Shown here: piece by piece, positions 1 to 64,000 of the stretch
How the letters are laid out: every line of letters starts with the position of its first letter
Numbering within the stretch: position 1 is the stretch's first letter
Assembly (NCBI GenBank): GCA_965228475.1
Contig: OZ245817.1
Coordinates: forward strand, 256,001-320,000
Length of the DNA stretch: 64,000 nucleotides
Source of the DNA: Myxococcota bacterium
GTDB lineage: Bacteria > Myxococcota_A > UBA9160 > JAFDDA01
Direction: 5' to 3'
Position numbers and translations under genes: made by a program
Notes under the pieces: model-generated
Told to the model about the DNA's origin: nothing
What the model saw: the letters and a program-made list of their open reading frames with translations, nothing else
Database searches by the model: none

Positions 1-2
1 TG

Positions 3-209
3 CACGCGGCCTACGGCCGGGCCCTGCCGGGCGACGCCCCGCCGGCAGCCGCTCCCGACCCGCGGGAGCTCGTCGAGCAGGCGATCGCCTGCGGAGACGA
101 CCACGCGATCAAGCTCACCGCGGCCTGCCTCGGGGAGTACGGGAGGGAGGGCGATCCGGTCTACCTCGCGGCCGCCCGGCGAGGGATCGAGCGGCTCGGG
201 GGCGCCTGA
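3..209 (+). CDS. C-terminal fragment of a questin oxidase-like (DUF4243) protein, truncated by the window start
   Basis: Open frame 3-209 translates ...ELVEQAIACGDDHAIKLTAACLGEY...*; the D-D-H-x-I-K motif is typical of this family's C-terminus. Confidence 0.6.
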   Translation, partial: HAAYGRALPGDAPPAAAPDPRELVEQAIACGDDHAIKLTAACLGEYGREGDPVYLAAARRGIERLGGA

Positions 210-249
210 GCCATGGGGCCCGGGAGCGCCTGGGCGGCCGAAATCGGGC

Positions 250-279
250 TTGATCAAAAGTGAGACTCAGTGTCATGAT
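250..279 (+). promoter_or_regulatory. sigma70-like promoter with a TetR operator in the spacer
   Basis: TTGATC(250-255)-N18-CATGAT(274-279); imperfect palindrome TGAGACTCAGTGTCA at 261-275; ATG at 286. Confidence 0.6.
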
Positions 280-285
280 TTGACC

Positions 286-954
286 ATGCCCCCGTCCTCC
301 CCCAGTCCGCGCGGGACGAACCGCGCCCCGGCCGCGCCGGGCCGCCGCGAGCGGAACAAGCGGCGTACCCGGCTGCGGCTCGCCGAGGCGGCCCTGCGTC
401 TGGTCGAGGCGCGCGGCTTCCGGGAGGTGACGGCCGACGAGATCGCCGAGGCGGCCGGCGTCTCGCGCAGCACCTTCTTCCGCTACTTCGCCAGCAAGGA
501 GGCGGCGCTCTTCGTCTGGCGGGAGGACGTGCTCGCGCTCTTCGAAGCGGAGCTCGCCCGCCGCGAGCCCGGTGAAGCACCGCTCGCCGCGGTGCGCCGG
601 GCCTGCTTCGCCATGGCGCAGCGCTACGTCGCGGACCGTGCCTTCGTGCTTCGCCACGAGGCGCTCGTGAAGGTCTCGCCGGAGCTCGTGGCCTGCGAAC
701 TCGAGGTGGACCGCAGGGTCGAAGAAGCGATCGCCGCTGCACTCGTCGCCCGGAGCCCGAAGAGCGCGCGGGCCCGGCGCCACGCCCACTTTCTCGCCGG
801 TGCGACCTTCGGCGTCCTTCGCGCCGCGATCCGCGAGTGGTTCGCCGCCGAAGCGCGGCCCGATCTCATCGCACTCGGCAATCAGGCCTTCGATCTGCTG
901 GAGAACGAAACCGCCCTCGACGCGCCGTCGGGGAAGACAGGAGTGAAGAGATGA
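286..954 (+). CDS. TetR/AcrR family transcriptional regulator
   Basis: HTH 'VTADEIAEAAGVSRSTFFRYFASKE'; ATGA overlap with the next gene. Confidence 0.9.
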   Translation: MPPSSPSPRGTNRAPAAPGRRERNKRRTRLRLAEAALRLVEARGFREVTADEIAEAAGVSRSTFFRYFASKEAALFVWREDVLALFEAELARREPGEAPLAAVRRACFAMAQRYVADRAFVLRHEALVKVSPELVACELEVDRRVEEAIAAALVARSPKSARARRHAHFLAGATFGVLRAAIREWFAAEARPDLIALGNQAFDLLENETALDAPSGKTGVKR

Positions 955-2402
955 AGATTCCGAAGACCGGCCTTTCGCGAGACGAGATCTTCGAGCGCCT
1001 CGAGCGCTACCGCGAGCACGACACGCCCTGGCGGGAGGGTCGCACCTGGGCCTACGTCTACGACCCGGGCGCCGAGGCGGAGTCCGTGATCAAGGACGCC
1101 TTCTCGAGCTACCTCTCCGAGAACGGCCTCGATCCGACGGCGTTCCCGAGCGCGCTCCAGATCGAGAACGAAGTCATCGCCATGGCGGTCGGCCACCTGA
1201 ACGGCGACGAGAACGTCGTCGGGAGCTTCACGAGCGGTGGCACCGAGAGCCTGATCCTCGCGGTGAAGGCCGCGCGCGACCACGCGCGCGAGAAGCGTCC
1301 CGAGGTGACAACGCCGGAGATGATCCTTCCGGAGACCGCGCACGCCTCGTTCCAGAAGGCGGCCCATTACCTGGGTGTGAAGCCGGTGATCGTGCCCGTC
1401 GACCCGGAGACCTTCCGCGCCGACGTCTCCGCCATCCGCGAAGCCATCACGGACCAGACGGTGCTGCTCGTCGGCTCGGCCATCTCCTATGCCCACGGCG
1501 TGGTCGACCCGATCCCCGAGCTCGGCCAGCTCGCACTCGAGAAGAACCTGCTCCTCCACGTCGACGGCTGCATGGGCGGCTTCATGCTGCAGTACTTCGA
1601 ACGGCTCGGCGGGACGCACCCCCTCTTCGACTTCCGGGTGCCCGGCGTGACGTCGATCTCGATGGACCTGCACAAGTACGCCTTCGCGGCGAAGGGGGCC
1701 TCGGTGATCCTCTACCGCTCGAAGGACCTCCGGAAGTACCAGATGTACGCCTGCTCGAACTGGACGGGCTACACCGTGATCAACCCGACGGTGCAGAGCA
1801 CGAAGTCCGCGGGTCCGGTCGCCGCCTCCTGGGCCGCGCTCAAGTTCATCGGCGACGACGGCTATCTCGAGTTCGCCCGCCAGGTGAAGGACGCGACGGA
1901 GCGCATCGCGAAGGCCGTCGACGAGATTCCGGAGCTGCGCATGCTCGGGGAACCCGAGATGAACCTCGTGGCCTTCACTTCGGAGACGGTGAGCGTCTTC
2001 CACATCGCGGACGAGATGAAGGAGCGCAACTGGTTCGTCCAGCCGCAGCTCGCCTATGGCTGCTCGCCGGAGAACATCCATCTCTCGATCAACCCGGGGA
2101 GCGTCCACTGGGTGGATTCGATGCTCTCGGACCTTCGCGAGAGCATCGAGAAGGCGAAGCTCCTGCCCTCGGGTGAGCTGGCGCCGAAGATCCAGGCGGC
2201 CTTCGGGGATCTCGCGCCCGAGGAGCTCGACGATTCGGTCTTCGAGAACCTGCTCGGGATGGCCGGCGTCTCCGGGACGAGCCTGCCCGGGCGCATGGCC
2301 GAGATCAACGAGGTGCTGAACGCGCTGCCCGTCCCGCTGCGGGAGCGGCTGCTCGTCGAATACCTGAACGTGCTCTACCAGCCGGAGGGCTCGGGTTCGT
2401 GA
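951..2402 (+). CDS. PLP-dependent sphingosine-1-phosphate lyase / group II decarboxylase-like protein
   Basis: Motifs TSGGTESL, LHVDGCMGGF, SISMDLHKY (PLP lysine); RBS AGGAG upstream of ATG 951. Confidence 0.85.
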   Translation: MKIPKTGLSRDEIFERLERYREHDTPWREGRTWAYVYDPGAEAESVIKDAFSSYLSENGLDPTAFPSALQIENEVIAMAVGHLNGDENVVGSFTSGGTESLILAVKAARDHAREKRPEVTTPEMILPETAHASFQKAAHYLGVKPVIVPVDPETFRADVSAIREAITDQTVLLVGSAISYAHGVVDPIPELGQLALEKNLLLHVDGCMGGFMLQYFERLGGTHPLFDFRVPGVTSISMDLHKYAFAAKGASVILYRSKDLRKYQMYACSNWTGYTVINPTVQSTKSAGPVAASWAALKFIGDDGYLEFARQVKDATERIAKAVDEIPELRMLGEPEMNLVAFTSETVSVFHIADEMKERNWFVQPQLAYGCSPENIHLSINPGSVHWVDSMLSDLRESIEKAKLLPSGELAPKIQAAFGDLAPEELDDSVFENLLGMAGVSGTSLPGRMAEINEVLNALPVPLRERLLVEYLNVLYQPEGSGS

Positions 2403-3778
2403 GCGACGACGGGCCCAAGAGCGACGGCGGGCTCGAGGCGCTCGACAAGGCCCACGTCTTCCATCCCTACACGTCGATCGCGCAGCAGCAGGAGCGCGGT
2501 TCCCGGCTCTGGGCAGAGGGCAAAGGCGTCTTCGTGCGCGACGCCGACGGGCGCGAGTACCTCGACGCGATGGCCGGACTCTGGTGCGTGGCGGCGGGCT
2601 ACGGGCGCGAGGAGATCGCCGACGCCATGGCCGAGCAGGCGCGCCGCCTCGCCTACAGCCACGGCTTCCTCGCGAACGCCACGGAGCCGGCGGTGCGGCT
2701 CGCTTCGCGCATCGCCGCGCTGGCGCCGCCGGGGCTCGAGCACGTGTTCTTCTGCAACTCGGGCTCCGAGGCGAACGACACGATCGTGAAGCTCGTCTGG
2801 TACTACTGGAACCTGCGCGGGCGCACCGAGAAGAAGAAGATCATCTCGCGCCATGGCGCCTACCACGGCGTCACCCTCGCGGCGACCAGCCTCTCGGGCC
2901 TCCCCTACATGCATCCGCTGTTCGACGCGCCGATGCCCCGTTTCCTGCACGCGCGAAAGCCGCACCTCTATCGCGAGGGCGTGCCCGGCGAGAGCGAAGC
3001 CGCCTTCGCGGAACGGCTCGTCGACGAACTCGACGCGATGATTCGCGCCGAGGGGCCCGAGACCGTCGGCGCCTTCATCGGCGAACCGCTGATGGGTGCG
3101 GGGGGAGTGATTCCGCCGCCCGAGGGCTACTGGGAGGGCGTGCAGGAGGTGCTTCGCCGGCACGAGGTCCTGCTCGTCGCGGACGAGGTGATCTGCGGCT
3201 TCGGCCGTCTGGGCGTGCCCTTCGGCTCGCAGCGGTACGGGATCGCACCAGACATGATGACCATCGCCAAGGCGGTGACGAGCGCCTACTTCCCCGTGTC
3301 CGGCGCCGTGGTCAGCGATCGGGTCTGGGAGACCTTCGCCAAGGGCTCCGAGGAGCACGGGCCCGTCGCCCACGGGCATACGACGAGCCTCCATCCGGTG
3401 GGCGCGGCGGCCGCCCTCGCGAACCTCGATCTGCTCGAGGGCGAGGGCCTGCTGTCGCGGGCGAAGGACGTCGGCCCGGCCTTCCAGGCAAGGCTGCGCG
3501 AAGCCGTCGCCGGGCATCCCCACGTCGGCGAGGTCCGGGGGGAAGGGTTGATCGCGGCAGTCGAGTTCGTGGCCGACCGGGAGGCTCGCCGGCCCTTCGC
3601 CCCCGAACGCAAGACGGGCCTCCGTTTCCACGAGGCCCTGCTCGAAGAGGGATTGATCTGCCGCGCGCTCGGCGACAGCCTCGCCTTCTGTCCGCCCCTG
3701 GTGGCGAGCGAAGCCGAGCTCGGCGAGGCCGTCTCGCGCTTCGCGCAGGGCCTCGAGCGGTTCGACTTCGACGCTTGA
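2399..3778 (+). CDS. Class III aminotransferase (omega-amine transaminase)
   Basis: YLDAMAGLWC, NSGSEAND, YHG, ADEVICGFGRLG, TIAK, HGHT. Confidence 0.9.
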   Translation: MSDDGPKSDGGLEALDKAHVFHPYTSIAQQQERGSRLWAEGKGVFVRDADGREYLDAMAGLWCVAAGYGREEIADAMAEQARRLAYSHGFLANATEPAVRLASRIAALAPPGLEHVFFCNSGSEANDTIVKLVWYYWNLRGRTEKKKIISRHGAYHGVTLAATSLSGLPYMHPLFDAPMPRFLHARKPHLYREGVPGESEAAFAERLVDELDAMIRAEGPETVGAFIGEPLMGAGGVIPPPEGYWEGVQEVLRRHEVLLVADEVICGFGRLGVPFGSQRYGIAPDMMTIAKAVTSAYFPVSGAVVSDRVWETFAKGSEEHGPVAHGHTTSLHPVGAAAALANLDLLEGEGLLSRAKDVGPAFQARLREAVAGHPHVGEVRGEGLIAAVEFVADREARRPFAPERKTGLRFHEALLEEGLICRALGDSLAFCPPLVASEAELGEAVSRFAQGLERFDFDA

Positions 3779-3905
3779 GCAAGGGCGACGCCTGAGCGAT
3801 GGCGTAGACCCCGCGATCCTGCGCACACCCTTCCGGTGAAGGAGCGCACGCGGCTCCCCTTGCCGGGTTCCGATGAGGATTCGTCCATCGTCGTCGGAGC
3901 CCCCC

Positions 3906-5381
3906 ATGAAACGCTTTCCCTCGGTTCACGCGGTACTCGCCTTGCCGCTGCTTTGCGTGTCGGTTCCGGCGAGCGCCTCGCTCACGCAGATCGCTTCGGA
4001 GCTCTTCGCGAGCGGGCTCAACAACCCGATGTTCGCGACCGCGCCCGCCGGCGACCCGCGCCTGTTCGTGGTCGAGCGGGGCGGCTCCATCCAGGTGCTG
4101 CACGACGGCGTCCCGAACGCGACGCCGTTCCTGAGCCTCGTGGGCCAGGTCGGGCAATCCGGGGAGCAGGGCATGTTCGGCCTGGCCTTCGACCCGGACT
4201 ACGAGACCAACGGCTTCTTCTTCGTGCTCTACAACGATCTCGCCGGCGACTCGGTCCTGGCTCGCTACTCGGTCAGCGCGGACCCGGACGTCGCCGATCC
4301 GAACGGCACCGTCCTCTTGACCATCTCCCAGCCCTTCAACAACCACAACGGGGGCACCGTCGCCTTCGGCGCGGACGGCTTCCTGTACTTTTCGGTCGGC
4401 GACGGCGGCTCGAGCAACGACCCGGGCGAGGTGGCGCAGGACCCGCAGTCGCTTCTCGGCAAGATGCTGCGCATCGACGTCGCGGTGCCGCCGGCGCCGG
4501 GCTCCCTCGAGCTGCTCGGACAGAACTACGCGATCCCGGGCGACAACCCCTTCGTGGGTGACGAGAACACGCGCCCCGAGATCTGGGCCTTCGGCTTGCG
4601 CAACCCGTACCGGTTCAGCTTCGACCGCCTGACGGGAGATCTGTGGATCGCCGACGTCGGTCAGAACGCGAGCGAGGAGATCGACTTCGAACCGGCCGGC
4701 GATCCGGGCGGCCGCAACTACGGGTGGGACGTCGTCGAAGGCACGCTCTGCAACCTCGTGGATCCGGCGCCGCCGCCGGCGCCCCAGTGTGGCGACCCGG
4801 CGCTCACGGATCCGGTCTTCGAGTACTTCCACACCCGCGGCAACTGTTCGATCACCGGCGGCTTCGTCCACCGCGGCACCGTCCCGGCGATCGGCGGTCA
4901 GTATCTCTACGGCGACTTCTGCACCGGGCGCATCTGGAGCCTCGACCCGCAGACCATGTTCGAGACGGACCGCACAGCCGAGCTCGGTGCAGCAGGCGGC
5001 GTGGGTTTCTCGCTGGTCGGCTTCGGTGAGGACGGCTTCGGCGAGAGCTACGTGGTGCTCCGCAACGGCAGCGTGCACCGGATCGTGGCGGCTCCGCCCG
5101 AGTGCAGCGACGGGATCGACAACGACGGCGACGGCCAGATCGACGTCGCCGATGCGGGCTGCCTCCACGCCGGCTGGCCCGAAGAGGACCCCGCCTGCGA
5201 CAACGGCTTCGACGACGACGGGGACGGCTCCGCCGATCTCGAGGACGGCGGCTGCTTCAACCGGCCGTGGATGATCTCCGAGCGCGGCATGGCGGCCTGC
5301 GGGCTCCTCGGCGGCGAAGGCATGGCGCTGGTGTGCCTCGCGCTGGCGTTGCGCCACCGGCGCTGGCGCCTGCGCCCCTAG
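3906..5381 (+). CDS. Secreted PQQ-dependent sugar dehydrogenase (glucose/sorbosone DH-like) with C-terminal Asp-rich repeats and a membrane-anchor tail
   Basis: Signal peptide; NHNGG, GDGG, LLGKMLRIDV, GLRNPYRFSFD, DVGQ; CSDGIDNDGDG / CDNGFDDDGDG repeats; tail ACGLLGGE-hydrophobic-RHRRWR. Confidence 0.85.
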   Translation: MKRFPSVHAVLALPLLCVSVPASASLTQIASELFASGLNNPMFATAPAGDPRLFVVERGGSIQVLHDGVPNATPFLSLVGQVGQSGEQGMFGLAFDPDYETNGFFFVLYNDLAGDSVLARYSVSADPDVADPNGTVLLTISQPFNNHNGGTVAFGADGFLYFSVGDGGSSNDPGEVAQDPQSLLGKMLRIDVAVPPAPGSLELLGQNYAIPGDNPFVGDENTRPEIWAFGLRNPYRFSFDRLTGDLWIADVGQNASEEIDFEPAGDPGGRNYGWDVVEGTLCNLVDPAPPPAPQCGDPALTDPVFEYFHTRGNCSITGGFVHRGTVPAIGGQYLYGDFCTGRIWSLDPQTMFETDRTAELGAAGGVGFSLVGFGEDGFGESYVVLRNGSVHRIVAAPPECSDGIDNDGDGQIDVADAGCLHAGWPEEDPACDNGFDDDGDGSADLEDGGCFNRPWMISERGMAACGLLGGEGMALVCLALALRHRRWRLRP

Positions 5382-5403
5382 CCCCCGCGGCCGACTTGGG
5401 GAG

Positions 5404-5952
5404 CTAGTCGAGCCCGAGCTCCCGCCGCTTCTCGAGGACGAAGGCCTCGTACTCCGGGCCGTCCCAGGCACGGTGCTCTCCCGCGCGGTAGGCCGCGGCG
5501 TTGCGCTGGTAGAGCCATGCGTTCAGCCGATTCTCCGCCGCGCTGTCGCGCTCCTTGATCACCTTGCCCGGAACGCCGGCGACGATCGAGTGCGGCGGGA
5601 TGACGGTCTTCTCCGTCACCACGGCGCCGGGCGCCACGATGGATCCGCGGCCCACCATCGCGCCGTCCATCACGACCGCGTTGATGCCGATCATGCAATC
5701 GTCTTCGATGGTGGCACCGTGCACCGTCGCGTGGTGCGTGATCGAGCAGAAGTCGCCGATGATCGTCGGCGCGCCGTAGCCGACGTGGATCATCACGAAG
5801 TCCTGGAGGTTCGTGTTCCGGCCGATGCGGACCTCGAGGGTCTCCGCCCGGATCACGCATTTCGGCCAGAGCGAAGAGCCGGCGCCGATCTCGATGCGTC
5901 CGTAGAGCTCGGCGCTCTCGGCGATGAAGACACTCGGGTCGATGTTCTGCAC
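5404..5952 (-). CDS. Gamma carbonic anhydrase family (hexapeptide repeat) protein
   Basis: TNLQD..IH, ITHHATVHGATIEDDCMIG, GVPGKV. Confidence 0.9.
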   Translation of the reverse strand: MQNIDPSVFIAESAELYGRIEIGAGSSLWPKCVIRAETLEVRIGRNTNLQDFVMIHVGYGAPTIIGDFCSITHHATVHGATIEDDCMIGINAVVMDGAMVGRGSIVAPGAVVTEKTVIPPHSIVAGVPGKVIKERDSAAENRLNAWLYQRNAAAYRAGEHRAWDGPEYEAFVLEKRRELGLD

Positions 5953-5964
5953 GGAGGCCTCGGG

Positions 5965-6492
5965 TCAGAAGGGTTTCGCGATCGCGATGACGAACAGCGC
6001 CGGAACCAGCACGATCACGACCGGTTCGGTCACGCGGAAGAAGAGCCAGTGGTACTCCATGTACCGCTCGTAGCGCGCCATGTCGCCCTGCTCCCGGAGC
6101 CGCGCCTTGTTCCCGCCGAGGTGCGAGAGGTGGATGTCGACGATCTCCATGGGAAGGATGACGAGGATCCCGATCCAGAGCTTCGCCGTGACGAAGCTCG
6201 CCGTGGTCAGGGAGAAGCCGCCGATCCAGAGCAGCAGGCCCGCCGTCACGACGAGCACCACGAAGGCCACGTGCTCGAGGGAGGCGCCGCGGTCGAAACG
6301 TTCCATCAGGTCGTCGCGCCGGGCGCGGGCCTCGGCGTCGTCGGGGTGGCGCTGTGCCCGGCGGAAGGCCGGCTTCAGGTAGTAGGCCCAGGCGACGGCG
6401 GTGCTGAACGCCCAGAGCGCGGCGGCCAGGACGTGAAGCGCCTTGACGTAGCCGTACCAGGGAAGGAGTCCGGTGCGAACCTCTTCGAGCAT
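5965..6492 (-). CDS. Hypothetical 4-TM membrane protein (DUF2269/HemJ-like topology)
   Basis: KALHVLAAALW N-terminal helix, four hydrophobic segments, C-terminal KPF. Confidence 0.65.
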   Translation of the reverse strand: MLEEVRTGLLPWYGYVKALHVLAAALWAFSTAVAWAYYLKPAFRRAQRHPDDAEARARRDDLMERFDRGASLEHVAFVVLVVTAGLLLWIGGFSLTTASFVTAKLWIGILVILPMEIVDIHLSHLGGNKARLREQGDMARYERYMEYHWLFFRVTEPVVIVLVPALFVIAIAKPF

Positions 6493-6530
6493 GTCGAGAC
6501 CCTACCACTCCCCGCGTCGTCGCCGTGCCT

Positions 6531-7406
6531 CTAGAGCGGCGTTCCGTGGGCGCGGGCGAAGGGGAGGAACGCGTCGGCGATGGCGGTGAATACGGGCCGG
6601 TCGTGGGCCGCGCCGATCGGGGCGCCGTCGAGACTCGCCACCGGGACCACGCGGGCGCCGGTTCCCGTCAGGAAGACCTCGTCGGCCGAAAGCACGTCCA
6701 TGCGTGAGAGCGGTTCTTCGGAGACGGGACGGCCCTGCGCGGCGGCGATCTCGAGCACGCTCGCTCGCGTGATGCCCTCGAGGCAGCCCTCGTTCGGCGG
6801 CGGCGTGCGCAGGGTACCCCCGCGCCAGACGAACAGGTTCGCGACGCTCGCCTCGGCGACGCGGCCCTCGGCGTTCAGCACGAGCGCTTCGTCGGCCCCG
6901 CGCAGGCGCGCTTCGCGCTTGGCGAGGACGCTGTTCAGGTAGTTCAGGCTCTTCACGCGCGGGTCGATCGCGTCGAGCGCCGGCTTGCGCACGCTCGCCG
7001 TCACGAGCTCGAGACCCTGGGCGCGCTTCTCCGGCGGATAGAGCCGCGCTTCGGCGGCGATGCAGAACACGCGGCCGGGTCCGCAGCGCGTCGGATCGAC
7101 GCCGAGCTCGCCGTCGCCGCGCGTGACCACGAGCCGCAGGTAGGCGTCGTCGCGCCCGAGCGCGCGCGCGGATTCGAAGACGGCCTTCTCGAGCGTTTCG
7201 GCGCCGCCGGGCACTTCGAGCCCGATCCCACGGGCGCCCGCGAGCAGGCGAGCCAGGTGATCGCGCAGGCGGAACACCCTGCGCTCGTAGACGCGAATGC
7301 CCTCGAAGATGCCGTCGCCGTAGAGAAGCCCGTGATCCGTGACCGGGAGCTTCGCTTCCTTGGGGGGAAGGAGTTCACCGTCGAGCCATACGATTCCGTC
7401 GATCAT
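6531..7406 (-). CDS. Class IV (branched-chain/D-amino acid type) aminotransferase
   Basis: DHGLLYGDGIFEGIRVY, KSLNYLN, LEGITR, EVFLTGTGA; ATGA overlap with the IclR gene. Confidence 0.9.
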   Translation of the reverse strand: MIDGIVWLDGELLPPKEAKLPVTDHGLLYGDGIFEGIRVYERRVFRLRDHLARLLAGARGIGLEVPGGAETLEKAVFESARALGRDDAYLRLVVTRGDGELGVDPTRCGPGRVFCIAAEARLYPPEKRAQGLELVTASVRKPALDAIDPRVKSLNYLNSVLAKREARLRGADEALVLNAEGRVAEASVANLFVWRGGTLRTPPPNEGCLEGITRASVLEIAAAQGRPVSEEPLSRMDVLSADEVFLTGTGARVVPVASLDGAPIGAAHDRPVFTAIADAFLPFARAHGTPL

Positions 7407-8200
7407 CCGTCCGCTCCTGCCACCCCATCTGCCACCGTCGTTCCCTCGGCGCGTCCCAGCCTTTCGCTCACGCGCTTGGCGCCGGCGCAGAGCGTCTCGA
7501 CGACGTGCCGTTCGCCGAGCCGTTCGAGTGCCGGGGCCGAAGCGGCCGCGATCAACGCACCCACCAGGCCGCCGCCCCCACCGAAGACCGGCGCCGCCAC
7601 GACCGAGAGCCCTTCGATCCACTCGCCGCGGTTCGCCGCCCAGCCGAGTTCCCGCGCTCGCTCGACCTCGCGTGCGAGCGCTTCGCCCGATTGCGTGCGC
7701 TCCGTGAAGCGCGTCTCCGGTGCAGCGACCAGGCGCTCCGGCGCGAAGGCGCGGTAGAGCTTCCCGACGGCCGTGGCGTGGCTCGGGACCGCCGCGCCGA
7801 CCTGCGGTGCCGCGCGCAGGAAGCCGTCGCCTTCCACCTTGTCGAGGACGACCAGGGCGCCGCCGCGCTCGGCGACGAGGAAGAAGGTCTCGCCGAGCTC
7901 GGCCGCGCTGGCTTCGAGCACCGGGCGGGCCGCGGAGATCAGGCCATCCGCCTGGACGACGGCGGCGCCGAGCCCGGCCAGGGCGAAGCCGAGCCGGTAG
8001 CGCCCTTCGGCGCGCTCGACGAAGCCGCGCCCGGCCAGGGTGCTCAAGAGGCGGTGGGTACTGGCTTTGGGGAGCGATACCCGGCGGGCGAGTTCGCTCA
8101 CGCCGAGGGCGCCTTCGGCCCGGCCGAGCTCGAGCAGGATCAGGAGCGCGCGATCGACCGTCGCGGTGGCGGGCTCGGGCGTCGGGCGGGGGGAGGCCAT
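7403..8200 (-). CDS. IclR family transcriptional regulator
   Basis: TVDRALLIL..GVSELARRVSLPKASTHRLLSTL HTH; HATAVGK; VAAPV. Confidence 0.92.
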   Translation of the reverse strand: MASPRPTPEPATATVDRALLILLELGRAEGALGVSELARRVSLPKASTHRLLSTLAGRGFVERAEGRYRLGFALAGLGAAVVQADGLISAARPVLEASAAELGETFFLVAERGGALVVLDKVEGDGFLRAAPQVGAAVPSHATAVGKLYRAFAPERLVAAPETRFTERTQSGEALAREVERARELGWAANRGEWIEGLSVVAAPVFGGGGGLVGALIAAASAPALERLGERHVVETLCAGAKRVSERLGRAEGTTVADGVAGADG

Positions 8201-8212
8201 CGGTTCCCTCTC

Positions 8213-8235
8213 GATGTTCCGATTAATGGAACATC
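8213..8235. promoter_or_regulatory. Palindromic operator, probably the IclR autoregulatory site
   Basis: GATGTTCC-GATTAAT-GGAACATC: perfect 8-bp arms 12 nt upstream of the IclR start. Confidence 0.75.
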
Positions 8236-8278
8236 TATCCGTCAGTTGAAACGATCCTACTCGCGCGCCCCCGTGGAG

Positions 8279-9961
8279 TCAACCGGGGATTCCGAGCCGC
8301 AGCAGCGCCTGGGCCGCGCGGGCTCCGTCGATGGCGGCGCTCATGATCCCGCCGGCGTATCCCGCCCCTTCGCCGCAGGGGAAGAGGTTGGCGAAGCCCT
8401 CGGCGGTGAAGTGCTCGGCGTGGCGGGGCATGCGGACGGGGCCGGAGCTGCGGGTCTCGACGCCGACGAGGATCCCTTCGGCGCCCGCGAAGCCCGGGAT
8501 CTCGCGTTCGAAGGCGGCGAGCCCGCGGGCCACCGCCCGGTGCACCGGCTCCGGCAGCAGGCGGTCGAGCCGGGCCGGGCGGGTTCCGAAGCGGTAGCTC
8601 GTCCGGGCGAGTCCGGCGCTCGGCCGTCCGGCCAGGAAGTCCGGAACCGCCTGGGCCGGCGCCGTGTAGTCGCCGCCGCCGGCCGCGAAGGCGGCCCGTT
8701 CGAGTTCGGCCTGGAAGGCGACGCCCGCGAAGGGGCCAGCGCCGTACTCGCGCGGGCCGAGCGTGGTGACGACGGCCGCGTTGGCGAAGGGCGAAGAGTG
8801 GCGCGAGTTGCTCATGCCGTTGGTGCACAGCAGGCCGGGCTCGCTCACGCTGGCGACGATCTGCCCGCCCGGGCACATGCAGAAGGTATGGGCCGCGGGG
8901 CCGGCTTCGCCCGCGCGACACACGAGCGCGTAGGATGCTGCCCCGAGGAGGTCCGCCTCCGGCCCCTCGCCGTGGCGTCCGCGATCGACGAGTCGTTGAG
9001 GGTGCTCGACGCGCACGCCGAGCTGGAACGGCTTGGCCGAGAAGACGACGCCGTCCGCCGCCAGCTGCTCCCACGTGTCTCGCGCGCTGTGGCCCGGGGC
9101 GAAGACGACGGCGTCGCAGGCGATCTCGCCGTCGCTCGTTCGCAGGGCCGTCACGCGCTCGCGCGAACCCGGCGCGAGCACGAGTCCCTCGACCCGCACG
9201 CCGAAGCGGAAGCGGGCGCCGAGCGCTTCGATCCGCTCGCGCAGCCGGGGCAGGATGCGATGCAGGCGGTCCGTGCCGATGTGGGCGCGCGCGTCGAAGC
9301 CAATCGCTTCCGGCGCGCCGGCGGCGACGAGCTCCGCGAGGAGCGGTGCCTCGAGCGGGTCGGAGACGCGCGTGTAGAGCTTGCCGTCGGAGTAGGTCCC
9401 GGCGCCGCCTTCGCCGAACAGGAGGTTCCGCTCGGGGTCCGGCGTTCGCGTCCGGTCGAAGCGGGCGATGGCCCGGCCCCGCTCGCGCAGCCCCGGACCG
9501 CGGTCGAGAAGCGTCACGGCGACGCCGTGGCGGGCGAGGACGAGCGCGGCGAACAGACCGGCGGGCCCGGTTCCGACCACCGCGACCCGCGCACCCGCGA
9601 TCCCAGGGCCGACCGCGTCGACCTCGAGGCCGACCGCCTCGGGCGTCGCCGTCACCCGGCCCGCGCGAAGCGCCCGCTCGAGTGCGCCGCTCGTGGTGCC
9701 TTCGGCGACGGTGACGTCCGCGTGGAGGACGAAGGCGAGCCGCCGGTGAGCGCCGCGCTTTCTTGCATCGAGGGACTTGCGAACGATCCGAAGGCTCCGG
9801 AGCGCCTCGCCGCCGAGCCCCGCCGCCGCCGCCACCTGCTCGCGGACGGCGTCCTCCGGGGCGTCGACGGCCACGCGGACTCCGAGCACCCGCAGGTGTC
9901 GGAGCTTCCCGGAAGGCTCATCCACCCCGTCGGGCGTTCGCTGGCCAGGCTCCTCTTCCAC
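8279..9961 (-). CDS. Uncharacterised FAD-dependent oxidoreductase (COG2509-like); start uncertain
   Basis: VVGTGPAGL, FGEGGAGTYSDGKL, HIGTD, TFCMCPGG, TNGMS, GVETRSS, GEGAGYAGGIMSAA. Confidence 0.88.
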   Translation of the reverse strand: MEEEPGQRTPDGVDEPSGKLRHLRVLGVRVAVDAPEDAVREQVAAAAGLGGEALRSLRIVRKSLDARKRGAHRRLAFVLHADVTVAEGTTSGALERALRAGRVTATPEAVGLEVDAVGPGIAGARVAVVGTGPAGLFAALVLARHGVAVTLLDRGPGLRERGRAIARFDRTRTPDPERNLLFGEGGAGTYSDGKLYTRVSDPLEAPLLAELVAAGAPEAIGFDARAHIGTDRLHRILPRLRERIEALGARFRFGVRVEGLVLAPGSRERVTALRTSDGEIACDAVVFAPGHSARDTWEQLAADGVVFSAKPFQLGVRVEHPQRLVDRGRHGEGPEADLLGAASYALVCRAGEAGPAAHTFCMCPGGQIVASVSEPGLLCTNGMSNSRHSSPFANAAVVTTLGPREYGAGPFAGVAFQAELERAAFAAGGGDYTAPAQAVPDFLAGRPSAGLARTSYRFGTRPARLDRLLPEPVHRAVARGLAAFEREIPGFAGAEGILVGVETRSSGPVRMPRHAEHFTAEGFANLFPCGEGAGYAGGIMSAAIDGARAAQALLRLGIPG

Positions 9962-10100
9962 ACCTTCTCCGTTCTGCAGCAGGCCGCTCGCGGGCCTCCG
10001 GCCGTGCTTCTCCCGGGATTCGGCCGTTTTTCGCCCAGCGGCTTCCCCGAAGGCGGTAGCATCGCACCGCTTTCACGATTCTCGATTGGGGGGAGAGACC

Positions 10101-11144
10101 ATGCACGACCCGGCCACGAAACGCACCATCGCCCAGGCCGTCGGCCTGGCGTTCGCTCTCCTCCTCGCTCCCCAGACCGCCCGGGCCGAGTGGGTCGATT
10201 GGATCCTCGAGGCCTCCTTCGAGACGAAGTTCACCGACAACCTGAACCAGACCGCCTTCGACAACGACGAGGCGAGCGACTTCATCTTCTCGCCGAAGCT
10301 CGCGGCCGGCCGGATCTTCCAGCTCGGCGACCTCACCCGGCTCTCGGGAACGATCGACGTCGAGGGGACGACCCATGCCCGCTTCGATCGTCTGAACGCC
10401 GTCACCTACGGCGTCACCGTGGCCGCGCACCACAAGTTCGGACTCGGGCGCAACAAGCCCTGGGCGCGGGCGCACGCCTCGGGCGCGCGCTTCGACCTGC
10501 GCGAGCACGGCCGCGACAGCTGGCTGATCGGGACGGGGCTCGAGTTCGGCAAGCGCTTCACGCCGCGCTTCGACGTCTCGATCGGCTGGGGCTACGACGT
10601 TCGCGAGGCGGAGAGCGGCCGCGCCGCGGTGGTCGGATTCAACGACAACGTCTGGGATCAGGCGCGCCACCGCGTCACGGCCCAGGCAAACTTCCTCGTG
10701 ACGGACCTGCTCCTCTTCACCGGCGGTCTCGAGTACCTGAACGGCGACTTCCTCTCGAGCTGCCCGAAGGTGAACACGGCCGCGGCCCTCGGCGTTGGTC
10801 CCGGGCCTGGCCCTGGACCCGGGCCCGGCCCCGGACCTGGCCCTGGACCGGGGCCCGGACCCGGCCCCGCGCCCGGCCCGGGCGTTGCCGCCGTGGCCGG
10901 CGGCGGAAGCCTGCTGCAGCGGGAGAGCCCGCAGTCCCTCGCCCTCGACGAAGTCTTCGGCAACGATCCGGGCGACTGCATCTATCGGATCGACGGAGAG
11001 ATCTACGCCGCCTTCGTCTCGCTGAACTACCCCGTGACGGACCGGGTGAGCGTCGACCTCGGCTACCGCTTCCAGCACGGCGACGGCAAGATCCTGCACT
11101 ACCAGACGAACTCGGCGAACCTGACGTTCACCTACCGCTACTAG
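10101..11144 (+). CDS. Putative outer-membrane beta-barrel protein with a Gly-Pro repeat loop
   Basis: Signal peptide ending ARA/E, alternating amphipathic strands, C-terminal LTFTYRY; RBS GGAGAG. Confidence 0.7.
   Translation: MHDPATKRTIAQAVGLAFALLLAPQTARAEWVDWILEASFETKFTDNLNQTAFDNDEASDFIFSPKLAAGRIFQLGDLTRLSGTIDVEGTTHARFDRLNAVTYGVTVAAHHKFGLGRNKPWARAHASGARFDLREHGRDSWLIGTGLEFGKRFTPRFDVSIGWGYDVREAESGRAAVVGFNDNVWDQARHRVTAQANFLVTDLLLFTGGLEYLNGDFLSSCPKVNTAAALGVGPGPGPGPGPGPGPGPGPGPGPGPAPGPGVAAVAGGGSLLQRESPQSLALDEVFGNDPGDCIYRIDGEIYAAFVSLNYPVTDRVSVDLGYRFQHGDGKILHYQTNSANLTFTYRY
10797..10883 (+). repeat. In-frame (Gly-Pro)12-Ala-Pro-Gly-Pro-Gly hexamer repeat
   Basis: GGN-CCN repeated with varied third positions. 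Confidence 0.95.
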
Positions 11145-11146
11145 CC

Positions 11147-11785
11147 GTGAAGCTCGCATTGTTCCTGGCCTGGGCGGTCGTTGCCGCGCTGCCGGCGTCG
11201 GCCGGCACCGTCACGGCGACGATCGTCGACAAGAAGGGCAAGCCGGTCGAGGACGCCGTGCTGCTGGCCTACCCCGCTTCGCCGGGGAAACGCGCGCGCA
11301 AGCCCGCCACGGTCGACGTCGACCAGGTCGACAAGGAGTTCAAGCCGCGGGTGTCCGCCGTCGCGGTCGGGACGCCGATCCGCTTCCCGAACTACGATCA
11401 GATCCGCCACCACGTCTACTCGTTCTCGCCCGCCAAGAACTTCGAGATTCCGCTCTACAAGGGCGTCCCCGCGGAGCCGATCGTCTTCGACCAGCCCGGT
11501 GTCGTGACCCTCGGCTGCAACATCCACGATTGGATGCAGGGCTGGGTGTTCGTGGCGGAGACGCCCTACTTCGTGGTGAGCGATGCGAGCGGCAAGGCGG
11601 AGCTGACGGGTCTTCCCGCGGGAGCGACGAGGCTCCGCGTCTGGCACCCCAACCTGAAGGGGAAGCCCGAGGCGACCGAGCAGGCCGTCGAGGTCGGCTC
11701 CGGGAGTCAGGCCGTGGCCTTCGAGATCGACCGCAAGAAGGGTTGGAAGACCCGCCGCGGCGGTCGCAGCCGCGACCGCTACTAG
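11147..11785 (+). CDS. Secreted cupredoxin-like / 'methylamine utilization protein'-type protein
   Basis: GTG 11147, signal peptide; DQVDKEFKP, FPNYDQIRHHVYSFSPAKNF, LGCNIHDWM, VWHP. Confidence 0.8.
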   Translation: MKLALFLAWAVVAALPASAGTVTATIVDKKGKPVEDAVLLAYPASPGKRARKPATVDVDQVDKEFKPRVSAVAVGTPIRFPNYDQIRHHVYSFSPAKNFEIPLYKGVPAEPIVFDQPGVVTLGCNIHDWMQGWVFVAETPYFVVSDASGKAELTGLPAGATRLRVWHPNLKGKPEATEQAVEVGSGSQAVAFEIDRKKGWKTRRGGRSRDRY

Positions 11786-11802
11786 GCCCATCGCGAGAAG
11801 CG

Positions 11803-12453
11803 CTATTTGCCGAAGCCTTCCGGTGCGTCCGGCTGGTTCTCGGGCGCCGCGCGCTGGAACGCTTCCAGTTCGAGGCAGCGGTCTGCGATCCCCGTGAGGG
11901 TCGGGTAGGGCCCGAGGTCGATGCCACCGCGGCGCGCGTTCCCAACCTGGGGAACCACGCAGACGTCTGCGAGGGTCGGGGCCTCGCCGTGGCAGAAGGA
12001 TCCGGTGGCGGGGTGATCCGCCAGGAGCGCTTCGAGCGCCGCGAGGCCGCGCTTCACCCAGTGCCGATACCAGTGGCCGCGGTCTTCGTCGCTGACGCCG
12101 ACCTCGCCGAGGTGGACCAGCACCCCGGTGTTCTGGAGCGGCTGGACGTCGGCGACCACGGCCAGGGCGAGCTGGCGGACCCGGGCGCGCCCGGCGGCGT
12201 CCGCGGGCAGCAGCGGCGGCTGCGGAACCTTCTCTTCGAGGTACTCGAGGATCGCGAGGGCTTGGCTCAAACGGACGTCGCCATCGACGAGGAACGGGAC
12301 CCGTCCCTCGGGGTTCAGCGCGAGGTATTCGCCCCCGAGCTGCGCCCCCTCGAAGAGGTTCACGAAGACCGGCTCGTAGGAGAGCCCCTTCCACTCGAGC
12401 GCGATCCGTACGCGGTAGCTCGCCGACGACAGAATGAACGTGTAGAGCTGCAT
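11803..12453 (-). CDS. maiA: Maleylacetoacetate isomerase (GST zeta class)
   Basis: SSASYRVRIALEWKG, NPEGRVP, QPLQN, TLADVCVVPQV, AAPENQPDA. Confidence 0.85.
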   Translation of the reverse strand: MQLYTFILSSASYRVRIALEWKGLSYEPVFVNLFEGAQLGGEYLALNPEGRVPFLVDGDVRLSQALAILEYLEEKVPQPPLLPADAAGRARVRQLALAVVADVQPLQNTGVLVHLGEVGVSDEDRGHWYRHWVKRGLAALEALLADHPATGSFCHGEAPTLADVCVVPQVGNARRGGIDLGPYPTLTGIADRCLELEAFQRAAPENQPDAPEGFGK

Positions 12454-12520
12454 TCCGCGAGTCTATCGGACCTGCCCGGGCACCGGCCTTGCGGCGCGGC
12501 CCGGTTGCTAGCCTCTTCGC

Positions 12521-13390
12521 ATGGCTGCTCTCCCCCATCCTGCCGGGGCGGCGATTCGCCACGCTCCGCTCCGTGCGCCGCACCGCATGGCGATGGGCCT
12601 CGCGCTTCTCGGGGATCCCGCGCAGTGGCTCGTCCTCGATGCGGACCTCGAGCAGGACGCCGCGGAGAAGCGACGCCTCTTTGCCGAAGTGCCGTCGCAG
12701 GTGTTCGTCGAGCTCCCCGCTTCCCGGGCGGCGCAGCGTGAGACGCGGGACGTCCTCGCCGCGCACCTCGCCGCGCATCATCCGGACGCGCCCCGGCCGC
12801 TCCCGGCGGACGGGGAAGCGCCTCCGCTGCTCGCCGCGAGCTGGCGCGTCCAGGAAGATCTCTCTCTGCTCGAACGGGACGAGTCCTGCTGGCGGCTCAC
12901 GGCGGCGAGCGTCTGCTTCCCGACGCGCTGGGATCTGCCTTCGAAGCTCGGCGACACGCTGACCGGGATCCACGACCCGGTTCCCGGCTACCGAGCGGCG
13001 CTCGGGGCGCCCGCGGAGCGCTTCTTCGACGGCCTCCGCCCGGGCCGGATCGCGGTGCGCGCGAACTGGTCCCTCGTCGACTCGCCGGAGCTCTTCCAGC
13101 CGCTCCACGGAAACCGCGACGCGGCGCGCCACGTCACCCATGAAAACGTGGCGGAGTCCGTCTGGCTTCGCACCGAGCGGCAGACCCTGTGCCGCATGCC
13201 CGAGACCGGTGCCGTGCTCTTCACGATCCGCGTGCTGCGCGATCCGCTCGCGGCGTTCGCGGAGGCCCCGGAGCGCGCGCGCCTGCTCGCGGAAGATCTG
13301 CGGACCCTTCCCGAGGATCTCGCCCGCTACAAGTCGATCCCTGATCTACGGCGCCCCGTCCTCGCCTGGCTCGATGCCGTTGCGCGTTGA
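12521..13390 (+). CDS. DUF3445 / heme-dependent oxidative N-demethylase alpha-subunit family protein
   Basis: VQEDL, VCFPTRW, KLG..IHDPVPG, RANW, LRTERQTLCRMP..GAVLFTIR, YK. Confidence 0.85.
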   Translation: MAALPHPAGAAIRHAPLRAPHRMAMGLALLGDPAQWLVLDADLEQDAAEKRRLFAEVPSQVFVELPASRAAQRETRDVLAAHLAAHHPDAPRPLPADGEAPPLLAASWRVQEDLSLLERDESCWRLTAASVCFPTRWDLPSKLGDTLTGIHDPVPGYRAALGAPAERFFDGLRPGRIAVRANWSLVDSPELFQPLHGNRDAARHVTHENVAESVWLRTERQTLCRMPETGAVLFTIRVLRDPLAAFAEAPERARLLAEDLRTLPEDLARYKSIPDLRRPVLAWLDAVAR

Positions 13391-14020
13391 ACGCAGACGC
13401 TTCTCCATGAACACGCGGCCCGGCGAGCCCGTCACGCGTTCGTAGCCGCGCACGGTGCGCTCCGCCGTCACGGCAAGCCCCTCGCGCTCGTAGAGCCGGC
13501 GCGCCGGGTTCGACATCAGCGTGCTGAGTACCAGCCGCTCGCAACCGCGCTCCTTCGCCACGGCTTCCGCGCGTCGAAGCAACCGTGCGCCGAGCCCGCG
13601 GTTGCGCGCGTGCGGCGCGACGTGGAGTTCGACGACGTGCAGCGCCCGGCCCGGGAGCGGAAAGCTCAGCCGCGATCGCAGCCAGCCGCGATGGGCGAGC
13701 CCGGGGATCTGCCACGGACGGAACGTCGCGAGCACGGCCGGCAGGACCGACGCGCCCGCGACGCCCGTTTCACCTCCCGCGCTTCCCGTTTCCTCCACGG
13801 CGAGCACGCCGACGGGCGTCGCGCCCTCGAAGGCCGCGTGGAGCTCCAGGCTCGGGGCTGGGTGGGCGCCCGTCTCGAAGAGGCGCTCTCCCAGGCGACG
13901 GGCGAGCGTTTCGCTTCCGGCGATGCCGCTCATCTCGGGCCCCGGCGGTTCGTAGATCAGTCGCGCTGCGGCGGCGCGTTCGTCGGGGCGGACGGCACGG
14001 ATGTCGAGCGCCTCACCCAC
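13346..14020 (-). CDS. GNAT family N-acetyltransferase
   Basis: LHVAPHARNRGLGARLL acetyl-CoA motif A; NPARRLYEREG. Confidence 0.8.
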   Translation of the reverse strand: MGEALDIRAVRPDERAAAARLIYEPPGPEMSGIAGSETLARRLGERLFETGAHPAPSLELHAAFEGATPVGVLAVEETGSAGGETGVAGASVLPAVLATFRPWQIPGLAHRGWLRSRLSFPLPGRALHVVELHVAPHARNRGLGARLLRRAEAVAKERGCERLVLSTLMSNPARRLYEREGLAVTAERTVRGYERVTGSPGRVFMEKRLRSTRNGIEPGEDGAP

Positions 14021-14636
14021 CGAGTGAGACCAGACCGGAGACGAGAGCTGCGAAGAGCAGGGAGGACGGGCCGATCGCGAGGAGCGCGGTCCAGGCGAAG
14101 CGCCCAAACGGCACGCCCTTCATCGCGGCCGCGATGTTCACGGCGTGCGCGCCGTAGGGGACGTAGCGGCCGAAGATCAGGAACGCCGGGTGGTCGGCCG
14201 GAAGCCGCTTCAGGAATCCCGGAAGGCGTTCCAGGGTCTTCGGGTCCGCGTCGAGGTCGCGCACCATGAAGCGGACCAGGCCGTACTCGAGGAAGCTTCC
14301 GCCGACCCAGCCGAGCCAGCACAGGAAGGCGCCGAGCCAGAACCCGTAGACGCCGATGCTCACCGCGGCCACCAGTTCCCCGGGAACGGGGGACGCGGAG
14401 ACCACGATCTGCGCCGGCACCAGGAACCACATGGCCGAGGTGCCGAAGCGCTCGCGGATGCCTTCGGCCCCGCCGAGGGCGTCGATGCCCTGGACGAGCA
14501 GCACGCCGCCGGCCACGACCGCGAGGAAGGCGAGGAACCCGCGCGAGCGGATCACGCGCCCGGCAAGGCTCGTTTCGGGTTCGAGCGGGTCGGTCAGGGT
14601 CTCGAGTTCGGCCGGTGCGTCCACGTCGTCCTCCAT
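14013..14636 (-). CDS. VTT/DedA (TVP38/TMEM64) family membrane protein
   Basis: PVPGEL..GVYGFWLG, GRYVPYG..VNIAAAM..VPFGRFAW. Confidence 0.8.
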   Translation of the reverse strand: MEDDVDAPAELETLTDPLEPETSLAGRVIRSRGFLAFLAVVAGGVLLVQGIDALGGAEGIRERFGTSAMWFLVPAQIVVSASPVPGELVAAVSIGVYGFWLGAFLCWLGWVGGSFLEYGLVRFMVRDLDADPKTLERLPGFLKRLPADHPAFLIFGRYVPYGAHAVNIAAAMKGVPFGRFAWTALLAIGPSSLLFAALVSGLVSLGG

Positions 14637-14751
14637 CCTGCGGGAGGGCATCGCAAGCCCCGTGCCGGGAGGCGGCCGTCTGGGGCCCGGTCCGCGGGTG
14701 CGGCCTGCCAGGGGCAGCCGACACCCGCAGCCTACGGAGCGCAGGAAAGCC

Positions 14752-14804
14752 TTGACATGGGAAAAAATCCCACGCATGATTCAGTTGAGTGGGAATATTT
14801 CCCA
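14752..14804 (+). promoter_or_regulatory. sigma70 promoter overlapped by two TGGGA-N5-TCCCA operators
   Basis: TTGACA(14752-57)-N17-CATGAT(14775-80); TGGGAAAAAATCCCA at 14758-14772 and TGGGAATATTTCCCA at 14790-14804. Confidence 0.8.
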
Positions 14805-14838
14805 TTCTATAAAACTCAATGAAATCGGAGACTTCACC

Positions 14839-15312
14839 ATGCGAGCCCCCTTCCTCTTTGCCTTGGCTCCCCTCCTCCTGGCCCTCCCGGCCTCGGCCCA
14901 GGAGATCGCCGTCGATCTCGACGATCTGGGCGATTCGGTCGAGATCGTCCGCGAAGCCGAGATCGCGGACATCCTTCGCCCCGTCCCGGACCGCGACTCC
15001 GTGGATACGGCGATCGTCTTCACGAACAAGCGCGGTTCCCAGACGGCGGCCAAGTGCATCGGCCTCGATGCCAAGGGCAACGTCGTCGGGCGCGCCTACA
15101 CGCGCGTCGCCGCCAACGGCCTCGCGATCCTGTTCGCCTCGGACCTGACGGACGACGCCGACGTGATCGGCAGCGCGCGCTGCGCTTCGCGTCCGGGCGT
15201 CGTCGCCTCGGCCTTCCTGCTCTCGCCCGGCAGCGTCACGGATCTCCCCGTGCAGCAGCGCCGAAGCCGCGGCGCGAAGCGGATCCTGGTCCCGGTGGTG
15301 GCCACCTACTAG
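14839..15312 (+). CDS. Hypothetical secreted protein (157 aa, two Cys)
   Basis: RBS GGAG, signal peptide MRAPFLFALAPLLLALPASA; host-like codon usage. Confidence 0.75.
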   Translation: MRAPFLFALAPLLLALPASAQEIAVDLDDLGDSVEIVREAEIADILRPVPDRDSVDTAIVFTNKRGSQTAAKCIGLDAKGNVVGRAYTRVAANGLAILFASDLTDDADVIGSARCASRPGVVASAFLLSPGSVTDLPVQQRRSRGAKRILVPVVATY

Positions 15313-15320
15313 GGAGGGGG

Positions 15321-15360
15321 ACCGGGGGTGCCGCTCGTTCCCCAGGAGCGGCCCCCCGGT
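15321..15360 (+). terminator. GC-rich intergenic stem-loop (terminator or mRNA stabiliser)
   Basis: ACCGGGGG-T-GCCGCTC / GAGCGGC-CCCCCGGT inverted repeat; no U tract. Confidence 0.5.
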
Positions 15361-15380
15361 CAATCCGGTATCCCTCGGCC

Positions 15381-16241
15381 ATGCCGCGTTGGCGTCGCGT
15401 TCGAGCAGGCTCGCTGGCGTTGCTGGGCGGGGTCGTTCTCGCCTGCCTTCTCGCTTCCCGGCCCGCCGGGGCGAGCGAGGAGGCCGTCTCCGCCAAGCCG
15501 TGGTGGGCCGGCGAGCTCGCGCTTCGGGTCGGCGCCGACTGGAGCAGCGGCGACTACGGCGGCGCCGAAGAGACGGACCTCTGGTTCGTGCCCGTCTCGC
15601 TCGGCTACACCTTCGACGGCTTCGCCCCGACGCCCTATGCCTGGGATCAGTTCGAACTCCGCGTGAGCAGTTCGTACCTGCGCATCCGCGGCCCCGGGGA
15701 CTTCTTCACCGACGGCGCGGCCGGCGTCAGCGCGAACCGCCGCAGCGACGAAGGCGTCGGTGACACCTGGCTGCGCGGCATCTACGTCTTCCTGCCGAAG
15801 CCGACGATGCCGCTCCCGGTCTTCGAACTCGAAGGCAAGCTCAAGATCCCGACGGCCAGCAACACCCGGGACCTCGGCACCGGAAAGCTCGACGGCGCCC
15901 TCGAAGCGACGGTCTCGCGCAGCTTCGGCCCGGTGACGCCGCTGCTCTCGGTCGGCTGGCGCTTCCGCAAGGACCCGGCGGCCACCAACCTGCGGAGCCA
16001 CGCCACCGCGAGCGCCGGCGCGAGCTTCCGGCTCCACGAACGCCTCAGCGCAGGCCTGCTCTACGACTGGCGCGATCGTTCCGCCGAGGGCCGCTCGCGC
16101 TCCCACGAGCTCGTCCCCCACCTGAGCTTCAAGCCGACGCCGCGGGTCGCGATCTCCCCCTACGCCGTCTGGGGGATCGCGGGCTACGTGCCGGACTACG
16201 CGTTCGGCGTGACGTTCCGCTACCAGATCCGGATCGACTGA
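15381..16241 (+). CDS. Outer-membrane beta-barrel 'transporter' (MetA-pathway phenol degradation-like family)
   Basis: SSGDYG, GVGDTWL, KLKIPTA..LGTGKLD, C-terminal GVTFRYQI. Confidence 0.72.
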   Translation: MPRWRRVRAGSLALLGGVVLACLLASRPAGASEEAVSAKPWWAGELALRVGADWSSGDYGGAEETDLWFVPVSLGYTFDGFAPTPYAWDQFELRVSSSYLRIRGPGDFFTDGAAGVSANRRSDEGVGDTWLRGIYVFLPKPTMPLPVFELEGKLKIPTASNTRDLGTGKLDGALEATVSRSFGPVTPLLSVGWRFRKDPAATNLRSHATASAGASFRLHERLSAGLLYDWRDRSAEGRSRSHELVPHLSFKPTPRVAISPYAVWGIAGYVPDYAFGVTFRYQIRID

Positions 16242-16268
16242 GACGATCGGAGCGTCGCCGGCCGGCGC

Positions 16269-17525
16269 TCAGCGCACGTCGAAGATCTGGATGGCGTCCT
16301 GGGTCGGCGCGCGCTCGATCCGGTCCGGCCGCTCGAAGACCTCGGGCCGTTCGAGCTCCGGCCGCTCGGGGGTCTCGGGCCGCTCCGGCCGTTCGATCCG
16401 CTCCGGCTTCACCGGCCGATCGGGCCGCTCGACGGGCCCGACGGCGGCGCGTTCCGGTCGAACCCGGGTCGCTGCGCCCCCGCTCCGAGCGTCCGGGCGT
16501 TCCGGGGCCACGGGCTTCGGCAGCGCGCCTGGGCCGGGCCGTTCGGGCTTTTCGGGACGCGTCGGTGTTTCGCGAACCAGCACCCGCTCGGCGCGGACCG
16601 CGCGCTCGCGGAGCGGCCCCTCGGCGATGATCCGGCGGTCGCGCTCGGGCCGCGCCCCGGCTTCCGCCGGAAGCTCGAGCTCGATGCCCGGTAGCGCGAC
16701 CGTGCCGGGGCGCTCGCCGGGCCGCGCGTAGCCCTCGATGGAGAGTCGTTCGAAGACGCGGCCCCCCGCGCGCCCGCTCGCGAGCTCCGCGCGGATCTCC
16801 GCGAACCGGGCGCGGCCGTCGGGCATCCGTGCATGCCGGACCACACGGGAGGCCACGAGTCTTCCATCGGCGCCGGGGAGCGCCGCAACTTCCAGGGCAT
16901 CGCCGGGTTCGAGTCGTTGGAAGGTGAGCGGTGCCGCGTCGGAGCTCGAAACGATCGGGGTTCCGAACGGAACCTCCACCACGCGGCCTCCGACCACCAG
17001 GCGTCCGCGCGCGTCGTCGAGCGCGGCGATCACGCCGAGGACCGCGCTCACGACTTCGATGCGGTCGGTGAAGAGCCGGCCCGCGCGCGGCTCGGCGACG
17101 AGCCAGACCACCTGGCCCACCGCGAGGTCCCGTGTCGTGCCGACCGTTTCACCGCGGAGGAGCACCGTCGCTCCCGCGTCGTAGCCGATGCGGAGACCGT
17201 TCACGCAAAGGCTCCCGAAGCCCGTGACGGTGCCGAACACACCCGTCCCCCCGACGCCGCCCGCCGGCAGATGGCCCGTTCCTCCGACGCCGCCTTCGCG
17301 TTCGGGCGCGTTCCCGGTCCCCCCGACGCCGCCGCGGGGGGAGAGCCCGGTGCCGCCGACCCCGCCCGGGCTGTGCCCGGTTCCGCCGAGCCCCGAGCCC
17401 CCGGAGCCGGCGAGCAGGGTGGCGTCGGCCAGGGCGCACGGGCCGTCCGCCGCCGCGGGCGCGCCCGCGCAGGCCAGCGCGAGGGCGAGCAGGGCCCGCG
17501 TGGCGATGCGCGCCGGGCTAGCCAT
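16269..17525 (-). CDS. DUF5666 domain protein with N-terminal GGxGGTG repeats and C-terminal ERP repeats
   Basis: Signal peptide; five GG(V/L)GGTG-type repeats; GTVTGFGSLCVNG; DLAVGQVV; low-complexity (ERPE)n tail. Confidence 0.78.
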   Translation of the reverse strand: MASPARIATRALLALALACAGAPAAADGPCALADATLLAGSGGSGLGGTGHSPGGVGGTGLSPRGGVGGTGNAPEREGGVGGTGHLPAGGVGGTGVFGTVTGFGSLCVNGLRIGYDAGATVLLRGETVGTTRDLAVGQVVWLVAEPRAGRLFTDRIEVVSAVLGVIAALDDARGRLVVGGRVVEVPFGTPIVSSSDAAPLTFQRLEPGDALEVAALPGADGRLVASRVVRHARMPDGRARFAEIRAELASGRAGGRVFERLSIEGYARPGERPGTVALPGIELELPAEAGARPERDRRIIAEGPLRERAVRAERVLVRETPTRPEKPERPGPGALPKPVAPERPDARSGGAATRVRPERAAVGPVERPDRPVKPERIERPERPETPERPELERPEVFERPDRIERAPTQDAIQIFDVR

Positions 17526-18378
17526 CGCTCTCGTCCTCATCCCCGAGGGCTTCGTAGAAGTAGATCCCGAAGTTGATGCGGCCCTCGGCGCCCTCGGCAT
17601 CGCCGTCGCGGCGCTGCAGCGCGAGGGCGCGCTCGTTCACCGAGAGCAGCGCGTCCATCCCGAGCCGCTCGGAGAGCTCGCGCAGTTCGGCGACGGCCTC
17701 GGGGGTCAGGCCGTCGTAGTAGACGCTGCGATCGGGCAGGGTCGGCTCGCCGCCGCGCAGGTTGTGCGCGCCGGCGGCCGCATGGTCCGCGAGGTTCCGG
17801 CCGAAGAAGAAGGCCTTCTCGTCGAACCCCTTCTCGGGGACGAAGGCGCGCGTGTTCAACACGACGCGGTCCTGCGAATCGATCCCCGCCACGCCGAGCC
17901 GGAGCCACTCGTCGAGGACCGTGCGCGGCCGAACGTCCTTGCTGACGGACTCGACGAGCCCGTCGAAGGAAACGGCACCACCCTGGCTCGCGAGCCGCGG
18001 GAGCGGAAGCGGGCGGCCCCGCGCGTCGCGGTAGGCGGGCTCGCCGAGCCAACGTGAGACCAGCAGCGCGCCGAGCGACGCGGTCCGTCTCGCCTCCGGG
18101 TTGCCGCCTTCTTCCCGCAACCGCTTCACGTCCTTGCGGTGCACGCCGGTCAGCAGGTGCACGCGCGTGTTGGTCTGACGCCGGCCCTCGAGCGGGAAGT
18201 CCCGCTCGGCGACCTCGACGTAGATCTCCTTCAGCAAACCGGCGAGGACCGGAAAGGTCACGCGATGCTCGACGAGCAGGCGAACCAGGGGCCGGAGCAG
18301 TCGACGCAAGGCACCCAGCAGCGCGCGCGGCGGTGCGCCCGCGTCCTCCGGCTGGCCGCCGCTGGGCTTTGCGCTCAT
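17518..18378 (-). CDS. DUF6502 family protein (putative DNA-binding regulator)
   Basis: LLRPLVRLLV..LLKEIYVEVA..RVHLLTGVHRKDVKRLR (HTH-like), SFDGLVESVSKDVRPRTVLDEWLRLG, DHAAAGAHNL, FGIYFY. Confidence 0.82.
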   Translation of the reverse strand: MSAKPSGGQPEDAGAPPRALLGALRRLLRPLVRLLVEHRVTFPVLAGLLKEIYVEVAERDFPLEGRRQTNTRVHLLTGVHRKDVKRLREEGGNPEARRTASLGALLVSRWLGEPAYRDARGRPLPLPRLASQGGAVSFDGLVESVSKDVRPRTVLDEWLRLGVAGIDSQDRVVLNTRAFVPEKGFDEKAFFFGRNLADHAAAGAHNLRGGEPTLPDRSVYYDGLTPEAVAELRELSERLGMDALLSVNERALALQRRDGDAEGAEGRINFGIYFYEALGDEDESDG

Positions 18379-18425
18379 CGTGTCTCCGTCGTGTCCCCGG
18401 GGTGGGGAAGAGGTTCTCGCGAGCG

Positions 18426-18440
18426 TGGGAAAAAGTACCA
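18426..18440 (-). promoter_or_regulatory. Third TGGGA-N5-TCCCA-like site upstream of the DUF6502 gene
   Basis: TGGGA-AAAAG-TACCA (9/10 arm match) overlapping a -10-like TACTTT on the minus strand, 47 nt upstream of the ATG. Confidence 0.6.
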
Positions 18441-18582
18441 CAACAAGCGAGGCGCGCCTCTCGTGTGGATCGCGTTCTCTGACAAAAAGTTCAATTCAAT
18501 CAATCCTTTGCGGGGGTTTCTGCCGGCCCGGTTCCGGCCATCGGGGTGGGGAAGCCGAGTCCCTCCCGGTACCGTCTGGACC

Positions 18583-19041
18583 ATGACTTCCCGAGGCCAT
18601 CGTCAGACTCCGCTCTCGCCCCGCCGCGCCGGTGCCATTCTCCTCACGCTGTTCGCCCTTGCCTGCGCGCCGGCACAGGAAGGCGGCGGCGAGGGCCCGC
18701 TCGTCGCCTTCGAAGAAGACCGCTTCGGACTCGTCGTGCAGGAGGTCGCCGCGGAGGGGAGCCGCGCGCTGCATACCCGGCTCACCCAGCGCGGCGAGTG
18801 GCACTTCAGTCTCGACTACCCGATCCGCATGGAGCTCGAGGCCGAAGGCCTCGCGCTGCAGCGGACCTGGCGCAAGGCCGAGGCGGTGGAAGTGGCCGAA
18901 GGTGCCGTGGCGTTCCAGGTCCCCTTCGAGGTCGCGAAGGAGGGCGGCGGTCGCGTGGCCGGGACGCTGCACTTCGGCGTGTGCCGGTCCGACGAGCTGT
19001 GCGAACCGGTCAGCGAAACGTTCGAGACGCGGCTGCGTTGA
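18583..19041 (+). CDS. Hypothetical lipoprotein
   Basis: Lipobox-like LFALA-C; WHFSLDYP; C-terminal FGVCRSDELC Cys pair. Confidence 0.65.
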   Translation: MTSRGHRQTPLSPRRAGAILLTLFALACAPAQEGGGEGPLVAFEEDRFGLVVQEVAAEGSRALHTRLTQRGEWHFSLDYPIRMELEAEGLALQRTWRKAEAVEVAEGAVAFQVPFEVAKEGGGRVAGTLHFGVCRSDELCEPVSETFETRLR

Positions 19042-19068
19042 CGTGGGGGCGGCCGGGGACGGCCTCGC

Positions 19069-20697
19069 TCAGGCGCTGACGGCGATCTGCGGCCGCGGAG
19101 CGACTCGCTGCGGCGCCCGCTCCCGGACGGGGTTCTGCAGGCGCTCGAGCCGCTCCTCGAGATCGAGGACGAGGTTCGCCGAGCGCCGCACGGAGATCGC
19201 GCTCTCCCCCGGTTCACCGGCGGCGATGCGGCGGCCGATCTCGTCGTACATCAGGCGATACGCGTCGAGCCGCGGGATCCGGCGCCGCCGCAGAACGCGG
19301 CTGCCGTTCTCGGCCTGGTAGCGCGACTGATCCTCGATCGTCACGGTGGCGCCGTTGGCGCGGAGCTCGACGTGGTCTCGGACCCCGAGGCGCCGGCTGC
19401 CCCGGTCGGTGAGGGCCATCGTGAAGAACGCACCGTTCTCGAGGGTGACGGAGGCGTTCAGCGACCCGTCCGGCGCAGCGGCGAGCTGCATGTCCGAGAC
19501 CGCAGCGAACTCGTTCAGGTAGAGGAAGTGGTCGAGCCAGTGGCAGCCGTTCGAGAGCAGGCGGCTTCGCGAGTTGGGCCAGCGGTACCAGTGGAGGGCC
19601 GGGAGCGGCACCTCGAAGACGACCGCGTGGTAGGAAACCGGCTCCCCGGGCTCGACGCCGAGGTCCTCGCGGGCCATGGCGTTGAAGGGCAGATAGCGCC
19701 GCTGGTAGCCGCTGAAGACGGAGCCGTTGCCTTCGCGCATGGCGGCGAGAAGCTCGCGAAGCTGCGGGCGCGTCGTCGCGATGGGCTTCTCGATGAGCAC
19801 CGCCGCGCCGCGCCGGAGCGCCTCGGCCGCCACGGGCGCGTGGGTGTGGTGGTAACCGGCGACGATGACGGCGTCGTGGGTCTGCTCGGAGAGGTGCGGG
19901 GAGCTGTCCCAGGTGACGCCGGCCGGGCGGCGGAGCGGGATCTGGGTCGGATCGATCTCGTGGATGCGGTCGACCGTCAGGTGGTTCCGGAGCGCCGGGA
20001 GGGCGACGGTCTTCGCGTAGTTGCCGTAGCCGAACAGGGCGGCGCGAGGCCGGCCGTCGATTCGATCCACCCGCGGAGCCGGCAGGACCGTGGCCGGCGC
20101 GGTCTCCGGCGCCGCGAAGGACTGTGCCTTCTTCCAATCCGCCTCGCGGACCGCGCGCCCGGCTTCCTTCATGAGGATCTCGAGCGCGGCGCTCGGAAGG
20201 TTCAGTCCGGCTTCCGCGTGCCATCCGCGGACCCCGACCCACCACGCGGCGCCATCGGAAGGTTGGAGCGCGAGATGGAGGAGCGTGTTCTTCGCCAGTT
20301 CGGGGACGGCGCCCGACTCCGCGGCCACCACGAGGCCTTCGGGTACGACGACGCCGTCGGTGCAGGCGGGACCTGCGGGAGACAGGAACACGACGCTCTC
20401 ACCGGTGCGCAGCTTCCCGCTCCCGGGGCACTCGACGACGCGGCCGAAGCCGCAGGAGACGAACTTCGCGTTGCGATGGCGCTCGCTCGTCCGGGAGAGG
20501 ACCTTGCGGGCCGTGGCCGTGGGGCCGATCTCGCGGAGGTAGTTCCAGACGAGCCGGGCGTTGCGCGGCTTGGTCGGGTAGAGCCCTTCGATGGCCTCGA
20601 GGTTCAGGAGGCCGCGGACCTGGATCCGGACCTCGTGCTCCCGGCGGTGGGGGTCGGCGAGACCCTCGACCCAGTCCTTTCCCAGCCGTGCGCGCAC
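19069..20697 (-). CDS. Gfo/Idh/MocA oxidoreductase with an extra N-terminal domain
   Basis: RBS AGGAGG before GTG 20697; GYGNYA, HHTHA, IEKP, GYQRRY, NGCHWLD. Confidence 0.8.
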   Translation of the reverse strand: MRARLGKDWVEGLADPHRREHEVRIQVRGLLNLEAIEGLYPTKPRNARLVWNYLREIGPTATARKVLSRTSERHRNAKFVSCGFGRVVECPGSGKLRTGESVVFLSPAGPACTDGVVVPEGLVVAAESGAVPELAKNTLLHLALQPSDGAAWWVGVRGWHAEAGLNLPSAALEILMKEAGRAVREADWKKAQSFAAPETAPATVLPAPRVDRIDGRPRAALFGYGNYAKTVALPALRNHLTVDRIHEIDPTQIPLRRPAGVTWDSSPHLSEQTHDAVIVAGYHHTHAPVAAEALRRGAAVLIEKPIATTRPQLRELLAAMREGNGSVFSGYQRRYLPFNAMAREDLGVEPGEPVSYHAVVFEVPLPALHWYRWPNSRSRLLSNGCHWLDHFLYLNEFAAVSDMQLAAAPDGSLNASVTLENGAFFTMALTDRGSRRLGVRDHVELRANGATVTIEDQSRYQAENGSRVLRRRRIPRLDAYRLMYDEIGRRIAAGEPGESAISVRRSANLVLDLEERLERLQNPVRERAPQRVAPRPQIAVSA

Positions 20698-20804
20698 GCA
20701 ACTCCTCCTACCGTGGAGTGGGAGGGAGCCGGTGTGTCGTGGCACAAGAAGTTGCGGCGCTCCGGAGAAAACCCGTAAATGGATGGATTTGCTATGGAAA
20801 TTGT

Positions 20805-21866
20805 TCAGCGGGTGGGGCGGAAGCAGTCCACGAGCCGCTTCGCGTAGGCGACCACGTGCCCCACCTTGGCCGCCTCCGTGCGGCCCAGGCGCACGACCAC
20901 GAGATCGAGCTTCGGGCTCATCAGGATGCGCTGGCCGAAGGCGCCGTTGCAGGAGAAGAGGCCGAGGCTCCCCGGGATCACCCAGAAGTGGGCGCCGTAG
21001 AGCCCGTCGGATTGGGGGCTCGGTGTGCGCACGTAGTCGACCCAGCCCTCGGGCAGGATCCGCCGGCCGTCGAAGACGCCGTCGCGCAGGTGGAGCAGGC
21101 CGAAGCGGGCGAAGTCCCGGGCCGAACAGTAACAGTGGCTTCCGCCGACGAAGGTCCCGGCTTCGTCGAAGCGCGGCTTGGCGGTCGTCATGCCGAGCGG
21201 TTCGAAGAGCTCTTTCGCCATGAAGGCGCGCATGCCGTCTTCACCGCCGCCGACGGTCTCCGAGACGAACCGCGAGAGCAGGTTGCTGGCGCCGCTGTTG
21301 TAGTTCCAGCGGGCCTCGGGCTCGGCGACCTTGGGCAGCGTCGCCGCGAAGCCGGCGACGTCGTCCTTGCCATGGCCGAACAGCATCGGGATGACGTCGG
21401 ACTCCTCCTCCGGGTAGTAGCGGACGGATCCGTTGCCGAGATGCTCGGCTTCGCGGAAGCGCAGCCCGTCGACCATGCGGAGCATCTGATCGACGGTGAT
21501 CGCGCGCCGCGGATCGCCCTCTCCCCACTCCTTCACGGGGATCGGCGCGTGGAGGTCGATGCGTCCTTCGCGCACGAGGATGCCGACGAGGGCGCAGGTG
21601 ATGCTCTTGGCCATGGACCAGGAGAGGAACGTGTCGTCCGGCGAGACGTCCGGCGCGTAGCGTTCCGCCACGATCGCGCCGTGCTGGACGATCACGACGC
21701 CGTGCGTGCGTTCGAGATCGTCGGGTTCGGGCTGCGCGAAGGCGTGGTCGAGCAGGGCCTCGAGCGCGTCGCGGTCGACGGCCGGGTCGAGCGGCGCTTC
21801 GGGCCACGCGGTGGTGGGCCAGGGGGTCTCGGCAGGCTGGGTCGGGAGCGGGAGGAGGTCCGGCAT
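20805..21866 (-). CDS. Serine hydrolase, beta-lactamase class C-like
   Basis: SWSMAKS (SxxK), WNYNSG, LFEPLGM, RDFARFG. Confidence 0.88.
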   Translation of the reverse strand: MPDLLPLPTQPAETPWPTTAWPEAPLDPAVDRDALEALLDHAFAQPEPDDLERTHGVVIVQHGAIVAERYAPDVSPDDTFLSWSMAKSITCALVGILVREGRIDLHAPIPVKEWGEGDPRRAITVDQMLRMVDGLRFREAEHLGNGSVRYYPEEESDVIPMLFGHGKDDVAGFAATLPKVAEPEARWNYNSGASNLLSRFVSETVGGGEDGMRAFMAKELFEPLGMTTAKPRFDEAGTFVGGSHCYCSARDFARFGLLHLRDGVFDGRRILPEGWVDYVRTPSPQSDGLYGAHFWVIPGSLGLFSCNGAFGQRILMSPKLDLVVVRLGRTEAAKVGHVVAYAKRLVDCFRPTR

Positions 21867-21987
21867 GGCGGGAGCATACCATTCGGGTCTTTCCGACCTC
21901 GGCGGGGTCTCTCCGAACTCGGAGCAAGGTCTGCCCGCGGCCGATGGTTCTTGAAAAGGCTCATCCGTTCTCAGAGACTGTTCGGCC

Positions 21988-24261
21988 ATGCGAAGACACA
22001 GCGCGTTCGGGGCCTTGGCTTCTCTTCTCCTGCTCACGGGGGCGGGCTGCGGCGGCAGCGAGCGGGACGCCGGCGTGATCGAGGGGCCGGGCCGCACGGC
22101 CGAGGCCATCGAGGCCGTCGAACGCGGACAGGAAGCGGGCCGGGCGGGCGTCGACGGCGTCGCGGGGGGAGCGCGCTCGGCGCCTCCGCGGCAGATCCTC
22201 TTCGGCGACCTCCACGTCCATACCACCTTCTCCCTGGACGCGTTCTTCTTCTCGCTGCCCGTCGTCGCGGGAGAGGGGGCGCATCCCCCGGCCGACGCCT
22301 GCGACTACGCGCGGCACTGTTCGCAGCTCGACTTCTTCGCCCTGACGGATCACGCGATGGGGATCTCGCGGGAGCACTGGGACGCGACGAAAGAAAGCCT
22401 TCGCCAGTGCCAGGCCCGCGCCGGCGATCCGGCGGACCCGGACATCGTGGCGCTCGCGGGCTGGGAGTGGACGCAGGTCGGCACGCGGCCGGACGATCAC
22501 TGGGGACACAAGAACGTGATCTTCCCCGGGCTCGCGGACGAAGAGCTGCCCGCGCGTCCGATCAACTCCTTGACCGACGAGCAGGCCGAGCTGGCCGGTT
22601 CCGGAGGCGGAGGGCGCCGTTGGGCGGGCGTCGGGACCAAGGTGATCGGTGCCCTCGATCCCCTCGGCTGGAGCGAGTACGCGGACTACGGTGCCTACCT
22701 CGAGCAGCTCGCCGAGCGCGAGGTCTGCGAGCGCGGCGTCGACACGCGCGAGCTCCCGCCGGATTGCGCCGAGAACGCGCCGACCCCGGGCGTGCTCTTC
22801 GAGAAGCTCGCCCAGTGGGGCCACCCCGTGATGGTGATTCCGCACGGAACGACCTGGGGGCTCTACTCGCCGCCGGGGACCGAACTCGACAAGCAGCTCA
22901 CCCGCTCGGAGCACGACCCGAAGGTGCAGGGGGTGATGGAGATCATGTCGGGCCACGGCAACTCGGAGGAGTACCGGAGCTTCCGCGCCGTCGAGCACGA
23001 AGGCGGGGAGGCGGTGTGCCCGGAGCCGAGCGAAGGCTTCATGCCGTGCTGCTGGCGGGCGGGCGAGATCATGCGCGAGCGCTGCGGCGAGCGGTCGAGC
23101 GAGGAGTGCGAAGAACTCGTCTCCCTCGCGCGACAGTACACGCTCGAAGCGGGGGTGAATCCGCAGCAGGTCTTTCCGGATACGCGCGGCGAGGATTGGC
23201 TCGACTGCGATCAGTGCCGCGACTGCTTCAAACCCTCCCTCGGCTACCGCCCGAAGGGTTCCGCCCAGTACGCCCTGGCGCTCGGGAACTTCGACGAACC
23301 GGACGACGCCGGTGACCCGATGCGCTTCCGGTTCCGCTTCATCGCTTCGAGCGACAACCACACCGCCCGCCCCGGCACGGGCTACAAGCAGTACGAGCGG
23401 CGCCGGATGACCGAGTCGACGGGGACGCGATCGGCCTTCTACGACCGGCTCTTCCGCTGGGCCCAGCAGCGTCCGCTCGGCGAGTGGGAGCCGGGGACGC
23501 CGACCGAGCCCCCGCCGCCCGGCCCGACGATCCGCGGTGCCGACACCGAGCGCGTGGCGAGCTTCCTCTACCCGGGCGGCCTCGCGGCCGTGCACGCTGA
23601 CGGCCGCAGCCGCGAAGCGGTCTGGGACGCGCTCCAGCGCGGCGAGATCTACGGAACGAGCGGCCCCCGGATCCTGCTCTGGTTCGACCTCTTGAACGGG
23701 AGCGAGGGGCCCGTGCCCATGGGCAGCGAGGCCGAGCTCGCCTCGGCGCCGCGCTTCGAGGTGCGCGCGGTCGGATCCTTCGTCCAGCAGGAAGGCTGCT
23801 CCGAGGAGAGCACGAGCGCCCTCTCCGAGGAGCGGCTCGACTACCTCTGCCGCGGCGAGTGCTACCACCCGAGCGACGAGCGTCACCCGATCGCGGCCAT
23901 CGAGGTCGTCCGCATCCGTCCGCAGATCCGGCCGGACGAGCCCATCGAAGATCTGATCGAGGATCCCTGGCGGCGCTTCGAGTGCGACCCGAACCGCGCC
24001 GAAGGCTGCGTCGTGCGGTTCGGCGACCCGGAGTTCGACCGCATCGCGCGCGACGCCGTCTACTACGTGCGCGCCATCCAGGAAGAGACCCCGGCGGTCA
24101 ACGGCGCGAACCTGCGCACCGAGTTCGACGCCGAGGGCCGCCCGGTGAGCACCGAGCCCTGCTTCGGCGACTTCCGCACGCCCTTCGACGAGGACTGCCT
24201 CGCCCCCGTGCAGGAGCGCGCCTGGTCCTCGCCGATCTTCGTGGGCCACGCGGGGAGCTGA
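21988..24261 (+). CDS. DUF3604 domain (PHP-like metallohydrolase) lipoprotein
   Basis: Lipobox GAGC; FGDLHVHTTFSLDA, LDFFALTDH, GWEWT, ASSDNH, YGTSGPRI, QERAWSSPIF. Confidence 0.88.
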   Translation: MRRHSAFGALASLLLLTGAGCGGSERDAGVIEGPGRTAEAIEAVERGQEAGRAGVDGVAGGARSAPPRQILFGDLHVHTTFSLDAFFFSLPVVAGEGAHPPADACDYARHCSQLDFFALTDHAMGISREHWDATKESLRQCQARAGDPADPDIVALAGWEWTQVGTRPDDHWGHKNVIFPGLADEELPARPINSLTDEQAELAGSGGGGRRWAGVGTKVIGALDPLGWSEYADYGAYLEQLAEREVCERGVDTRELPPDCAENAPTPGVLFEKLAQWGHPVMVIPHGTTWGLYSPPGTELDKQLTRSEHDPKVQGVMEIMSGHGNSEEYRSFRAVEHEGGEAVCPEPSEGFMPCCWRAGEIMRERCGERSSEECEELVSLARQYTLEAGVNPQQVFPDTRGEDWLDCDQCRDCFKPSLGYRPKGSAQYALALGNFDEPDDAGDPMRFRFRFIASSDNHTARPGTGYKQYERRRMTESTGTRSAFYDRLFRWAQQRPLGEWEPGTPTEPPPPGPTIRGADTERVASFLYPGGLAAVHADGRSREAVWDALQRGEIYGTSGPRILLWFDLLNGSEGPVPMGSEAELASAPRFEVRAVGSFVQQEGCSEESTSALSEERLDYLCRGECYHPSDERHPIAAIEVVRIRPQIRPDEPIEDLIEDPWRRFECDPNRAEGCVVRFGDPEFDRIARDAVYYVRAIQEETPAVNGANLRTEFDAEGRPVSTEPCFGDFRTPFDEDCLAPVQERAWSSPIFVGHAGS

Positions 24262-24358
24262 TCCGCCGCGGAGCGCTGCGGAAGACTTCTACCCCCGTGC
24301 GAAGAATCTTGCGTTTTTCGCGTCACCCGGAGGGCCGGGGTGGGTACTCACGGGGGCC

Positions 24359-24556
24359 ATGACGCTCGGCCAATGCGCAAACTGCATGATGAACGCGCCG
24401 CTCCTGCTTCGCCGCTTCAAGGGAGCTGCCTATCGCGCGTGGATCTGCGAAGACTGCGAGCGGTCGATCCCGCTCGACGAGCTGCGTCACCCGGAGCGCT
24501 CCGTGGCCCGCGCGGCCCCGGCCGCTCGAAGCGCGCCGCCGCCCCGCCAGCGCTAG
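24359..24556 (+). CDS. Small zinc-ribbon-like hypothetical protein
   Basis: CANC...CEDC double CxxC; fills the gap between flanking genes. Confidence 0.55.
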   Translation: MTLGQCANCMMNAPLLLRRFKGAAYRAWICEDCERSIPLDELRHPERSVARAAPAARSAPPPRQR

Positions 24557-24569
24557 CCGCGCCCGCCCT

Positions 24570-25667
24570 TCAATCCAGCCCGTAGAGCGCCGCGACGTTG
24601 CCGCCGAGCACGGCGCGCTTCTGCTCGCCGCTCATCCCCTCGGTCACCTCTTCCAGGATCCGCGCCGTGTGCGGGTACGTGCCGTCGCTGTGGGGGAAGT
24701 CGGTGGCCCAGAGCACGCGTTCGAGGTTCATGGCGCCGAGGACGTGCTTCACGCTGTAGTCGTCCTGGAAGGTCACGTAGACGTTCTCGTTCATGTACTC
24801 GCTCGGCATGCGCGAGAGGTCGCCGCCCGGCAGGTGGAAGCGGTGCCGCTCCCAGGCGTGGTCCATGCGGAAGTTGAAGTGAGGGACCCAGCCGGCGTCG
24901 GCTTCGACGCACACCACGCGCAGGTCCGGGTGACGCTCGAAGACGCCGCCGAGGATCATCATCATCATGATGTCCTGGTTCCCGCGCACGGTCACGATCT
25001 GGTAGACGAGCACCGGGCCGCGGATCTTGCCGCCGAGGTCGCCCTTGCTCGTCAGGATGTGGAAGGAGACCGGGAGCCCGAGCTCGACGCAGCGCTCCCA
25101 GATCGGGTCGTAGCAGGGGTGGTGGTAGTCCTCGAGGGTGGGCGTTCCGGGGAACATGACGCCGCGGAAGCCGGCGGCGGCCGCCGCTTCGATCTCGGCC
25201 AGGCCGTCCTCGATGGTGCGCAGGCTGACGAGTGGAATGCCGAGGAGACGCTTCGGCGCCGCTTCGCAGAAGGCCGCGAGCCAGCGGTTGTAGGCGTCGA
25301 AGCAGGCCTTCATGTAGTCCGGGTCGGGGTGGTTGCAGAGGGCCATGCCGACGCTCGGGTAGAGCACCTCGGCGGCGATGCCGTCCTCCTCCTGGATGGC
25401 GAGCCGCTCCTTGGCATCCCATCCCGAAGGGTGGAGCTCCTCCCAGCGCATCGGCTTGCCGAGGTCTTCCGGTGTGCGGCCGACGGTGCAGACCGTGCCG
25501 AGGGGGATGTTGATGCCGATGTCCGGGATCTCGAGGATGGCGGTGCCGCGCGCGTCGTAGCCCTTGCGCGGGCGGCGGTCCCGGAAGCGCGGGTCGATCT
25601 CCGCGTAGCAGTCCTCGGTTTCCGCGATGTGCGAATCGGCCGAGATGAGCGGATGGGGCTGTGCCAC
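24570..25667 (-). CDS. Amidohydrolase family protein (Amidohydro_2)
   Basis: ISADSHIAE, AYNRWLAAFC, PVSFH, GGVFERHPDLR..E..GW, WATDFPHSD; RBS GAGGAG. Confidence 0.9.
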   Translation of the reverse strand: MAQPHPLISADSHIAETEDCYAEIDPRFRDRRPRKGYDARGTAILEIPDIGINIPLGTVCTVGRTPEDLGKPMRWEELHPSGWDAKERLAIQEEDGIAAEVLYPSVGMALCNHPDPDYMKACFDAYNRWLAAFCEAAPKRLLGIPLVSLRTIEDGLAEIEAAAAAGFRGVMFPGTPTLEDYHHPCYDPIWERCVELGLPVSFHILTSKGDLGGKIRGPVLVYQIVTVRGNQDIMMMMILGGVFERHPDLRVVCVEADAGWVPHFNFRMDHAWERHRFHLPGGDLSRMPSEYMNENVYVTFQDDYSVKHVLGAMNLERVLWATDFPHSDGTYPHTARILEEVTEGMSGEQKRAVLGGNVAALYGLD

Positions 25668-25722
25668 GGCGGCTCCTCGCGACGGTCGGCGCAAAGCATA
25701 CCAGCCGGGCCCGGTCGGAGGG

Positions 25723-27345
25723 TCACGACTGCGGGGGGAGGGGCTCCTTGCCGAGGATCGCGTCGGCCGCCTTCTCGGCGATCATCATCACCGGGGCGTA
25801 GATGTTGGCGTTGGTGATCTTCGGCATCACCGAGGCGTCGACGACGCGCAGGCCCTCCGTGCCGTGGACGCGGAGGGAATCCGGGTCGACCACGGAGCCC
25901 TCGCCCGTTCCCATCTTGCAGGTGCACGAGGGGTGGAGGGCCGTCTCTCCTTCGTGGGCGACCCATTCGAGGATCTCCTTCTCGGTCTCGACCTCGGGCC
26001 CTGGCGAGAGCTCTCCGAGGTCGAACTCCCGGAAGGCCGCCTGGTCGAAGATGCGGCGCGCGCACTGGATCGCTTCGACCCATTCGCGGCGGTCCTGCTC
26101 GGTCGACAGGTAGTTGAAGCGCAGGCTCGGCTGCTCGCGCGGGTCGGCGGAGCGGATGCGGAGGGAGCCGCGCGCGTCCGAGAGCATGGGGCCGATGTGA
26201 AGCTGGTAGCCGTGTCCCGGCGTCGGGCGCGTGCCGTCGTAGCGGATGGCCAGCGGAAGGAAGTGGATCATCAGGTTCGGGTAGGGCTCGCGCGGGTTGC
26301 TGCGCACGAAGCCGCCGGCCTCGAAGTGGTTGCTCATGCCCGGCCCCGTCCCCGCGAGCCACTGCATGCCGATCCACGGCCGCCAGTGCCAGCGCACGCT
26401 CGGCGCCATCGAGACGGGCTGCGAGCAGGCGTGCTGCACGTAGACCTCGAGGTGATCCTGCAGGTTCGCACCGACGCCCGGCAGGTCGTGGCGCACGTCG
26501 ATGCCGACGTCGCGCAGGAGCGCGGCGGGGCCGATGCCCGAGAGCTGGAGGAGCTGCGGCGAGTTGATCGCGCCCCCGGCGCAGATCACCTCGCCGGCGG
26601 CGACGCGCCGTATGCGTCCGCGGTGCAGGAACTCGACGCCCGTCGCGCGCCGGCCCTCGAAGAGGATGCGCGTCGCGAAGGCGCGGCTCTGGACGTGGAG
26701 GTTCGGCCGGGACTTCACCGGGTGAAGGTACGCGCGCGCGGCGCTCCGCCGCAGGCCGCGCCGGAGGTTCCGGTCGAATCGCCCGAAGCCTTCCTGGCAC
26801 TCGCCGTTCACGTCGTCGGTGCGCGCATGGCCGGCCTGTTCGGCGGCGGCGAAGAAGGCATCGAAGAGCGGTCCTCGGGCGGGTCCTCGCTCGAGCGCCA
26901 GGGGGCCGGTGCGGCCGCGGTAGGCGTCGTCGCCGTGCTCGCAGCTTTCCATCCGCTTGAAGTAGGGGAGGCAGTGCGCGTAGCTCCAGCGCTCGAGCCC
27001 GGGTTCGCGCGCCCAGCCGTCGTAGTCGGCGCGGTTGCCGCGCTGGAAGATCATGCCGTTGATGCTGCTCGATCCGCCGAGGAGCTTGCCGCGCGCGTGG
27101 TAGATCTCGCGGCCCGCCATGTGGGGCTCCGGCTCGGAGCGGTAGCCCCAATCGTAGAAGCGGCTGCCGAGGGGGAGCATCAGGGCCGCGGGCATGTGGA
27201 TCGCGACGTCCCACCAGGCGTCCGGACGGCCGGCCTCGAGGACGAGGACCCGGTGGTTCGGGTCCGCGCTCAAGCGGTTGGCGAGGGCGCAGCCCGCGGA
27301 GCCGCCGCCGACGATGACGAAGTCGTAGGTCTCTTCGCGACGCAT
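25723..27345 (-). CDS. betA: Choline dehydrogenase (GMC oxidoreductase)
   Basis: [50 protein letters not shown]; divergent BCCT transporter. Confidence 0.88.
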
Positions 27346-27352
27346 GGCGGGT

Positions 27353-27892
27353 TCAGCCTCGGGTCATCTCGCGCAGCGCGCGGAGGGTGTCCGCGCCGAG
27401 TTCGCCTTCGAGCTGGGGCAGGCCGAGCAGGGCCGAGAGCCAGAGGCCGTCGGCGGCGAGGCGGACGAGGGTGGCGGTGGTCGGGTCGAGGCCGTCGTCG
27501 CGCAGCCGCTCGTGCCAGCGCTCGAAGCGTTTCCGGACCTCGGCCATGTGGGCCGAGTCCCGGCCGAGGGTGGCGAGGATGCCGGCCATGAGCTGCGCCG
27601 AGTTGTCGGCGGGCTTGCCCTCTTCGGTGACGGTCGTCGCGAGGTAGGCGCGGGTGAAAGCGCCGGGCGTCGGATCGTCGGCGCCGAGGGTGTCGAGCTG
27701 GTGGTCGAATCGCTCGAGCATGCGCTCGCACAGGCCCGCGACGAGGGCCTCCTTCGAGCCGAAGTGGTAGAGGAGCCCGCCCTTGCTGACCCCCGCCGCG
27801 GCGGCGATGGCGTCGAGGACGAGGCCGCCGGGGCCCTCGGTGAGGAGGCGCTCCTCGGCTGCGTTCAGGACTCGCTCGCGGGTGTCGCTCAT
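27353..27892 (-). CDS. TetR family regulator
   Basis: LDAIAAAAGVSKGGLLYHFGSKEAL; RLAADGLW C-terminal motif. Confidence 0.9.
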   Translation of the reverse strand: MSDTRERVLNAAEERLLTEGPGGLVLDAIAAAAGVSKGGLLYHFGSKEALVAGLCERMLERFDHQLDTLGADDPTPGAFTRAYLATTVTEEGKPADNSAQLMAGILATLGRDSAHMAEVRKRFERWHERLRDDGLDPTTATLVRLAADGLWLSALLGLPQLEGELGADTLRALREMTRG

Positions 27893-27901
27893 GGGGTGGA
27901 C

Positions 27902-27921
27902 TATACCGTCTGGACGGTATA
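27902..27921. promoter_or_regulatory. Perfect palindromic TetR operator between divergent tetR-betA and BCCT genes
   Basis: TATACCGTC-TG-GACGGTATA. Confidence 0.85.
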
Positions 27922-27990
27922 TTTCAAAACCTCCCGTTCTTCCTCGGGAATCCGTGCCATCATGTCTCTCCTTCCCATGGCGAACCCGGC

Positions 27991-29502
27991 TTGAAGCAGC
28001 TCCTGGCCCGCATCGGCCTCCCGAACCCCATCTCCTGGATCGCGGTCGCCGGCCTGCTCCTGTTCGTGTTCGGAGCCGTCGCCTCGATCGAGACCGCGAG
28101 CGCCGTTCTCACCGGCGCGAAGGACGGGGTCCTCGGGCGGTTCGACTGGCTCTTCGTCGGCGTCGCGAGCGCAGCGGTCGGGGTGGTGGCGTTCCTCTCG
28201 GTCTATCCGCGCGCGAACGTGCGGCTCGGGCCCGAGGGCGCGCGCCCCGAGTTCGGGAACCTGCCCTGGTTCGCGATGCTCTTCTCGGCGGGTCTCGCTT
28301 CGGGCCTGCTCTACTGGGCGGCGGCGGAGCCCATCCTCCACTTCGCGGAGAACCCGTTCCTCGCGGCCGCCGGCGGCGGGCCGGATGCCGCCGTCCGGAC
28401 GGCGATGCGCATCACGGTCCTCCACTGGGGGCTCCACGGCTGGGCGTTCTACGTGCTCGCCGCGCTCGCGATCTCGGTCTACAGCTACCGCCACGGCCGC
28501 CCGCTGACCTTCCGCTCGGCGCTCTACCCGGTGCTCGGGCCCCGTTGGATCGATCGCTGGCCCGGGCACGCCGTGGATCTGCTCGCGCTGTTCGGGACGG
28601 TCTGCGGCGTCGCGACGTCGATCGGGATCTCCGCCGCCGGCATGAATGCGACCCTCGGCGCACTCCTCGGGCTCGACGTCGCGATCTCCAACCAGATGGG
28701 CATCGTGTTCTCCGTCTGCGCGCTCGGCATCCTCTCGGCGCTCTCCGGTCTGGCGCGGGGGATCCGGCGGCTCTCGGAGCTCAACGTCTGGGTGAGCGGC
28801 GCACTCCTGCTCGTCTTCGTCGCGCTCGGCCCGACGCTCTTCCTCGGCGAACTCCTCGCACGCACGACCCTCGACTACCTCGTGAACGTTCTCCCGGCCG
28901 GTGCCTGGCTCGGCACCGCCGAGCCCGACCGCGCGTGGCAAGGCGCCTGGACGGTCTTCTATTGGGGCTGGTGGCTCGCGTGGACGCCCTTCGTGAGCCT
29001 CTTCATCGCGCGCATCTCGCGCGGCCGGACCGTTCGCGAGTTCGCCGTCGCCGTGATGCTGGTGCCGACCGGCGTGATCCTCGTGTGGATGACGGTCTTC
29101 GGCGGGACGGCGCTCCACCAGGAGCTCTCGAGCGCCGGCGCCGTGAGCGCCGCGGTCGGCCGAGACTACAGCCTCGGCATCGTCGCCGTCGTCCAGAACC
29201 TCGGGGTTTCCGCGATCACGCCCGTCCTGCTGGCGACCGCTGCCTTCCTGCTCTTCACCTGGCTGATCACCTCGCTCGACTCCGCGACGCTCGTCGTGTG
29301 TCACCTGCTCGGCGCGGCGGAGTCGCGGGGGGCGAAGGTCTTCTGGGGCCTCGCGCTCGCCGCGGTGACCGCCGGGCTGCTTCGCGTGGGCGGCCTCCCG
29401 GCCCTGCAGGCGGCGTCGGTCGTGGTCGGCCTTCCCCTCGCGCTGCTGATGGTCCTGCTCGGCGGCGGCCTGCTCCGCGACGCGGTGCGCGGCCGCCTCT
29501 AG
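27991..29502 (+). CDS. BCCT family (betaine/carnitine/choline) transporter
   Basis: WFAMLFSAG, HWGLHGWAFY, WTVFYWGWWLAWTPFVSLFIARISRGRTVREF, TSLDS; TTG start uncertain. Confidence 0.92.
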   Translation: MKQLLARIGLPNPISWIAVAGLLLFVFGAVASIETASAVLTGAKDGVLGRFDWLFVGVASAAVGVVAFLSVYPRANVRLGPEGARPEFGNLPWFAMLFSAGLASGLLYWAAAEPILHFAENPFLAAAGGGPDAAVRTAMRITVLHWGLHGWAFYVLAALAISVYSYRHGRPLTFRSALYPVLGPRWIDRWPGHAVDLLALFGTVCGVATSIGISAAGMNATLGALLGLDVAISNQMGIVFSVCALGILSALSGLARGIRRLSELNVWVSGALLLVFVALGPTLFLGELLARTTLDYLVNVLPAGAWLGTAEPDRAWQGAWTVFYWGWWLAWTPFVSLFIARISRGRTVREFAVAVMLVPTGVILVWMTVFGGTALHQELSSAGAVSAAVGRDYSLGIVAVVQNLGVSAITPVLLATAAFLLFTWLITSLDSATLVVCHLLGAAESRGAKVFWGLALAAVTAGLLRVGGLPALQAASVVVGLPLALLMVLLGGGLLRDAVRGRL

Positions 29503-29515
29503 GGGCAGCGTCTCT

Positions 29516-30103
29516 TCAACGCTTTCGCCGGTAGATCGTCATCGCGACACCGCCCGGAGTCGCCCCGGTCTTGGCGAGCTCGAGCCCGGCCGGGACGGTC
29601 CCGTCGCGAAAGAGTCGCCGTCCCTGGCCGAGCACCGCGGGAAAGGTCCAGAGGCGGAACTCGTCGACGAGGTCGTGGGCGAGCAGGGTCTGGATGAGTT
29701 CGCCGCTGCCGTGGACCTGCAGGAGCGGCCCGTCCTTCGCCTTCAGCCGAGCGATCTCACCCGGAACATCGCCGGTCACGACGGTCGAGTTCTGCCAGCG
29801 GGCCCGGTACCCCGGCGAGCGCGTCACGACGTACTTCGTCGCTTCGGTCATGCGGCGGGCCATCGGGTCGCTCGGGTCCGCACCGTCGAAGCTCCCGGCA
29901 AAGATCTCGTAGGTCCGGCGTCCGAACAGCATGTCGTAGGGCTCGGCCATGGCTTCGGCTCGGACCTGCTGCATGACCTCTTCCCAGTAGGGCGCAGCCC
30001 AGCCGCCCTGCGTGAAGCCGCCGGAGGGGTCCTCCTCGGGGCCGCTCGGGCCCTGGAGGACTCCGTCCAGGGTCAGGAAGGTCAGCAGTGCGAGCGGTCT
30101 CAT
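29516..30103 (-). CDS. Dihydrofolate reductase / RibD C-terminal family protein
   Basis: TLDGVLQGPSGPEEDPSGGF..GGW, LFGRRTYE, GSGELIQTL, PAVLGQGRRLF. Confidence 0.88.
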   Translation of the reverse strand: MRPLALLTFLTLDGVLQGPSGPEEDPSGGFTQGGWAAPYWEEVMQQVRAEAMAEPYDMLFGRRTYEIFAGSFDGADPSDPMARRMTEATKYVVTRSPGYRARWQNSTVVTGDVPGEIARLKAKDGPLLQVHGSGELIQTLLAHDLVDEFRLWTFPAVLGQGRRLFRDGTVPAGLELAKTGATPGGVAMTIYRRKR

Positions 30104-31560
30104 TCCGAGTTCCCCTTCACGCGCCGGTAGAGCGAGACGTAGCCGAGGGTGCCGATGATGCTGAGCACCGTCGAGATCCCCATCATGTGGGGGCCGATCC
30201 CGTCCCACGCCGGAAGCCAACTCGTCCCGGACCATCCCACGTAGAGCAACATACCGAGGAACGGTGCGAAGGCGCCGCGCACGCCGGTCAGGGTCACGTG
30301 CACGCCCATGTAGCGCGCCGCGCGTTCCGGGCTCGCGAAGTCGTTGTGGCCGATCTGCCAGGCGAGCAGCCCGCCGCCGCGCGCGATGCCGAGCATGGCG
30401 CGGCCGACGCCGATGAAGAGCAGCGAGCCCGCGATCGCACCGCCCCAGACGATCGCCTGGGAGAGCGCCCAGAGCCCGCTGTGCTTGGCGCGGAACTCGG
30501 CGATGTGAATGCGGTCCATCCACGGGGCCCAGAGAGGAAGCGAGACCATCGAGAACGAGAGCGGCAGCACGAGGGAGAGGGCGATGCTCACGCTGTAGGA
30601 CGCGCCGAGGTCGCGCGAGACGAGCAGGATCAGCGGGCCCTCCATGATCATGTTCGCGCTGCCGATCACGAACTGCCAGAGCTGGTAGCGCGCGAAGAGC
30701 GGGTCGCTGCGCAGGAGCGCGAAGAGGCCGCGGCCCGGTTCCGCCGGCGGCTCCGGGAGCGAGGACTCCGGTGCGTTGGCGCCCTCGGGCCGCGGCAGCA
30801 GCGGTTCGCCGCGCTCGGCCGCGAGGTGTGCCTTCTCCCCGACGAGCTCGACCCGGGCGAAGGCGAGCAGGCCGATCGTCGCGATGGCGGCGCCGAGCGG
30901 ATAGACCCAGCGGAACGAGTTCGGGTCCGCATCGAGGGCGAAGCCGGCGACGAGCGCGGTCAGCGTGATCGCGGCGGTGGTGTAGAGCGAGAGCCGCGCG
31001 GTGATGCGGCTCCGGACGTCGCCCGGGTAGTTGAGGGTCCAGACCGTGCTGCGCACCGTGAGGATCCCGCCGATCAGGAGACGCGCGAGCACGACCGCCA
31101 CGGCGAGCAGCGGCCCACCCGAGGGGTCCGAAGGAAGGAAGGCCACCGCCGCGACGAGCCCGATGAACACGGTCTGCATCGCGGTGAGCAGCGGGACCTT
31201 GGGCCGCCCCTCGGCGACGCGTGCCCACAGCACGCTCGAGAGGTTCCCGAACATCGGGGCCGCGGAGATCAGCGCGAGCAGCGTCGGGTGCACGTCGTAG
31301 ACCTTGTCCGCGATCACGCCGACGACGCCCGCTTCCATGAGCCCGCCCGCGGCCGGGAGGGTCCAATCGCGCACCCGCTCGCGGCGGTAGCTCGCGCGGG
31401 CGATGCCCTCGAGGCGCGGCAGGCCGAAGCGCCCGGAGCCGCCCCGGGGCCCGGGCTCGCTCGGGGCGCCCTGCTCCCCAGAAACGAAAAGCCCGGCCAC
31501 CGGGGCCGGGCTCTTCGAGCGATCTCGGGCGCGCGATGTCCGGCTCCTATCCCCTGACAT
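30100..31560 (-). CDS. MFS transporter (start uncertain)
   Basis: About 12 hydrophobic segments; AAGGAG 10 nt before ATG 31560; YMGVHVTLTGVRGAFAPFLG. Confidence 0.75.
   Translation of the reverse strand: MSGDRSRTSRARDRSKSPAPVAGLFVSGEQGAPSEPGPRGGSGRFGLPRLEGIARASYRRERVRDWTLPAAGGLMEAGVVGVIADKVYDVHPTLLALISAAPMFGNLSSVLWARVAEGRPKVPLLTAMQTVFIGLVAAVAFLPSDPSGGPLLAVAVVLARLLIGGILTVRSTVWTLNYPGDVRSRITARLSLYTTAAITLTALVAGFALDADPNSFRWVYPLGAAIATIGLLAFARVELVGEKAHLAAERGEPLLPRPEGANAPESSLPEPPAEPGRGLFALLRSDPLFARYQLWQFVIGSANMIMEGPLILLVSRDLGASYSVSIALSLVLPLSFSMVSLPLWAPWMDRIHIAEFRAKHSGLWALSQAIVWGGAIAGSLLFIGVGRAMLGIARGGGLLAWQIGHNDFASPERAARYMGVHVTLTGVRGAFAPFLGMLLYVGWSGTSWLPAWDGIGPHMMGISTVLSIIGTLGYVSLYRRVKGNSE
31482..31516 (-). 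terminator. Intrinsic terminator-like hairpin at the 5' end of the MFS gene
   Basis: Minus strand AAGAGCCCGGCC-CCGGT-GGCCGGGCTTTT-CGTTTC. Confidence 0.6.
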
Positions 31561-31725
31561 GGGGCGTCGTCTCCTTCGGCTGCGGGACGCAGAAGAAAGC
31601 GTGGGCGGGGCACCAGGCGTGGAGGATCGGGGCAGACATCGGCCCGGCCGAGTCTACACCAGGAGCCCTGGGTCGCTTGGCCGGGGCTTTTAGGCCTCAA
31701 TCGGGTGATTCCGCGACACTTTTCC

Positions 31726-31757
31726 TTGACCGGGCCCACAAACCTGAGCAAGACTCA
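31726..31757 (+). promoter_or_regulatory. Probable promoter/TetR operator
   Basis: TTGACC at 31726 followed by TGAG-CAAGA-CTCA (31745-31757) upstream of tetR. Confidence 0.5.
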
Positions 31758-31806
31758 CATTTTCTCGGGTTCTGGAACTCCCAGGCCCTCCGCCCAGGCG
31801 CCCCGC

Positions 31807-32523
31807 ATGTCCTCAGCCGTTTCCCTCGAGCCCCGCCGAAGGCCGACGCAAGCCCGCTCCCGCGAGCGCGTCGAGCGCATCCTCGCCGCCGCGCGGGAGC
31901 TCTGCGAGGTCCAGCCCGCGGACTCCGTCACGACCTCGGCGATCGCCCGGCGGGCCGGCCTCTCGATCGGTTCGCTCTACCAGTACTTCCCGAACCGGCA
32001 CGCCGTGCTGGCCGCGCTCGCGCGCAAGCTGCTCGGGGAGACGGATGCCCGCGCGATCGAGGAGCTCGAGGCTCTGCACGATCGGCCCTGGCGCGAAGCG
32101 GTCGATCGGGTGGTCGAGGTGCGGTTCGCGGAGCTCGCGAAGCGGCCGCGGGTCACGGCGGCGCTGCGGAGCCTCACGGCCAGCGCCGAGTACCTGGCGA
32201 TCGACGCGGAGTCGAACGCGCGGCTCGTCGACGGGCTCGCCCGCCATCCCGCCATCGCGGCCCGCGGCACGGCCGCCGAACAGCTCCGCGTGGCGCGGAT
32301 CGCCGTCGAAGCTGCGGCCGCCGTCGAGGCCTACGCCCTTCGCGCCGAGTCCGCCGAAGAGCGGGCCGCCTGCGCCGCCGAAATGAAGCGCCTGCTCGAA
32401 GCGTACCTGGCGCTGCACATCGAGGGCCCGGCCGTCGCGCCGGTGCCGTCCGAACCCCTTGCTCCTGGGTCCGCGGGCCCGTCCCTTCACGAGGAGTCCC
32501 GCGACTCCTTCGCTCCGAGGTGA
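31807..32523 (+). CDS. TetR family regulator
   Basis: PRRRPTQARSRERVERIL, IARRAGLSIGSLYQYFPNR. Confidence 0.9.
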   Translation: MSSAVSLEPRRRPTQARSRERVERILAAARELCEVQPADSVTTSAIARRAGLSIGSLYQYFPNRHAVLAALARKLLGETDARAIEELEALHDRPWREAVDRVVEVRFAELAKRPRVTAALRSLTASAEYLAIDAESNARLVDGLARHPAIAARGTAAEQLRVARIAVEAAAAVEAYALRAESAEERAACAAEMKRLLEAYLALHIEGPAVAPVPSEPLAPGSAGPSLHEESRDSFAPR

Positions 32524-32528
32524 ATCCG

Positions 32529-34817
32529 ATGTTCCGAACGTTCCCCGCTCTCGCGCTCGCCGTGGCGCTGTTCGTGTCCGGCTGCAACCTGCCGGTCTTC
32601 CCCGGCAGCCCGGTCATCTTCCTCGCGCCCGCCGTCGGCGAGAGCGCCGAGGATTTCGAGACGCGCGTGCGCCAGGCCTTCAGCCTCGCCCAGCCGGGGA
32701 GCGCCTTCGAGTTCGGCGCCGGCACCTTCACCTTCACGCGGGGCATCGTGATCACGGCGTCCCACATCACGGTCGTCGGCCAGGGCCACGCCGATACGAT
32801 CCTCGACTTCTCGACCGCCAACGCCTCCGAGGCGATCCTGGCCTCGGGCGACGAGTTCCTGATCCGCGACATCGGCATCTTCGACCCGCCGGGCGACGGC
32901 GTGAAGACGGTCGGCTCCGACGGCGTGACCATGCAGCGCGTCTCGATCATCTGGCCGAACGAGGTCGACCCGACGAACGGGCCCTACGGCCTCTACCCCG
33001 TTCTCAGCCGGAACATCCTGATCGAAGGCTGCTACGTGAAGGGCGCCGAGGACGCCGGCATCTACGTCGGCCAGTCCGAGAACATCATCGTCCGCAACAA
33101 CTGGGCGGAGATGAACGTCGCCGGCATCGAGATCGAGAACTCGATCAACGCCGACGTCCACTGGAACGTGGCCACGCAGAACACGGCCGGCATCCTGGTC
33201 TTCGACCTTCCGGGGCTCAGCCAGGCCGGCCACTCCGTCCGCGTCCACAACAACTGGTCCTTCGACAACAACACGGAGAACTTCGGCAGCGGCATCGTCG
33301 GCCTCGTCCCGCCGGGCACCGGCATGCTCATCCTCTCGACGGACGGCGTCGAGATCTTCGACAACGAGATCTACGGGAACCTCACCGCGGGCATCGCGAT
33401 CTTCAGCTACGAGATCTCGCTGCTGCCCTACCCGGAGGACTTCGACGCCTTCCCGGAGCGGATCGAGGTCTACGGAAACCATCTCGACGACAACGGCCTC
33501 GTGCCCCAGGGCTTGATCGGACAGGTCATCGCCTTCCAGTTCGGCGCGGGCCAGCCCATCCCGGACATCATCTACGACCGCAACATGAACCCGGATCTCG
33601 TCCAGCCGGACGGTGAGCTGCCGGACGATCTCAAGATCTGCATCGGCGACAACGGCGAGGCGACCTTCGGCACCCTCGCGGTGCCGCCGAGCGGGGACCG
33701 CTTCGACACCTCCCTCTACGACTGCGATCACCCCGCGCTCACGGACGTCGCGCTGCGCGACCGCCTGCCGCTTCCGGAGGGCGCGGTGGAGCTCTCGCCC
33801 GAAGAGACCGCGGCCCTGTGCGGTGCCTCGCCGGCCGGCGTGAACTGGCCGGCCTTCGAGGCGAACTGCCCGGTGCTCTCGGACTACAACCTCTTCGTCG
33901 GCAACGACCCGCGCGGCGTGCCGGTCGAGCGGGGCGTCGGGTACGACCTCACGACGCCGCTCTTCTCGGACTTCACCCTGAAGGATCGCTACGCCTTCGT
34001 CCCGCCGGGCGAGGCCGCGGCCTACGATGCGTCGGCGGTGATGGACTTCCCGGTCGGGACGATCATCACCAAGACCTTCACCTTCGATACGCCGGGTGGG
34101 GAGGACGTGATCGAGACGCGGCTCCTGATCCGTCGCGAGTTCGGCTGGAAGGCGCTCGTCTACCTCTGGGACGAGACCGGCACGGAGGCCACGCTGACGC
34201 CCGAGGGGGCGATCGTGAACGTCACCTTCAACCACCCGGCCGGCGGCACCCAGAACATCGACTACGAGGTGCCGGACGTGAACCAGTGCGCGGGTTGCCA
34301 CGCCGGCGTCGACGAGCCGATGGATCTCATCGGGCCCAAGGCGCGCTGGCTGAACAAGCCCGTGCCCTTCGATGCGAGCGGCACGAACCAGCTCGACTAT
34401 TGGAGCGTGAACGGCTTGCTGACCGGTGCTCCGGACCCGGCCCTCGCACCGCGGCTCCCGGTCTGGGACGATCCGCTCGACGGCACGGTGGCCGAGCGCG
34501 CCCGGGCGTATCTCGAGATGAACTGCGCCCACTGCCACCGCGACGGCGGCCGGGCCGGGTTCACGAGCCTGTGGCTGAACGCGGACGAGCCGGACGGCAT
34601 GATGACGGGCATCTGCAAGACGCCCATCGCCTCGGGCGTCGGGAGCCTCGAATACGACGTCGTGCCGGGTGACCCCGCCGCCTCGATCCTGGTCTTCCGC
34701 ATGGATTCGGTGGTGCCCTCGGTGAAGATGCCGGAGCTCGCCAAGGTGACCATCCACGACGAGGGCGTGAGCCTCGTGAGCGATTGGGTCACCGGCCTCA
34801 CGGGCACCTGTCCGTAG
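32529..34817 (+). CDS. Lipoprotein: parallel beta-helix repeat domain fused to an SO2930-like diheme c-type cytochrome
   Basis: Lipobox VSGC; NGPYGLYPV, DAGIYVGQS, NVAGIEIENS, GILVFDLP; then YDLTTPLFSD, FPVGTIITKTF, IETRLL, CAGCH, RARAYLEMNCAHCH, MPEL. Confidence 0.85.
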   Translation: MFRTFPALALAVALFVSGCNLPVFPGSPVIFLAPAVGESAEDFETRVRQAFSLAQPGSAFEFGAGTFTFTRGIVITASHITVVGQGHADTILDFSTANASEAILASGDEFLIRDIGIFDPPGDGVKTVGSDGVTMQRVSIIWPNEVDPTNGPYGLYPVLSRNILIEGCYVKGAEDAGIYVGQSENIIVRNNWAEMNVAGIEIENSINADVHWNVATQNTAGILVFDLPGLSQAGHSVRVHNNWSFDNNTENFGSGIVGLVPPGTGMLILSTDGVEIFDNEIYGNLTAGIAIFSYEISLLPYPEDFDAFPERIEVYGNHLDDNGLVPQGLIGQVIAFQFGAGQPIPDIIYDRNMNPDLVQPDGELPDDLKICIGDNGEATFGTLAVPPSGDRFDTSLYDCDHPALTDVALRDRLPLPEGAVELSPEETAALCGASPAGVNWPAFEANCPVLSDYNLFVGNDPRGVPVERGVGYDLTTPLFSDFTLKDRYAFVPPGEAAAYDASAVMDFPVGTIITKTFTFDTPGGEDVIETRLLIRREFGWKALVYLWDETGTEATLTPEGAIVNVTFNHPAGGTQNIDYEVPDVNQCAGCHAGVDEPMDLIGPKARWLNKPVPFDASGTNQLDYWSVNGLLTGAPDPALAPRLPVWDDPLDGTVAERARAYLEMNCAHCHRDGGRAGFTSLWLNADEPDGMMTGICKTPIASGVGSLEYDVVPGDPAASILVFRMDSVVPSVKMPELAKVTIHDEGVSLVSDWVTGLTGTCP

Positions 34818-34842
34818 GCGCTCCGCGAGCTTGGGAGAGTCG

Positions 34843-34880
34843 CCGCCCCGGCTGTTTCGACAGCCGGGGCGGTTTCGTTT
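34843..34880 (+). terminator. Rho-independent terminator
   Basis: CCGCCCCGGCTGT-TTCG-ACAGCCGGGGCGG-TTTCGTTT. Confidence 0.85.
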
Positions 34881-34898
34881 CGGGGCTCGAAGCGATTC

Positions 34899-34930
34899 CG
34901 TCAGTCCGAGATCGCGTCAGTCCGAGATCG
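34899..34930. repeat. Perfect 16-bp tandem duplication covering the cytochrome c stop codon
   Basis: CGTCAGTCCGAGATCG x2. Confidence 0.9.
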
Positions 34931-35648
34931 GAAGCCCGAGCCGCTTCCGGTATTCCACCATCCCCGGGCCATCGAGCGGTCCGGCCTGGCGCAGCACCGT
35001 GAGGTAGCGGACGAGGCCCTCCACCTGGGCCGAGGTGAGAGATCGCCCGAAGCCGGGCATCTGGACGCGCTGCCGTTCGGTGAACCAGAGCGCGGGGCGA
35101 AGACGCCCGATCCCCTGGTGGAAGAAGCGCGGCACGCCCTCCCGGATCCATTCGCGAACGACCTCGGGGTCGTCGTTGCGCGTGAGCACGTCGTAGTCGC
35201 GTCCGAAGAAGCCCGGGACGTAGCCCTTGAGCGAGCCCGGGTTCGCGACGCCGCCCTGACCGAGATCGCCGTGGCAGGAGAAACACTGTCGGCGCGCGAG
35301 CCGTTCCGAGGCGACGAGTCCGCGCACGGGGCCCCGTGCGGCGGCCCGGTCGGCCTCGTACTGCACCAGCGCGATCCACGCCGTGAGGTCGGCGACGGCC
35401 CGCTCCGGAAGGCCTTCGGGGTGCTCGGGCACCTCGACGATTCGCGCCGCGATCCGCTCCGGGCTACGGCTTCCCTCGAAGAGTCCGCTCTCGTGGCAGG
35501 ACCAGCAGCCGTGCTCGCCCGCGAGCACGCTTCCGCGCTCGGCCGGGGAGTGCTCGGGGATCCAGTGCGCGCGCGTGGCAAAGGCCAACGCGGCGAACGC
35601 GACGAGGAGTCCGGCCAACGCCAGTCCGAGCGTCTTAGCGGAAGGCAC
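34917..35648 (-). CDS. Membrane-anchored diheme c-type cytochrome
   Basis: N-terminal TM; CWSCH and CFSCH; NPGSLKGYVPG; QMPGF. Confidence 0.8.
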   Translation of the reverse strand: MPSAKTLGLALAGLLVAFAALAFATRAHWIPEHSPAERGSVLAGEHGCWSCHESGLFEGSRSPERIAARIVEVPEHPEGLPERAVADLTAWIALVQYEADRAAARGPVRGLVASERLARRQCFSCHGDLGQGGVANPGSLKGYVPGFFGRDYDVLTRNDDPEVVREWIREGVPRFFHQGIGRLRPALWFTERQRVQMPGFGRSLTSAQVEGLVRYLTVLRQAGPLDGPGMVEYRKRLGLPISD

Positions 35649-36657
35649 CGGGCGGCCGTCCCGTCCAGCGCTTGAAGGCGCGGTAGAAGTTCGGGGTCTC
35701 CGAGTACCCGAGCAGGTTCGCGATCTCGTCCACGCTCAGGGTCGAACGCTGTAGATAGTCGAGGGCCAGGCCCTTGCGGACGTCGACCTCGACGGCGTGG
35801 AAGCTCGTCCCGGCATCCTTCAGCCGGCGCCGGAGCGTGCGGCCGCTCATGCCGAGGGCGCGCGCCGTCTCCTCGAGCGACGGAATCCTTCCCGGGGCTC
35901 CGACGAGTTCCCGTCGGACCCGCGCGACGAGGCTCGGCGTCTCCCCGAGCCTTTCGAGCAGCTCCGCGCAGCGTTGCTCGCAGACCTCCGCCGTCTCGGC
36001 ATCCGAGAACGCCAGCGGCAGGAGGAGGTCGCGAGCGCGGAAGCGAATCTCCGTGTGGGGTGCGTCGAAGCGGACCGGACAGCCGAGTTCGGCTTCGTAG
36101 AACGCATCGTCTCCACCCGGAAGGTCGAAGCGGGCTTCGAGCGGGCGCGTGGGAGGAGAGGTCAGCGCCAGGAGGTGTTCGACCAGGATCGTCGTGAGCT
36201 CCTCCCGCGCCATCCGGCCGGCCCTGCCGAGCGGAAAGATCTCCCGCGCGATCAGGCCTGCCTCGCCGCCGTCCTCGACGAGCTCGAGGGAGAGCAGGGG
36301 GCCCGCCGTCGCCATGTAGCGGAGGGCGATGCGGATCGCCTGGGCCAGGTTGGCGCTGCTCTGGATGGCGTAGCCGATCACGCCGTGGTCGCTGATGCGC
36401 TCCCGGTGTCCGAGCCGGAAGCCGAGGCCCGGCGTGCGGGTCCTCGCCACGGCATTTTCGTAGATCCGGAGCTGGGACGCGTGGCTGATGCGGTGCTCCT
36501 CGTCCGCGAGGTCCGCGAAGCGCAGCCCCGTCCCGGCGAGGGTGATCTCGGGTGCGATGCCCTCCTCCGCGAGGAGTTCCACGAGGTGGCGGCAGTAGCC
36601 GGCCCGGACGATGGGGCGCTCGAGGGCCGCGGGGTCGCGCAGATCGGCCAGCTCCAT
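35635..36657 (-). CDS. AraC family regulator (Arabinose_bd_2-type N-terminus)
   Basis: HGVIGYAIQSS, LGMSGRTLRRRL, IANLLGYSE..NFYRAFKRWTG. Confidence 0.92.
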   Translation of the reverse strand: MELADLRDPAALERPIVRAGYCRHLVELLAEEGIAPEITLAGTGLRFADLADEEHRISHASQLRIYENAVARTRTPGLGFRLGHRERISDHGVIGYAIQSSANLAQAIRIALRYMATAGPLLSLELVEDGGEAGLIAREIFPLGRAGRMAREELTTILVEHLLALTSPPTRPLEARFDLPGGDDAFYEAELGCPVRFDAPHTEIRFRARDLLLPLAFSDAETAEVCEQRCAELLERLGETPSLVARVRRELVGAPGRIPSLEETARALGMSGRTLRRRLKDAGTSFHAVEVDVRKGLALDYLQRSTLSVDEIANLLGYSETPNFYRAFKRWTGRPPGAFR

Positions 36658-36829
36658 GCCCCGAGGATGCCCGATCGAAGCCGCCCTGTGGCCGGATCGG
36701 ATAGAAAATTGGCCCCAGCGGAGACGGCGGCCCGGCCGGCTCCGTGGCTTCTTTCCCTGGGTCGGGGCGGCGGGGGCCTCCCTGCCACCGAATGGAACCC
36801 GCGGCCCGGAGCCGCTCAGGAGGAAGCCC

Positions 36830-37690
36830 ATGGCCATCGTTCTCGTGACCGGCGCAAGCCGTGGCATCGGCGCCGAGACCTCGCGAACCCTCGCCCGGGC
36901 CGGGCACACGGTCTACGCCGGCATGCGGAAGCCCACGCCGTTCGAAGAGCCGGACGGTACGCGCAGCTCGGTACGGACCGTGCCCCTCGACGTGACGGCG
37001 CCCTCGGAGGTGCGCGAGGCCGTCACGCGAATCCTCGAGGAGGAAGGCCGCATCGACGCCCTGGTGAACAACGCCGGCGTCGCGTGGTTCGTCCCGGCGG
37101 AGGAGATGTCCGACGCGGTCCTGCGTTCGACCTTCGAGACGAACTTCTTCGGCGCCGTCCGCTGCACGCGCGCCGTCCTGCCCGTCATGCGCGAACAGGG
37201 GGCCGGTCGCATCGTCATGATGAGCACCCTCGCGGCGGCCACCGGCCTGCCGCTCGAGTCGGCCTACTGTGCATCGAAGAGTGCACTCGAAGCCTTCGCC
37301 GAGAGCGTTCGTCACGAGGTCGCGCCCTTCGGGATCGACCTCGCGGTGGTCGAGCCCGGCATCACCGAGGGCGGCCTTTCGACGAGCATCCCCGACCCGG
37401 GCGCTCCACGCGCGAGCGCCTACCGGCCGCTGCTCGATCACACCTTCGCCTACTACGAGGCGGCGCAGGCGGAGCTCGAGCCTGCGAGCCTCGTCGCGGA
37501 GACCGTGGAGGGGATCGTCAGCGGCCGCGTCGGCGGCTTCCGGCATCGGCTGGGGCGGCTCGGGCCGGTGATCGACGAAATCGCCCGGGCCGAGGAACCC
37601 CAGGCGACGGCGATGGTGCGCGAAGCGCTCGGGATCGAGGGTTGGTGCACCGGTGAGGGCGCGTTCGCGAAGGCGGGGGCGGGCGAATGA
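36830..37690 (+). CDS. SDR family oxidoreductase
   Basis: TGASRGIG, NNAG, YCASK; RBS AGGAGG. Confidence 0.92.
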   Translation: MAIVLVTGASRGIGAETSRTLARAGHTVYAGMRKPTPFEEPDGTRSSVRTVPLDVTAPSEVREAVTRILEEEGRIDALVNNAGVAWFVPAEEMSDAVLRSTFETNFFGAVRCTRAVLPVMREQGAGRIVMMSTLAAATGLPLESAYCASKSALEAFAESVRHEVAPFGIDLAVVEPGITEGGLSTSIPDPGAPRASAYRPLLDHTFAYYEAAQAELEPASLVAETVEGIVSGRVGGFRHRLGRLGPVIDEIARAEEPQATAMVREALGIEGWCTGEGAFAKAGAGE

Positions 37691-38838
37691 CGCGGCAAGA
37701 CTCCCTCTACGAGATCCTCTCCCCCGAGAGCCTCGAGTCCGCATCGCTGCCGCTCGAACGGGCGTCCACCCTGCCCGCGGCCGCCTTCACCTCCGAGCGC
37801 GTCTACGAGCTCGAGCAGGCGCGGATCTTCTCTCGAGAGTGGCTGTGCGCGGGGCGGGTCGATCAGGTTCCGGAGCCCGGCGATTTCTTCTGTCTCGACC
37901 TTCTCGACGACAAGCTCGTCGTGGTCCGCGGGCAGGATGGCCGGGTGCGGGTGCTCTCGCGGGCCTGCCGCCACCGCGCCGCCGAGGTCGTGACGGGTTC
38001 GGGGAACGCGCGCTCCTTCCAGTGCCCCTACCACGCCTGGACCTACCGGCTCGATGGAAGCCTCGCCGGTGCGCCGTTCATGGAGAACGTCGAGGGGTTC
38101 GACCGAAAGGCCTGCCGGCTGCCCGAGATCCGAAGCGAGGTCTGGGAGGGCTTCCTCTTCGTGAACTTCGACGCGTCGGCCGCGCCCCTCGCTCCCCGCC
38201 TCGAGCCGCTGCGCGAGCGGCTCGCCGGGTTCCGCATGGCGGACATGGTGGCCGTCGAGACCGCGACCTACGAGTCGCCCTTCAACTGGAAGGTGCTCGT
38301 CGACAACTTCATGGAAGCCTATCACCACATCGCGACGCATCGAGATACGCTCGAGCCGCTCTTCCCGGCCAAGCTGGCGGAGACCCCGGATGCCGAGGGG
38401 CCGTTCTCGGTGCTCGTGATGCCCGCGAAGGGTTCCGGTCCGGGCGAGGGCGGCGCGCCGACGGAGTCACTTCCCATCGACGCCGGGGAAGCGCTCGTGG
38501 CGGCCGTCGTCTTTCCCTTCCATCTCTTCGCGCCCGCGCACGGCTCGCTCGTCTGGTACCAGCTCCTGCCCGTCCGCAGCGACCACTTCGTGCTCCGCAT
38601 CTACGGCTGCTTTCCCAAGGGCACCTTCGACGACCCGGCGGCGGCGGATGCCGCGCGTGAGGCGCAGGCGCTCGTGCGCGTCGTCCACGGCCAGGACATC
38701 GAGGCCTGCGAAGCGACCTGGTCCGGTCTCCAGGCACGCTCCTTCGAGTCCGGCCGGCTGAACGGTCTCGAGAAGTCGATCTGGCAGTTCAACCAATGGT
38801 GGCGAGCCTGCATGGAGGGAGAGGAGGACGCCGCGTGA
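37687..38838 (+). CDS. Rieske non-heme iron oxygenase alpha subunit (choline monooxygenase/CntA-like)
   Basis: CRHR...CPYHAW Rieske ligands; NWK...NFMEAYHHIATH; QD. Confidence 0.9.
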   Translation: MTRQDSLYEILSPESLESASLPLERASTLPAAAFTSERVYELEQARIFSREWLCAGRVDQVPEPGDFFCLDLLDDKLVVVRGQDGRVRVLSRACRHRAAEVVTGSGNARSFQCPYHAWTYRLDGSLAGAPFMENVEGFDRKACRLPEIRSEVWEGFLFVNFDASAAPLAPRLEPLRERLAGFRMADMVAVETATYESPFNWKVLVDNFMEAYHHIATHRDTLEPLFPAKLAETPDAEGPFSVLVMPAKGSGPGEGGAPTESLPIDAGEALVAAVVFPFHLFAPAHGSLVWYQLLPVRSDHFVLRIYGCFPKGTFDDPAAADAAREAQALVRVVHGQDIEACEATWSGLQARSFESGRLNGLEKSIWQFNQWWRACMEGEEDAA

Positions 38839-40073
38839 GTCTGCTGCGCCGTCTCCTCGACTTCTCCGACGTCAAGGCCCACCCGCTCGACCGCATGCGG
38901 AAGCGAGTGCTCGCCTTCCTGGTCGTGCTCGGGATCCTCGGCGAAGCGGTGCTGTTCGTCATGGACCTCCGCTCCGGCCAGAACGCCACCAACAACCTCC
39001 TCGTTCTGGTCTGGCTCGTGGGGAGCCTGGTGCTGCTGCGGGGCGGAAGGGGAATCCTCGCGGCCCACGCCTACCTGCTCCCCTTCACGCTCGATTTCTT
39101 CCGAACCTTCGTGACGGGCGGGGGCGTCGCGACGCACGGCCTTCCGCTGCTCTTCCTGCTGATCGTCGTCTCGATCCTCCTGCTGCCGACGTCCCAGGCG
39201 GTCGGCTACGTCGCGATCCTGCTCCTCGGAGTGAACGGGATTCCCGTCGAGGAGCAGAGCCCGGTGACCGGCGAAGCTTCGGTCGAGAGCCTTCGGCGCA
39301 AACGGCTCATCATCGTGAACATCATCGCGGTCTCGATGACGACGGTCTTCACCGTCGTCTGGTACTGGCTCAAGCGGTATCTGGCGGAGCTGCTGAATCA
39401 CGTCGAGCGGCTCGACGATCTCGTGCGGGTGCGGACGCGGGAGCTCGAGGTCGAGAAGGAGCGGAGCGAATCGCTCCTCAAGAACATCCTGCCCGAGAGC
39501 GTGGCCGAGCAGCTCAAGCGGGAGGAGTCGCGTCCGGTCGAACGCTTCTCCGACGCCTCCGTGGCGTTCATCGACCTCGTCGGCTTCACGGCCTTTGCCC
39601 GGGGTCGCTCTCCCGCGGATCTGGTCCAGTTTCTCGACGCGACCTTCGAGGTGCTCGACCGGCTCGCCGAGGAGCACGGTGTCGAGAAGATCAAGACGAT
39701 CGGCGACGCCTACCTCGTGGCCTCCGGGATCCCCGAGGCGGATCCGCAGCACCTCCGGAAGATCGCCGACTTCGCTCTCGCCGCGCGCGAAGCGCTCGCC
39801 AGCGAGGCGCTGCGGGTGCGCATCGGGATCAGCGCCGGGCCGGTCGTTGCCGGGGTGATCGGCCGCAGAAAGTTCCACTACGACCTCTGGGGAGACACGG
39901 TCAACGTGGCGAGCCGGATGGAGTCGACGGGGGAAGTCGGGCGGATCCAGATTCCGTGCGAGGTCGCGAGGCAGCTCGAGGCCCACTACGCGATCGAGGC
40001 GCGCGGCGCCATCGACGTCACGGGAATCGGAAGCCTCGAGACCTGCTTCCTCGAAGGCGTGGCCCGGGCGTGA
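38835..40073 (+). CDS. Membrane-bound class III adenylate cyclase
   Basis: Multi-TM N-terminus; SESLLKNILP, DLVGFT, KIKTIGDAY, YDLWGDTVNVASRMES. Confidence 0.9.
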   Translation: MSLLRRLLDFSDVKAHPLDRMRKRVLAFLVVLGILGEAVLFVMDLRSGQNATNNLLVLVWLVGSLVLLRGGRGILAAHAYLLPFTLDFFRTFVTGGGVATHGLPLLFLLIVVSILLLPTSQAVGYVAILLLGVNGIPVEEQSPVTGEASVESLRRKRLIIVNIIAVSMTTVFTVVWYWLKRYLAELLNHVERLDDLVRVRTRELEVEKERSESLLKNILPESVAEQLKREESRPVERFSDASVAFIDLVGFTAFARGRSPADLVQFLDATFEVLDRLAEEHGVEKIKTIGDAYLVASGIPEADPQHLRKIADFALAAREALASEALRVRIGISAGPVVAGVIGRRKFHYDLWGDTVNVASRMESTGEVGRIQIPCEVARQLEAHYAIEARGAIDVTGIGSLETCFLEGVARA

Positions 40074-40083
40074 AGACCCGGGC

Positions 40084-43000
40084 CTAGGCCGCTTCGTCCC
40101 GGGCGCGTACCGGCCGCGGGCGGTCCGCCACCGGCGGCTCGGACCGGCGGAAGAGGCGCAGGACGTCCTCGAGCATGAGGTAGGTCGAGGGGACGAGGAA
40201 GAGCGTCACGAGGCTCGCGAACAGCACGCCGAAGGCGATCGAGACGGCCATCGGGATCATGAACTTCGCCTGCATGCTGGTTTCGAGCATGAGCGGGGTG
40301 AGTCCGGCGAAGGTCGTGAGCGTGGTCAGCAGGATCGGGCGGAAGCGCGCGGCCGCGGCCTGTTGCACGGCTTCGAACAGGGGAACGCCCGAGGCGACGA
40401 ACTGGTTGATGCGGTCCGAGAGGACGAGGCTCGCGTTCACGACGACCCCCGAGAGCGCGACCAGTCCGAGCACGGAGTACATGGAGAAGGTGAAGCCGAG
40501 CAGGTAGTGCCCCCAGGCGGCGCCGACCAGCCCGAAGGGGATGGCCGCCATGATGATCAGCGGCTGGAAGTAGGAGCCGAGCGGAATCGCGAGCAGGCTG
40601 TAGATCACGAGCAGGGCGATCACGTAGCCGCGGCTCATGGCGGCGAGGAATTCGCGCTGTTCGGCCTGTTCGCCCTCGAAGCTGAACTGGACGCCCGGGT
40701 AGCGGGCGAGGATCTCGTCGAGGGCGCCCGAGCGCAGGACGCGCACGATCTCGTTGGCGTTGGCCGCCGCCTGGTCGACGTCGGCCGTGACGCTCACGAC
40801 GCGGCGGCCATCGACGTGCCGGATGGCGGAGAAGCCCGTGCGAAGATCGGCGCGCGCGACGCTCGTGAAGGGGATCGTCGTTCCGTCGGCGCCGCGGATG
40901 CGCATGCGTTCGACGTCGCCGAGGGAGCGGCGCTCGCTCTCCGGGTAGCGGACCATGACCTTCACTTCGTCGCGCCCGCGCTGGATCGTCTGCGCTTCTT
41001 CCCCGTAGAAGCCCTGGCGGAGCTGGCGCGCGACGTCCTCGAGGGTGAGGCCCAGGGTCTCGGCGCTCGGGAGGATCTGGTACTCGAGCTCCTGCTTGCC
41101 GCCGCGGAAGGAGTCCGCGACGTCGAACACGCCGGGGTAGGTCTCGAGGTGGTGCTTCACGGCGTCGGCCGCCTCGCGCAGGGCGTCGAGGTCCGGTCCG
41201 TTGAGCTCGATCTCGATGGGCGCACCGGTCGTCACGAGGGAGTACTCGAACTGCAGCTGCTCGACCCCCGGGAAGTCGCCCGCGGCCTCCCGCCAGCGGC
41301 GGGTGAGTTCCGCGACGCCGATGTCCCGGCGGCGGAAGTCCACGATCTCGACCTGGACCTCGCCGACGTTGCTCCGCGCCGGGGCGCTTCCGTCCATCAT
41401 CCGGTTCATCTGTTCGCGCCGCGCCTGCATGGGCTGCTCGCCGACGGACGACATCAGGTGGGTGAACACGGCCGGCCGGCCCGGGTTCTCGGCGCCGACC
41501 TCGTCGCGGACGAGCAGGGCCGCGGCCTCGAGCCGCTCGACAGCGCGCTGCGTGACGTGGAAGGGCGTTCCGGGGGAGAGGGTCAGGTCCGCCACGATGA
41601 AGTCCGCTTCGACGGGCTCCTGGAAGACGAACTTCAACCAGCCCCCGCCGAACAGGCCGACGGTGAAGAGCAGCAGCGAGAGAGCGACGGCCGAGGTCAG
41701 GTAGCGCCACTCGAGAGCGCGGCGGAGTGCCGGGAGGTAGAGCCCCTCGATCACGCGGTTCAGTCCGCGCGCGATCGCGGCCTGGAACCGCCGCCAGCCG
41801 CGCGAGACCGGGTTGCTCCCCTCGCCTTCGCTCTTCTTCCCGTGCCCGAGGTGGGCGGGGAGGATGAACATGGCTTCGAGGACGGAGAACACGAGGCAGG
41901 CGATCACCACCATCGGCAGCACGCGCGTCATCCGCCCCATCGGGCCCGGGAGGGTCGCGAGCGGGAAGAATGCCGCGATCGTCGTGAGCACGCCGAAGGC
42001 GACCGGCACGAGGATGGTCTGCGCGCCGAGGATCGCGCCGCGCAGGTGATTCCCCGTGCGGACCTGGTGGACGTGCGCGTTCTCGCCGACCACGATCGCG
42101 TCGTCCACGACGATGCCGAGCACGATGATGAAGCCGAGTAGCGAGATGAAGTTGATCGAGATGTCGAGCGCGGGGAGCAGGGCGACGGCGCCGAGGAACG
42201 AGATCGGAATGCCGAGGCTCACCCACAGCGCGAGCCGCAGGCGCAGGAAGAGCGAGAGGATGATCACGACCAGCAGGAAGCCGCCGCGGCCGTTGCGGAG
42301 CATCGTGTCGAGGCGGTCGGCCAGAACCCGGGAGTCGTCCTGCCAGACCGTGACGGCAATGCCTTCGGGGAGGCTCGTCTGGAGTCCGTCGACGTACTCC
42401 CGGACCTTCCGCGAGATGGCGAGGGCCTTCTGGTCGCCCTGCCGGAACACCTGGATCAGCAGGCTCGGCTCCCCGTCGAAGCGCGCGAGGCGATCGGCCT
42501 CGGCGAAGCCGTCCACGACCGTCGCGACGTCGCCGAGGGCGAGCCGCGTTCCGTCGCGCCGCGAGACGAGGGCGATCTGCTCGTACTCCTCGCCGTGGTA
42601 GGCCTGGCCCTTGGCGCGCAGCAGGATCTCGCCCGAATCGGTCTTCACGCCGCCGCCCGGCAGGTCGAGCGAGGACGTGCGCACGGCGCGCACGACGTCG
42701 TCGAAGCGGAGTCCGTGGCGCTCGAGGGACGATTCGGAGACCTCGACCGTGACCTCGTAGGGGCGCGCCATCATGAGGCGCGCATCGCTCACGTCGGGGA
42801 GCGCCGCGATGTCGTCGCGGATCTGCTGGGCGAGCCGCGTGAGGGTCCACTCGTCCACCTCGCCCGAGACGGCGAGGTTCAGCACGCGGCTCTCGACCTC
42901 GCTCTGCTGGACCGTCGGCTCCTCGGCGCCTTCCGGGAAGGTGTCGATGGCGTCGACCGAGGCGCGTACTTCGTCGAGGCGACGCCGGACGTCTTCGCCC

Positions 43001-43293
43001 CCGAGGAGCTCCACCGTCACGCTGGCTACGCCTTCCGAGGACGAGGAGCGGATCCGCTTGATGCCGGCTCCGCCCTGGAGCTTCTCCTCGATGCGGTTCG
43101 TGATCGAGGACTCGATCTCTCCCGGCGAGGCCCCCGGGTAGACGACGTTCACGGTGATCGCGTCGAGCGCGATCGACGGGATCAGCTCCTGGCGCAGGGT
43201 CGGCATGGTGCCGAGGCCGGCGACGAGGATCACCACCATCGTCAGGTTCGCGGCGACCGGGTTCTCGGCGCACCACGCGATGGCGCCCTTCAC
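40084..43293 (-). CDS. RND efflux transporter permease (AcrB/AcrD/AcrF family)
   Basis: NPVAANL, GIVVDDAIVVGEN, RFRPILLTTLTT. Confidence 0.95.
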   Translation of the reverse strand: MKGAIAWCAENPVAANLTMVVILVAGLGTMPTLRQELIPSIALDAITVNVVYPGASPGEIESSITNRIEEKLQGGAGIKRIRSSSSEGVASVTVELLGGEDVRRRLDEVRASVDAIDTFPEGAEEPTVQQSEVESRVLNLAVSGEVDEWTLTRLAQQIRDDIAALPDVSDARLMMARPYEVTVEVSESSLERHGLRFDDVVRAVRTSSLDLPGGGVKTDSGEILLRAKGQAYHGEEYEQIALVSRRDGTRLALGDVATVVDGFAEADRLARFDGEPSLLIQVFRQGDQKALAISRKVREYVDGLQTSLPEGIAVTVWQDDSRVLADRLDTMLRNGRGGFLLVVIILSLFLRLRLALWVSLGIPISFLGAVALLPALDISINFISLLGFIIVLGIVVDDAIVVGENAHVHQVRTGNHLRGAILGAQTILVPVAFGVLTTIAAFFPLATLPGPMGRMTRVLPMVVIACLVFSVLEAMFILPAHLGHGKKSEGEGSNPVSRGWRRFQAAIARGLNRVIEGLYLPALRRALEWRYLTSAVALSLLLFTVGLFGGGWLKFVFQEPVEADFIVADLTLSPGTPFHVTQRAVERLEAAALLVRDEVGAENPGRPAVFTHLMSSVGEQPMQARREQMNRMMDGSAPARSNVGEVQVEIVDFRRRDIGVAELTRRWREAAGDFPGVEQLQFEYSLVTTGAPIEIELNGPDLDALREAADAVKHHLETYPGVFDVADSFRGGKQELEYQILPSAETLGLTLEDVARQLRQGFYGEEAQTIQRGRDEVKVMVRYPESERRSLGDVERMRIRGADGTTIPFTSVARADLRTGFSAIRHVDGRRVVSVTADVDQAAANANEIVRVLRSGALDEILARYPGVQFSFEGEQAEQREFLAAMSRGYVIALLVIYSLLAIPLGSYFQPLIIMAAIPFGLVGAAWGHYLLGFTFSMYSVLGLVALSGVVVNASLVLSDRINQFVASGVPLFEAVQQAAAARFRPILLTTLTTFAGLTPLMLETSMQAKFMIPMAVSIAFGVLFASLVTLFLVPSTYLMLEDVLRLFRRSEPPVADRPRPVRARDEAA

Positions 43294-44558
43294 GAGGAGT
43301 GCGCTCCGGCGGGCTCCGCCGTCCGGGCCGCCGGCTCTTCGGCGGCGAGCGATTCCTCGGCTTCGCTCGGGCCGGCCTCGCGCCCCGGCCGGCCCTCGGG
43401 CGAGGCGACCGCATCGAGGACCCGAACCGTCATGCCCTCCGTCGCGATCTCGAGGGGCGAAGTCACGAGGCGCTCCCCCGGAAGCAGCCGCGCCCGGATC
43501 CAGCTCACGCCGCGAACGGAGCGCAGCACCTCGGCCTGCCGGATGCGGAGGCGATCCTCCGGGTCGACGAGCAGGATCGTGTCCGCGCGGCGGAGCGCCG
43601 AGCGCGGAATCTCGAACACGCCCTCGGCCGCGCGGCCGCGGATCGTCGCATCGACGAACAGGCCCATCGGCAGCGCTTCACGGCTCGCGTCGGTGAGGGC
43701 GAAGGGGTCGTCCACCCGGGCCACCACGTGCAGCATGCGCGTGCGCTCGTCGCGCACGCCTTCGCTGCGAACGAGGCGACCGGTCCAGCGGGCCTCGCGC
43801 CCCGCGACGCGGGCGGTGAGCTCGACCTCCGGCCCCGTGGGCTCGGAACCACCGCTCGCCGCGGGAATCTCCAGGTGGGCGAGGTCCGCGTCGAGGATCG
43901 GCAGGCGGACCTCTGCGAAGTCGACGGAGTAGAGGCGCGCGAGCGGCTGGCCGCGGTTCACGAACTGTCCGAGGTCGACGTGCTTCTCGCGCACGCGGCT
44001 CGCGAAGGGCGCGCGGATGCGGGTGCGGCCGAGGTCGAGCCGGGCGCGTTCCACGGCGACCTTGGCTTCGCGCTCGCCCGCGGCCGCGTTCGCCTGGGCG
44101 TGGAGCGCTTCATCGAGCCGCGCCTGGCTCGAGATGCCGCGCTCGCGCATGGAGCGCTGCCGGGCGAGCGTGGCCTCGGCGTTCGAGAGCGCGCTCTCGG
44201 CGCGCAGCAGCGCGGCGCGGGCGCCCTCGAGGGCGATCTGGTAGTCGCGCGCGTCGATGCGCGCGATCACGTCGCCCTCGTCGAAGGCGCCGCCGGTGGC
44301 GAGCTCCGGCGAGACCCAGACGATGCGCCCCGCGACCTCGGCCACGAGTTCGCTCTCGGTGACCGGCTCGACCGTGCCCTGGGCGACGACGTCGAGGGTG
44401 ACGGTCTCAGGAACCAGAGCCACGGCCTCGACGACCAGGGCCGGGTCCGGCGGCCGCGCGGTCTCGACGGAAGTTCGCGACGAGACCATTGCGAACGTCA
44501 CGAGCAGGGCCGCGCCGAGCACGCCGAGCGGAAGCAGCAGTTTGGCGGAACGTTTCAC
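43290..44558 (-). CDS. RND periplasmic adaptor (membrane fusion protein)
   Basis: GTVEP..AEVAGRI, coiled coil, RTRIRAPF, VDLGQFV; GTGA overlaps at both ends. Confidence 0.92.
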   Translation of the reverse strand: MKRSAKLLLPLGVLGAALLVTFAMVSSRTSVETARPPDPALVVEAVALVPETVTLDVVAQGTVEPVTESELVAEVAGRIVWVSPELATGGAFDEGDVIARIDARDYQIALEGARAALLRAESALSNAEATLARQRSMRERGISSQARLDEALHAQANAAAGEREAKVAVERARLDLGRTRIRAPFASRVREKHVDLGQFVNRGQPLARLYSVDFAEVRLPILDADLAHLEIPAASGGSEPTGPEVELTARVAGREARWTGRLVRSEGVRDERTRMLHVVARVDDPFALTDASREALPMGLFVDATIRGRAAEGVFEIPRSALRRADTILLVDPEDRLRIRQAEVLRSVRGVSWIRARLLPGERLVTSPLEIATEGMTVRVLDAVASPEGRPGREAGPSEAEESLAAEEPAARTAEPAGAHSS

Positions 44559-45169
44559 GGGTTCGTCTCCGAGTGGGCGCTCGGGGAGTCGTTCAAGAAG
44601 AGGCCGGTCAGGATGCCGAGACCTTCGGGCGTCGCAGCGCCCTCGGCATCGAGCAGACATCCGAAGAGGCTCGCGAGGTAGAGGCGCGGCGCGTACTGCG
44701 CGTCGAGCCCCGTGCGGAGCTCGCCGCGTTCGGCGGCTTCGAGGAAGCGCCGGTCGAGCACGTCCATGACGGGCTGGGGCTCGTCCTCGGGCTTCTCGGG
44801 GAGCGAGCGGGTCTGGGCGCGGAGCATCTCGGCGAAGACGTCGGGGCCGATCTCGTCGCGGAACTCGAGGATGCCCGCGACGAGCTCCGCGAGCGCGTCG
44901 CGCAGGGCGCCCTCACGGCCGGTGCTCTCCACGCGTTCCGCGAGCCGCCCCTGGATGCCGAGCAACACCTCCCGCAGCAGGTCCTGCTTCGTCGAGAAGT
45001 GGAAGTAGAAGCTCGGCCGCGAGACGCCGGCGTTCTTCGCGATGCGGGCGATGCTCGCGCGCTCGAAGCCGTTGGCGCGGAACTCCTCGAGCGCGGCCTC
45101 GACGAGGCGGGCGCGCGTGCGGTCCCCCCGGCGTTCCCGGGGGCGGAGGTTTTGGATGGCGGTGCTCAC
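44555..45169 (-). CDS. TetR family regulator
   Basis: IARIAKNAGVSRPSFYFHFSTKQDL. Confidence 0.9.
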   Translation of the reverse strand: MSTAIQNLRPRERRGDRTRARLVEAALEEFRANGFERASIARIAKNAGVSRPSFYFHFSTKQDLLREVLLGIQGRLAERVESTGREGALRDALAELVAGILEFRDEIGPDVFAEMLRAQTRSLPEKPEDEPQPVMDVLDRRFLEAAERGELRTGLDAQYAPRLYLASLFGCLLDAEGAATPEGLGILTGLFLNDSPSAHSETNP

Positions 45170-45191
45170 GGCGATGGAGTGTGGTTCGGAT

Positions 45192-45205
45192 TTGACGCTT
45201 GTCAA
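45192..45205. promoter_or_regulatory. Palindromic operator upstream of the tetR-RND operon
   Basis: TTGAC-GCTT-GTCAA. Confidence 0.6.
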
Positions 45206-45329
45206 CTTTAGGAGACACCCGTCAGAAATCCCGATATCCCCGCGGGGAAGCCCTTCAGCGCGACCTTTCCGCCACCTCGGCCCGGAATCGGCTCGCCCGA
45301 GCCCCCGAGCGCGGCGGATACTCCACGCG

Positions 45330-45808
45330 ATGGCCTCCTACCCGCCCTCGGCCGAAGCCGAGATCGCCGCGCCCATCGAGCGCGTGTTCGACGCCCTGCT
45401 CGACGGCTCGCGCTACCCCGAGTGGAACCCGCTGATCCTCTCCGAGGAGGGCGACTCCTTCGCGGTCGGAGCGCCGGTGACCATGCGGGTTCGGCTCGGC
45501 CCGGTGGTCGTGCGGCCCACCCGGGCCACGGTCCGCGTCACTCCGCCGGGCGAGACCGATGGCCGGCGCGCCGAGTGGGTTCACCGCTTCGCGTCCGGGC
45601 TCGCGAAGGTCGGGCTCGTGCAGTCCCAGCGTCATCACGAACTCGAGGCCCACGGCGGTGGCACCCGCTACGTCACTTACGAGCACTTCCGCGGACCGCT
45701 CTCGTGGCTGCTGCCCTACGGCGCGATCGACGCCGGCTTCAAGGCACAGGCCGCCGCCTTGAGGCGTACTGCGAGGGGGGTGCCCCTCGCTCCTGCGACC
45801 GCATCTGA
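45330..45808 (+). CDS. SRPBCC/polyketide cyclase family protein with an apparent frameshift near its 3' end
   Basis: IAAPIERVF..YPEWNP, GGTRYVTYEHFRG; the reading frame as given runs on to 45977, while the natural-looking end (AYCEGG...*) lies in another frame ending at 45808. Confidence 0.65.
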
Positions 45809-45889
45809 CGGCCTTCTCTCTGCACTGACACAAAACGAATCATGCGCCCACGAGACTTCGATGTCCGACCCACGGACAACGGAGGAGTC

Positions 45890-46693
45890 ATGGATCTTCG
45901 TGTCGCTCGGTTTGCTTCGCTTGCCGTCGGTTGCATCGCGATCGGTGCCGCGGCCCCGGCCAGTGCGTTGTCATTGATCAGCAACACACGGATCGTTCTT
46001 GCGGACACCGTGTACGACGTCTTTCAGCTCGACGACGGAGGCGATCTCGACGCCGATTCGCGGATGGAGCCCGGTGCCTGGATCGGGGCCGCGGTCGCAT
46101 CGTCCGGTCTGGGCAACGTCGCGCAAGCGACCGCCGAGGCCACCCAGGACTCGGTCGTCACCACGGAAGATCCACTGCTCGATCTGCTCGCGAGCGGGGG
46201 TGGTGCCGCCGGTGCCGCCTTCGACGTGAACGATCCGGGCTTTCCCTCGCGCGCGTCCGGCTTCGGGACGACGTCGCTCGAGGTCGTCTTCGACGTGACG
46301 GAGCCGACGGAGATCGCCCTGGCCGTCAGCCTCTTCGCAGCGCTCGAGGAGCTCATCGTCAACACGGGCCAGGGGCCTGTCGATTCCGAGGTCTTCGCCT
46401 TCTTCGGCCTCGTCGGCGCGAACGTCGGGCTCGTCTCGTCGGGAGAGGTCTCGGACGATGCCGGCGACGGGGCACCCGTCGAGGACGACTTCGTCTTCAG
46501 CGGTGTGATCGCGCCGGATACCTACGCCCTGACGATCGGCGCCCAGGTCGACGTCGCGGGCTTCGAGGATTCCTTCGGGAGCGGGATCGCGAGCTTCGGT
46601 TTCGAGCTTCGCGCGGTGCCGGAGCCTCCGCTCGCGGGGCTCCTGCTTCTCGGGCTCTGGGTGATTCAGCGAGCGCCGAGGCGGAAGAGGTAG
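45890..46693 (+). CDS. PEP-CTERM sorting domain surface protein
   Basis: RBS GGAGGAG, signal peptide, C-terminal VPEPPLAGLLLLGLWVIQRAPRRKR. Confidence 0.85.
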   Translation: MDLRVARFASLAVGCIAIGAAAPASALSLISNTRIVLADTVYDVFQLDDGGDLDADSRMEPGAWIGAAVASSGLGNVAQATAEATQDSVVTTEDPLLDLLASGGGAAGAAFDVNDPGFPSRASGFGTTSLEVVFDVTEPTEIALAVSLFAALEELIVNTGQGPVDSEVFAFFGLVGANVGLVSSGEVSDDAGDGAPVEDDFVFSGVIAPDTYALTIGAQVDVAGFEDSFGSGIASFGFELRAVPEPPLAGLLLLGLWVIQRAPRRKR

Positions 46694-47118
46694 GCCTCGT
46701 CGACGTTCTCGTTGCGCGGGCGGCGGCCGTACTTCACTTCGTAGGCGTCGGAGAAGCGGTCGAACTCCTCCTGGGTCTCGACGCGGGCGGCGGCGAGCTC
46801 GTAGATCGAGTCTTCGATCTTCATGCGCACCGCCGGGTCGGCTTCCATGTGTTCGACCCAGGTGGCGCGGCTCTCGCCGGCGTGCACGTAGAGATCCGGG
46901 CCGACGCCGGTCGCCCAGATGTTGACCGAGTAGGGATCGCTCGGCTGCGTCTCGAGCTGGACGGTGCCGGTGGCGTCGGAGAAGGCCCAGTCGCCCGGGA
47001 CCGCGACCACCGGGCCTTCGAGCGCGCCGCCGGGGAGCAGGAGGAACGGGCCTCCGCAGGCGAGAGTGGCCGAAGCGAGCAGAGCCAGGGTGAAGCGTGC
47101 GAGGTGCGTTTTCATCAT
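46666..47118 (-). CDS. Small lipoprotein, DUF2255/split-barrel-like
   Basis: LA-CGGP lipobox, PGGALEG, LETQPSDPYSVNIW, YEVKY; paralog of 63347-63757. Confidence 0.7.
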   Translation of the reverse strand: MMKTHLARFTLALLASATLACGGPFLLLPGGALEGPVVAVPGDWAFSDATGTVQLETQPSDPYSVNIWATGVGPDLYVHAGESRATWVEHMEADPAVRMKIEDSIYELAAARVETQEEFDRFSDAYEVKYGRRPRNENVDEAYLFRLGAR

Positions 47119-47166
47119 GGGGCGAGCATACCCTTCGGCGTGTCGTAGCCGCCAGCGCGCCGCGCC

Positions 47167-48396
47167 TCAGCCTTCGAGGGCGATGCCGTAGTAGTCGGTG
47201 TAGGGGCGCATCCGTTCCCGCAGCCGCGCCGGGTCGAAGCCCCACTCCTCTGCCGAGTAGCGGTGCTGGCCGAACTTCCCCTTCGGCTTGTCGGCCAGGT
47301 AGCGGCGGATCGCGTCCGCATGCTCGCCGAGGAAGGGCCGGCCCATCCGGCCGTAGAGGGCTTCCACGGCGCCGACGGCGTCGGCCATCAGGTCGGCGAA
47401 GTGCGAGTCGACGATCCGGTCCGGGAGTTCGCCGGCCTCGCGCCGCCGGGCGAGGAGCTTCATCAGCTCGCCGAGGCCGAGCCCCTCCGCCTCGGGCAGG
47501 GTGACCTCGTCGGTGCGTTCCCAGCGCACCGTCGCCAGGGTGCTGAGGCTCGAGGGCTCGGTCTTCAGCGGGTCGCGATGCGTGTGCACGACCCAGGCGT
47601 CCGGGTAGGTTTCGAAGACGAGATCGATGCACGTGAGGTAGAGCGGCGTCTTCACGACCCACGTCTTCGGCGGCCCGCCGTGCTGGAGCGTCTGCAGGAA
47701 CGCCCGGTGGTAGGCCATCGTCGCCGGGAAGTCGGGGATCCACTCCGGGATCTCAGCGATCATCGACCAGTGCCCGCCGGAGAAGCCGGGGAGCGTGATC
47801 GTCACGCACTCGACCGGAAGGTCCGCGCGCAGCTCGTGGATCGCGGCGAACTCGGGCTGGACGTCGGCCCAGAACTCCTGCTCGCACTCCGCCATCGCGC
47901 GCCGCGCCTCCGCATCCGTTCCGGCCTGCGGGACGGGGTGGAGCGCCTCCCAGGCGAGGGGAGCGCGCGCGTTCGGGTCGAGGGCGAGCAGCTCGAACAG
48001 GATGGTCGTGCCCGAGCGCGGCGGGCCGGTGATGACGATCGGCGCCTCGACGTTTTCTTCCGCGATGGCCGGCGAGGCGGCACGAGCCTGGCTCAGCAGG
48101 AGCCGCGTGCACAGGCCGCGCAGGAGTTCCTGGCGGGTCATCAGCCGGCCGAGCGTGTTGAGGTTGCCCGCGGTCTCGAGCTGGCCGACGAGGGCTTCGA
48201 AGCGGCCCCGCCAATCGCCGTCGAAGTCGCCGAAGTCCGTGAGGCCTCCGGTCGCGCGGGTGGCGCTCTCGACGAGGTCGTGCGCATCGAGGGGAATCAG
48301 GTTCGCGGCGCCGCCGACGGAATCGCCCATGGCGTTGATGCGGCGCACCCAGTCGGGCCGGGTGTAGTGCTCGGAGAGGTTCTTGAAGCTCGGCAC
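47167..48396 (-). CDS. Sulfotransferase (Sulfotransfer_3)
   Basis: ITGPPRSGTT PAPS loop, WVVKTP, HTHRDP, HRYS. Confidence 0.9.
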   Translation of the reverse strand: MPSFKNLSEHYTRPDWVRRINAMGDSVGGAANLIPLDAHDLVESATRATGGLTDFGDFDGDWRGRFEALVGQLETAGNLNTLGRLMTRQELLRGLCTRLLLSQARAASPAIAEENVEAPIVITGPPRSGTTILFELLALDPNARAPLAWEALHPVPQAGTDAEARRAMAECEQEFWADVQPEFAAIHELRADLPVECVTITLPGFSGGHWSMIAEIPEWIPDFPATMAYHRAFLQTLQHGGPPKTWVVKTPLYLTCIDLVFETYPDAWVVHTHRDPLKTEPSSLSTLATVRWERTDEVTLPEAEGLGLGELMKLLARRREAGELPDRIVDSHFADLMADAVGAVEALYGRMGRPFLGEHADAIRRYLADKPKGKFGQHRYSAEEWGFDPARLRERMRPYTDYYGIALEG

Positions 48397-48403
48397 GGCG
48401 GGT

Positions 48404-49582
48404 TCAGGCGAGGGCGTCCACGGCGACGAGCTCCGTTTCGATCGGCGGCACTTCTTCCTCGGGAAGCAGGAAGCGCCAGAAGATCATGCCCGAGAGGATG
48501 CCGGCGGGGCTGATCCAGTTCGGGTGCCCCGGGTCCCGGTGCGCCACCACGACCTCGAAGCTGCCGTCGGGCCGGCACTGCATCTGGCGCCGATTCAGGG
48601 AGACGCGCCGGTAGCGGTACGGCGGCGTCTGGAGGCGATGGTTCCAGAGCACCACGTTCGCGAAGCGGCAGCGCGGGAATCGCCCGCGCAGGACGAGCGC
48701 CTCGTCCGGCGCGATCTCGTAGAGGGTCTGGCGGTAGTCGATGTCCTTGGCGGAGTAGCCGATCTCGGTGTTCGGACGTTCGGGGTCGCCTCCCGAGAAG
48801 CGGTTCACCTCGCGGGACACCCAGGCGGGCATGACCTCCGGCGGGAGGTCCGGGAAATCGATCGTCGCGCCGCGCACGAAGTTCACGACGCGGCGGATGC
48901 CCGCGGCGATCGCCGCGTCGTCCATGGGCGCTGCGGGGCCGGGCGCGTCGACGGGTTCGATCCAGATCGGGACGTGGAAGGTCGGGTCCGCCGCGGCACT
49001 GCGCTCCCACTCGAAGTAGTGCCGGGTGGTGATGCTGCCGGCCCCGGGCTCGAGCCGCAGCCAGTTGCGCGGCGCGCCCTCGGGCGGTTCCGCGCTCACG
49101 AGGATCTCGTAGCTGCCGTCGGGGGCGACGTCGAACTCCTTGTCGTTCAACGTCGAGACCACGCCCTTCGAAAGATGGCCTTCCTGGGCGCCCGTCTCGA
49201 CGGTGAAGGAGGTGTACGCCGCGTTCGCGACGTTGCCGCGGATCCGGTAGCGGCCGCCCGGGTCGGTCACGGCGCCGTAGTACACGGCGTCCGGGTTGTC
49301 GCCGAGGAGCTTCTTCGTCGGCGAGAGCCAGCGGTGGAAGACCGGCCTCGCCGGGTCGCAGTCGAACCAGACCGAGAAGCCGTGCTGCAGTGCGTTGGCG
49401 ACGAGGGAGCGTGCCGCGTCCTTCTGGGCCGGGGTGCCCATGTGGGTGCGGTCGCCGTTCACCCAATCCGCTTCGATCTCGCCGAGCGTCGCGGCGAGTT
49501 CGGCGAACGCCCGCGCCGCTTCTGAGCCCGAGGCGGCGGCCTTGGCGAGCGCCTCGAGACCCGCGGAGATCGATTCGCTCAT
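48404..49582 (-). CDS. DUF1214 domain protein
   Basis: GDNPDAVYY, YRIRG, DGSYEI, NWL, DGSFEVVVAHRDPGHPNWI; adjacent to a sulfotransferase. Confidence 0.82.
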   Translation of the reverse strand: MSESISAGLEALAKAAASGSEAARAFAELAATLGEIEADWVNGDRTHMGTPAQKDAARSLVANALQHGFSVWFDCDPARPVFHRWLSPTKKLLGDNPDAVYYGAVTDPGGRYRIRGNVANAAYTSFTVETGAQEGHLSKGVVSTLNDKEFDVAPDGSYEILVSAEPPEGAPRNWLRLEPGAGSITTRHYFEWERSAAADPTFHVPIWIEPVDAPGPAAPMDDAAIAAGIRRVVNFVRGATIDFPDLPPEVMPAWVSREVNRFSGGDPERPNTEIGYSAKDIDYRQTLYEIAPDEALVLRGRFPRCRFANVVLWNHRLQTPPYRYRRVSLNRRQMQCRPDGSFEVVVAHRDPGHPNWISPAGILSGMIFWRFLLPEEEVPPIETELVAVDALA

Positions 49583-49616
49583 CGTCGTTCCTCTCTGCGC
49601 GTGGACGGCCGATTCT

Positions 49617-49738
49617 ACATCGCGTCCCGGGCCGGGTGGGGGCTGCTGACACGTCGCGCCTTCGGCCCCGGGTGGGGCTGCTGACACATCGCGCCGTCGG
49701 CCCCGGGTGGGGGCCGCTGACACATCGCGCCGTCGGCC
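49617..49738. repeat. Intergenic tandem repeat, 35-36-bp unit, about 3.4 copies
   Basis: CTGACACATCGCGCCGTCGGCCCCGGGTGGGG(G)CYG units start at 49646, 49681 and 49717 (partial), with a degenerate partial unit at 49617. Confidence 0.9.
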
Positions 49739-49752
49739 GTTACCCACCTTCG

Positions 49753-50343
49753 ATGAGGACTCGCGGACATCGGGGCTCGGCGCCCGGTAGGGCCCTTCTG
49801 CTGGCCCTGGCGGCCGGCCTGCTCGCGCCGCGGCTCGCGGCGGCCGCGCCCGTTCTCGAGTTCGTCTTTCTCGATTCCGGCCGGACGGTGTCGCCGACCG
49901 AATCCCTCGAGATGCGCGGGCGCGTCACCAACGTCGGCGACATGGCCCTGACCGGCGCGGTCGGTGGCGGCAGCGCAACGGTCCCGCCCTCGGTCCTCGA
50001 TCAGTACTTCGACCCGGCGGTCCCCTCGCCCATCCCGTTCCCCGCCGGCGTCATCGACCTCGTTCCGGGGGAGAGCATCGAGTGGCTCATCGCGAGCCTC
50101 GTTCCCTTCCCGATCTCGGGGAACCTGGGAGATCCGGTCACACCCGGGGAGTACGTCTTCCCCCTCGCGAACCTGACGACCACGTTCTTCGTTCCAGCGG
50201 GACCCGCCTCGATGACCTTCACGGCGCAGACGACGAACGCCAGCGACTTCGTCTGGACGGTCGCCGTCCCCGAGCCTGCTGCGGGCCTGCTGCTTGCCGC
50301 GGCGGGTTGTGGTCTGTTCGCCCGAGGCCGCCGGCGCCGCTAG
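49753..50343 (+). CDS. PEP-CTERM sorting domain surface protein
   Basis: Signal peptide; C-terminal VPEPAAGLLLAAAGCGLFARGRRRR. Confidence 0.82.
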   Translation: MRTRGHRGSAPGRALLLALAAGLLAPRLAAAAPVLEFVFLDSGRTVSPTESLEMRGRVTNVGDMALTGAVGGGSATVPPSVLDQYFDPAVPSPIPFPAGVIDLVPGESIEWLIASLVPFPISGNLGDPVTPGEYVFPLANLTTTFFVPAGPASMTFTAQTTNASDFVWTVAVPEPAAGLLLAAAGCGLFARGRRRR

Positions 50344-50396
50344 CGCCCGCTGCGCTTTCGTTCCCGATCCCGTGCGCGATGTGGTTTTCTATCGCG

Positions 50397-51425
50397 ATGC
50401 GAATCCTCTTTGCCGCAGCGTGGCTCGTCTCGTTCCTGGCCGGCGCTCCCGCCGCGGAGGCGGCCGACCCGCTCGTGGTCGGCGTGAGCTGGGCGTACTT
50501 CCAGGAGGAGCGCTGGAAGACCGACGAAGCGGCGATCCGCACGGCGCTCGAGGCGGCCGGCGCACGCTACCTCGCCACCGACGCCCAGGGTTCGAGCGAG
50601 AAGCAGCTCGCGGACATCGAGAGCCTCGTCGCGCGCGGCGCGCAGGTGCTGATCGTCGTCGCCCACGACGCCGACGCGATGGCCCCCGCGCTGGCGCTCG
50701 CCCGCCAGGAAGGCATCCCGGTGCTCGCCTACGACCGGCTGATCGAAGCGCCCGGCGTGTTCTACCTCTCCTTCGACAACCGGGAGGTCGGCCGGCTCCA
50801 GGCCCGCGCCGTGGCCGCGCTCCGGCCCGCCGGCCGCTACGTCTTCATCAAGGGCGCGCCCACCGATCCCAACGCGGCCTTCGTCCACTCCGGCCAGGTC
50901 GACGTCCTGCAGGAAGCGATCGAGCGCGGGGAGATCGAGGTCGTCGGCGATCAGGCGATCGACGGCTGGCTCCCGGAGCTCGCCCAGCGCGTGATGGAGC
51001 AGATCCTCACCGCCACCGGCGATGGCGTCGATGCCGTGGTCTGCTCGAACGACGGCATGGCGGGGGGCGTCATCGCGGCGCTGCGCGCTCAAGGTCTGGT
51101 GGGCATCCCCGTCTCGGGCCAGGACGGCGACCACGCCGCCTTGAACCGCGTCGCGCGGGGCGAGCAGACCGTGAGCGTGTGGAAGGATGCGCGCGCGCTC
51201 GGCCGGCGGGCTGCGGCCGTGGCGCTGGCGCTCGGCAAGGGGGAGCCGGTGCCCGGTGCGAGCCGCTACGCCGAAGGGCCGCGCCGCATCGGGGTCGACG
51301 CGATCCTGCTCGAGCCGCTCCCGATCACCCGCGCCAACCTCGGCGTCGTGATCGACGCGGGCTGGGTGCCTCGGGCCACCGTCTGTCGCGGCGTTGGCGA
51401 AGACGCGCCACCGGCCTGCCGCTAG
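50397..51425 (+). CDS. xylF: D-xylose-type sugar ABC transporter substrate-binding protein
   Basis: FQEERWKTDE, AYDRLI, SFDN..VG, KGAPTDPNA, NDGMAGG, VSGQDGD. Confidence 0.85.
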   Translation: MRILFAAAWLVSFLAGAPAAEAADPLVVGVSWAYFQEERWKTDEAAIRTALEAAGARYLATDAQGSSEKQLADIESLVARGAQVLIVVAHDADAMAPALALARQEGIPVLAYDRLIEAPGVFYLSFDNREVGRLQARAVAALRPAGRYVFIKGAPTDPNAAFVHSGQVDVLQEAIERGEIEVVGDQAIDGWLPELAQRVMEQILTATGDGVDAVVCSNDGMAGGVIAALRAQGLVGIPVSGQDGDHAALNRVARGEQTVSVWKDARALGRRAAAVALALGKGEPVPGASRYAEGPRRIGVDAILLEPLPITRANLGVVIDAGWVPRATVCRGVGEDAPPACR

Positions 51426-51434
51426 GACCCGCGC

Positions 51435-52661
51435 TTGGCCTCTCTTCGAGAGCGGATGCAGGACGTCCTTCGGCGAAGCGAGCTCGATCCCCGGCTGCTC
51501 GGGACGACGCTCGCGCTCGCATCGACCTGGATCGCACTCGACGTCGCGACCGGCGGCCTCTTCCTGACCGCGCGGAACCTCTACAACCTGGCCGTGCAGA
51601 GCAGCGTCGTCGGCGTGATGGCCTGCGGCATGGTGCTCGTGATCGTCGCGCGCCACATCGATCTGTCCGTCGGGTCGCTGCTCGGGCTGACCGGCATGTT
51701 CGTCGCCGTCCTCCAGGTGGAGGTGTTCCCCGCGGCGGCCTGGGCCTGGCCTCTCTCGGCCGTACTCGGGATCGCACTCGGTGCCGGGCTCGGTGCGGTG
51801 CAGGGGGCGTGGGTCGCCCGGGCGGGCCTGCCGGCCTTCGTCGTGACGCTGGCCGGATTGATGATCTTCCGCGGCGCCGCCTACCTGCTGACGGACGGCC
51901 GCACCGTGACCCCCCTCGCGCCCGGCTTCGAGCGCCTCGGGGGTGGCGTCGAAGGCGCCATCGGCGCTCCGGCGAGCTGGGCGCTCGGCGCGCTGGCCGC
52001 CGCGCTGCTGCTCGCCCGCGGGCTCCGCGCGCGCCGGGAGCGTCGACGCCACGGCATCCCGGCGCGGCCCGCCTGGAGCGAAGCGCTCCACCTGACCCTC
52101 GCGGTCTGCGCCCCGCTCGCGTTCGTCTGGGTGATGAACCTGCACACCCTGCCCCGCAGCGACGTGGCGCGCGGGCTTCCGGTGCCGGTGCTCGTCCTCG
52201 TCGCGACGGCGGCCGGCGTGCACGTTCTCGCCCGGTCGACACGCTTCGGACGCCACGTCTTCGCGATCGGCGGGAACCGCCGTGCGGCCGCCCGGGCGGG
52301 GGTCGACGTCGCGAGGGTGACCCTCGGGCTGTTCGCGGCGATGGGCGCGCTGGCCGGCGTGGCGGGCGTGCTCGCGACCGCGCGGCTCGGCGCCGGGACG
52401 TCCTCGCTCGGCACCCTCGCCGAGCTCGCGGTCATCGCGGCGGCGGTGATCGGGGGGACCCGGCTCTCGGGCGGTGCGGGAAGCGTGCCGGGCGCGATCC
52501 TCGGCGCCGTGCTCATGCAGAGTCTCGAGAACGGCATGGTGCTCCTCGGGGTTTCGAGCGCGGTGCGGCAGGTCGGGATCGGGGCGGTGCTGCTGCTCGC
52601 GGTCCACGCGGACGCGGTCTGGCAGCGCCGCTCGGGCGGGCCCGAGGAGGAGGCGGCATGA
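51435..52661 (+). CDS. xylH: Sugar ABC transporter permease (start 51435 or 51456)
   Basis: FLTARNLYNL, HIDLSVGS, PAFVVTLAG, FGRHVFAIGGN, IAAAVIGGT. Confidence 0.85.
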   Translation: MASLRERMQDVLRRSELDPRLLGTTLALASTWIALDVATGGLFLTARNLYNLAVQSSVVGVMACGMVLVIVARHIDLSVGSLLGLTGMFVAVLQVEVFPAAAWAWPLSAVLGIALGAGLGAVQGAWVARAGLPAFVVTLAGLMIFRGAAYLLTDGRTVTPLAPGFERLGGGVEGAIGAPASWALGALAAALLLARGLRARRERRRHGIPARPAWSEALHLTLAVCAPLAFVWVMNLHTLPRSDVARGLPVPVLVLVATAAGVHVLARSTRFGRHVFAIGGNRRAAARAGVDVARVTLGLFAAMGALAGVAGVLATARLGAGTSSLGTLAELAVIAAAVIGGTRLSGGAGSVPGAILGAVLMQSLENGMVLLGVSSAVRQVGIGAVLLLAVHADAVWQRRSGGPEEEAA

Positions 52662-53389
52662 GCGAACCCCTGCTCGAGCTGCGCGGGGTCGCCAAGGCCT
52701 TCGGCGGCGTTCACGCCGTCGAACCGATCGACCTGCGCATCGAGGCGGGCGAGGTGCACGGCCTGCTCGGCCACAACGGTGCGGGCAAGTCGACCCTCGC
52801 GAAGCTCGTCTCCGGCGCGCACCGCATCGACGCGGGCGAAGTGCGCATCGGCGGGGAGCGCGTCGAGCTGCGCAACCCCCGCGATGCCCAGCGCCACGGC
52901 ATCGAGATGATCTACCAGGACCTCTCCCTCGCGGACAACCTGGACGCCATCGCGAACCTCTTCCTCGGGCGCGAGCTCCGTGGGCGTTTCGGGCTGCTCG
53001 ACGAACGCGCCATGGAGGCGCGGGCGCGCGAGATCTTCGCCGGTCTGAATCCGGCCTTCGCTCGCCTGCGGGAGCCCGTTGCGCGCCTGTCGGGCGGCGA
53101 GCGGCAGATGGTGGCCATCGCCCGGGCGCTCCTGTTCTCGGCCCGCATCCTCGTCATGGACGAGCCGACCGCGGCCCTCGGGCCCGCGGAGTCCCGCAAC
53201 GTCGCGGCGCTCGTCCGCCGCCTCGCCGGCCAGGGCCTGGCGATCGTGCTCGTGAGCCACGATCTCTCGGACGTCTTCGCCCTCTCGGACCGCCTGACCA
53301 TCCTGAAGGGTGGGCGCCACGTCGCGACGGCCCGGCGCGAGGCGCTGACGCCCGACCGGGCCCTCGAGATGATCATCGCCGGCGAGTGA
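52658..53389 (+). CDS. Sugar ABC transporter ATP-binding protein (single domain)
   Basis: GHNGAGKST, LSGGERQ, MDEPTAALG. Confidence 0.92.
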   Translation: MSEPLLELRGVAKAFGGVHAVEPIDLRIEAGEVHGLLGHNGAGKSTLAKLVSGAHRIDAGEVRIGGERVELRNPRDAQRHGIEMIYQDLSLADNLDAIANLFLGRELRGRFGLLDERAMEARAREIFAGLNPAFARLREPVARLSGGERQMVAIARALLFSARILVMDEPTAALGPAESRNVAALVRRLAGQGLAIVLVSHDLSDVFALSDRLTILKGGRHVATARREALTPDRALEMIIAGE

Positions 53390-53433
53390 GCCCGTGGCCA
53401 TCCGGCGCCGGCCGTCTGGTAGGCTGCGGAATC

Positions 53434-53946
53434 ATGACGAGCCCCGACGAGTTGGAAGAGGCCTTTCGCAGCTACTGGCAACGCGGCGCGGTGGGCGAGC
53501 GCTGGGAGGAGTGGGTCGACCGGTCCTTCACGCCCGACGCCGTCTACCACGAGCGGGTTCTCGGGAGCATGAACGGACGCGATGCCATCCGCGAGTGGAT
53601 CGTTCCGATCATGGCCCGGTACGGCGAGATCTACACGGCGTACGAGTGGCACACGGTCGACGCCGAACTCGGGAAGGTCGTCGTCTACATGCAGAATCGG
53701 CGCGACCACCCGAGCGGAGAGGGCGTGATCGACTTCCCCGGCGTCACGATCCTCGACTACGCCGGCGACGGGCGGTTCCGGCAGGAAGAGGACTACTGGG
53801 CGCTGCCCCTGGCGCGCGAAGCGGCCGAGGCCTACCAGGCCGCCTGCGAGAAGCACGACCCCGAGCACGCCGCGAAGCGCACGCGGCGCGACTGGGGGAA
53901 CGGCCCGTCCTGGACGCAGGGCGCGGCTTCCTACGACGAGCGCTAG
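53434..53946 (+). CDS. NTF2/SnoaL-like protein
   Basis: FTPDAVYHE..GRDAIREWI, YAGDGRF..EEDYW. Confidence 0.8.
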   Translation: MTSPDELEEAFRSYWQRGAVGERWEEWVDRSFTPDAVYHERVLGSMNGRDAIREWIVPIMARYGEIYTAYEWHTVDAELGKVVVYMQNRRDHPSGEGVIDFPGVTILDYAGDGRFRQEEDYWALPLAREAAEAYQAACEKHDPEHAAKRTRRDWGNGPSWTQGAASYDER

Positions 53947-53959
53947 CCGGACCCGCACG

Positions 53960-54823
53960 ATGTATCACGCCTACCAGATCCCGACCGACGGCACCTTCGA
54001 CCTGGGAGCTTCTCCGACGGCCCCTCCCGCCGATGCTCCGTCGAAGAAACAGCTCGAGAAGAAGCTCCGGAAGACGGTCAAGAAGATCGCCGAGCTGCAG
54101 CGCGCGCTCTACGCGGACGACCGCCACGCGCTCCTGCTGGTCTTCCAGGCCATGGACGCCGCGGGCAAGGACGGCACGATCCGCGCAGTCCTGAAGGGCG
54201 TGAACCCCGCGGGCTGCCAGGTGCATTCCTTCAAGCAGCCCTCGAAGGAGGAACTCGACCACGACTTCCTCTGGCGGACCTCCTGCCGTCTTCCCGAGCG
54301 CGGCCGGATCGGTGTCTTCAATCGCAGCTACTACGAAGAGCTGCTCGTGGTCCGGGTGCACCCGGAGTATCTCGATGCGCAGCGGCTTCCGAATCGCCCG
54401 CCCCTCGAGGAGCTCTGGCAGCGGCGGTTCGCCTCGATCCGTGAGCACGAGGCCCACCTCACCCGCACCGGGACGACGATCCTCAAATTCTGGCTGAACG
54501 TCTCGCGTGAGGAGCAGCGGCGCCGGTTCCTCGCGCGGCTCGACGAGCCCGAGAAGAACTGGAAGTTCTCGACGTCGGACGTGAAGGAGCGCGGCCACTG
54601 GGACGCCTACATGAAGGCCTACGAAGAGGCCCTGCGCGAGACGTCCCGGCCCGAAGCGCCGTGGTACGCGATCCCGGCCGACGACAAGCCCTTCATGCGC
54701 CTGGCGGTGGCGACGGCCGTCCTCGAGACCCTCGAGGGGCTCGGACTGCGCTACCCGGAGGCGGGCGAGAAGGAGCGCGCGCGGTTCGCCGAGATGCGTG
54801 CGCAGCTCGAGGCGGAAGCCTGA
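53960..54823 (+). CDS. ppk2: Polyphosphate kinase 2 family (class III-like)
   Basis: FQAMDAAGKDG, SFKQPS, FLWR, FNRSYYE, KNWKFS, WYAIPADDK. Confidence 0.92.
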   Translation: MYHAYQIPTDGTFDLGASPTAPPADAPSKKQLEKKLRKTVKKIAELQRALYADDRHALLLVFQAMDAAGKDGTIRAVLKGVNPAGCQVHSFKQPSKEELDHDFLWRTSCRLPERGRIGVFNRSYYEELLVVRVHPEYLDAQRLPNRPPLEELWQRRFASIREHEAHLTRTGTTILKFWLNVSREEQRRRFLARLDEPEKNWKFSTSDVKERGHWDAYMKAYEEALRETSRPEAPWYAIPADDKPFMRLAVATAVLETLEGLGLRYPEAGEKERARFAEMRAQLEAEA

Positions 54824-54847
54824 CCTGGCCGGCCGCGCCCGCCGCTC

Positions 54848-57073
<2,226 letters not shown>

Positions 57074-57239
57074 GGTCCCTCTCGGCGGTTGGGGGAGTCG
57101 AGGGTCTACCAGAATCGGGGTTCCCCCGCATCGTAGCTGGGGCCCGGGGAGGCGCCCGCGGAGCCCGCTGCGGCCGGCCGCCGACTGCGGTACAAGAGCG
57201 GCGTCGGCCGAGATCTCGGCGGGCCTTCCGGAGAGCAGC

Positions 57240-58247
57240 GTGGATCCCCAGACCGAGCAGGGGCTCGGGACGGACGGCACGGGCCGGACCGACCCGGCCG
57301 GTGACATCCGAGCGGAACGCGTCGGCCTGGCCTTCGCGGGCCTGTGCGTCGTGAACGGTGCGGTGTTCCCCGCCGTGGCGAAGCTCACGACCGATGGCGC
57401 GGATGCGCTCTTCGTCGCCACGGTGACGACCGGCTTCGGAGCGCTCGTGGCCTTCGCGTACCTCGCCGTGCGGGGGGGACTCGGCGCGTTCTTCGACCGC
57501 CGAGTGGGCCCGCGCCTCGCGTGGGTCGGGCTGCTCGGCAGCGCGGTCGCCTACGGATTCCTGTTCGAGGGCGCCCGCCGGAGCAGCGCCATCGACACGG
57601 TGCTGTGTCTGCAGGTCGAGCCGCTGTACGCCCTGATCATCGCGCGGATGTTCCTCGGCCACGGTCTGACCCTGCGGCGCATCGCCGCTGCGGGGGTGCT
57701 TGGCACGGGCATCGGGTTGGCCATCGTGGGCGGCGGAGATTCGGATCCGATCGGCATTGCCTTCCTGCTGGCGACGCCGCTCGCCTGGCAGGTTTCGCAC
57801 CTGGTCGCGCTGCGAGGGCTCAGCGGCGTCTCTCCGATGGTGCTGACCGGTGCGCGCTACGTCCACGGCGGCCTGTGGCTCGGCCTGGCGTGGCTCGTCG
57901 CCGGAGCGCCGACGGGGATCGCGCCGGACGACAGCCTCACGGCGCGGCTGCCGCTGCTCGCCTTCCAGGGGATCGCCCTGAGCTTCATCGGAACCGCCTT
58001 CTGGTATCAGGCGATCGCGCGGCTCGACCTCGCGCGGGCGACGGCGATCGTCGTGCCGTCGATTCCGATGGTGTCGGTCCTCGCGACCTTCCTCCTGCTC
58101 GGGGACGTCCCGACGCTCCGCCAGTGGCTGGGCCTCGGCCTGACGGCCCTCGGCGTCCTCGCCTTCGTGACCGCACCGGCGGCCCGGGAGAAGCGCGAAC
58201 GCATCCCCACCGCCACGGCCCCGATCGCCGCGCCGCGCGGAGACTAG
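57240..58247 (+). CDS. DMT/EamA family transporter
   Basis: About 10 TM segments in two repeats; [13 protein letters not shown]. Confidence 0.85.
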
Positions 58248-59104
58248 CCAGGCGCAAGAGCGTTGCGCGCGATGAACTCGCGCAGGAGCGGGATCGCCTC
58301 GTCGGGGCAGTCCCGGTACGCACCGTGGCCGCAGGATGGGAAGCGGTGGAACTCGACCCACTCGGGAGGCAGCGCCTCCGCGATGTCCACCTGGTCCTCG
58401 ATGGGCGTCGTTGGATCGTCTTCCCCGCCGAGCACCAGGACCGGACAGCGCACCCGGGAGAGTCCGGGGAGGAGGTCGCAGGAGAGGTACTCGTTCGCGA
58501 AGAAGTGGATCAGGACGTCGGCGTTGACGATCGTGCGGGTGAGGCCGTGCGGGTCCGAGAATCGCGTGTTGTAGTGCGGCATGCACTTGGTGATGAAGGG
58601 CCCGAGCGTCTCGAGGCTCGGGTCCTGGTAGAACGCCTCGGCTGCGTCGCGAACCTCCGGGCCGGCCAGGCGTTCGAAGACCGCGAGGTTGCGCTCCTTG
58701 CGGAAACGCCCGGCCGTGCTCGAGAAGACGAGCGCCGCGGGGTGGTCCGGGTGTCGCGCGGCGTAGACCTGCGCCACGAAGCCGCCAAAGGATTGCCCCA
58801 TCACGATCGGCCGTTCGATGCCGAGTGCGTCGCAGAGGCCGCGAACGTCGTCGGCCCACTGGGCGAGATTCCAGGTCTCCGGGCTGGCGCGGTCGCTGCG
58901 GCCGTTGCCTCGATGATCGACGTAGACGAGCTGGGCCTGGTCGCTCAGGGCGCCGAGCTCGCGCTTGAAGGACGAGTGGTCGAGCCCGGGGCCGCCGTGC
59001 AGCAGCAGCACCGTAGGCCGCCGGACCATGGCCGGCCCCTGGGGCTGCCACTCGACGCCGTCTACGTCGACGAACAGCCGTACGCCGTTTACTTCGATCC
59101 GCAT
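58244..59104 (-). CDS. Alpha/beta hydrolase (proline iminopeptidase-like)
   Basis: LHGGPG, DHRGNGRS, GQSFGG, GEDDP, GH. Confidence 0.9.
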   Translation of the reverse strand: MRIEVNGVRLFVDVDGVEWQPQGPAMVRRPTVLLLHGGPGLDHSSFKRELGALSDQAQLVYVDHRGNGRSDRASPETWNLAQWADDVRGLCDALGIERPIVMGQSFGGFVAQVYAARHPDHPAALVFSSTAGRFRKERNLAVFERLAGPEVRDAAEAFYQDPSLETLGPFITKCMPHYNTRFSDPHGLTRTIVNADVLIHFFANEYLSCDLLPGLSRVRCPVLVLGGEDDPTTPIEDQVDIAEALPPEWVEFHRFPSCGHGAYRDCPDEAIPLLREFIARNALAPG

Positions 59105-59168
59105 CGGGCTCCCTCCAAGCCGAGCAGCCTACCAGCGGTGTCGGGCGCCGGGGGGATTTCGGCGTCGC

Positions 59169-59864
59169 TCAACGAAGATCGGAGAGGCGCACGCGCTGGC
59201 GCCCCTCCGCGTCGAAGTTCTCCGGAGCGAGCCAGGCCTCGAAGCCGTGCCGGAGGGCCGGCCACTCGGCATCGGTGATCGAGAACCACGCCGTGTCGCG
59301 GTTGCGGCCCTTCATGATGACGTGGTTGCGGAAGGTTCCCTCGTAGCGGAAGCCGAGGCGCTCGGCGGCGGCTCGCGACGGCGCGTTGAGCGCATCGCAC
59401 TTCCACTCGTAGCGGCGGTAGCCGAGGTCGTCGAAGGCGTGGCGCATCATCAGGAACATGGCCTCGGTCGCCGCCGGTGTTCGCTGGAGGGCCGGTGCGT
59501 AGGAGAGATGCCCGACCTCGAGGACGCCCATCTCGGGCTCGATGCGGAGGTAGCTCGCCACGCCGACGGGCCGGGCGTCCGTTCCGGTGCAGACGGCGAA
59601 GAAGAGCGGGTCGTCCTTGCCGAGCGTCTGCTCGACGAAGGCTTCGTACTCCGACGCGCTCGGGAAGGGGCCGTAGGGCAGGTAGGTCCAGTTTCTCCCG
59701 TCGTCCTCGGCGTAGGCGGCGTGGAGCGCTTCGGCGTGGGCCGTCGCGAGGGGCTCGAGCCGGCAGAAGCGCCCGGCGTGCACCTGGTGCCGGGGCCGCG
59801 GCCGTGCGGTGAATCCTTCGAGGCTCCTGCCGATGGGCTGACCCCACCGGTTGGTTCGTTCCAT
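59169..59864 (-). CDS. GNAT family (RimJ/RimL-like) N-acetyltransferase
   Basis: WTYLPYGPF, GYRRYEWKCDALNAPSRAAAERLGFRYEG, KGRNRDTAWFSI. Confidence 0.92.
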   Translation of the reverse strand: MERTNRWGQPIGRSLEGFTARPRPRHQVHAGRFCRLEPLATAHAEALHAAYAEDDGRNWTYLPYGPFPSASEYEAFVEQTLGKDDPLFFAVCTGTDARPVGVASYLRIEPEMGVLEVGHLSYAPALQRTPAATEAMFLMMRHAFDDLGYRRYEWKCDALNAPSRAAAERLGFRYEGTFRNHVIMKGRNRDTAWFSITDAEWPALRHGFEAWLAPENFDAEGRQRVRLSDLR

Positions 59865-59989
59865 CCTTCCGTCTCCCCGATCGCGCCCCGGAGCTTACGG
59901 AAGGGTTCGGGCGACGGTGTGGCCTTTCGGTGGAATCCGGCACCTCGGGCCCGCTACTCGCCGGGCGGGAACCTGTGCCATGGTGGGGC

Positions 59990-62491
59990 ATGGCCGCCGG
60001 CGAACGCACAGCGACCCCCGAGACCTACCCCTTCGCCGAGATCGAACCCCTCTGGGAGGAGCGGTGGGAGGCCGCGGATCTCTTCCGCGCCGGCGCGCAC
60101 CCGGATCGGCCGAGCTGGTACGGCTACGAGTACCCGCCCTACCCGAACGGCAGCCTGCACATCGGGCACGCTCGCAACTACACCCTCGGCGACGTCTGCG
60201 CGCGGTTCCACCGCATGCGCGGCTTCGACGTGCTCTACACCCAGGGCTTCGACTCCTTCGGGCTGCCGAACGAGATCGCCGCGCGCGAGGAAGGATGCCA
60301 CCCGCGCGAGGTCACCGAGCGCTCGATCGCCACGATCTCGGACCAGTTCCGCCGGCTCGGCCTCTCCTACGACCGCAGCCACTTCATCGCCTACCACGAC
60401 CCGCACTACTACGTGCAGACCCAGCGGATCTTCCTGGCCCTCCTGGATGCCGATCTCGCCTACCGCGCGCGGGCGGCGGCCAACTGGTGCCCGACGTGCA
60501 GTACGACCCTCGCCGACGACCAGGCCCTCGAGGGGAACTGCTGGCGCTGCGGCCGGCCCGTCGAGACGCGGGTGCTCGACCAATGGTTCCTGCGGACGAC
60601 GCGCTACGCCCAGGCACTGCTCGACGGCCTCGACACCGTCCGCGACTGGCCCGACCACGCCCTCGCCCGCCAGCGTGCGTGGATCGGCCGCACGCCCGGC
60701 GTCGACGTGCGCCTCGAGATCGCCGAGCGCCCCGGCCGGGAGCTCGTCGCCTTCACGACCCAGCCCGAGCTGATCTACGCGATGAACTTTCTCACGCTCG
60801 CGCTCGAGCACCCCTTCCTGCTCGAGCTCGAGGCGGATGGGGCCCTCGCGCAGGGCGTTCTCGACGAGGTCGAGGACATGCGGCGGCAGCTCCGCTTCCG
60901 GGCCCGGAGCGCCCTGCGCGGTGCGCCGCGTCCGCCGACGCGCACGGTGGCCCTCGGTCTCCACGTCGTGCATCCGCTGACGGGCGAGCGCCTGCCGCTC
61001 CTCGCCGGAAACTACGTCGAGATCTCCTTCGCCACGGGCGCGGTGCTCGGCGCGCCCGCCCACGATCACAAGGACGGCGAGGTCGCGCGCCAGGCCGGGA
61101 TCGGCGAACGGGTGACCTTGCGTCCGCCGGACGGCGAAACGACCGGGGATCTCATCGCCTACGAAGAAGACTGGCGGCTCGTCGACGCCGGGGAGCTCAC
61201 GGGCGCGACCGTCGCCGAATCGAGGAGCCGCGTCGCCGAGGCCCTCGCCCGCGTCGACGGAGGCGGCGCGGCGGTGCGCTTCCGTCTGCGCGACTGGCTG
61301 GTTTCGCGCCAGCGCTTCTGGGGCGTTCCGATTCCCATCGTGCACTGCGTGGATTGCGGTGCGGTGCCCGTGCCCGACGGGGAACTTCCCATCGAGCTGC
61401 CCGACGAAGTCGACCTCGAGGTGGCGGGGAACCCGCTCGAAGCCTGTACGGCCTTCGTCGAGGCGCCCTGCCCTCGCTGCGCGGAGCCCGCCCGGCGCGA
61501 GACCGACACCATGGACACCTTCGTCAACACGACCTGGTTCCCCTGGCGCCACTGCATCCCCGCCGACCGCCCCTTCGATCTGCACTGTGCCGAGGTCGAG
61601 GAGCGCATGCCCGCGGACGTGACGATCGGCGGCGTCGACGTGCTCGAAGGTGCCTTCTTCCACGAACGCTTCCTCGCTCAAGCGATGCACGAGCTCGGCT
61701 GGATCGACTACACCGAGCCCGTCCGGCGCGCGCTCACCCACGAGATGGTGATCCGCAACGGTCGGAAGATGAGCAAATCCCTCGGGAATACCGTCGACCT
61801 CGACGACGTGATCGAGCGCTTCGGCGCCGACAGCCTGCGCACCGCGATCGTGTTCATGGCCCCCTGGCAGCGTCGGGTGGACTGGCAGGAGTCGAAGCTC
61901 GTCGATTGCCACCGCTTCCTCGCCGCGGTCTTCGATCTGGCGGAGCGTTTCGCTTCGTCCCTCGAGACGCACCGCGAGCCGCGCGAACGCACGGACGTGC
62001 TGGGCGCGATCCATCGCGAGACCGCGGCGATCACCGAATCCTTCGAGGGCTACCGCATGCACGTCGCCGTCCACGGGCTCATGCGCCTGCGGCGCACCGT
62101 CGAGCGCGCGGCGGAGGAGGGAGCGCGGCCGGATGCCGTGGAAGGCCTGTCCCGGCTGGTGCGCATGCTCTCGCCGCTCGCCCCGCACCTTGCCGAGGAA
62201 CTCTGGCGGCGGCTCGGCGGCGAGGGCTTCGTGAGCGTCGCCGCGTGGCCGGAGGTCGATGCGGCGCTCGCAGCGGAAGAGCGGCGGACCCTCCTCGTCC
62301 AGGTCGACGGCAAGAAGGTGGGTGCGATCGAAGTCTCACCCGATGCGGACGAGGCAGAGCTCGAAGCGCTCGCGCGGCCGATCGCAGAGCCGACACTCCA
62401 GGGTGTCGAGGTGCTGCGCACGATCTACGCCCAGCGCCGGAAGACCGACTGGATCAACTTCGTGACGAAGGCCCGCCGGGGCGGCGATTAG
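59990..62491 (+). CDS. Leucyl-tRNA synthetase paralog (class Ia) with a divergent amino-acid pocket
   Basis: PYPNGSLHIGH (HIGH), CPTC/CWRC Zn knuckle, CP1 editing domain (FTTQPEL, GAPAHDHKD), LRDWLVSRQRFWGVPIP, RETDTMDTF, KMSKS, C-terminal VQVDGK domain. Confidence 0.9.
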   Translation: MAAGERTATPETYPFAEIEPLWEERWEAADLFRAGAHPDRPSWYGYEYPPYPNGSLHIGHARNYTLGDVCARFHRMRGFDVLYTQGFDSFGLPNEIAAREEGCHPREVTERSIATISDQFRRLGLSYDRSHFIAYHDPHYYVQTQRIFLALLDADLAYRARAAANWCPTCSTTLADDQALEGNCWRCGRPVETRVLDQWFLRTTRYAQALLDGLDTVRDWPDHALARQRAWIGRTPGVDVRLEIAERPGRELVAFTTQPELIYAMNFLTLALEHPFLLELEADGALAQGVLDEVEDMRRQLRFRARSALRGAPRPPTRTVALGLHVVHPLTGERLPLLAGNYVEISFATGAVLGAPAHDHKDGEVARQAGIGERVTLRPPDGETTGDLIAYEEDWRLVDAGELTGATVAESRSRVAEALARVDGGGAAVRFRLRDWLVSRQRFWGVPIPIVHCVDCGAVPVPDGELPIELPDEVDLEVAGNPLEACTAFVEAPCPRCAEPARRETDTMDTFVNTTWFPWRHCIPADRPFDLHCAEVEERMPADVTIGGVDVLEGAFFHERFLAQAMHELGWIDYTEPVRRALTHEMVIRNGRKMSKSLGNTVDLDDVIERFGADSLRTAIVFMAPWQRRVDWQESKLVDCHRFLAAVFDLAERFASSLETHREPRERTDVLGAIHRETAAITESFEGYRMHVAVHGLMRLRRTVERAAEEGARPDAVEGLSRLVRMLSPLAPHLAEELWRRLGGEGFVSVAAWPEVDAALAAEERRTLLVQVDGKKVGAIEVSPDADEAELEALARPIAEPTLQGVEVLRTIYAQRRKTDWINFVTKARRGGD

Positions 62492-62502
62492 AGGCCAGGG
62501 GT

Positions 62503-62736
62503 TGGTGCCGAAGACGGGATTCGAACCCGCAGCAACGATCCATTCCGGAGCTTGATCCGAGCGCCGGATTGCAGGCTCTCCCGAGACGCCCTGCACCAGC
62601 GGGATCGACGACGGCCCGGGCTTTCCCGGGAATCTCCCCACGGGGGTAACCAATCCCCGCCTCAAGATTTCGCTCCGTTCAGTACGCCGCACGTGGCCCT
62701 CGACCACGCGTGAAGTTCCTGTTTCACTACTTCGGC
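62503..62736 (-). tRNA. tRNA-Leu(GAG)-like RNA, 234 nt, with a 161-nt structured variable region and C33
   Basis: GCCGAAG/CTTCGGC 7-bp acceptor stem + A-CCA; U8-A9; D arm GTG..GG..CAC; anticodon arm CGTGG-TCGAGGG-CCACG; T arm GCGGG-TTCGAAT-CCCGT. Confidence 0.85.
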
Positions 62737-62744
62737 CCGTCTCG

Positions 62745-62774
62745 ATCGTACGGCCGGGCTCCCGCGCAGGTCAA
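62745..62774 (-). promoter_or_regulatory. sigma70-type promoter of the tRNA-like gene
   Basis: Minus strand TTGACC(62774-62769)-N18-TACGAT(62750-62745), 8 nt before the 5' G. Confidence 0.75.
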
Positions 62775-62888
62775 CCGGAGGGGCTTCCCGGCCTCGGTGC
62801 GGTCCGGTTCGGGCCGGGCTTGATTTAGTCGCTTGATCAAGGATATTGTTCGCCCGACTAAACCCCTCGCGCCCGAGGAGGGCCGCCG

Positions 62889-63350
62889 ATGGCGCCCGAA
62901 TCCCTTCCCTACGCACTCGAAATCTGGGACAACGCCGCCCGCCTGGCGCTCCCCATCTGGCTGAAGGCCTGGCTCGGCTTCCTGGCTCTGAGCTTCCTGG
63001 CCTCGCTGGCCTTTGTCCGCACGGAGCGAACCGCCCGCATCGTCCTCGCGAGCTTCGTGGCGAGCCACCTCGGGCTCGTCGTGCTCGGACTCGCCGGCGT
63101 GACGATCCGCACGGGGCTCGTCTCCCTGGCCCACATCGTCGCCTGGACGCCGGGGCTGATCGCCCTCCTGCGAACGATCCCGAAGACCGAGAGCGGCTCG
63201 CGCTTCGGCCTCTGGTGCCGGACGGTGGCCGCGGTCATCGTCGTCGCCTTCGTCTTCGATCTGCGCGACGCCGGCTCCTATCTCTATCACCACGCGGTCG
63301 GCCATCCGGTGCTCGAGGCCGGCGCGGCGGGCGAAGGGAGCGACGCATGA
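62889..63350 (+). CDS. Hypothetical 4-TM membrane protein
   Basis: RBS GAGGAGG; hydrophobic segments; AHIVAWTP, FVFDLRD. Confidence 0.7.
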   Translation: MAPESLPYALEIWDNAARLALPIWLKAWLGFLALSFLASLAFVRTERTARIVLASFVASHLGLVVLGLAGVTIRTGLVSLAHIVAWTPGLIALLRTIPKTESGSRFGLWCRTVAAVIVVAFVFDLRDAGSYLYHHAVGHPVLEAGAAGEGSDA

Positions 63351-63757
63351 ACCGCCGCCGAACCTCGCCTGCGCTGATCCTCACTGCCCTCCTGGCCGCG
63401 GGCTGCGGCGGGCCGATCCTCGTCTTCCCGGGCGGAGAACTCTCGGGGGAGGTCGTCGACGAGCCCGTCGAGGATTGGTCCTTCGTGACGTCGACCTTCA
63501 TCGATCTCGAGACCCGGCCGGGCGACCCCTACTCCGTCGAGCTCAACTACGTGGTGAAGGACGGCAAGCTCTACATCGACCCGGCAGAGGGGAAGCGCTG
63601 GCTCGAACACATCCGCGCGGATCCGCGCGTGCGCGCCCGCTTCGACGGGAAGATCTATCCGCTCGAAGCCATCCTCGTCGGCAAGCCCGGGGAGCTTCCG
63701 GGCTTCGACGCGGACCGCTTCATCTACCGGCTGGATCCGCGCTCGCCAGCCGGCTGA
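63347..63757 (+). CDS. Small lipoprotein, DUF2255/split-barrel-like
   Basis: AAG-CGGP lipobox, PGGELSG, LETRPGDPYSV; paralog of 46666-47118. Confidence 0.7.
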   Translation: MNRRRTSPALILTALLAAGCGGPILVFPGGELSGEVVDEPVEDWSFVTSTFIDLETRPGDPYSVELNYVVKDGKLYIDPAEGKRWLEHIRADPRVRARFDGKIYPLEAILVGKPGELPGFDADRFIYRLDPRSPAG

Positions 63758-63855
63758 GGGACGCGCCCCCTGGCTCGGTTGCATCTCGCCGCGAAGCCTG
63801 GGAAATTGTCCGCGATGGAGTTGTTCGGAAACGGCCGTCCAAGCGAGGTGCCGCG

Positions 63856-64000
63856 ATGAAGGTCGAGCCGACCGGCCAGGCGTGCGGCGCGGTCGTCGAG
63901 GGCGTCGACCTGACGGCGCCGCTCTCGCCCGAGTGCGTGGCGGACCTCCGGGCCGCCTGGCTCGAACATCACGTGCTCGTCTTCCCGGACCAGCCGATGA
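63856..64000 (+). CDS. TauD/TfdA family dioxygenase, N-terminal part (truncated by the window end)
   Basis: RBS GAGGTG; MKVEPTGQACGAVVEGVDL...LRAAWLEHHVLVFPDQ. Confidence 0.85.
   Translation, partial: MKVEPTGQACGAVVEGVDLTAPLSPECVADLRAAWLEHHVLVFPDQPM

What the first reader, a model, noticed from the sequence alone, without database searches (positions are those of the whole stretch)
62503..62736. 234-nt tRNA with a 161-nt multi-hairpin domain placed exactly in the variable-arm position
Seen (minus strand): after the anticodon stem comes U, then GCGGCG (62690-62685), which can pair with CGUUGC (62537-62532) one nt before the T stem, so the insert is closed like a class II variable arm. Inside are several stems: AAUCUU/GAGAUU enclosing CGGGG..CCCCG; CCCGGG-AAAG-CCCGGG; UGCAGG/CCUGCA enclosing UCUC-GG-GAGA; UCCGG.GCU/AGC.CCGGA; ACGG/CCGU; and CGAUCC/GGAUCG, which partly competes with the closing stem. 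Known: class II variable regions are normally only about 10-25 nt, and bacterial group I tRNA introns sit in the anticodon loop. Inference: a retained RNA domain (protein docking, ribosome interaction or switch) or a new kind of excised intervening sequence. Standard tRNA finders would probably miss or truncate it.
Basis: partly seen in the sequence, partly recalled or inferred. Interest (0 to 1): 0.92.

Follow-up and report, generated by a model that had tools for sequence, protein, structure and literature searches.

The report
Giant-armed leucine tRNA with own synthetase
A 234-base RNA built like a leucine tRNA, but carrying a 161-base folded domain where the small extra arm should be, sits beside a rare second leucine-charging enzyme; the same pairing recurs in distant bacteria and may feed amino acids into specialised chemistry instead of ordinary protein synthesis.

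Summary
Window 62503-62736 (-) is a complete tRNA-Leu(GAG)-type cloverleaf with encoded CCA and a helix-closed 161-nt insert exactly in the variable-arm position. ARAGORN and Rfam miss it. It is single-copy and has a promoter-like site. LeuRS2 is found in 0 of 60 same-order relatives, and its nearest relatives are about 40% identical. One of them, in an Actinomycetota MAG, lies in an operon-like row behind a second tRNA-Leu(GAG)-like RNA with a 222-nt insert at the same position. The two cores differ by 4 compensatory pair changes, with no broken pair. More distant LeuRS2-like genes in two other phyla lie near homologous tRNA-likes with about 120 nt inside the D loop. Contigs from three RNA-labelled libraries cover the insert unspliced. 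Best reading (about 0.55): a dedicated LeuRS2/tRNA pair kept apart from housekeeping translation, probably supplying an activated amino acid to specialised metabolism. Charging and function are untested. I found no paper describing it.

The parts
62503..62736 (-). tRNA* : 234-nt tRNA-Leu(GAG)-like RNA with encoded CCA
   Evidence: Sequence parse; fold; RNA-library contigs 62505-62719, 62507-62718 and 62515-62722
62531..62691 (-). 161-nt structured insert in the variable-arm position (RNA 46-206), closed by GCGGCG/CGUUGC (RNA 47-52 with 200-205)
   Evidence: The four natural substitutions in a marine metagenome contig all fall here
62692..62708 (-). anticodon arm CGUGG-UCGAGGG-CCACG; GAG at 62699-62701; C at canonical position 33
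   Evidence: The own canonical tRNA-Leu(GAG) loop is UUGAGGG
62710..62727 (-). D arm GUGA-AACAGGAACU-UCAC (A14, A15, G18G19 equivalents)
62514..62530 (-). T arm GCGGG-UUCGAAU-CCCGU
62745..62774 (-). sigma-70-like promoter TTGACC-18 nt-TACGAT, ending 9 nt before the tRNA* 5' end
   Evidence: 1 site found against 0.0 expected in 50 shuffles. Both hexamers are unchanged in the variant contig
59930..62491 (+). LeuRS2: divergent second leucyl-tRNA synthetase (853-aa ORF; database form 833 aa from ATG 59990), convergent with tRNA*, stop codon 12 nt from its 3' end
   Evidence: Pfam and NCBIfam TIGR00396 635 bits against cut-off 548; HIGH and KMSKS motifs present; the housekeeping LeuRS lies elsewhere
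59169..59864 (-). GNAT (Acetyltransf_3) gene divergent from LeuRS2; link to the pair not shown
   Evidence: A homologue in the same-genus genome lies on another contig without LeuRS2

Best explanation
The element is a real gene for a stable RNA, called tRNA* here. It descends from tRNA-Leu, keeps a full cloverleaf and a CCA end, and carries a 161-nt folded domain in place of the class II variable arm. It is the partner of LeuRS2, a deep-branching second leucyl-tRNA synthetase encoded beside it. Inferred mechanism: LeuRS2 charges tRNA*, which retains A73, A14, A15 with U48, and G18G19. By my recall, these are the E. coli tRNA-Leu identity elements. The bulky domain at the hinge of the L shape keeps the charged RNA apart from the housekeeping pool and/or serves as a handle for a partner enzyme. 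The aminoacyl group (leucine or an analogue) is then used in specialised metabolism (peptide or amide formation), not in bulk translation. Shown: the anatomy, the pairing with LeuRS2 in two phyla, selection on the core structure, and presence of the unspliced RNA in RNA libraries. Inferred: charging by LeuRS2, insulation from translation, and the metabolic use.
For: (1) Anatomy, promoter-like site and single copy. (2) The genome already has canonical tRNA-Leu taa, tag, caa, gag and cag, plus tRNA-Sec and tmRNA, so tRNA* is supernumerary. (3) LeuRS2 lies 12 nt away. The genome also has a housekeeping LeuRS scoring 1083 bits against 626 for LeuRS2. 0 of 60 same-order relatives has a second LeuRS match. 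(4) The best database relatives are about 40% identical and share signature changes: GFDSFGLPNEI where other LeuRS have GWDAFGLPAEN, and TT[QT]PEL where others have TTRPDT. The signature occurs in 5 of 269 retrieved LeuRS. A tree of 29 rows separates 9 LeuRS2-type rows from 20 canonical rows with 100/98 support. (5) In the MAG locus L075 a 291-nt tRNA-Leu(GAG)-like RNA with a 222-nt insert at the same position lies 1.6 kb upstream of the LeuRS2 homologue. That genome also has a canonical LeuRS and all five canonical tRNA-Leu. (6) Of the 21 core pairs in the two tRNA*, 16 are identical, 4 changed on both sides, 1 changed on one side, and 0 are broken. The two cores are each other's best match (56/71), against 59-73% identity to 10 canonical tRNA-Leu of the two hosts. 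(7) LeuRS2-like genes in a Vulcanimicrobiota MAG and an Alphaproteobacteria MAG have homologous 191- and 194-nt tRNA-likes 5.4 and 1.7 kb downstream, with a domain inside the D loop. In my structure 76 of 76 cells pair, 6 pairs changed on both sides, and slid controls pair at 32-44%. (8) Contexts: a radical SAM/SPASM peptide maturase and a repeat peptide (L075); a SARP regulator, AurF, methyltransferases and an aminotransferase (G062); a PPTase, an AMP-ligase and a GNAT fusion (G063). (9) One contig of 208-215 nt in each of three RNA-labelled libraries covers the insert and both tRNA sides.
Against: No aminoacylation data exist. There are only two V-arm-type instances. Their inserts share no detectable sequence similarity (local score 19 against shuffles 19.2 +/- 3.1), and the fold of the second is not better than shuffles (z -1.3). 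A natural variant (A63C) breaks a helix of the predicted fold, so the interior structure is unresolved. In this window the pair is convergent, not in an operon, and no clear biosynthetic genes are tied to it. The flanking genes are scattered over other contigs in the same-genus genome, and only LeuRS2 is shared with the L075 locus. GAG is kept in both while neighbouring loop bases changed, which hints at decoding or at recognition I cannot explain. In one genome (G063) no canonical LeuRS was found. The RNA evidence comes from assembled contigs, one library is RNA only by guess, and DNA carry-over cannot be formally excluded.
Confidence: 0.55

Rival explanations
1. Self-resistance module. LeuRS2 is an inhibitor-insensitive copy protecting a producer or neighbour from a LeuRS-targeting compound. 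tRNA* is a substrate or decoy adapted to it.
For: LeuRS2-like genes sit in cluster-like contexts, where resistant synthetase copies are known (recalled: agrocin 84 AgnB2; the review PMC8323819 was seen in a search listing only). An Acetyltransf_3 GNAT lies beside LeuRS2. By recall, the RimL/MccE type detoxifies aminoacyl-nucleotide analogues. The editing-site motif is altered, TTQPEL for TTRPDT.
Against: By my recall, resistance copies need no tRNA of their own. Here an expanded tRNA-like accompanies 4 of 5 LeuRS2-clade loci. The GNAT is native to the genus and not linked to LeuRS2 in the same-genus genome.
Confidence: 0.15
2. Ribosomal role. tRNA* enters the ribosome as a special CUC/CUU decoder or a tmRNA-like device, with the big domain leaving the ribosome along the path of a long variable arm.
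For: GAG is conserved while loop positions 33, 37 and 38 differ between the two tRNA*. In tmRNA, helix H2 mimics a long variable arm and leads the rest of the RNA out toward the 30S beak (PMC3968760, passages read).
Against: C at position 33 here and C at position 37 in the MAG copy depart from U33 and purine-37, which are near-universal (recalled). The D-loop placement in the related type does not fit the tmRNA path. Canonical tRNA-Leu(GAG) exists in both hosts. I saw no tag-like reading frame, but the search was not systematic.
Confidence: 0.12
3. Regulator or tRNA mimic. An uncharged or charged decoy that titrates or controls LeuRS2, or acts as antisense to its 3' end.
For: The arrangement is convergent, with 12 nt between the LeuRS2 stop codon and the tRNA* 3' end. 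tRNA mimics that regulate synthetases are known (recalled).
Against: Orientation and spacing are not conserved: upstream on the same strand in L075, and 1.7-5.4 kb downstream in the D-loop type. A full identity set and a CCA end are kept.
Confidence: 0.08
4. Decaying tRNA-Leu gene hit by a junk insertion, or a tRNA with a new kind of excised intron.
For: The inserts are unrelated in sequence. The insert changes at about the rate of neighbouring DNA in a related strain: 4 of 161 nt, against 19 of 992 in the LeuRS2 3' part.
Against: There are 4 compensatory changes and 0 broken pairs in the core across phyla, and 0 changes in the 73-nt core in the related strain. There is a promoter-like site. 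The insert is present in RNA-library contigs and no joint was listed. There is no Rfam intron match, and the element is single-copy.
Confidence: 0.07

Closest known systems
Bacterial class II tRNA-Leu
   Same: 7-bp acceptor stem, A73, D loop with GG, Leu anticodon GAG, variable region closed by a helix between the anticodon and T arms, UUCGA T loop, encoded CCA.
   Different: The variable region is 161 nt (222 nt in the MAG copy), against 13-16 nt by my count in this genome's own tRNA-Leu genes (sequences). C is at position 33. The D arm departs from the GUGGCGGAAUUGGUAGACGC type of all 10 host tRNA-Leu. It is missed by ARAGORN and the Rfam tRNA model.
tmRNA (SsrA)
   Same: A stable RNA of a few hundred nt with a tRNA-like acceptor/T-arm module and CCA end. 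Its large extra domain leaves the tRNA-like part where a long variable arm would (PMC3968760, passages).
   Different: tRNA* keeps complete D and anticodon arms and Leu-type features. By recall, tmRNA has Ala identity. The genome's real tmRNA is at G000:C1:2975624-2975989. ARAGORN's tmRNA search finds nothing here.
Cluster-encoded dedicated synthetases and tRNA-dependent steps in natural-product pathways (SbzA/SbzC in SB-203208; recalled: VlmL SerRS in valanimycin; pylS/pylT)
   Same: A synthetase paralogue encoded with pathway genes. tRNA-synthetase-like and GNAT enzymes catalyse aminoacyl transfers in SB-203208 biosynthesis (PMC6331615, abstract read).
   Different: By my recall, those systems use ordinary tRNAs, or a small unusual one (tRNA-Pyl). 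None is reported with a 100-220-nt domain grafted on the tRNA. The review of non-canonical tRNAs gives class II arms as more than 10 nt and describes no giant ones in the passages I read (PMC7609411).
Group I introns in bacterial tRNA genes
   Same: A structured insert of a few hundred nt inside a tRNA gene.
   Different: By recall, those sit in the anticodon loop and are spliced out. This insert is in the variable-arm position, matches no Rfam intron and is present in RNA-library contigs.

Membership tests
tRNA-Leu (bacterial class II) | Cloverleaf with 7-bp acceptor stem, 5-bp T stem with UUCRA loop, and D loop with GG | tested here: met
tRNA-Leu (bacterial class II) | Discriminator A73 and a Leu anticodon | tested here: met
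   A at RNA 231, GAG at RNA 36-38
tRNA-Leu (bacterial class II) | 7-nt anticodon loop with U33 and purine 37 | tested here: not met
   The loop is UCGAGGG: C at position 33, G at 37. The MAG copy has U33 but C37.
tRNA-Leu (bacterial class II) | Variable arm of about 10-25 nt | tested here: not met
   161 nt. The host tRNA-Leu genes total 84-88 nt in length.
tRNA-Leu (bacterial class II) | Recognised by tRNA models | tested here: not met
   ARAGORN 0 genes; Rfam RF00005 no match even at E up to 10
tRNA-Leu (bacterial class II) | Charged with leucine and used in translation | not testable with these tools
   No aminoacylation or ribosome data
tmRNA | tRNA-like domain without an anticodon arm, plus a tag reading frame | tested here: not met
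   A full anticodon arm is present. ARAGORN's tmRNA search is negative here and positive elsewhere in the genome.
Group I intron in a tRNA gene | Match to the group I intron model; located in the anticodon loop; spliced out | tested here: not met
   No Rfam match. The insert is in the variable-arm position. It is present in RNA-library contigs and no joint was listed. Contigs cannot exclude a minor spliced form.
MITE / IS remnant | Many copies in the genome | tested here: not met
   1 full match in the 5.0-Mb genome, and only a 25-nt chance-level match elsewhere
Leucyl-tRNA synthetase, bacterial type (for LeuRS2) | TIGR00396 score above cut-off; HIGH and KMSKS motifs; CP1 editing domain; C-terminal tRNA-binding domain | tested here: met
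   635 bits against 548; motifs present; domains found; aligned to T. thermophilus LeuRS over residues 15-815. The editing motif is altered: TTQPEL for TTRPDT.

The most novel reading that the evidence does not exclude
LeuRS2 and tRNA* are a natural orthogonal synthetase/tRNA pair. A 100-220-nt RNA domain grafted onto the tRNA hinge (variable arm in one lineage, D loop in another) acts as a built-in adaptor. It bars the charged tRNA from normal translation and hands its amino acid to pathway enzymes, or, like tmRNA, lets it act on the ribosome in a special way. That would define a new class of expanded tRNAs spread by gene transfer across at least four phyla.
Probability: 0.4. Interest if true: 0.92.

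Novelty: new variant of a known kind. Interest (0 to 1): 0.86.

Why it matters
Known tRNAs are described with variable regions of tens of nucleotides at most. An expressed tRNA with a structured domain twice its own size, tied to its own deep-branching synthetase, would extend what a tRNA can be. It would also point to an unrecognised route by which activated amino acids leave translation for specialised chemistry. It could offer a naturally insulated LeuRS/tRNA pair for genetic-code engineering. It also shows that standard tRNA finders and Rfam are blind to such genes, so more may be hidden in genomes. The claim is directly testable with one charging assay and one northern blot.

Tried and rejected
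- **Rfam:** searches at gathering score and at E up to 10 gave nothing usable.
- **BLAST of the 234-nt element in 60 same-order relatives:** only 25-45-nt pieces matched. Of the 17 loci brought in by 3'-end matches, 12 are tRNA-Leu(CAA), 1 tRNA-Leu(TAG), 2 tRNA-Gly(TCC), and 2 had no call.
- **Relatives of the other hosts:** 80 relatives of the MAG G061 and 100 relatives of G063 have no expanded tRNA-like.
- **Collection scans with LeuRS2 alone:** genome contigs and metagenome contigs gave nothing.
- **Scans with the 5-sequence alignment:** metagenome contigs and viral contigs gave nothing.
- **tblastn against plasmids:** best hit 38.5% identity, all annotated as ordinary leuS or unannotated.
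- **Motif hits set aside:** three (L079-L081, Dermacoccaceae) are housekeeping leuS by context (rpsT, holA, comEA), and I did not count them as LeuRS2.
- **3' pattern search in G061-G065:** only ordinary tRNAs besides L075.
- **G064:** the contig ends inside the LeuRS2-like gene, and BLAST found no tRNA-like in the assembly.
- **Insert-to-insert local alignments:** only the two D-loop-type inserts are alike (31 against 17.2 +/- 2.7). All other pairs are at shuffle level.
- **Second long candidate:** the other long candidate from my own-genome scan (G000:C1:3852225-3852513) lies inside a long reading frame and lacks D and anticodon arms, so it is chance.
- **RNA runs X5-X7:** they show no cover outside 62505-62722 within 61500-63400. 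Since the DNA contig of X4 runs on and no loose ends were listed, this is at most a weak hint of discrete RNA ends.
- **Literature searches:** no paper on a LeuRS paralogue with its own tRNA or on tRNAs with giant arms. Only the held library was searched.
- **Earlier scan notes:** nothing on this place.

Full report
**What is there**

Read on the minus strand, window 62736-62503 is a complete tRNA frame. It has these parts:
- Acceptor GCCGAAG/CUUCGGC, discriminator A, and an encoded CCA.
- U8, and a D arm GUGA-AACAGGAACU-UCAC.
- An anticodon arm CGUGG-UCGAGGG-CCACG.
- A T arm GCGGG-UUCGAAU-CCCGU.

The minimum-free-energy fold of the 234 nt keeps the cloverleaf and closes the insert as a multi-hairpin domain. 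Its energy is -109.6 kcal/mol, z = -2.47, and 2 of 200 shuffles fold as well.

The anticodon loop resembles that of this genome's own tRNA-Leu(GAG): UCGAGGG here against UUGAGGG there. The difference is a C at position 33.

ARAGORN finds no tRNA or tmRNA in the window. Rfam gives nothing at gathering score. At E up to 10 it gives only a 17-bit tRNA-Sec match.

A sigma-70-like site, TTGACC-18-TACGAT, ends 9 nt upstream of the 5' end. One such site was found where shuffles give 0.0.

**It is not a repeat, and it is not needed for decoding**

The element has one copy in its 5.0-Mb genome.

My own scan for a T arm plus acceptor complement within 400 nt gave 137 rows. The only long rows with CCA that do not belong to an ARAGORN-called tRNA or to the tmRNA are this element and one chance hit inside a reading frame.

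The genome has canonical tRNA-Leu taa, tag, caa, gag and cag, a tRNA-Sec, and a tmRNA elsewhere.

**The neighbour**

The gene converging on the element (59930-62491, +) stops 12 nt from its 3' end. It is a bacterial-type leucyl-tRNA synthetase:
- It scores 635 bits on TIGR00396 against a cut-off of 548.
- The HIGH and KMSKS motifs, the editing domain and the C-terminal domain are all present.

The genome has another LeuRS that scores 1083 bits and is 36% identical.

Each of the same-order relatives with a match (58 of 60) has one LeuRS match. None has a LeuRS2-like copy. The same-genus genome (89% complete) lacks it, and the flanking genes lie on other contigs there.

Among the proteins searched, the closest are only about 40% identical. 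Four of them (P0002-P0005) share with LeuRS2 a set of changes in otherwise near-invariant LeuRS motifs:
- EYPPYP.
- GFDSFGLPNEI, where other LeuRS have GWDAFGLPAEN.
- TT[QT]PEL, where others have TTRPDT.
- FVN..WF.

A profile of these five, run against 1.84 billion representatives, puts P0002 at 1566 bits and the next protein at 901 bits. The full signature occurs in 5 of the 269 LeuRS I held. Two more, P0150 and P0168, carry a related form.

A tree of 29 rows splits 9 LeuRS2-type rows from 20 canonical rows with 100/98 support. Two rows have long branches, and the root is unknown.

In the T. thermophilus numbering that I read from the alignment, the last T of TTRPDT is T252, and LeuRS2 has Leu there. 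By recall, this threonine shapes the editing pocket, and bulky replacements block editing.

**A second pair**

A motif scan of one genome per species found 7 loci. Three are housekeeping leuS by context.

In L075 (an Actinomycetota MAG, the contig of P0002) my scan found a 291-nt element at 1025-1315. It has:
- Acceptor GCCGUAG/CUACGGC and A73.
- A D loop AACGGUCAG.
- An anticodon arm CGUGA-UUGAGCA-UCACG, which again carries GAG.
- 222 nt at the variable-arm position.
- The same T arm.

The row of same-strand genes that follows is:
- A strong ribosome-binding site and a 47-aa peptide with PAIGT repeats.
- A radical SAM/SPASM peptide maturase.
- The LeuRS2 homologue, overlapping the maturase gene's end.

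That genome also has a canonical LeuRS (1049 bits) and canonical tRNA-Leu taa, cag, caa, gag and tag.

Across the 21 core pairs of the two RNAs, 16 are identical, 4 changed on both sides, 1 changed on one side, and none is broken. The two cores are each other's best match (56 of 71). Identity to the 10 canonical tRNA-Leu of the two hosts is 59-73%.

This argues for common descent with LeuRS2 and for selection on the tRNA fold. It argues against two independent accidents.

The inserts themselves are not detectably similar.

**A related type**

More distant LeuRS2-like genes in a Vulcanimicrobiota MAG (G062) and an Alphaproteobacteria MAG (G063) have 191- and 194-nt RNAs on the same strand, 5.4 kb and 1.7 kb downstream. 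The two RNAs are homologous, with 80% column identity. Each has:
- Acceptor GCACCUG/CAGGUGC and an encoded CCA.
- An anticodon loop with UGG.
- A 5-nt variable loop.
- A D stem GCUU/AAGC that encloses about 120 nt inside the D loop.

On my structure 76 of 76 cells pair and 6 pairs changed on both sides. Slid controls pair at 32-44%.

So 4 of 5 LeuRS2-clade loci have an expanded tRNA-like within 6 kb. The fifth contig ends inside the gene.

The contexts look like specialised metabolism:
- G062 has a SARP regulator, methyltransferases, AurF and an aminotransferase.
- G063 has a PPTase, an AMP-ligase and a luciferase-like/GNAT fusion.

In G063 no canonical LeuRS was found.

**RNA evidence and natural variation**

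Of 11 listed runs, three RNA-labelled ones were laid: two metatranscriptomes and one that is RNA only by guess, from three studies. Each holds a single contig:
- X5: 62505-62719.
- X6: 62507-62718.
- X7: 62515-62722.

These correspond to RNA positions 15-232. They include the whole insert, and no joint was listed. This shows the unspliced form in RNA libraries. Contigs cannot rule out a rarer spliced form or DNA carry-over.

A marine metagenome contig covers all 1.9 kb with 42 differences. Their distribution is:
- 0 in the 73-nt tRNA core.
- 4 in the insert.
- Both promoter hexamers intact.

One insert change turns a U-G pair into C-G in the helix 68-73/101-106. Another (A63C) breaks a helix of the predicted fold. 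The interior fold is therefore unsettled.

**How it most likely works**

What is shown:
- A conserved tRNA-Leu-derived core with an intact CCA end.
- An obligatory-looking partnership with a rare LeuRS lineage.
- Supernumerary status in two hosts.
- Presence of the insert in RNA.

What is inferred:
- LeuRS2 charges tRNA*.
- The grafted domain sits at the hinge, where by recall the C-terminal domain of bacterial LeuRS touches the tRNA. There it insulates the RNA from housekeeping use and/or docks a partner.
- The aminoacyl group feeds a pathway.

Precedents exist for cluster-encoded aminoacyl transfer by a synthetase-like enzyme and a GNAT enzyme (PMC6331615, abstract). Because tmRNA's helix H2 takes the path of a long variable arm out of the ribosome (PMC3968760, passages), a ribosomal role for the variable-arm type cannot be dismissed. 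The conserved GAG keeps that rival alive.

**Novelty**

Five literature searches and the passages I read of a review of non-canonical tRNAs (PMC7609411) gave no description of such tRNAs or of this LeuRS lineage with its own tRNA. Only the held library was searched.

**Limits**

- There are only two variable-arm-type sequences, so no real covariation test of the insert is possible.
- There are no charging data.
- Contigs for P0003-P0005, P0150 and P0168 could not be fetched.

Noticed in passing
L099:18597-18787 (+) and L077:7992-8185 (+): Homologous 191- and 194-nt tRNA-likes (anticodon UGG, CCA encoded) with a covarying domain of about 120 nt inside the D loop. They lie downstream of LeuRS2-like genes in two phyla. 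ARAGORN miscalls one of them as an 80-nt tRNA-Pro.
   Followed up: partly
G000:C1:4920484-4920573 (-), outside the window: ARAGORN calls this tRNA-Leu(caa). Its acceptor stem, G73, T arm and D arm are those of this genome's tRNA-Ser genes, so it is a Ser-type body with a Leu (UUG) anticodon.
   Followed up: no
L075:1352-1495 (+) and 1509-2969 (+): A 47-aa peptide with four to five PAIGT repeats, behind a strong ribosome-binding site, followed by a radical SAM/SPASM maturase (best NCBIfam match PapB-like, 135 bits, below cut-off). Probably an undescribed RiPP pair.
   Followed up: partly
L088 (G062:C258:8598-11394): An array of 18 tRNA genes on one strand within 2 kb in the Vulcanimicrobiota MAG.
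   Followed up: no
L099:18834-19265 (+): A 143-aa Pro/Ala-rich reading frame with a strong ribosome-binding site, right after the D-loop-type tRNA-like (anticodon UGG = Pro). It has no Pfam family, and its coding status is doubtful.
   Followed up: no
G000:C1, several places outside the window (for example 1296662-1296753, 3967154-3967250, 4610675-4610766): ARAGORN lists several 85-97-nt 'tRNA-Arg/Gly/Ala' genes and three with 4-base anticodons. These may be false positives of a 70% G+C genome or odd tRNAs. Not examined.
   Followed up: no
window 59930-62491 (+), residues FTTQPEL: The whole LeuRS2 clade replaces the editing-site motif TTRPDT by TTxPEL (T252 to Leu in T. thermophilus numbering). 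This suggests altered or lost proofreading.
   Followed up: partly
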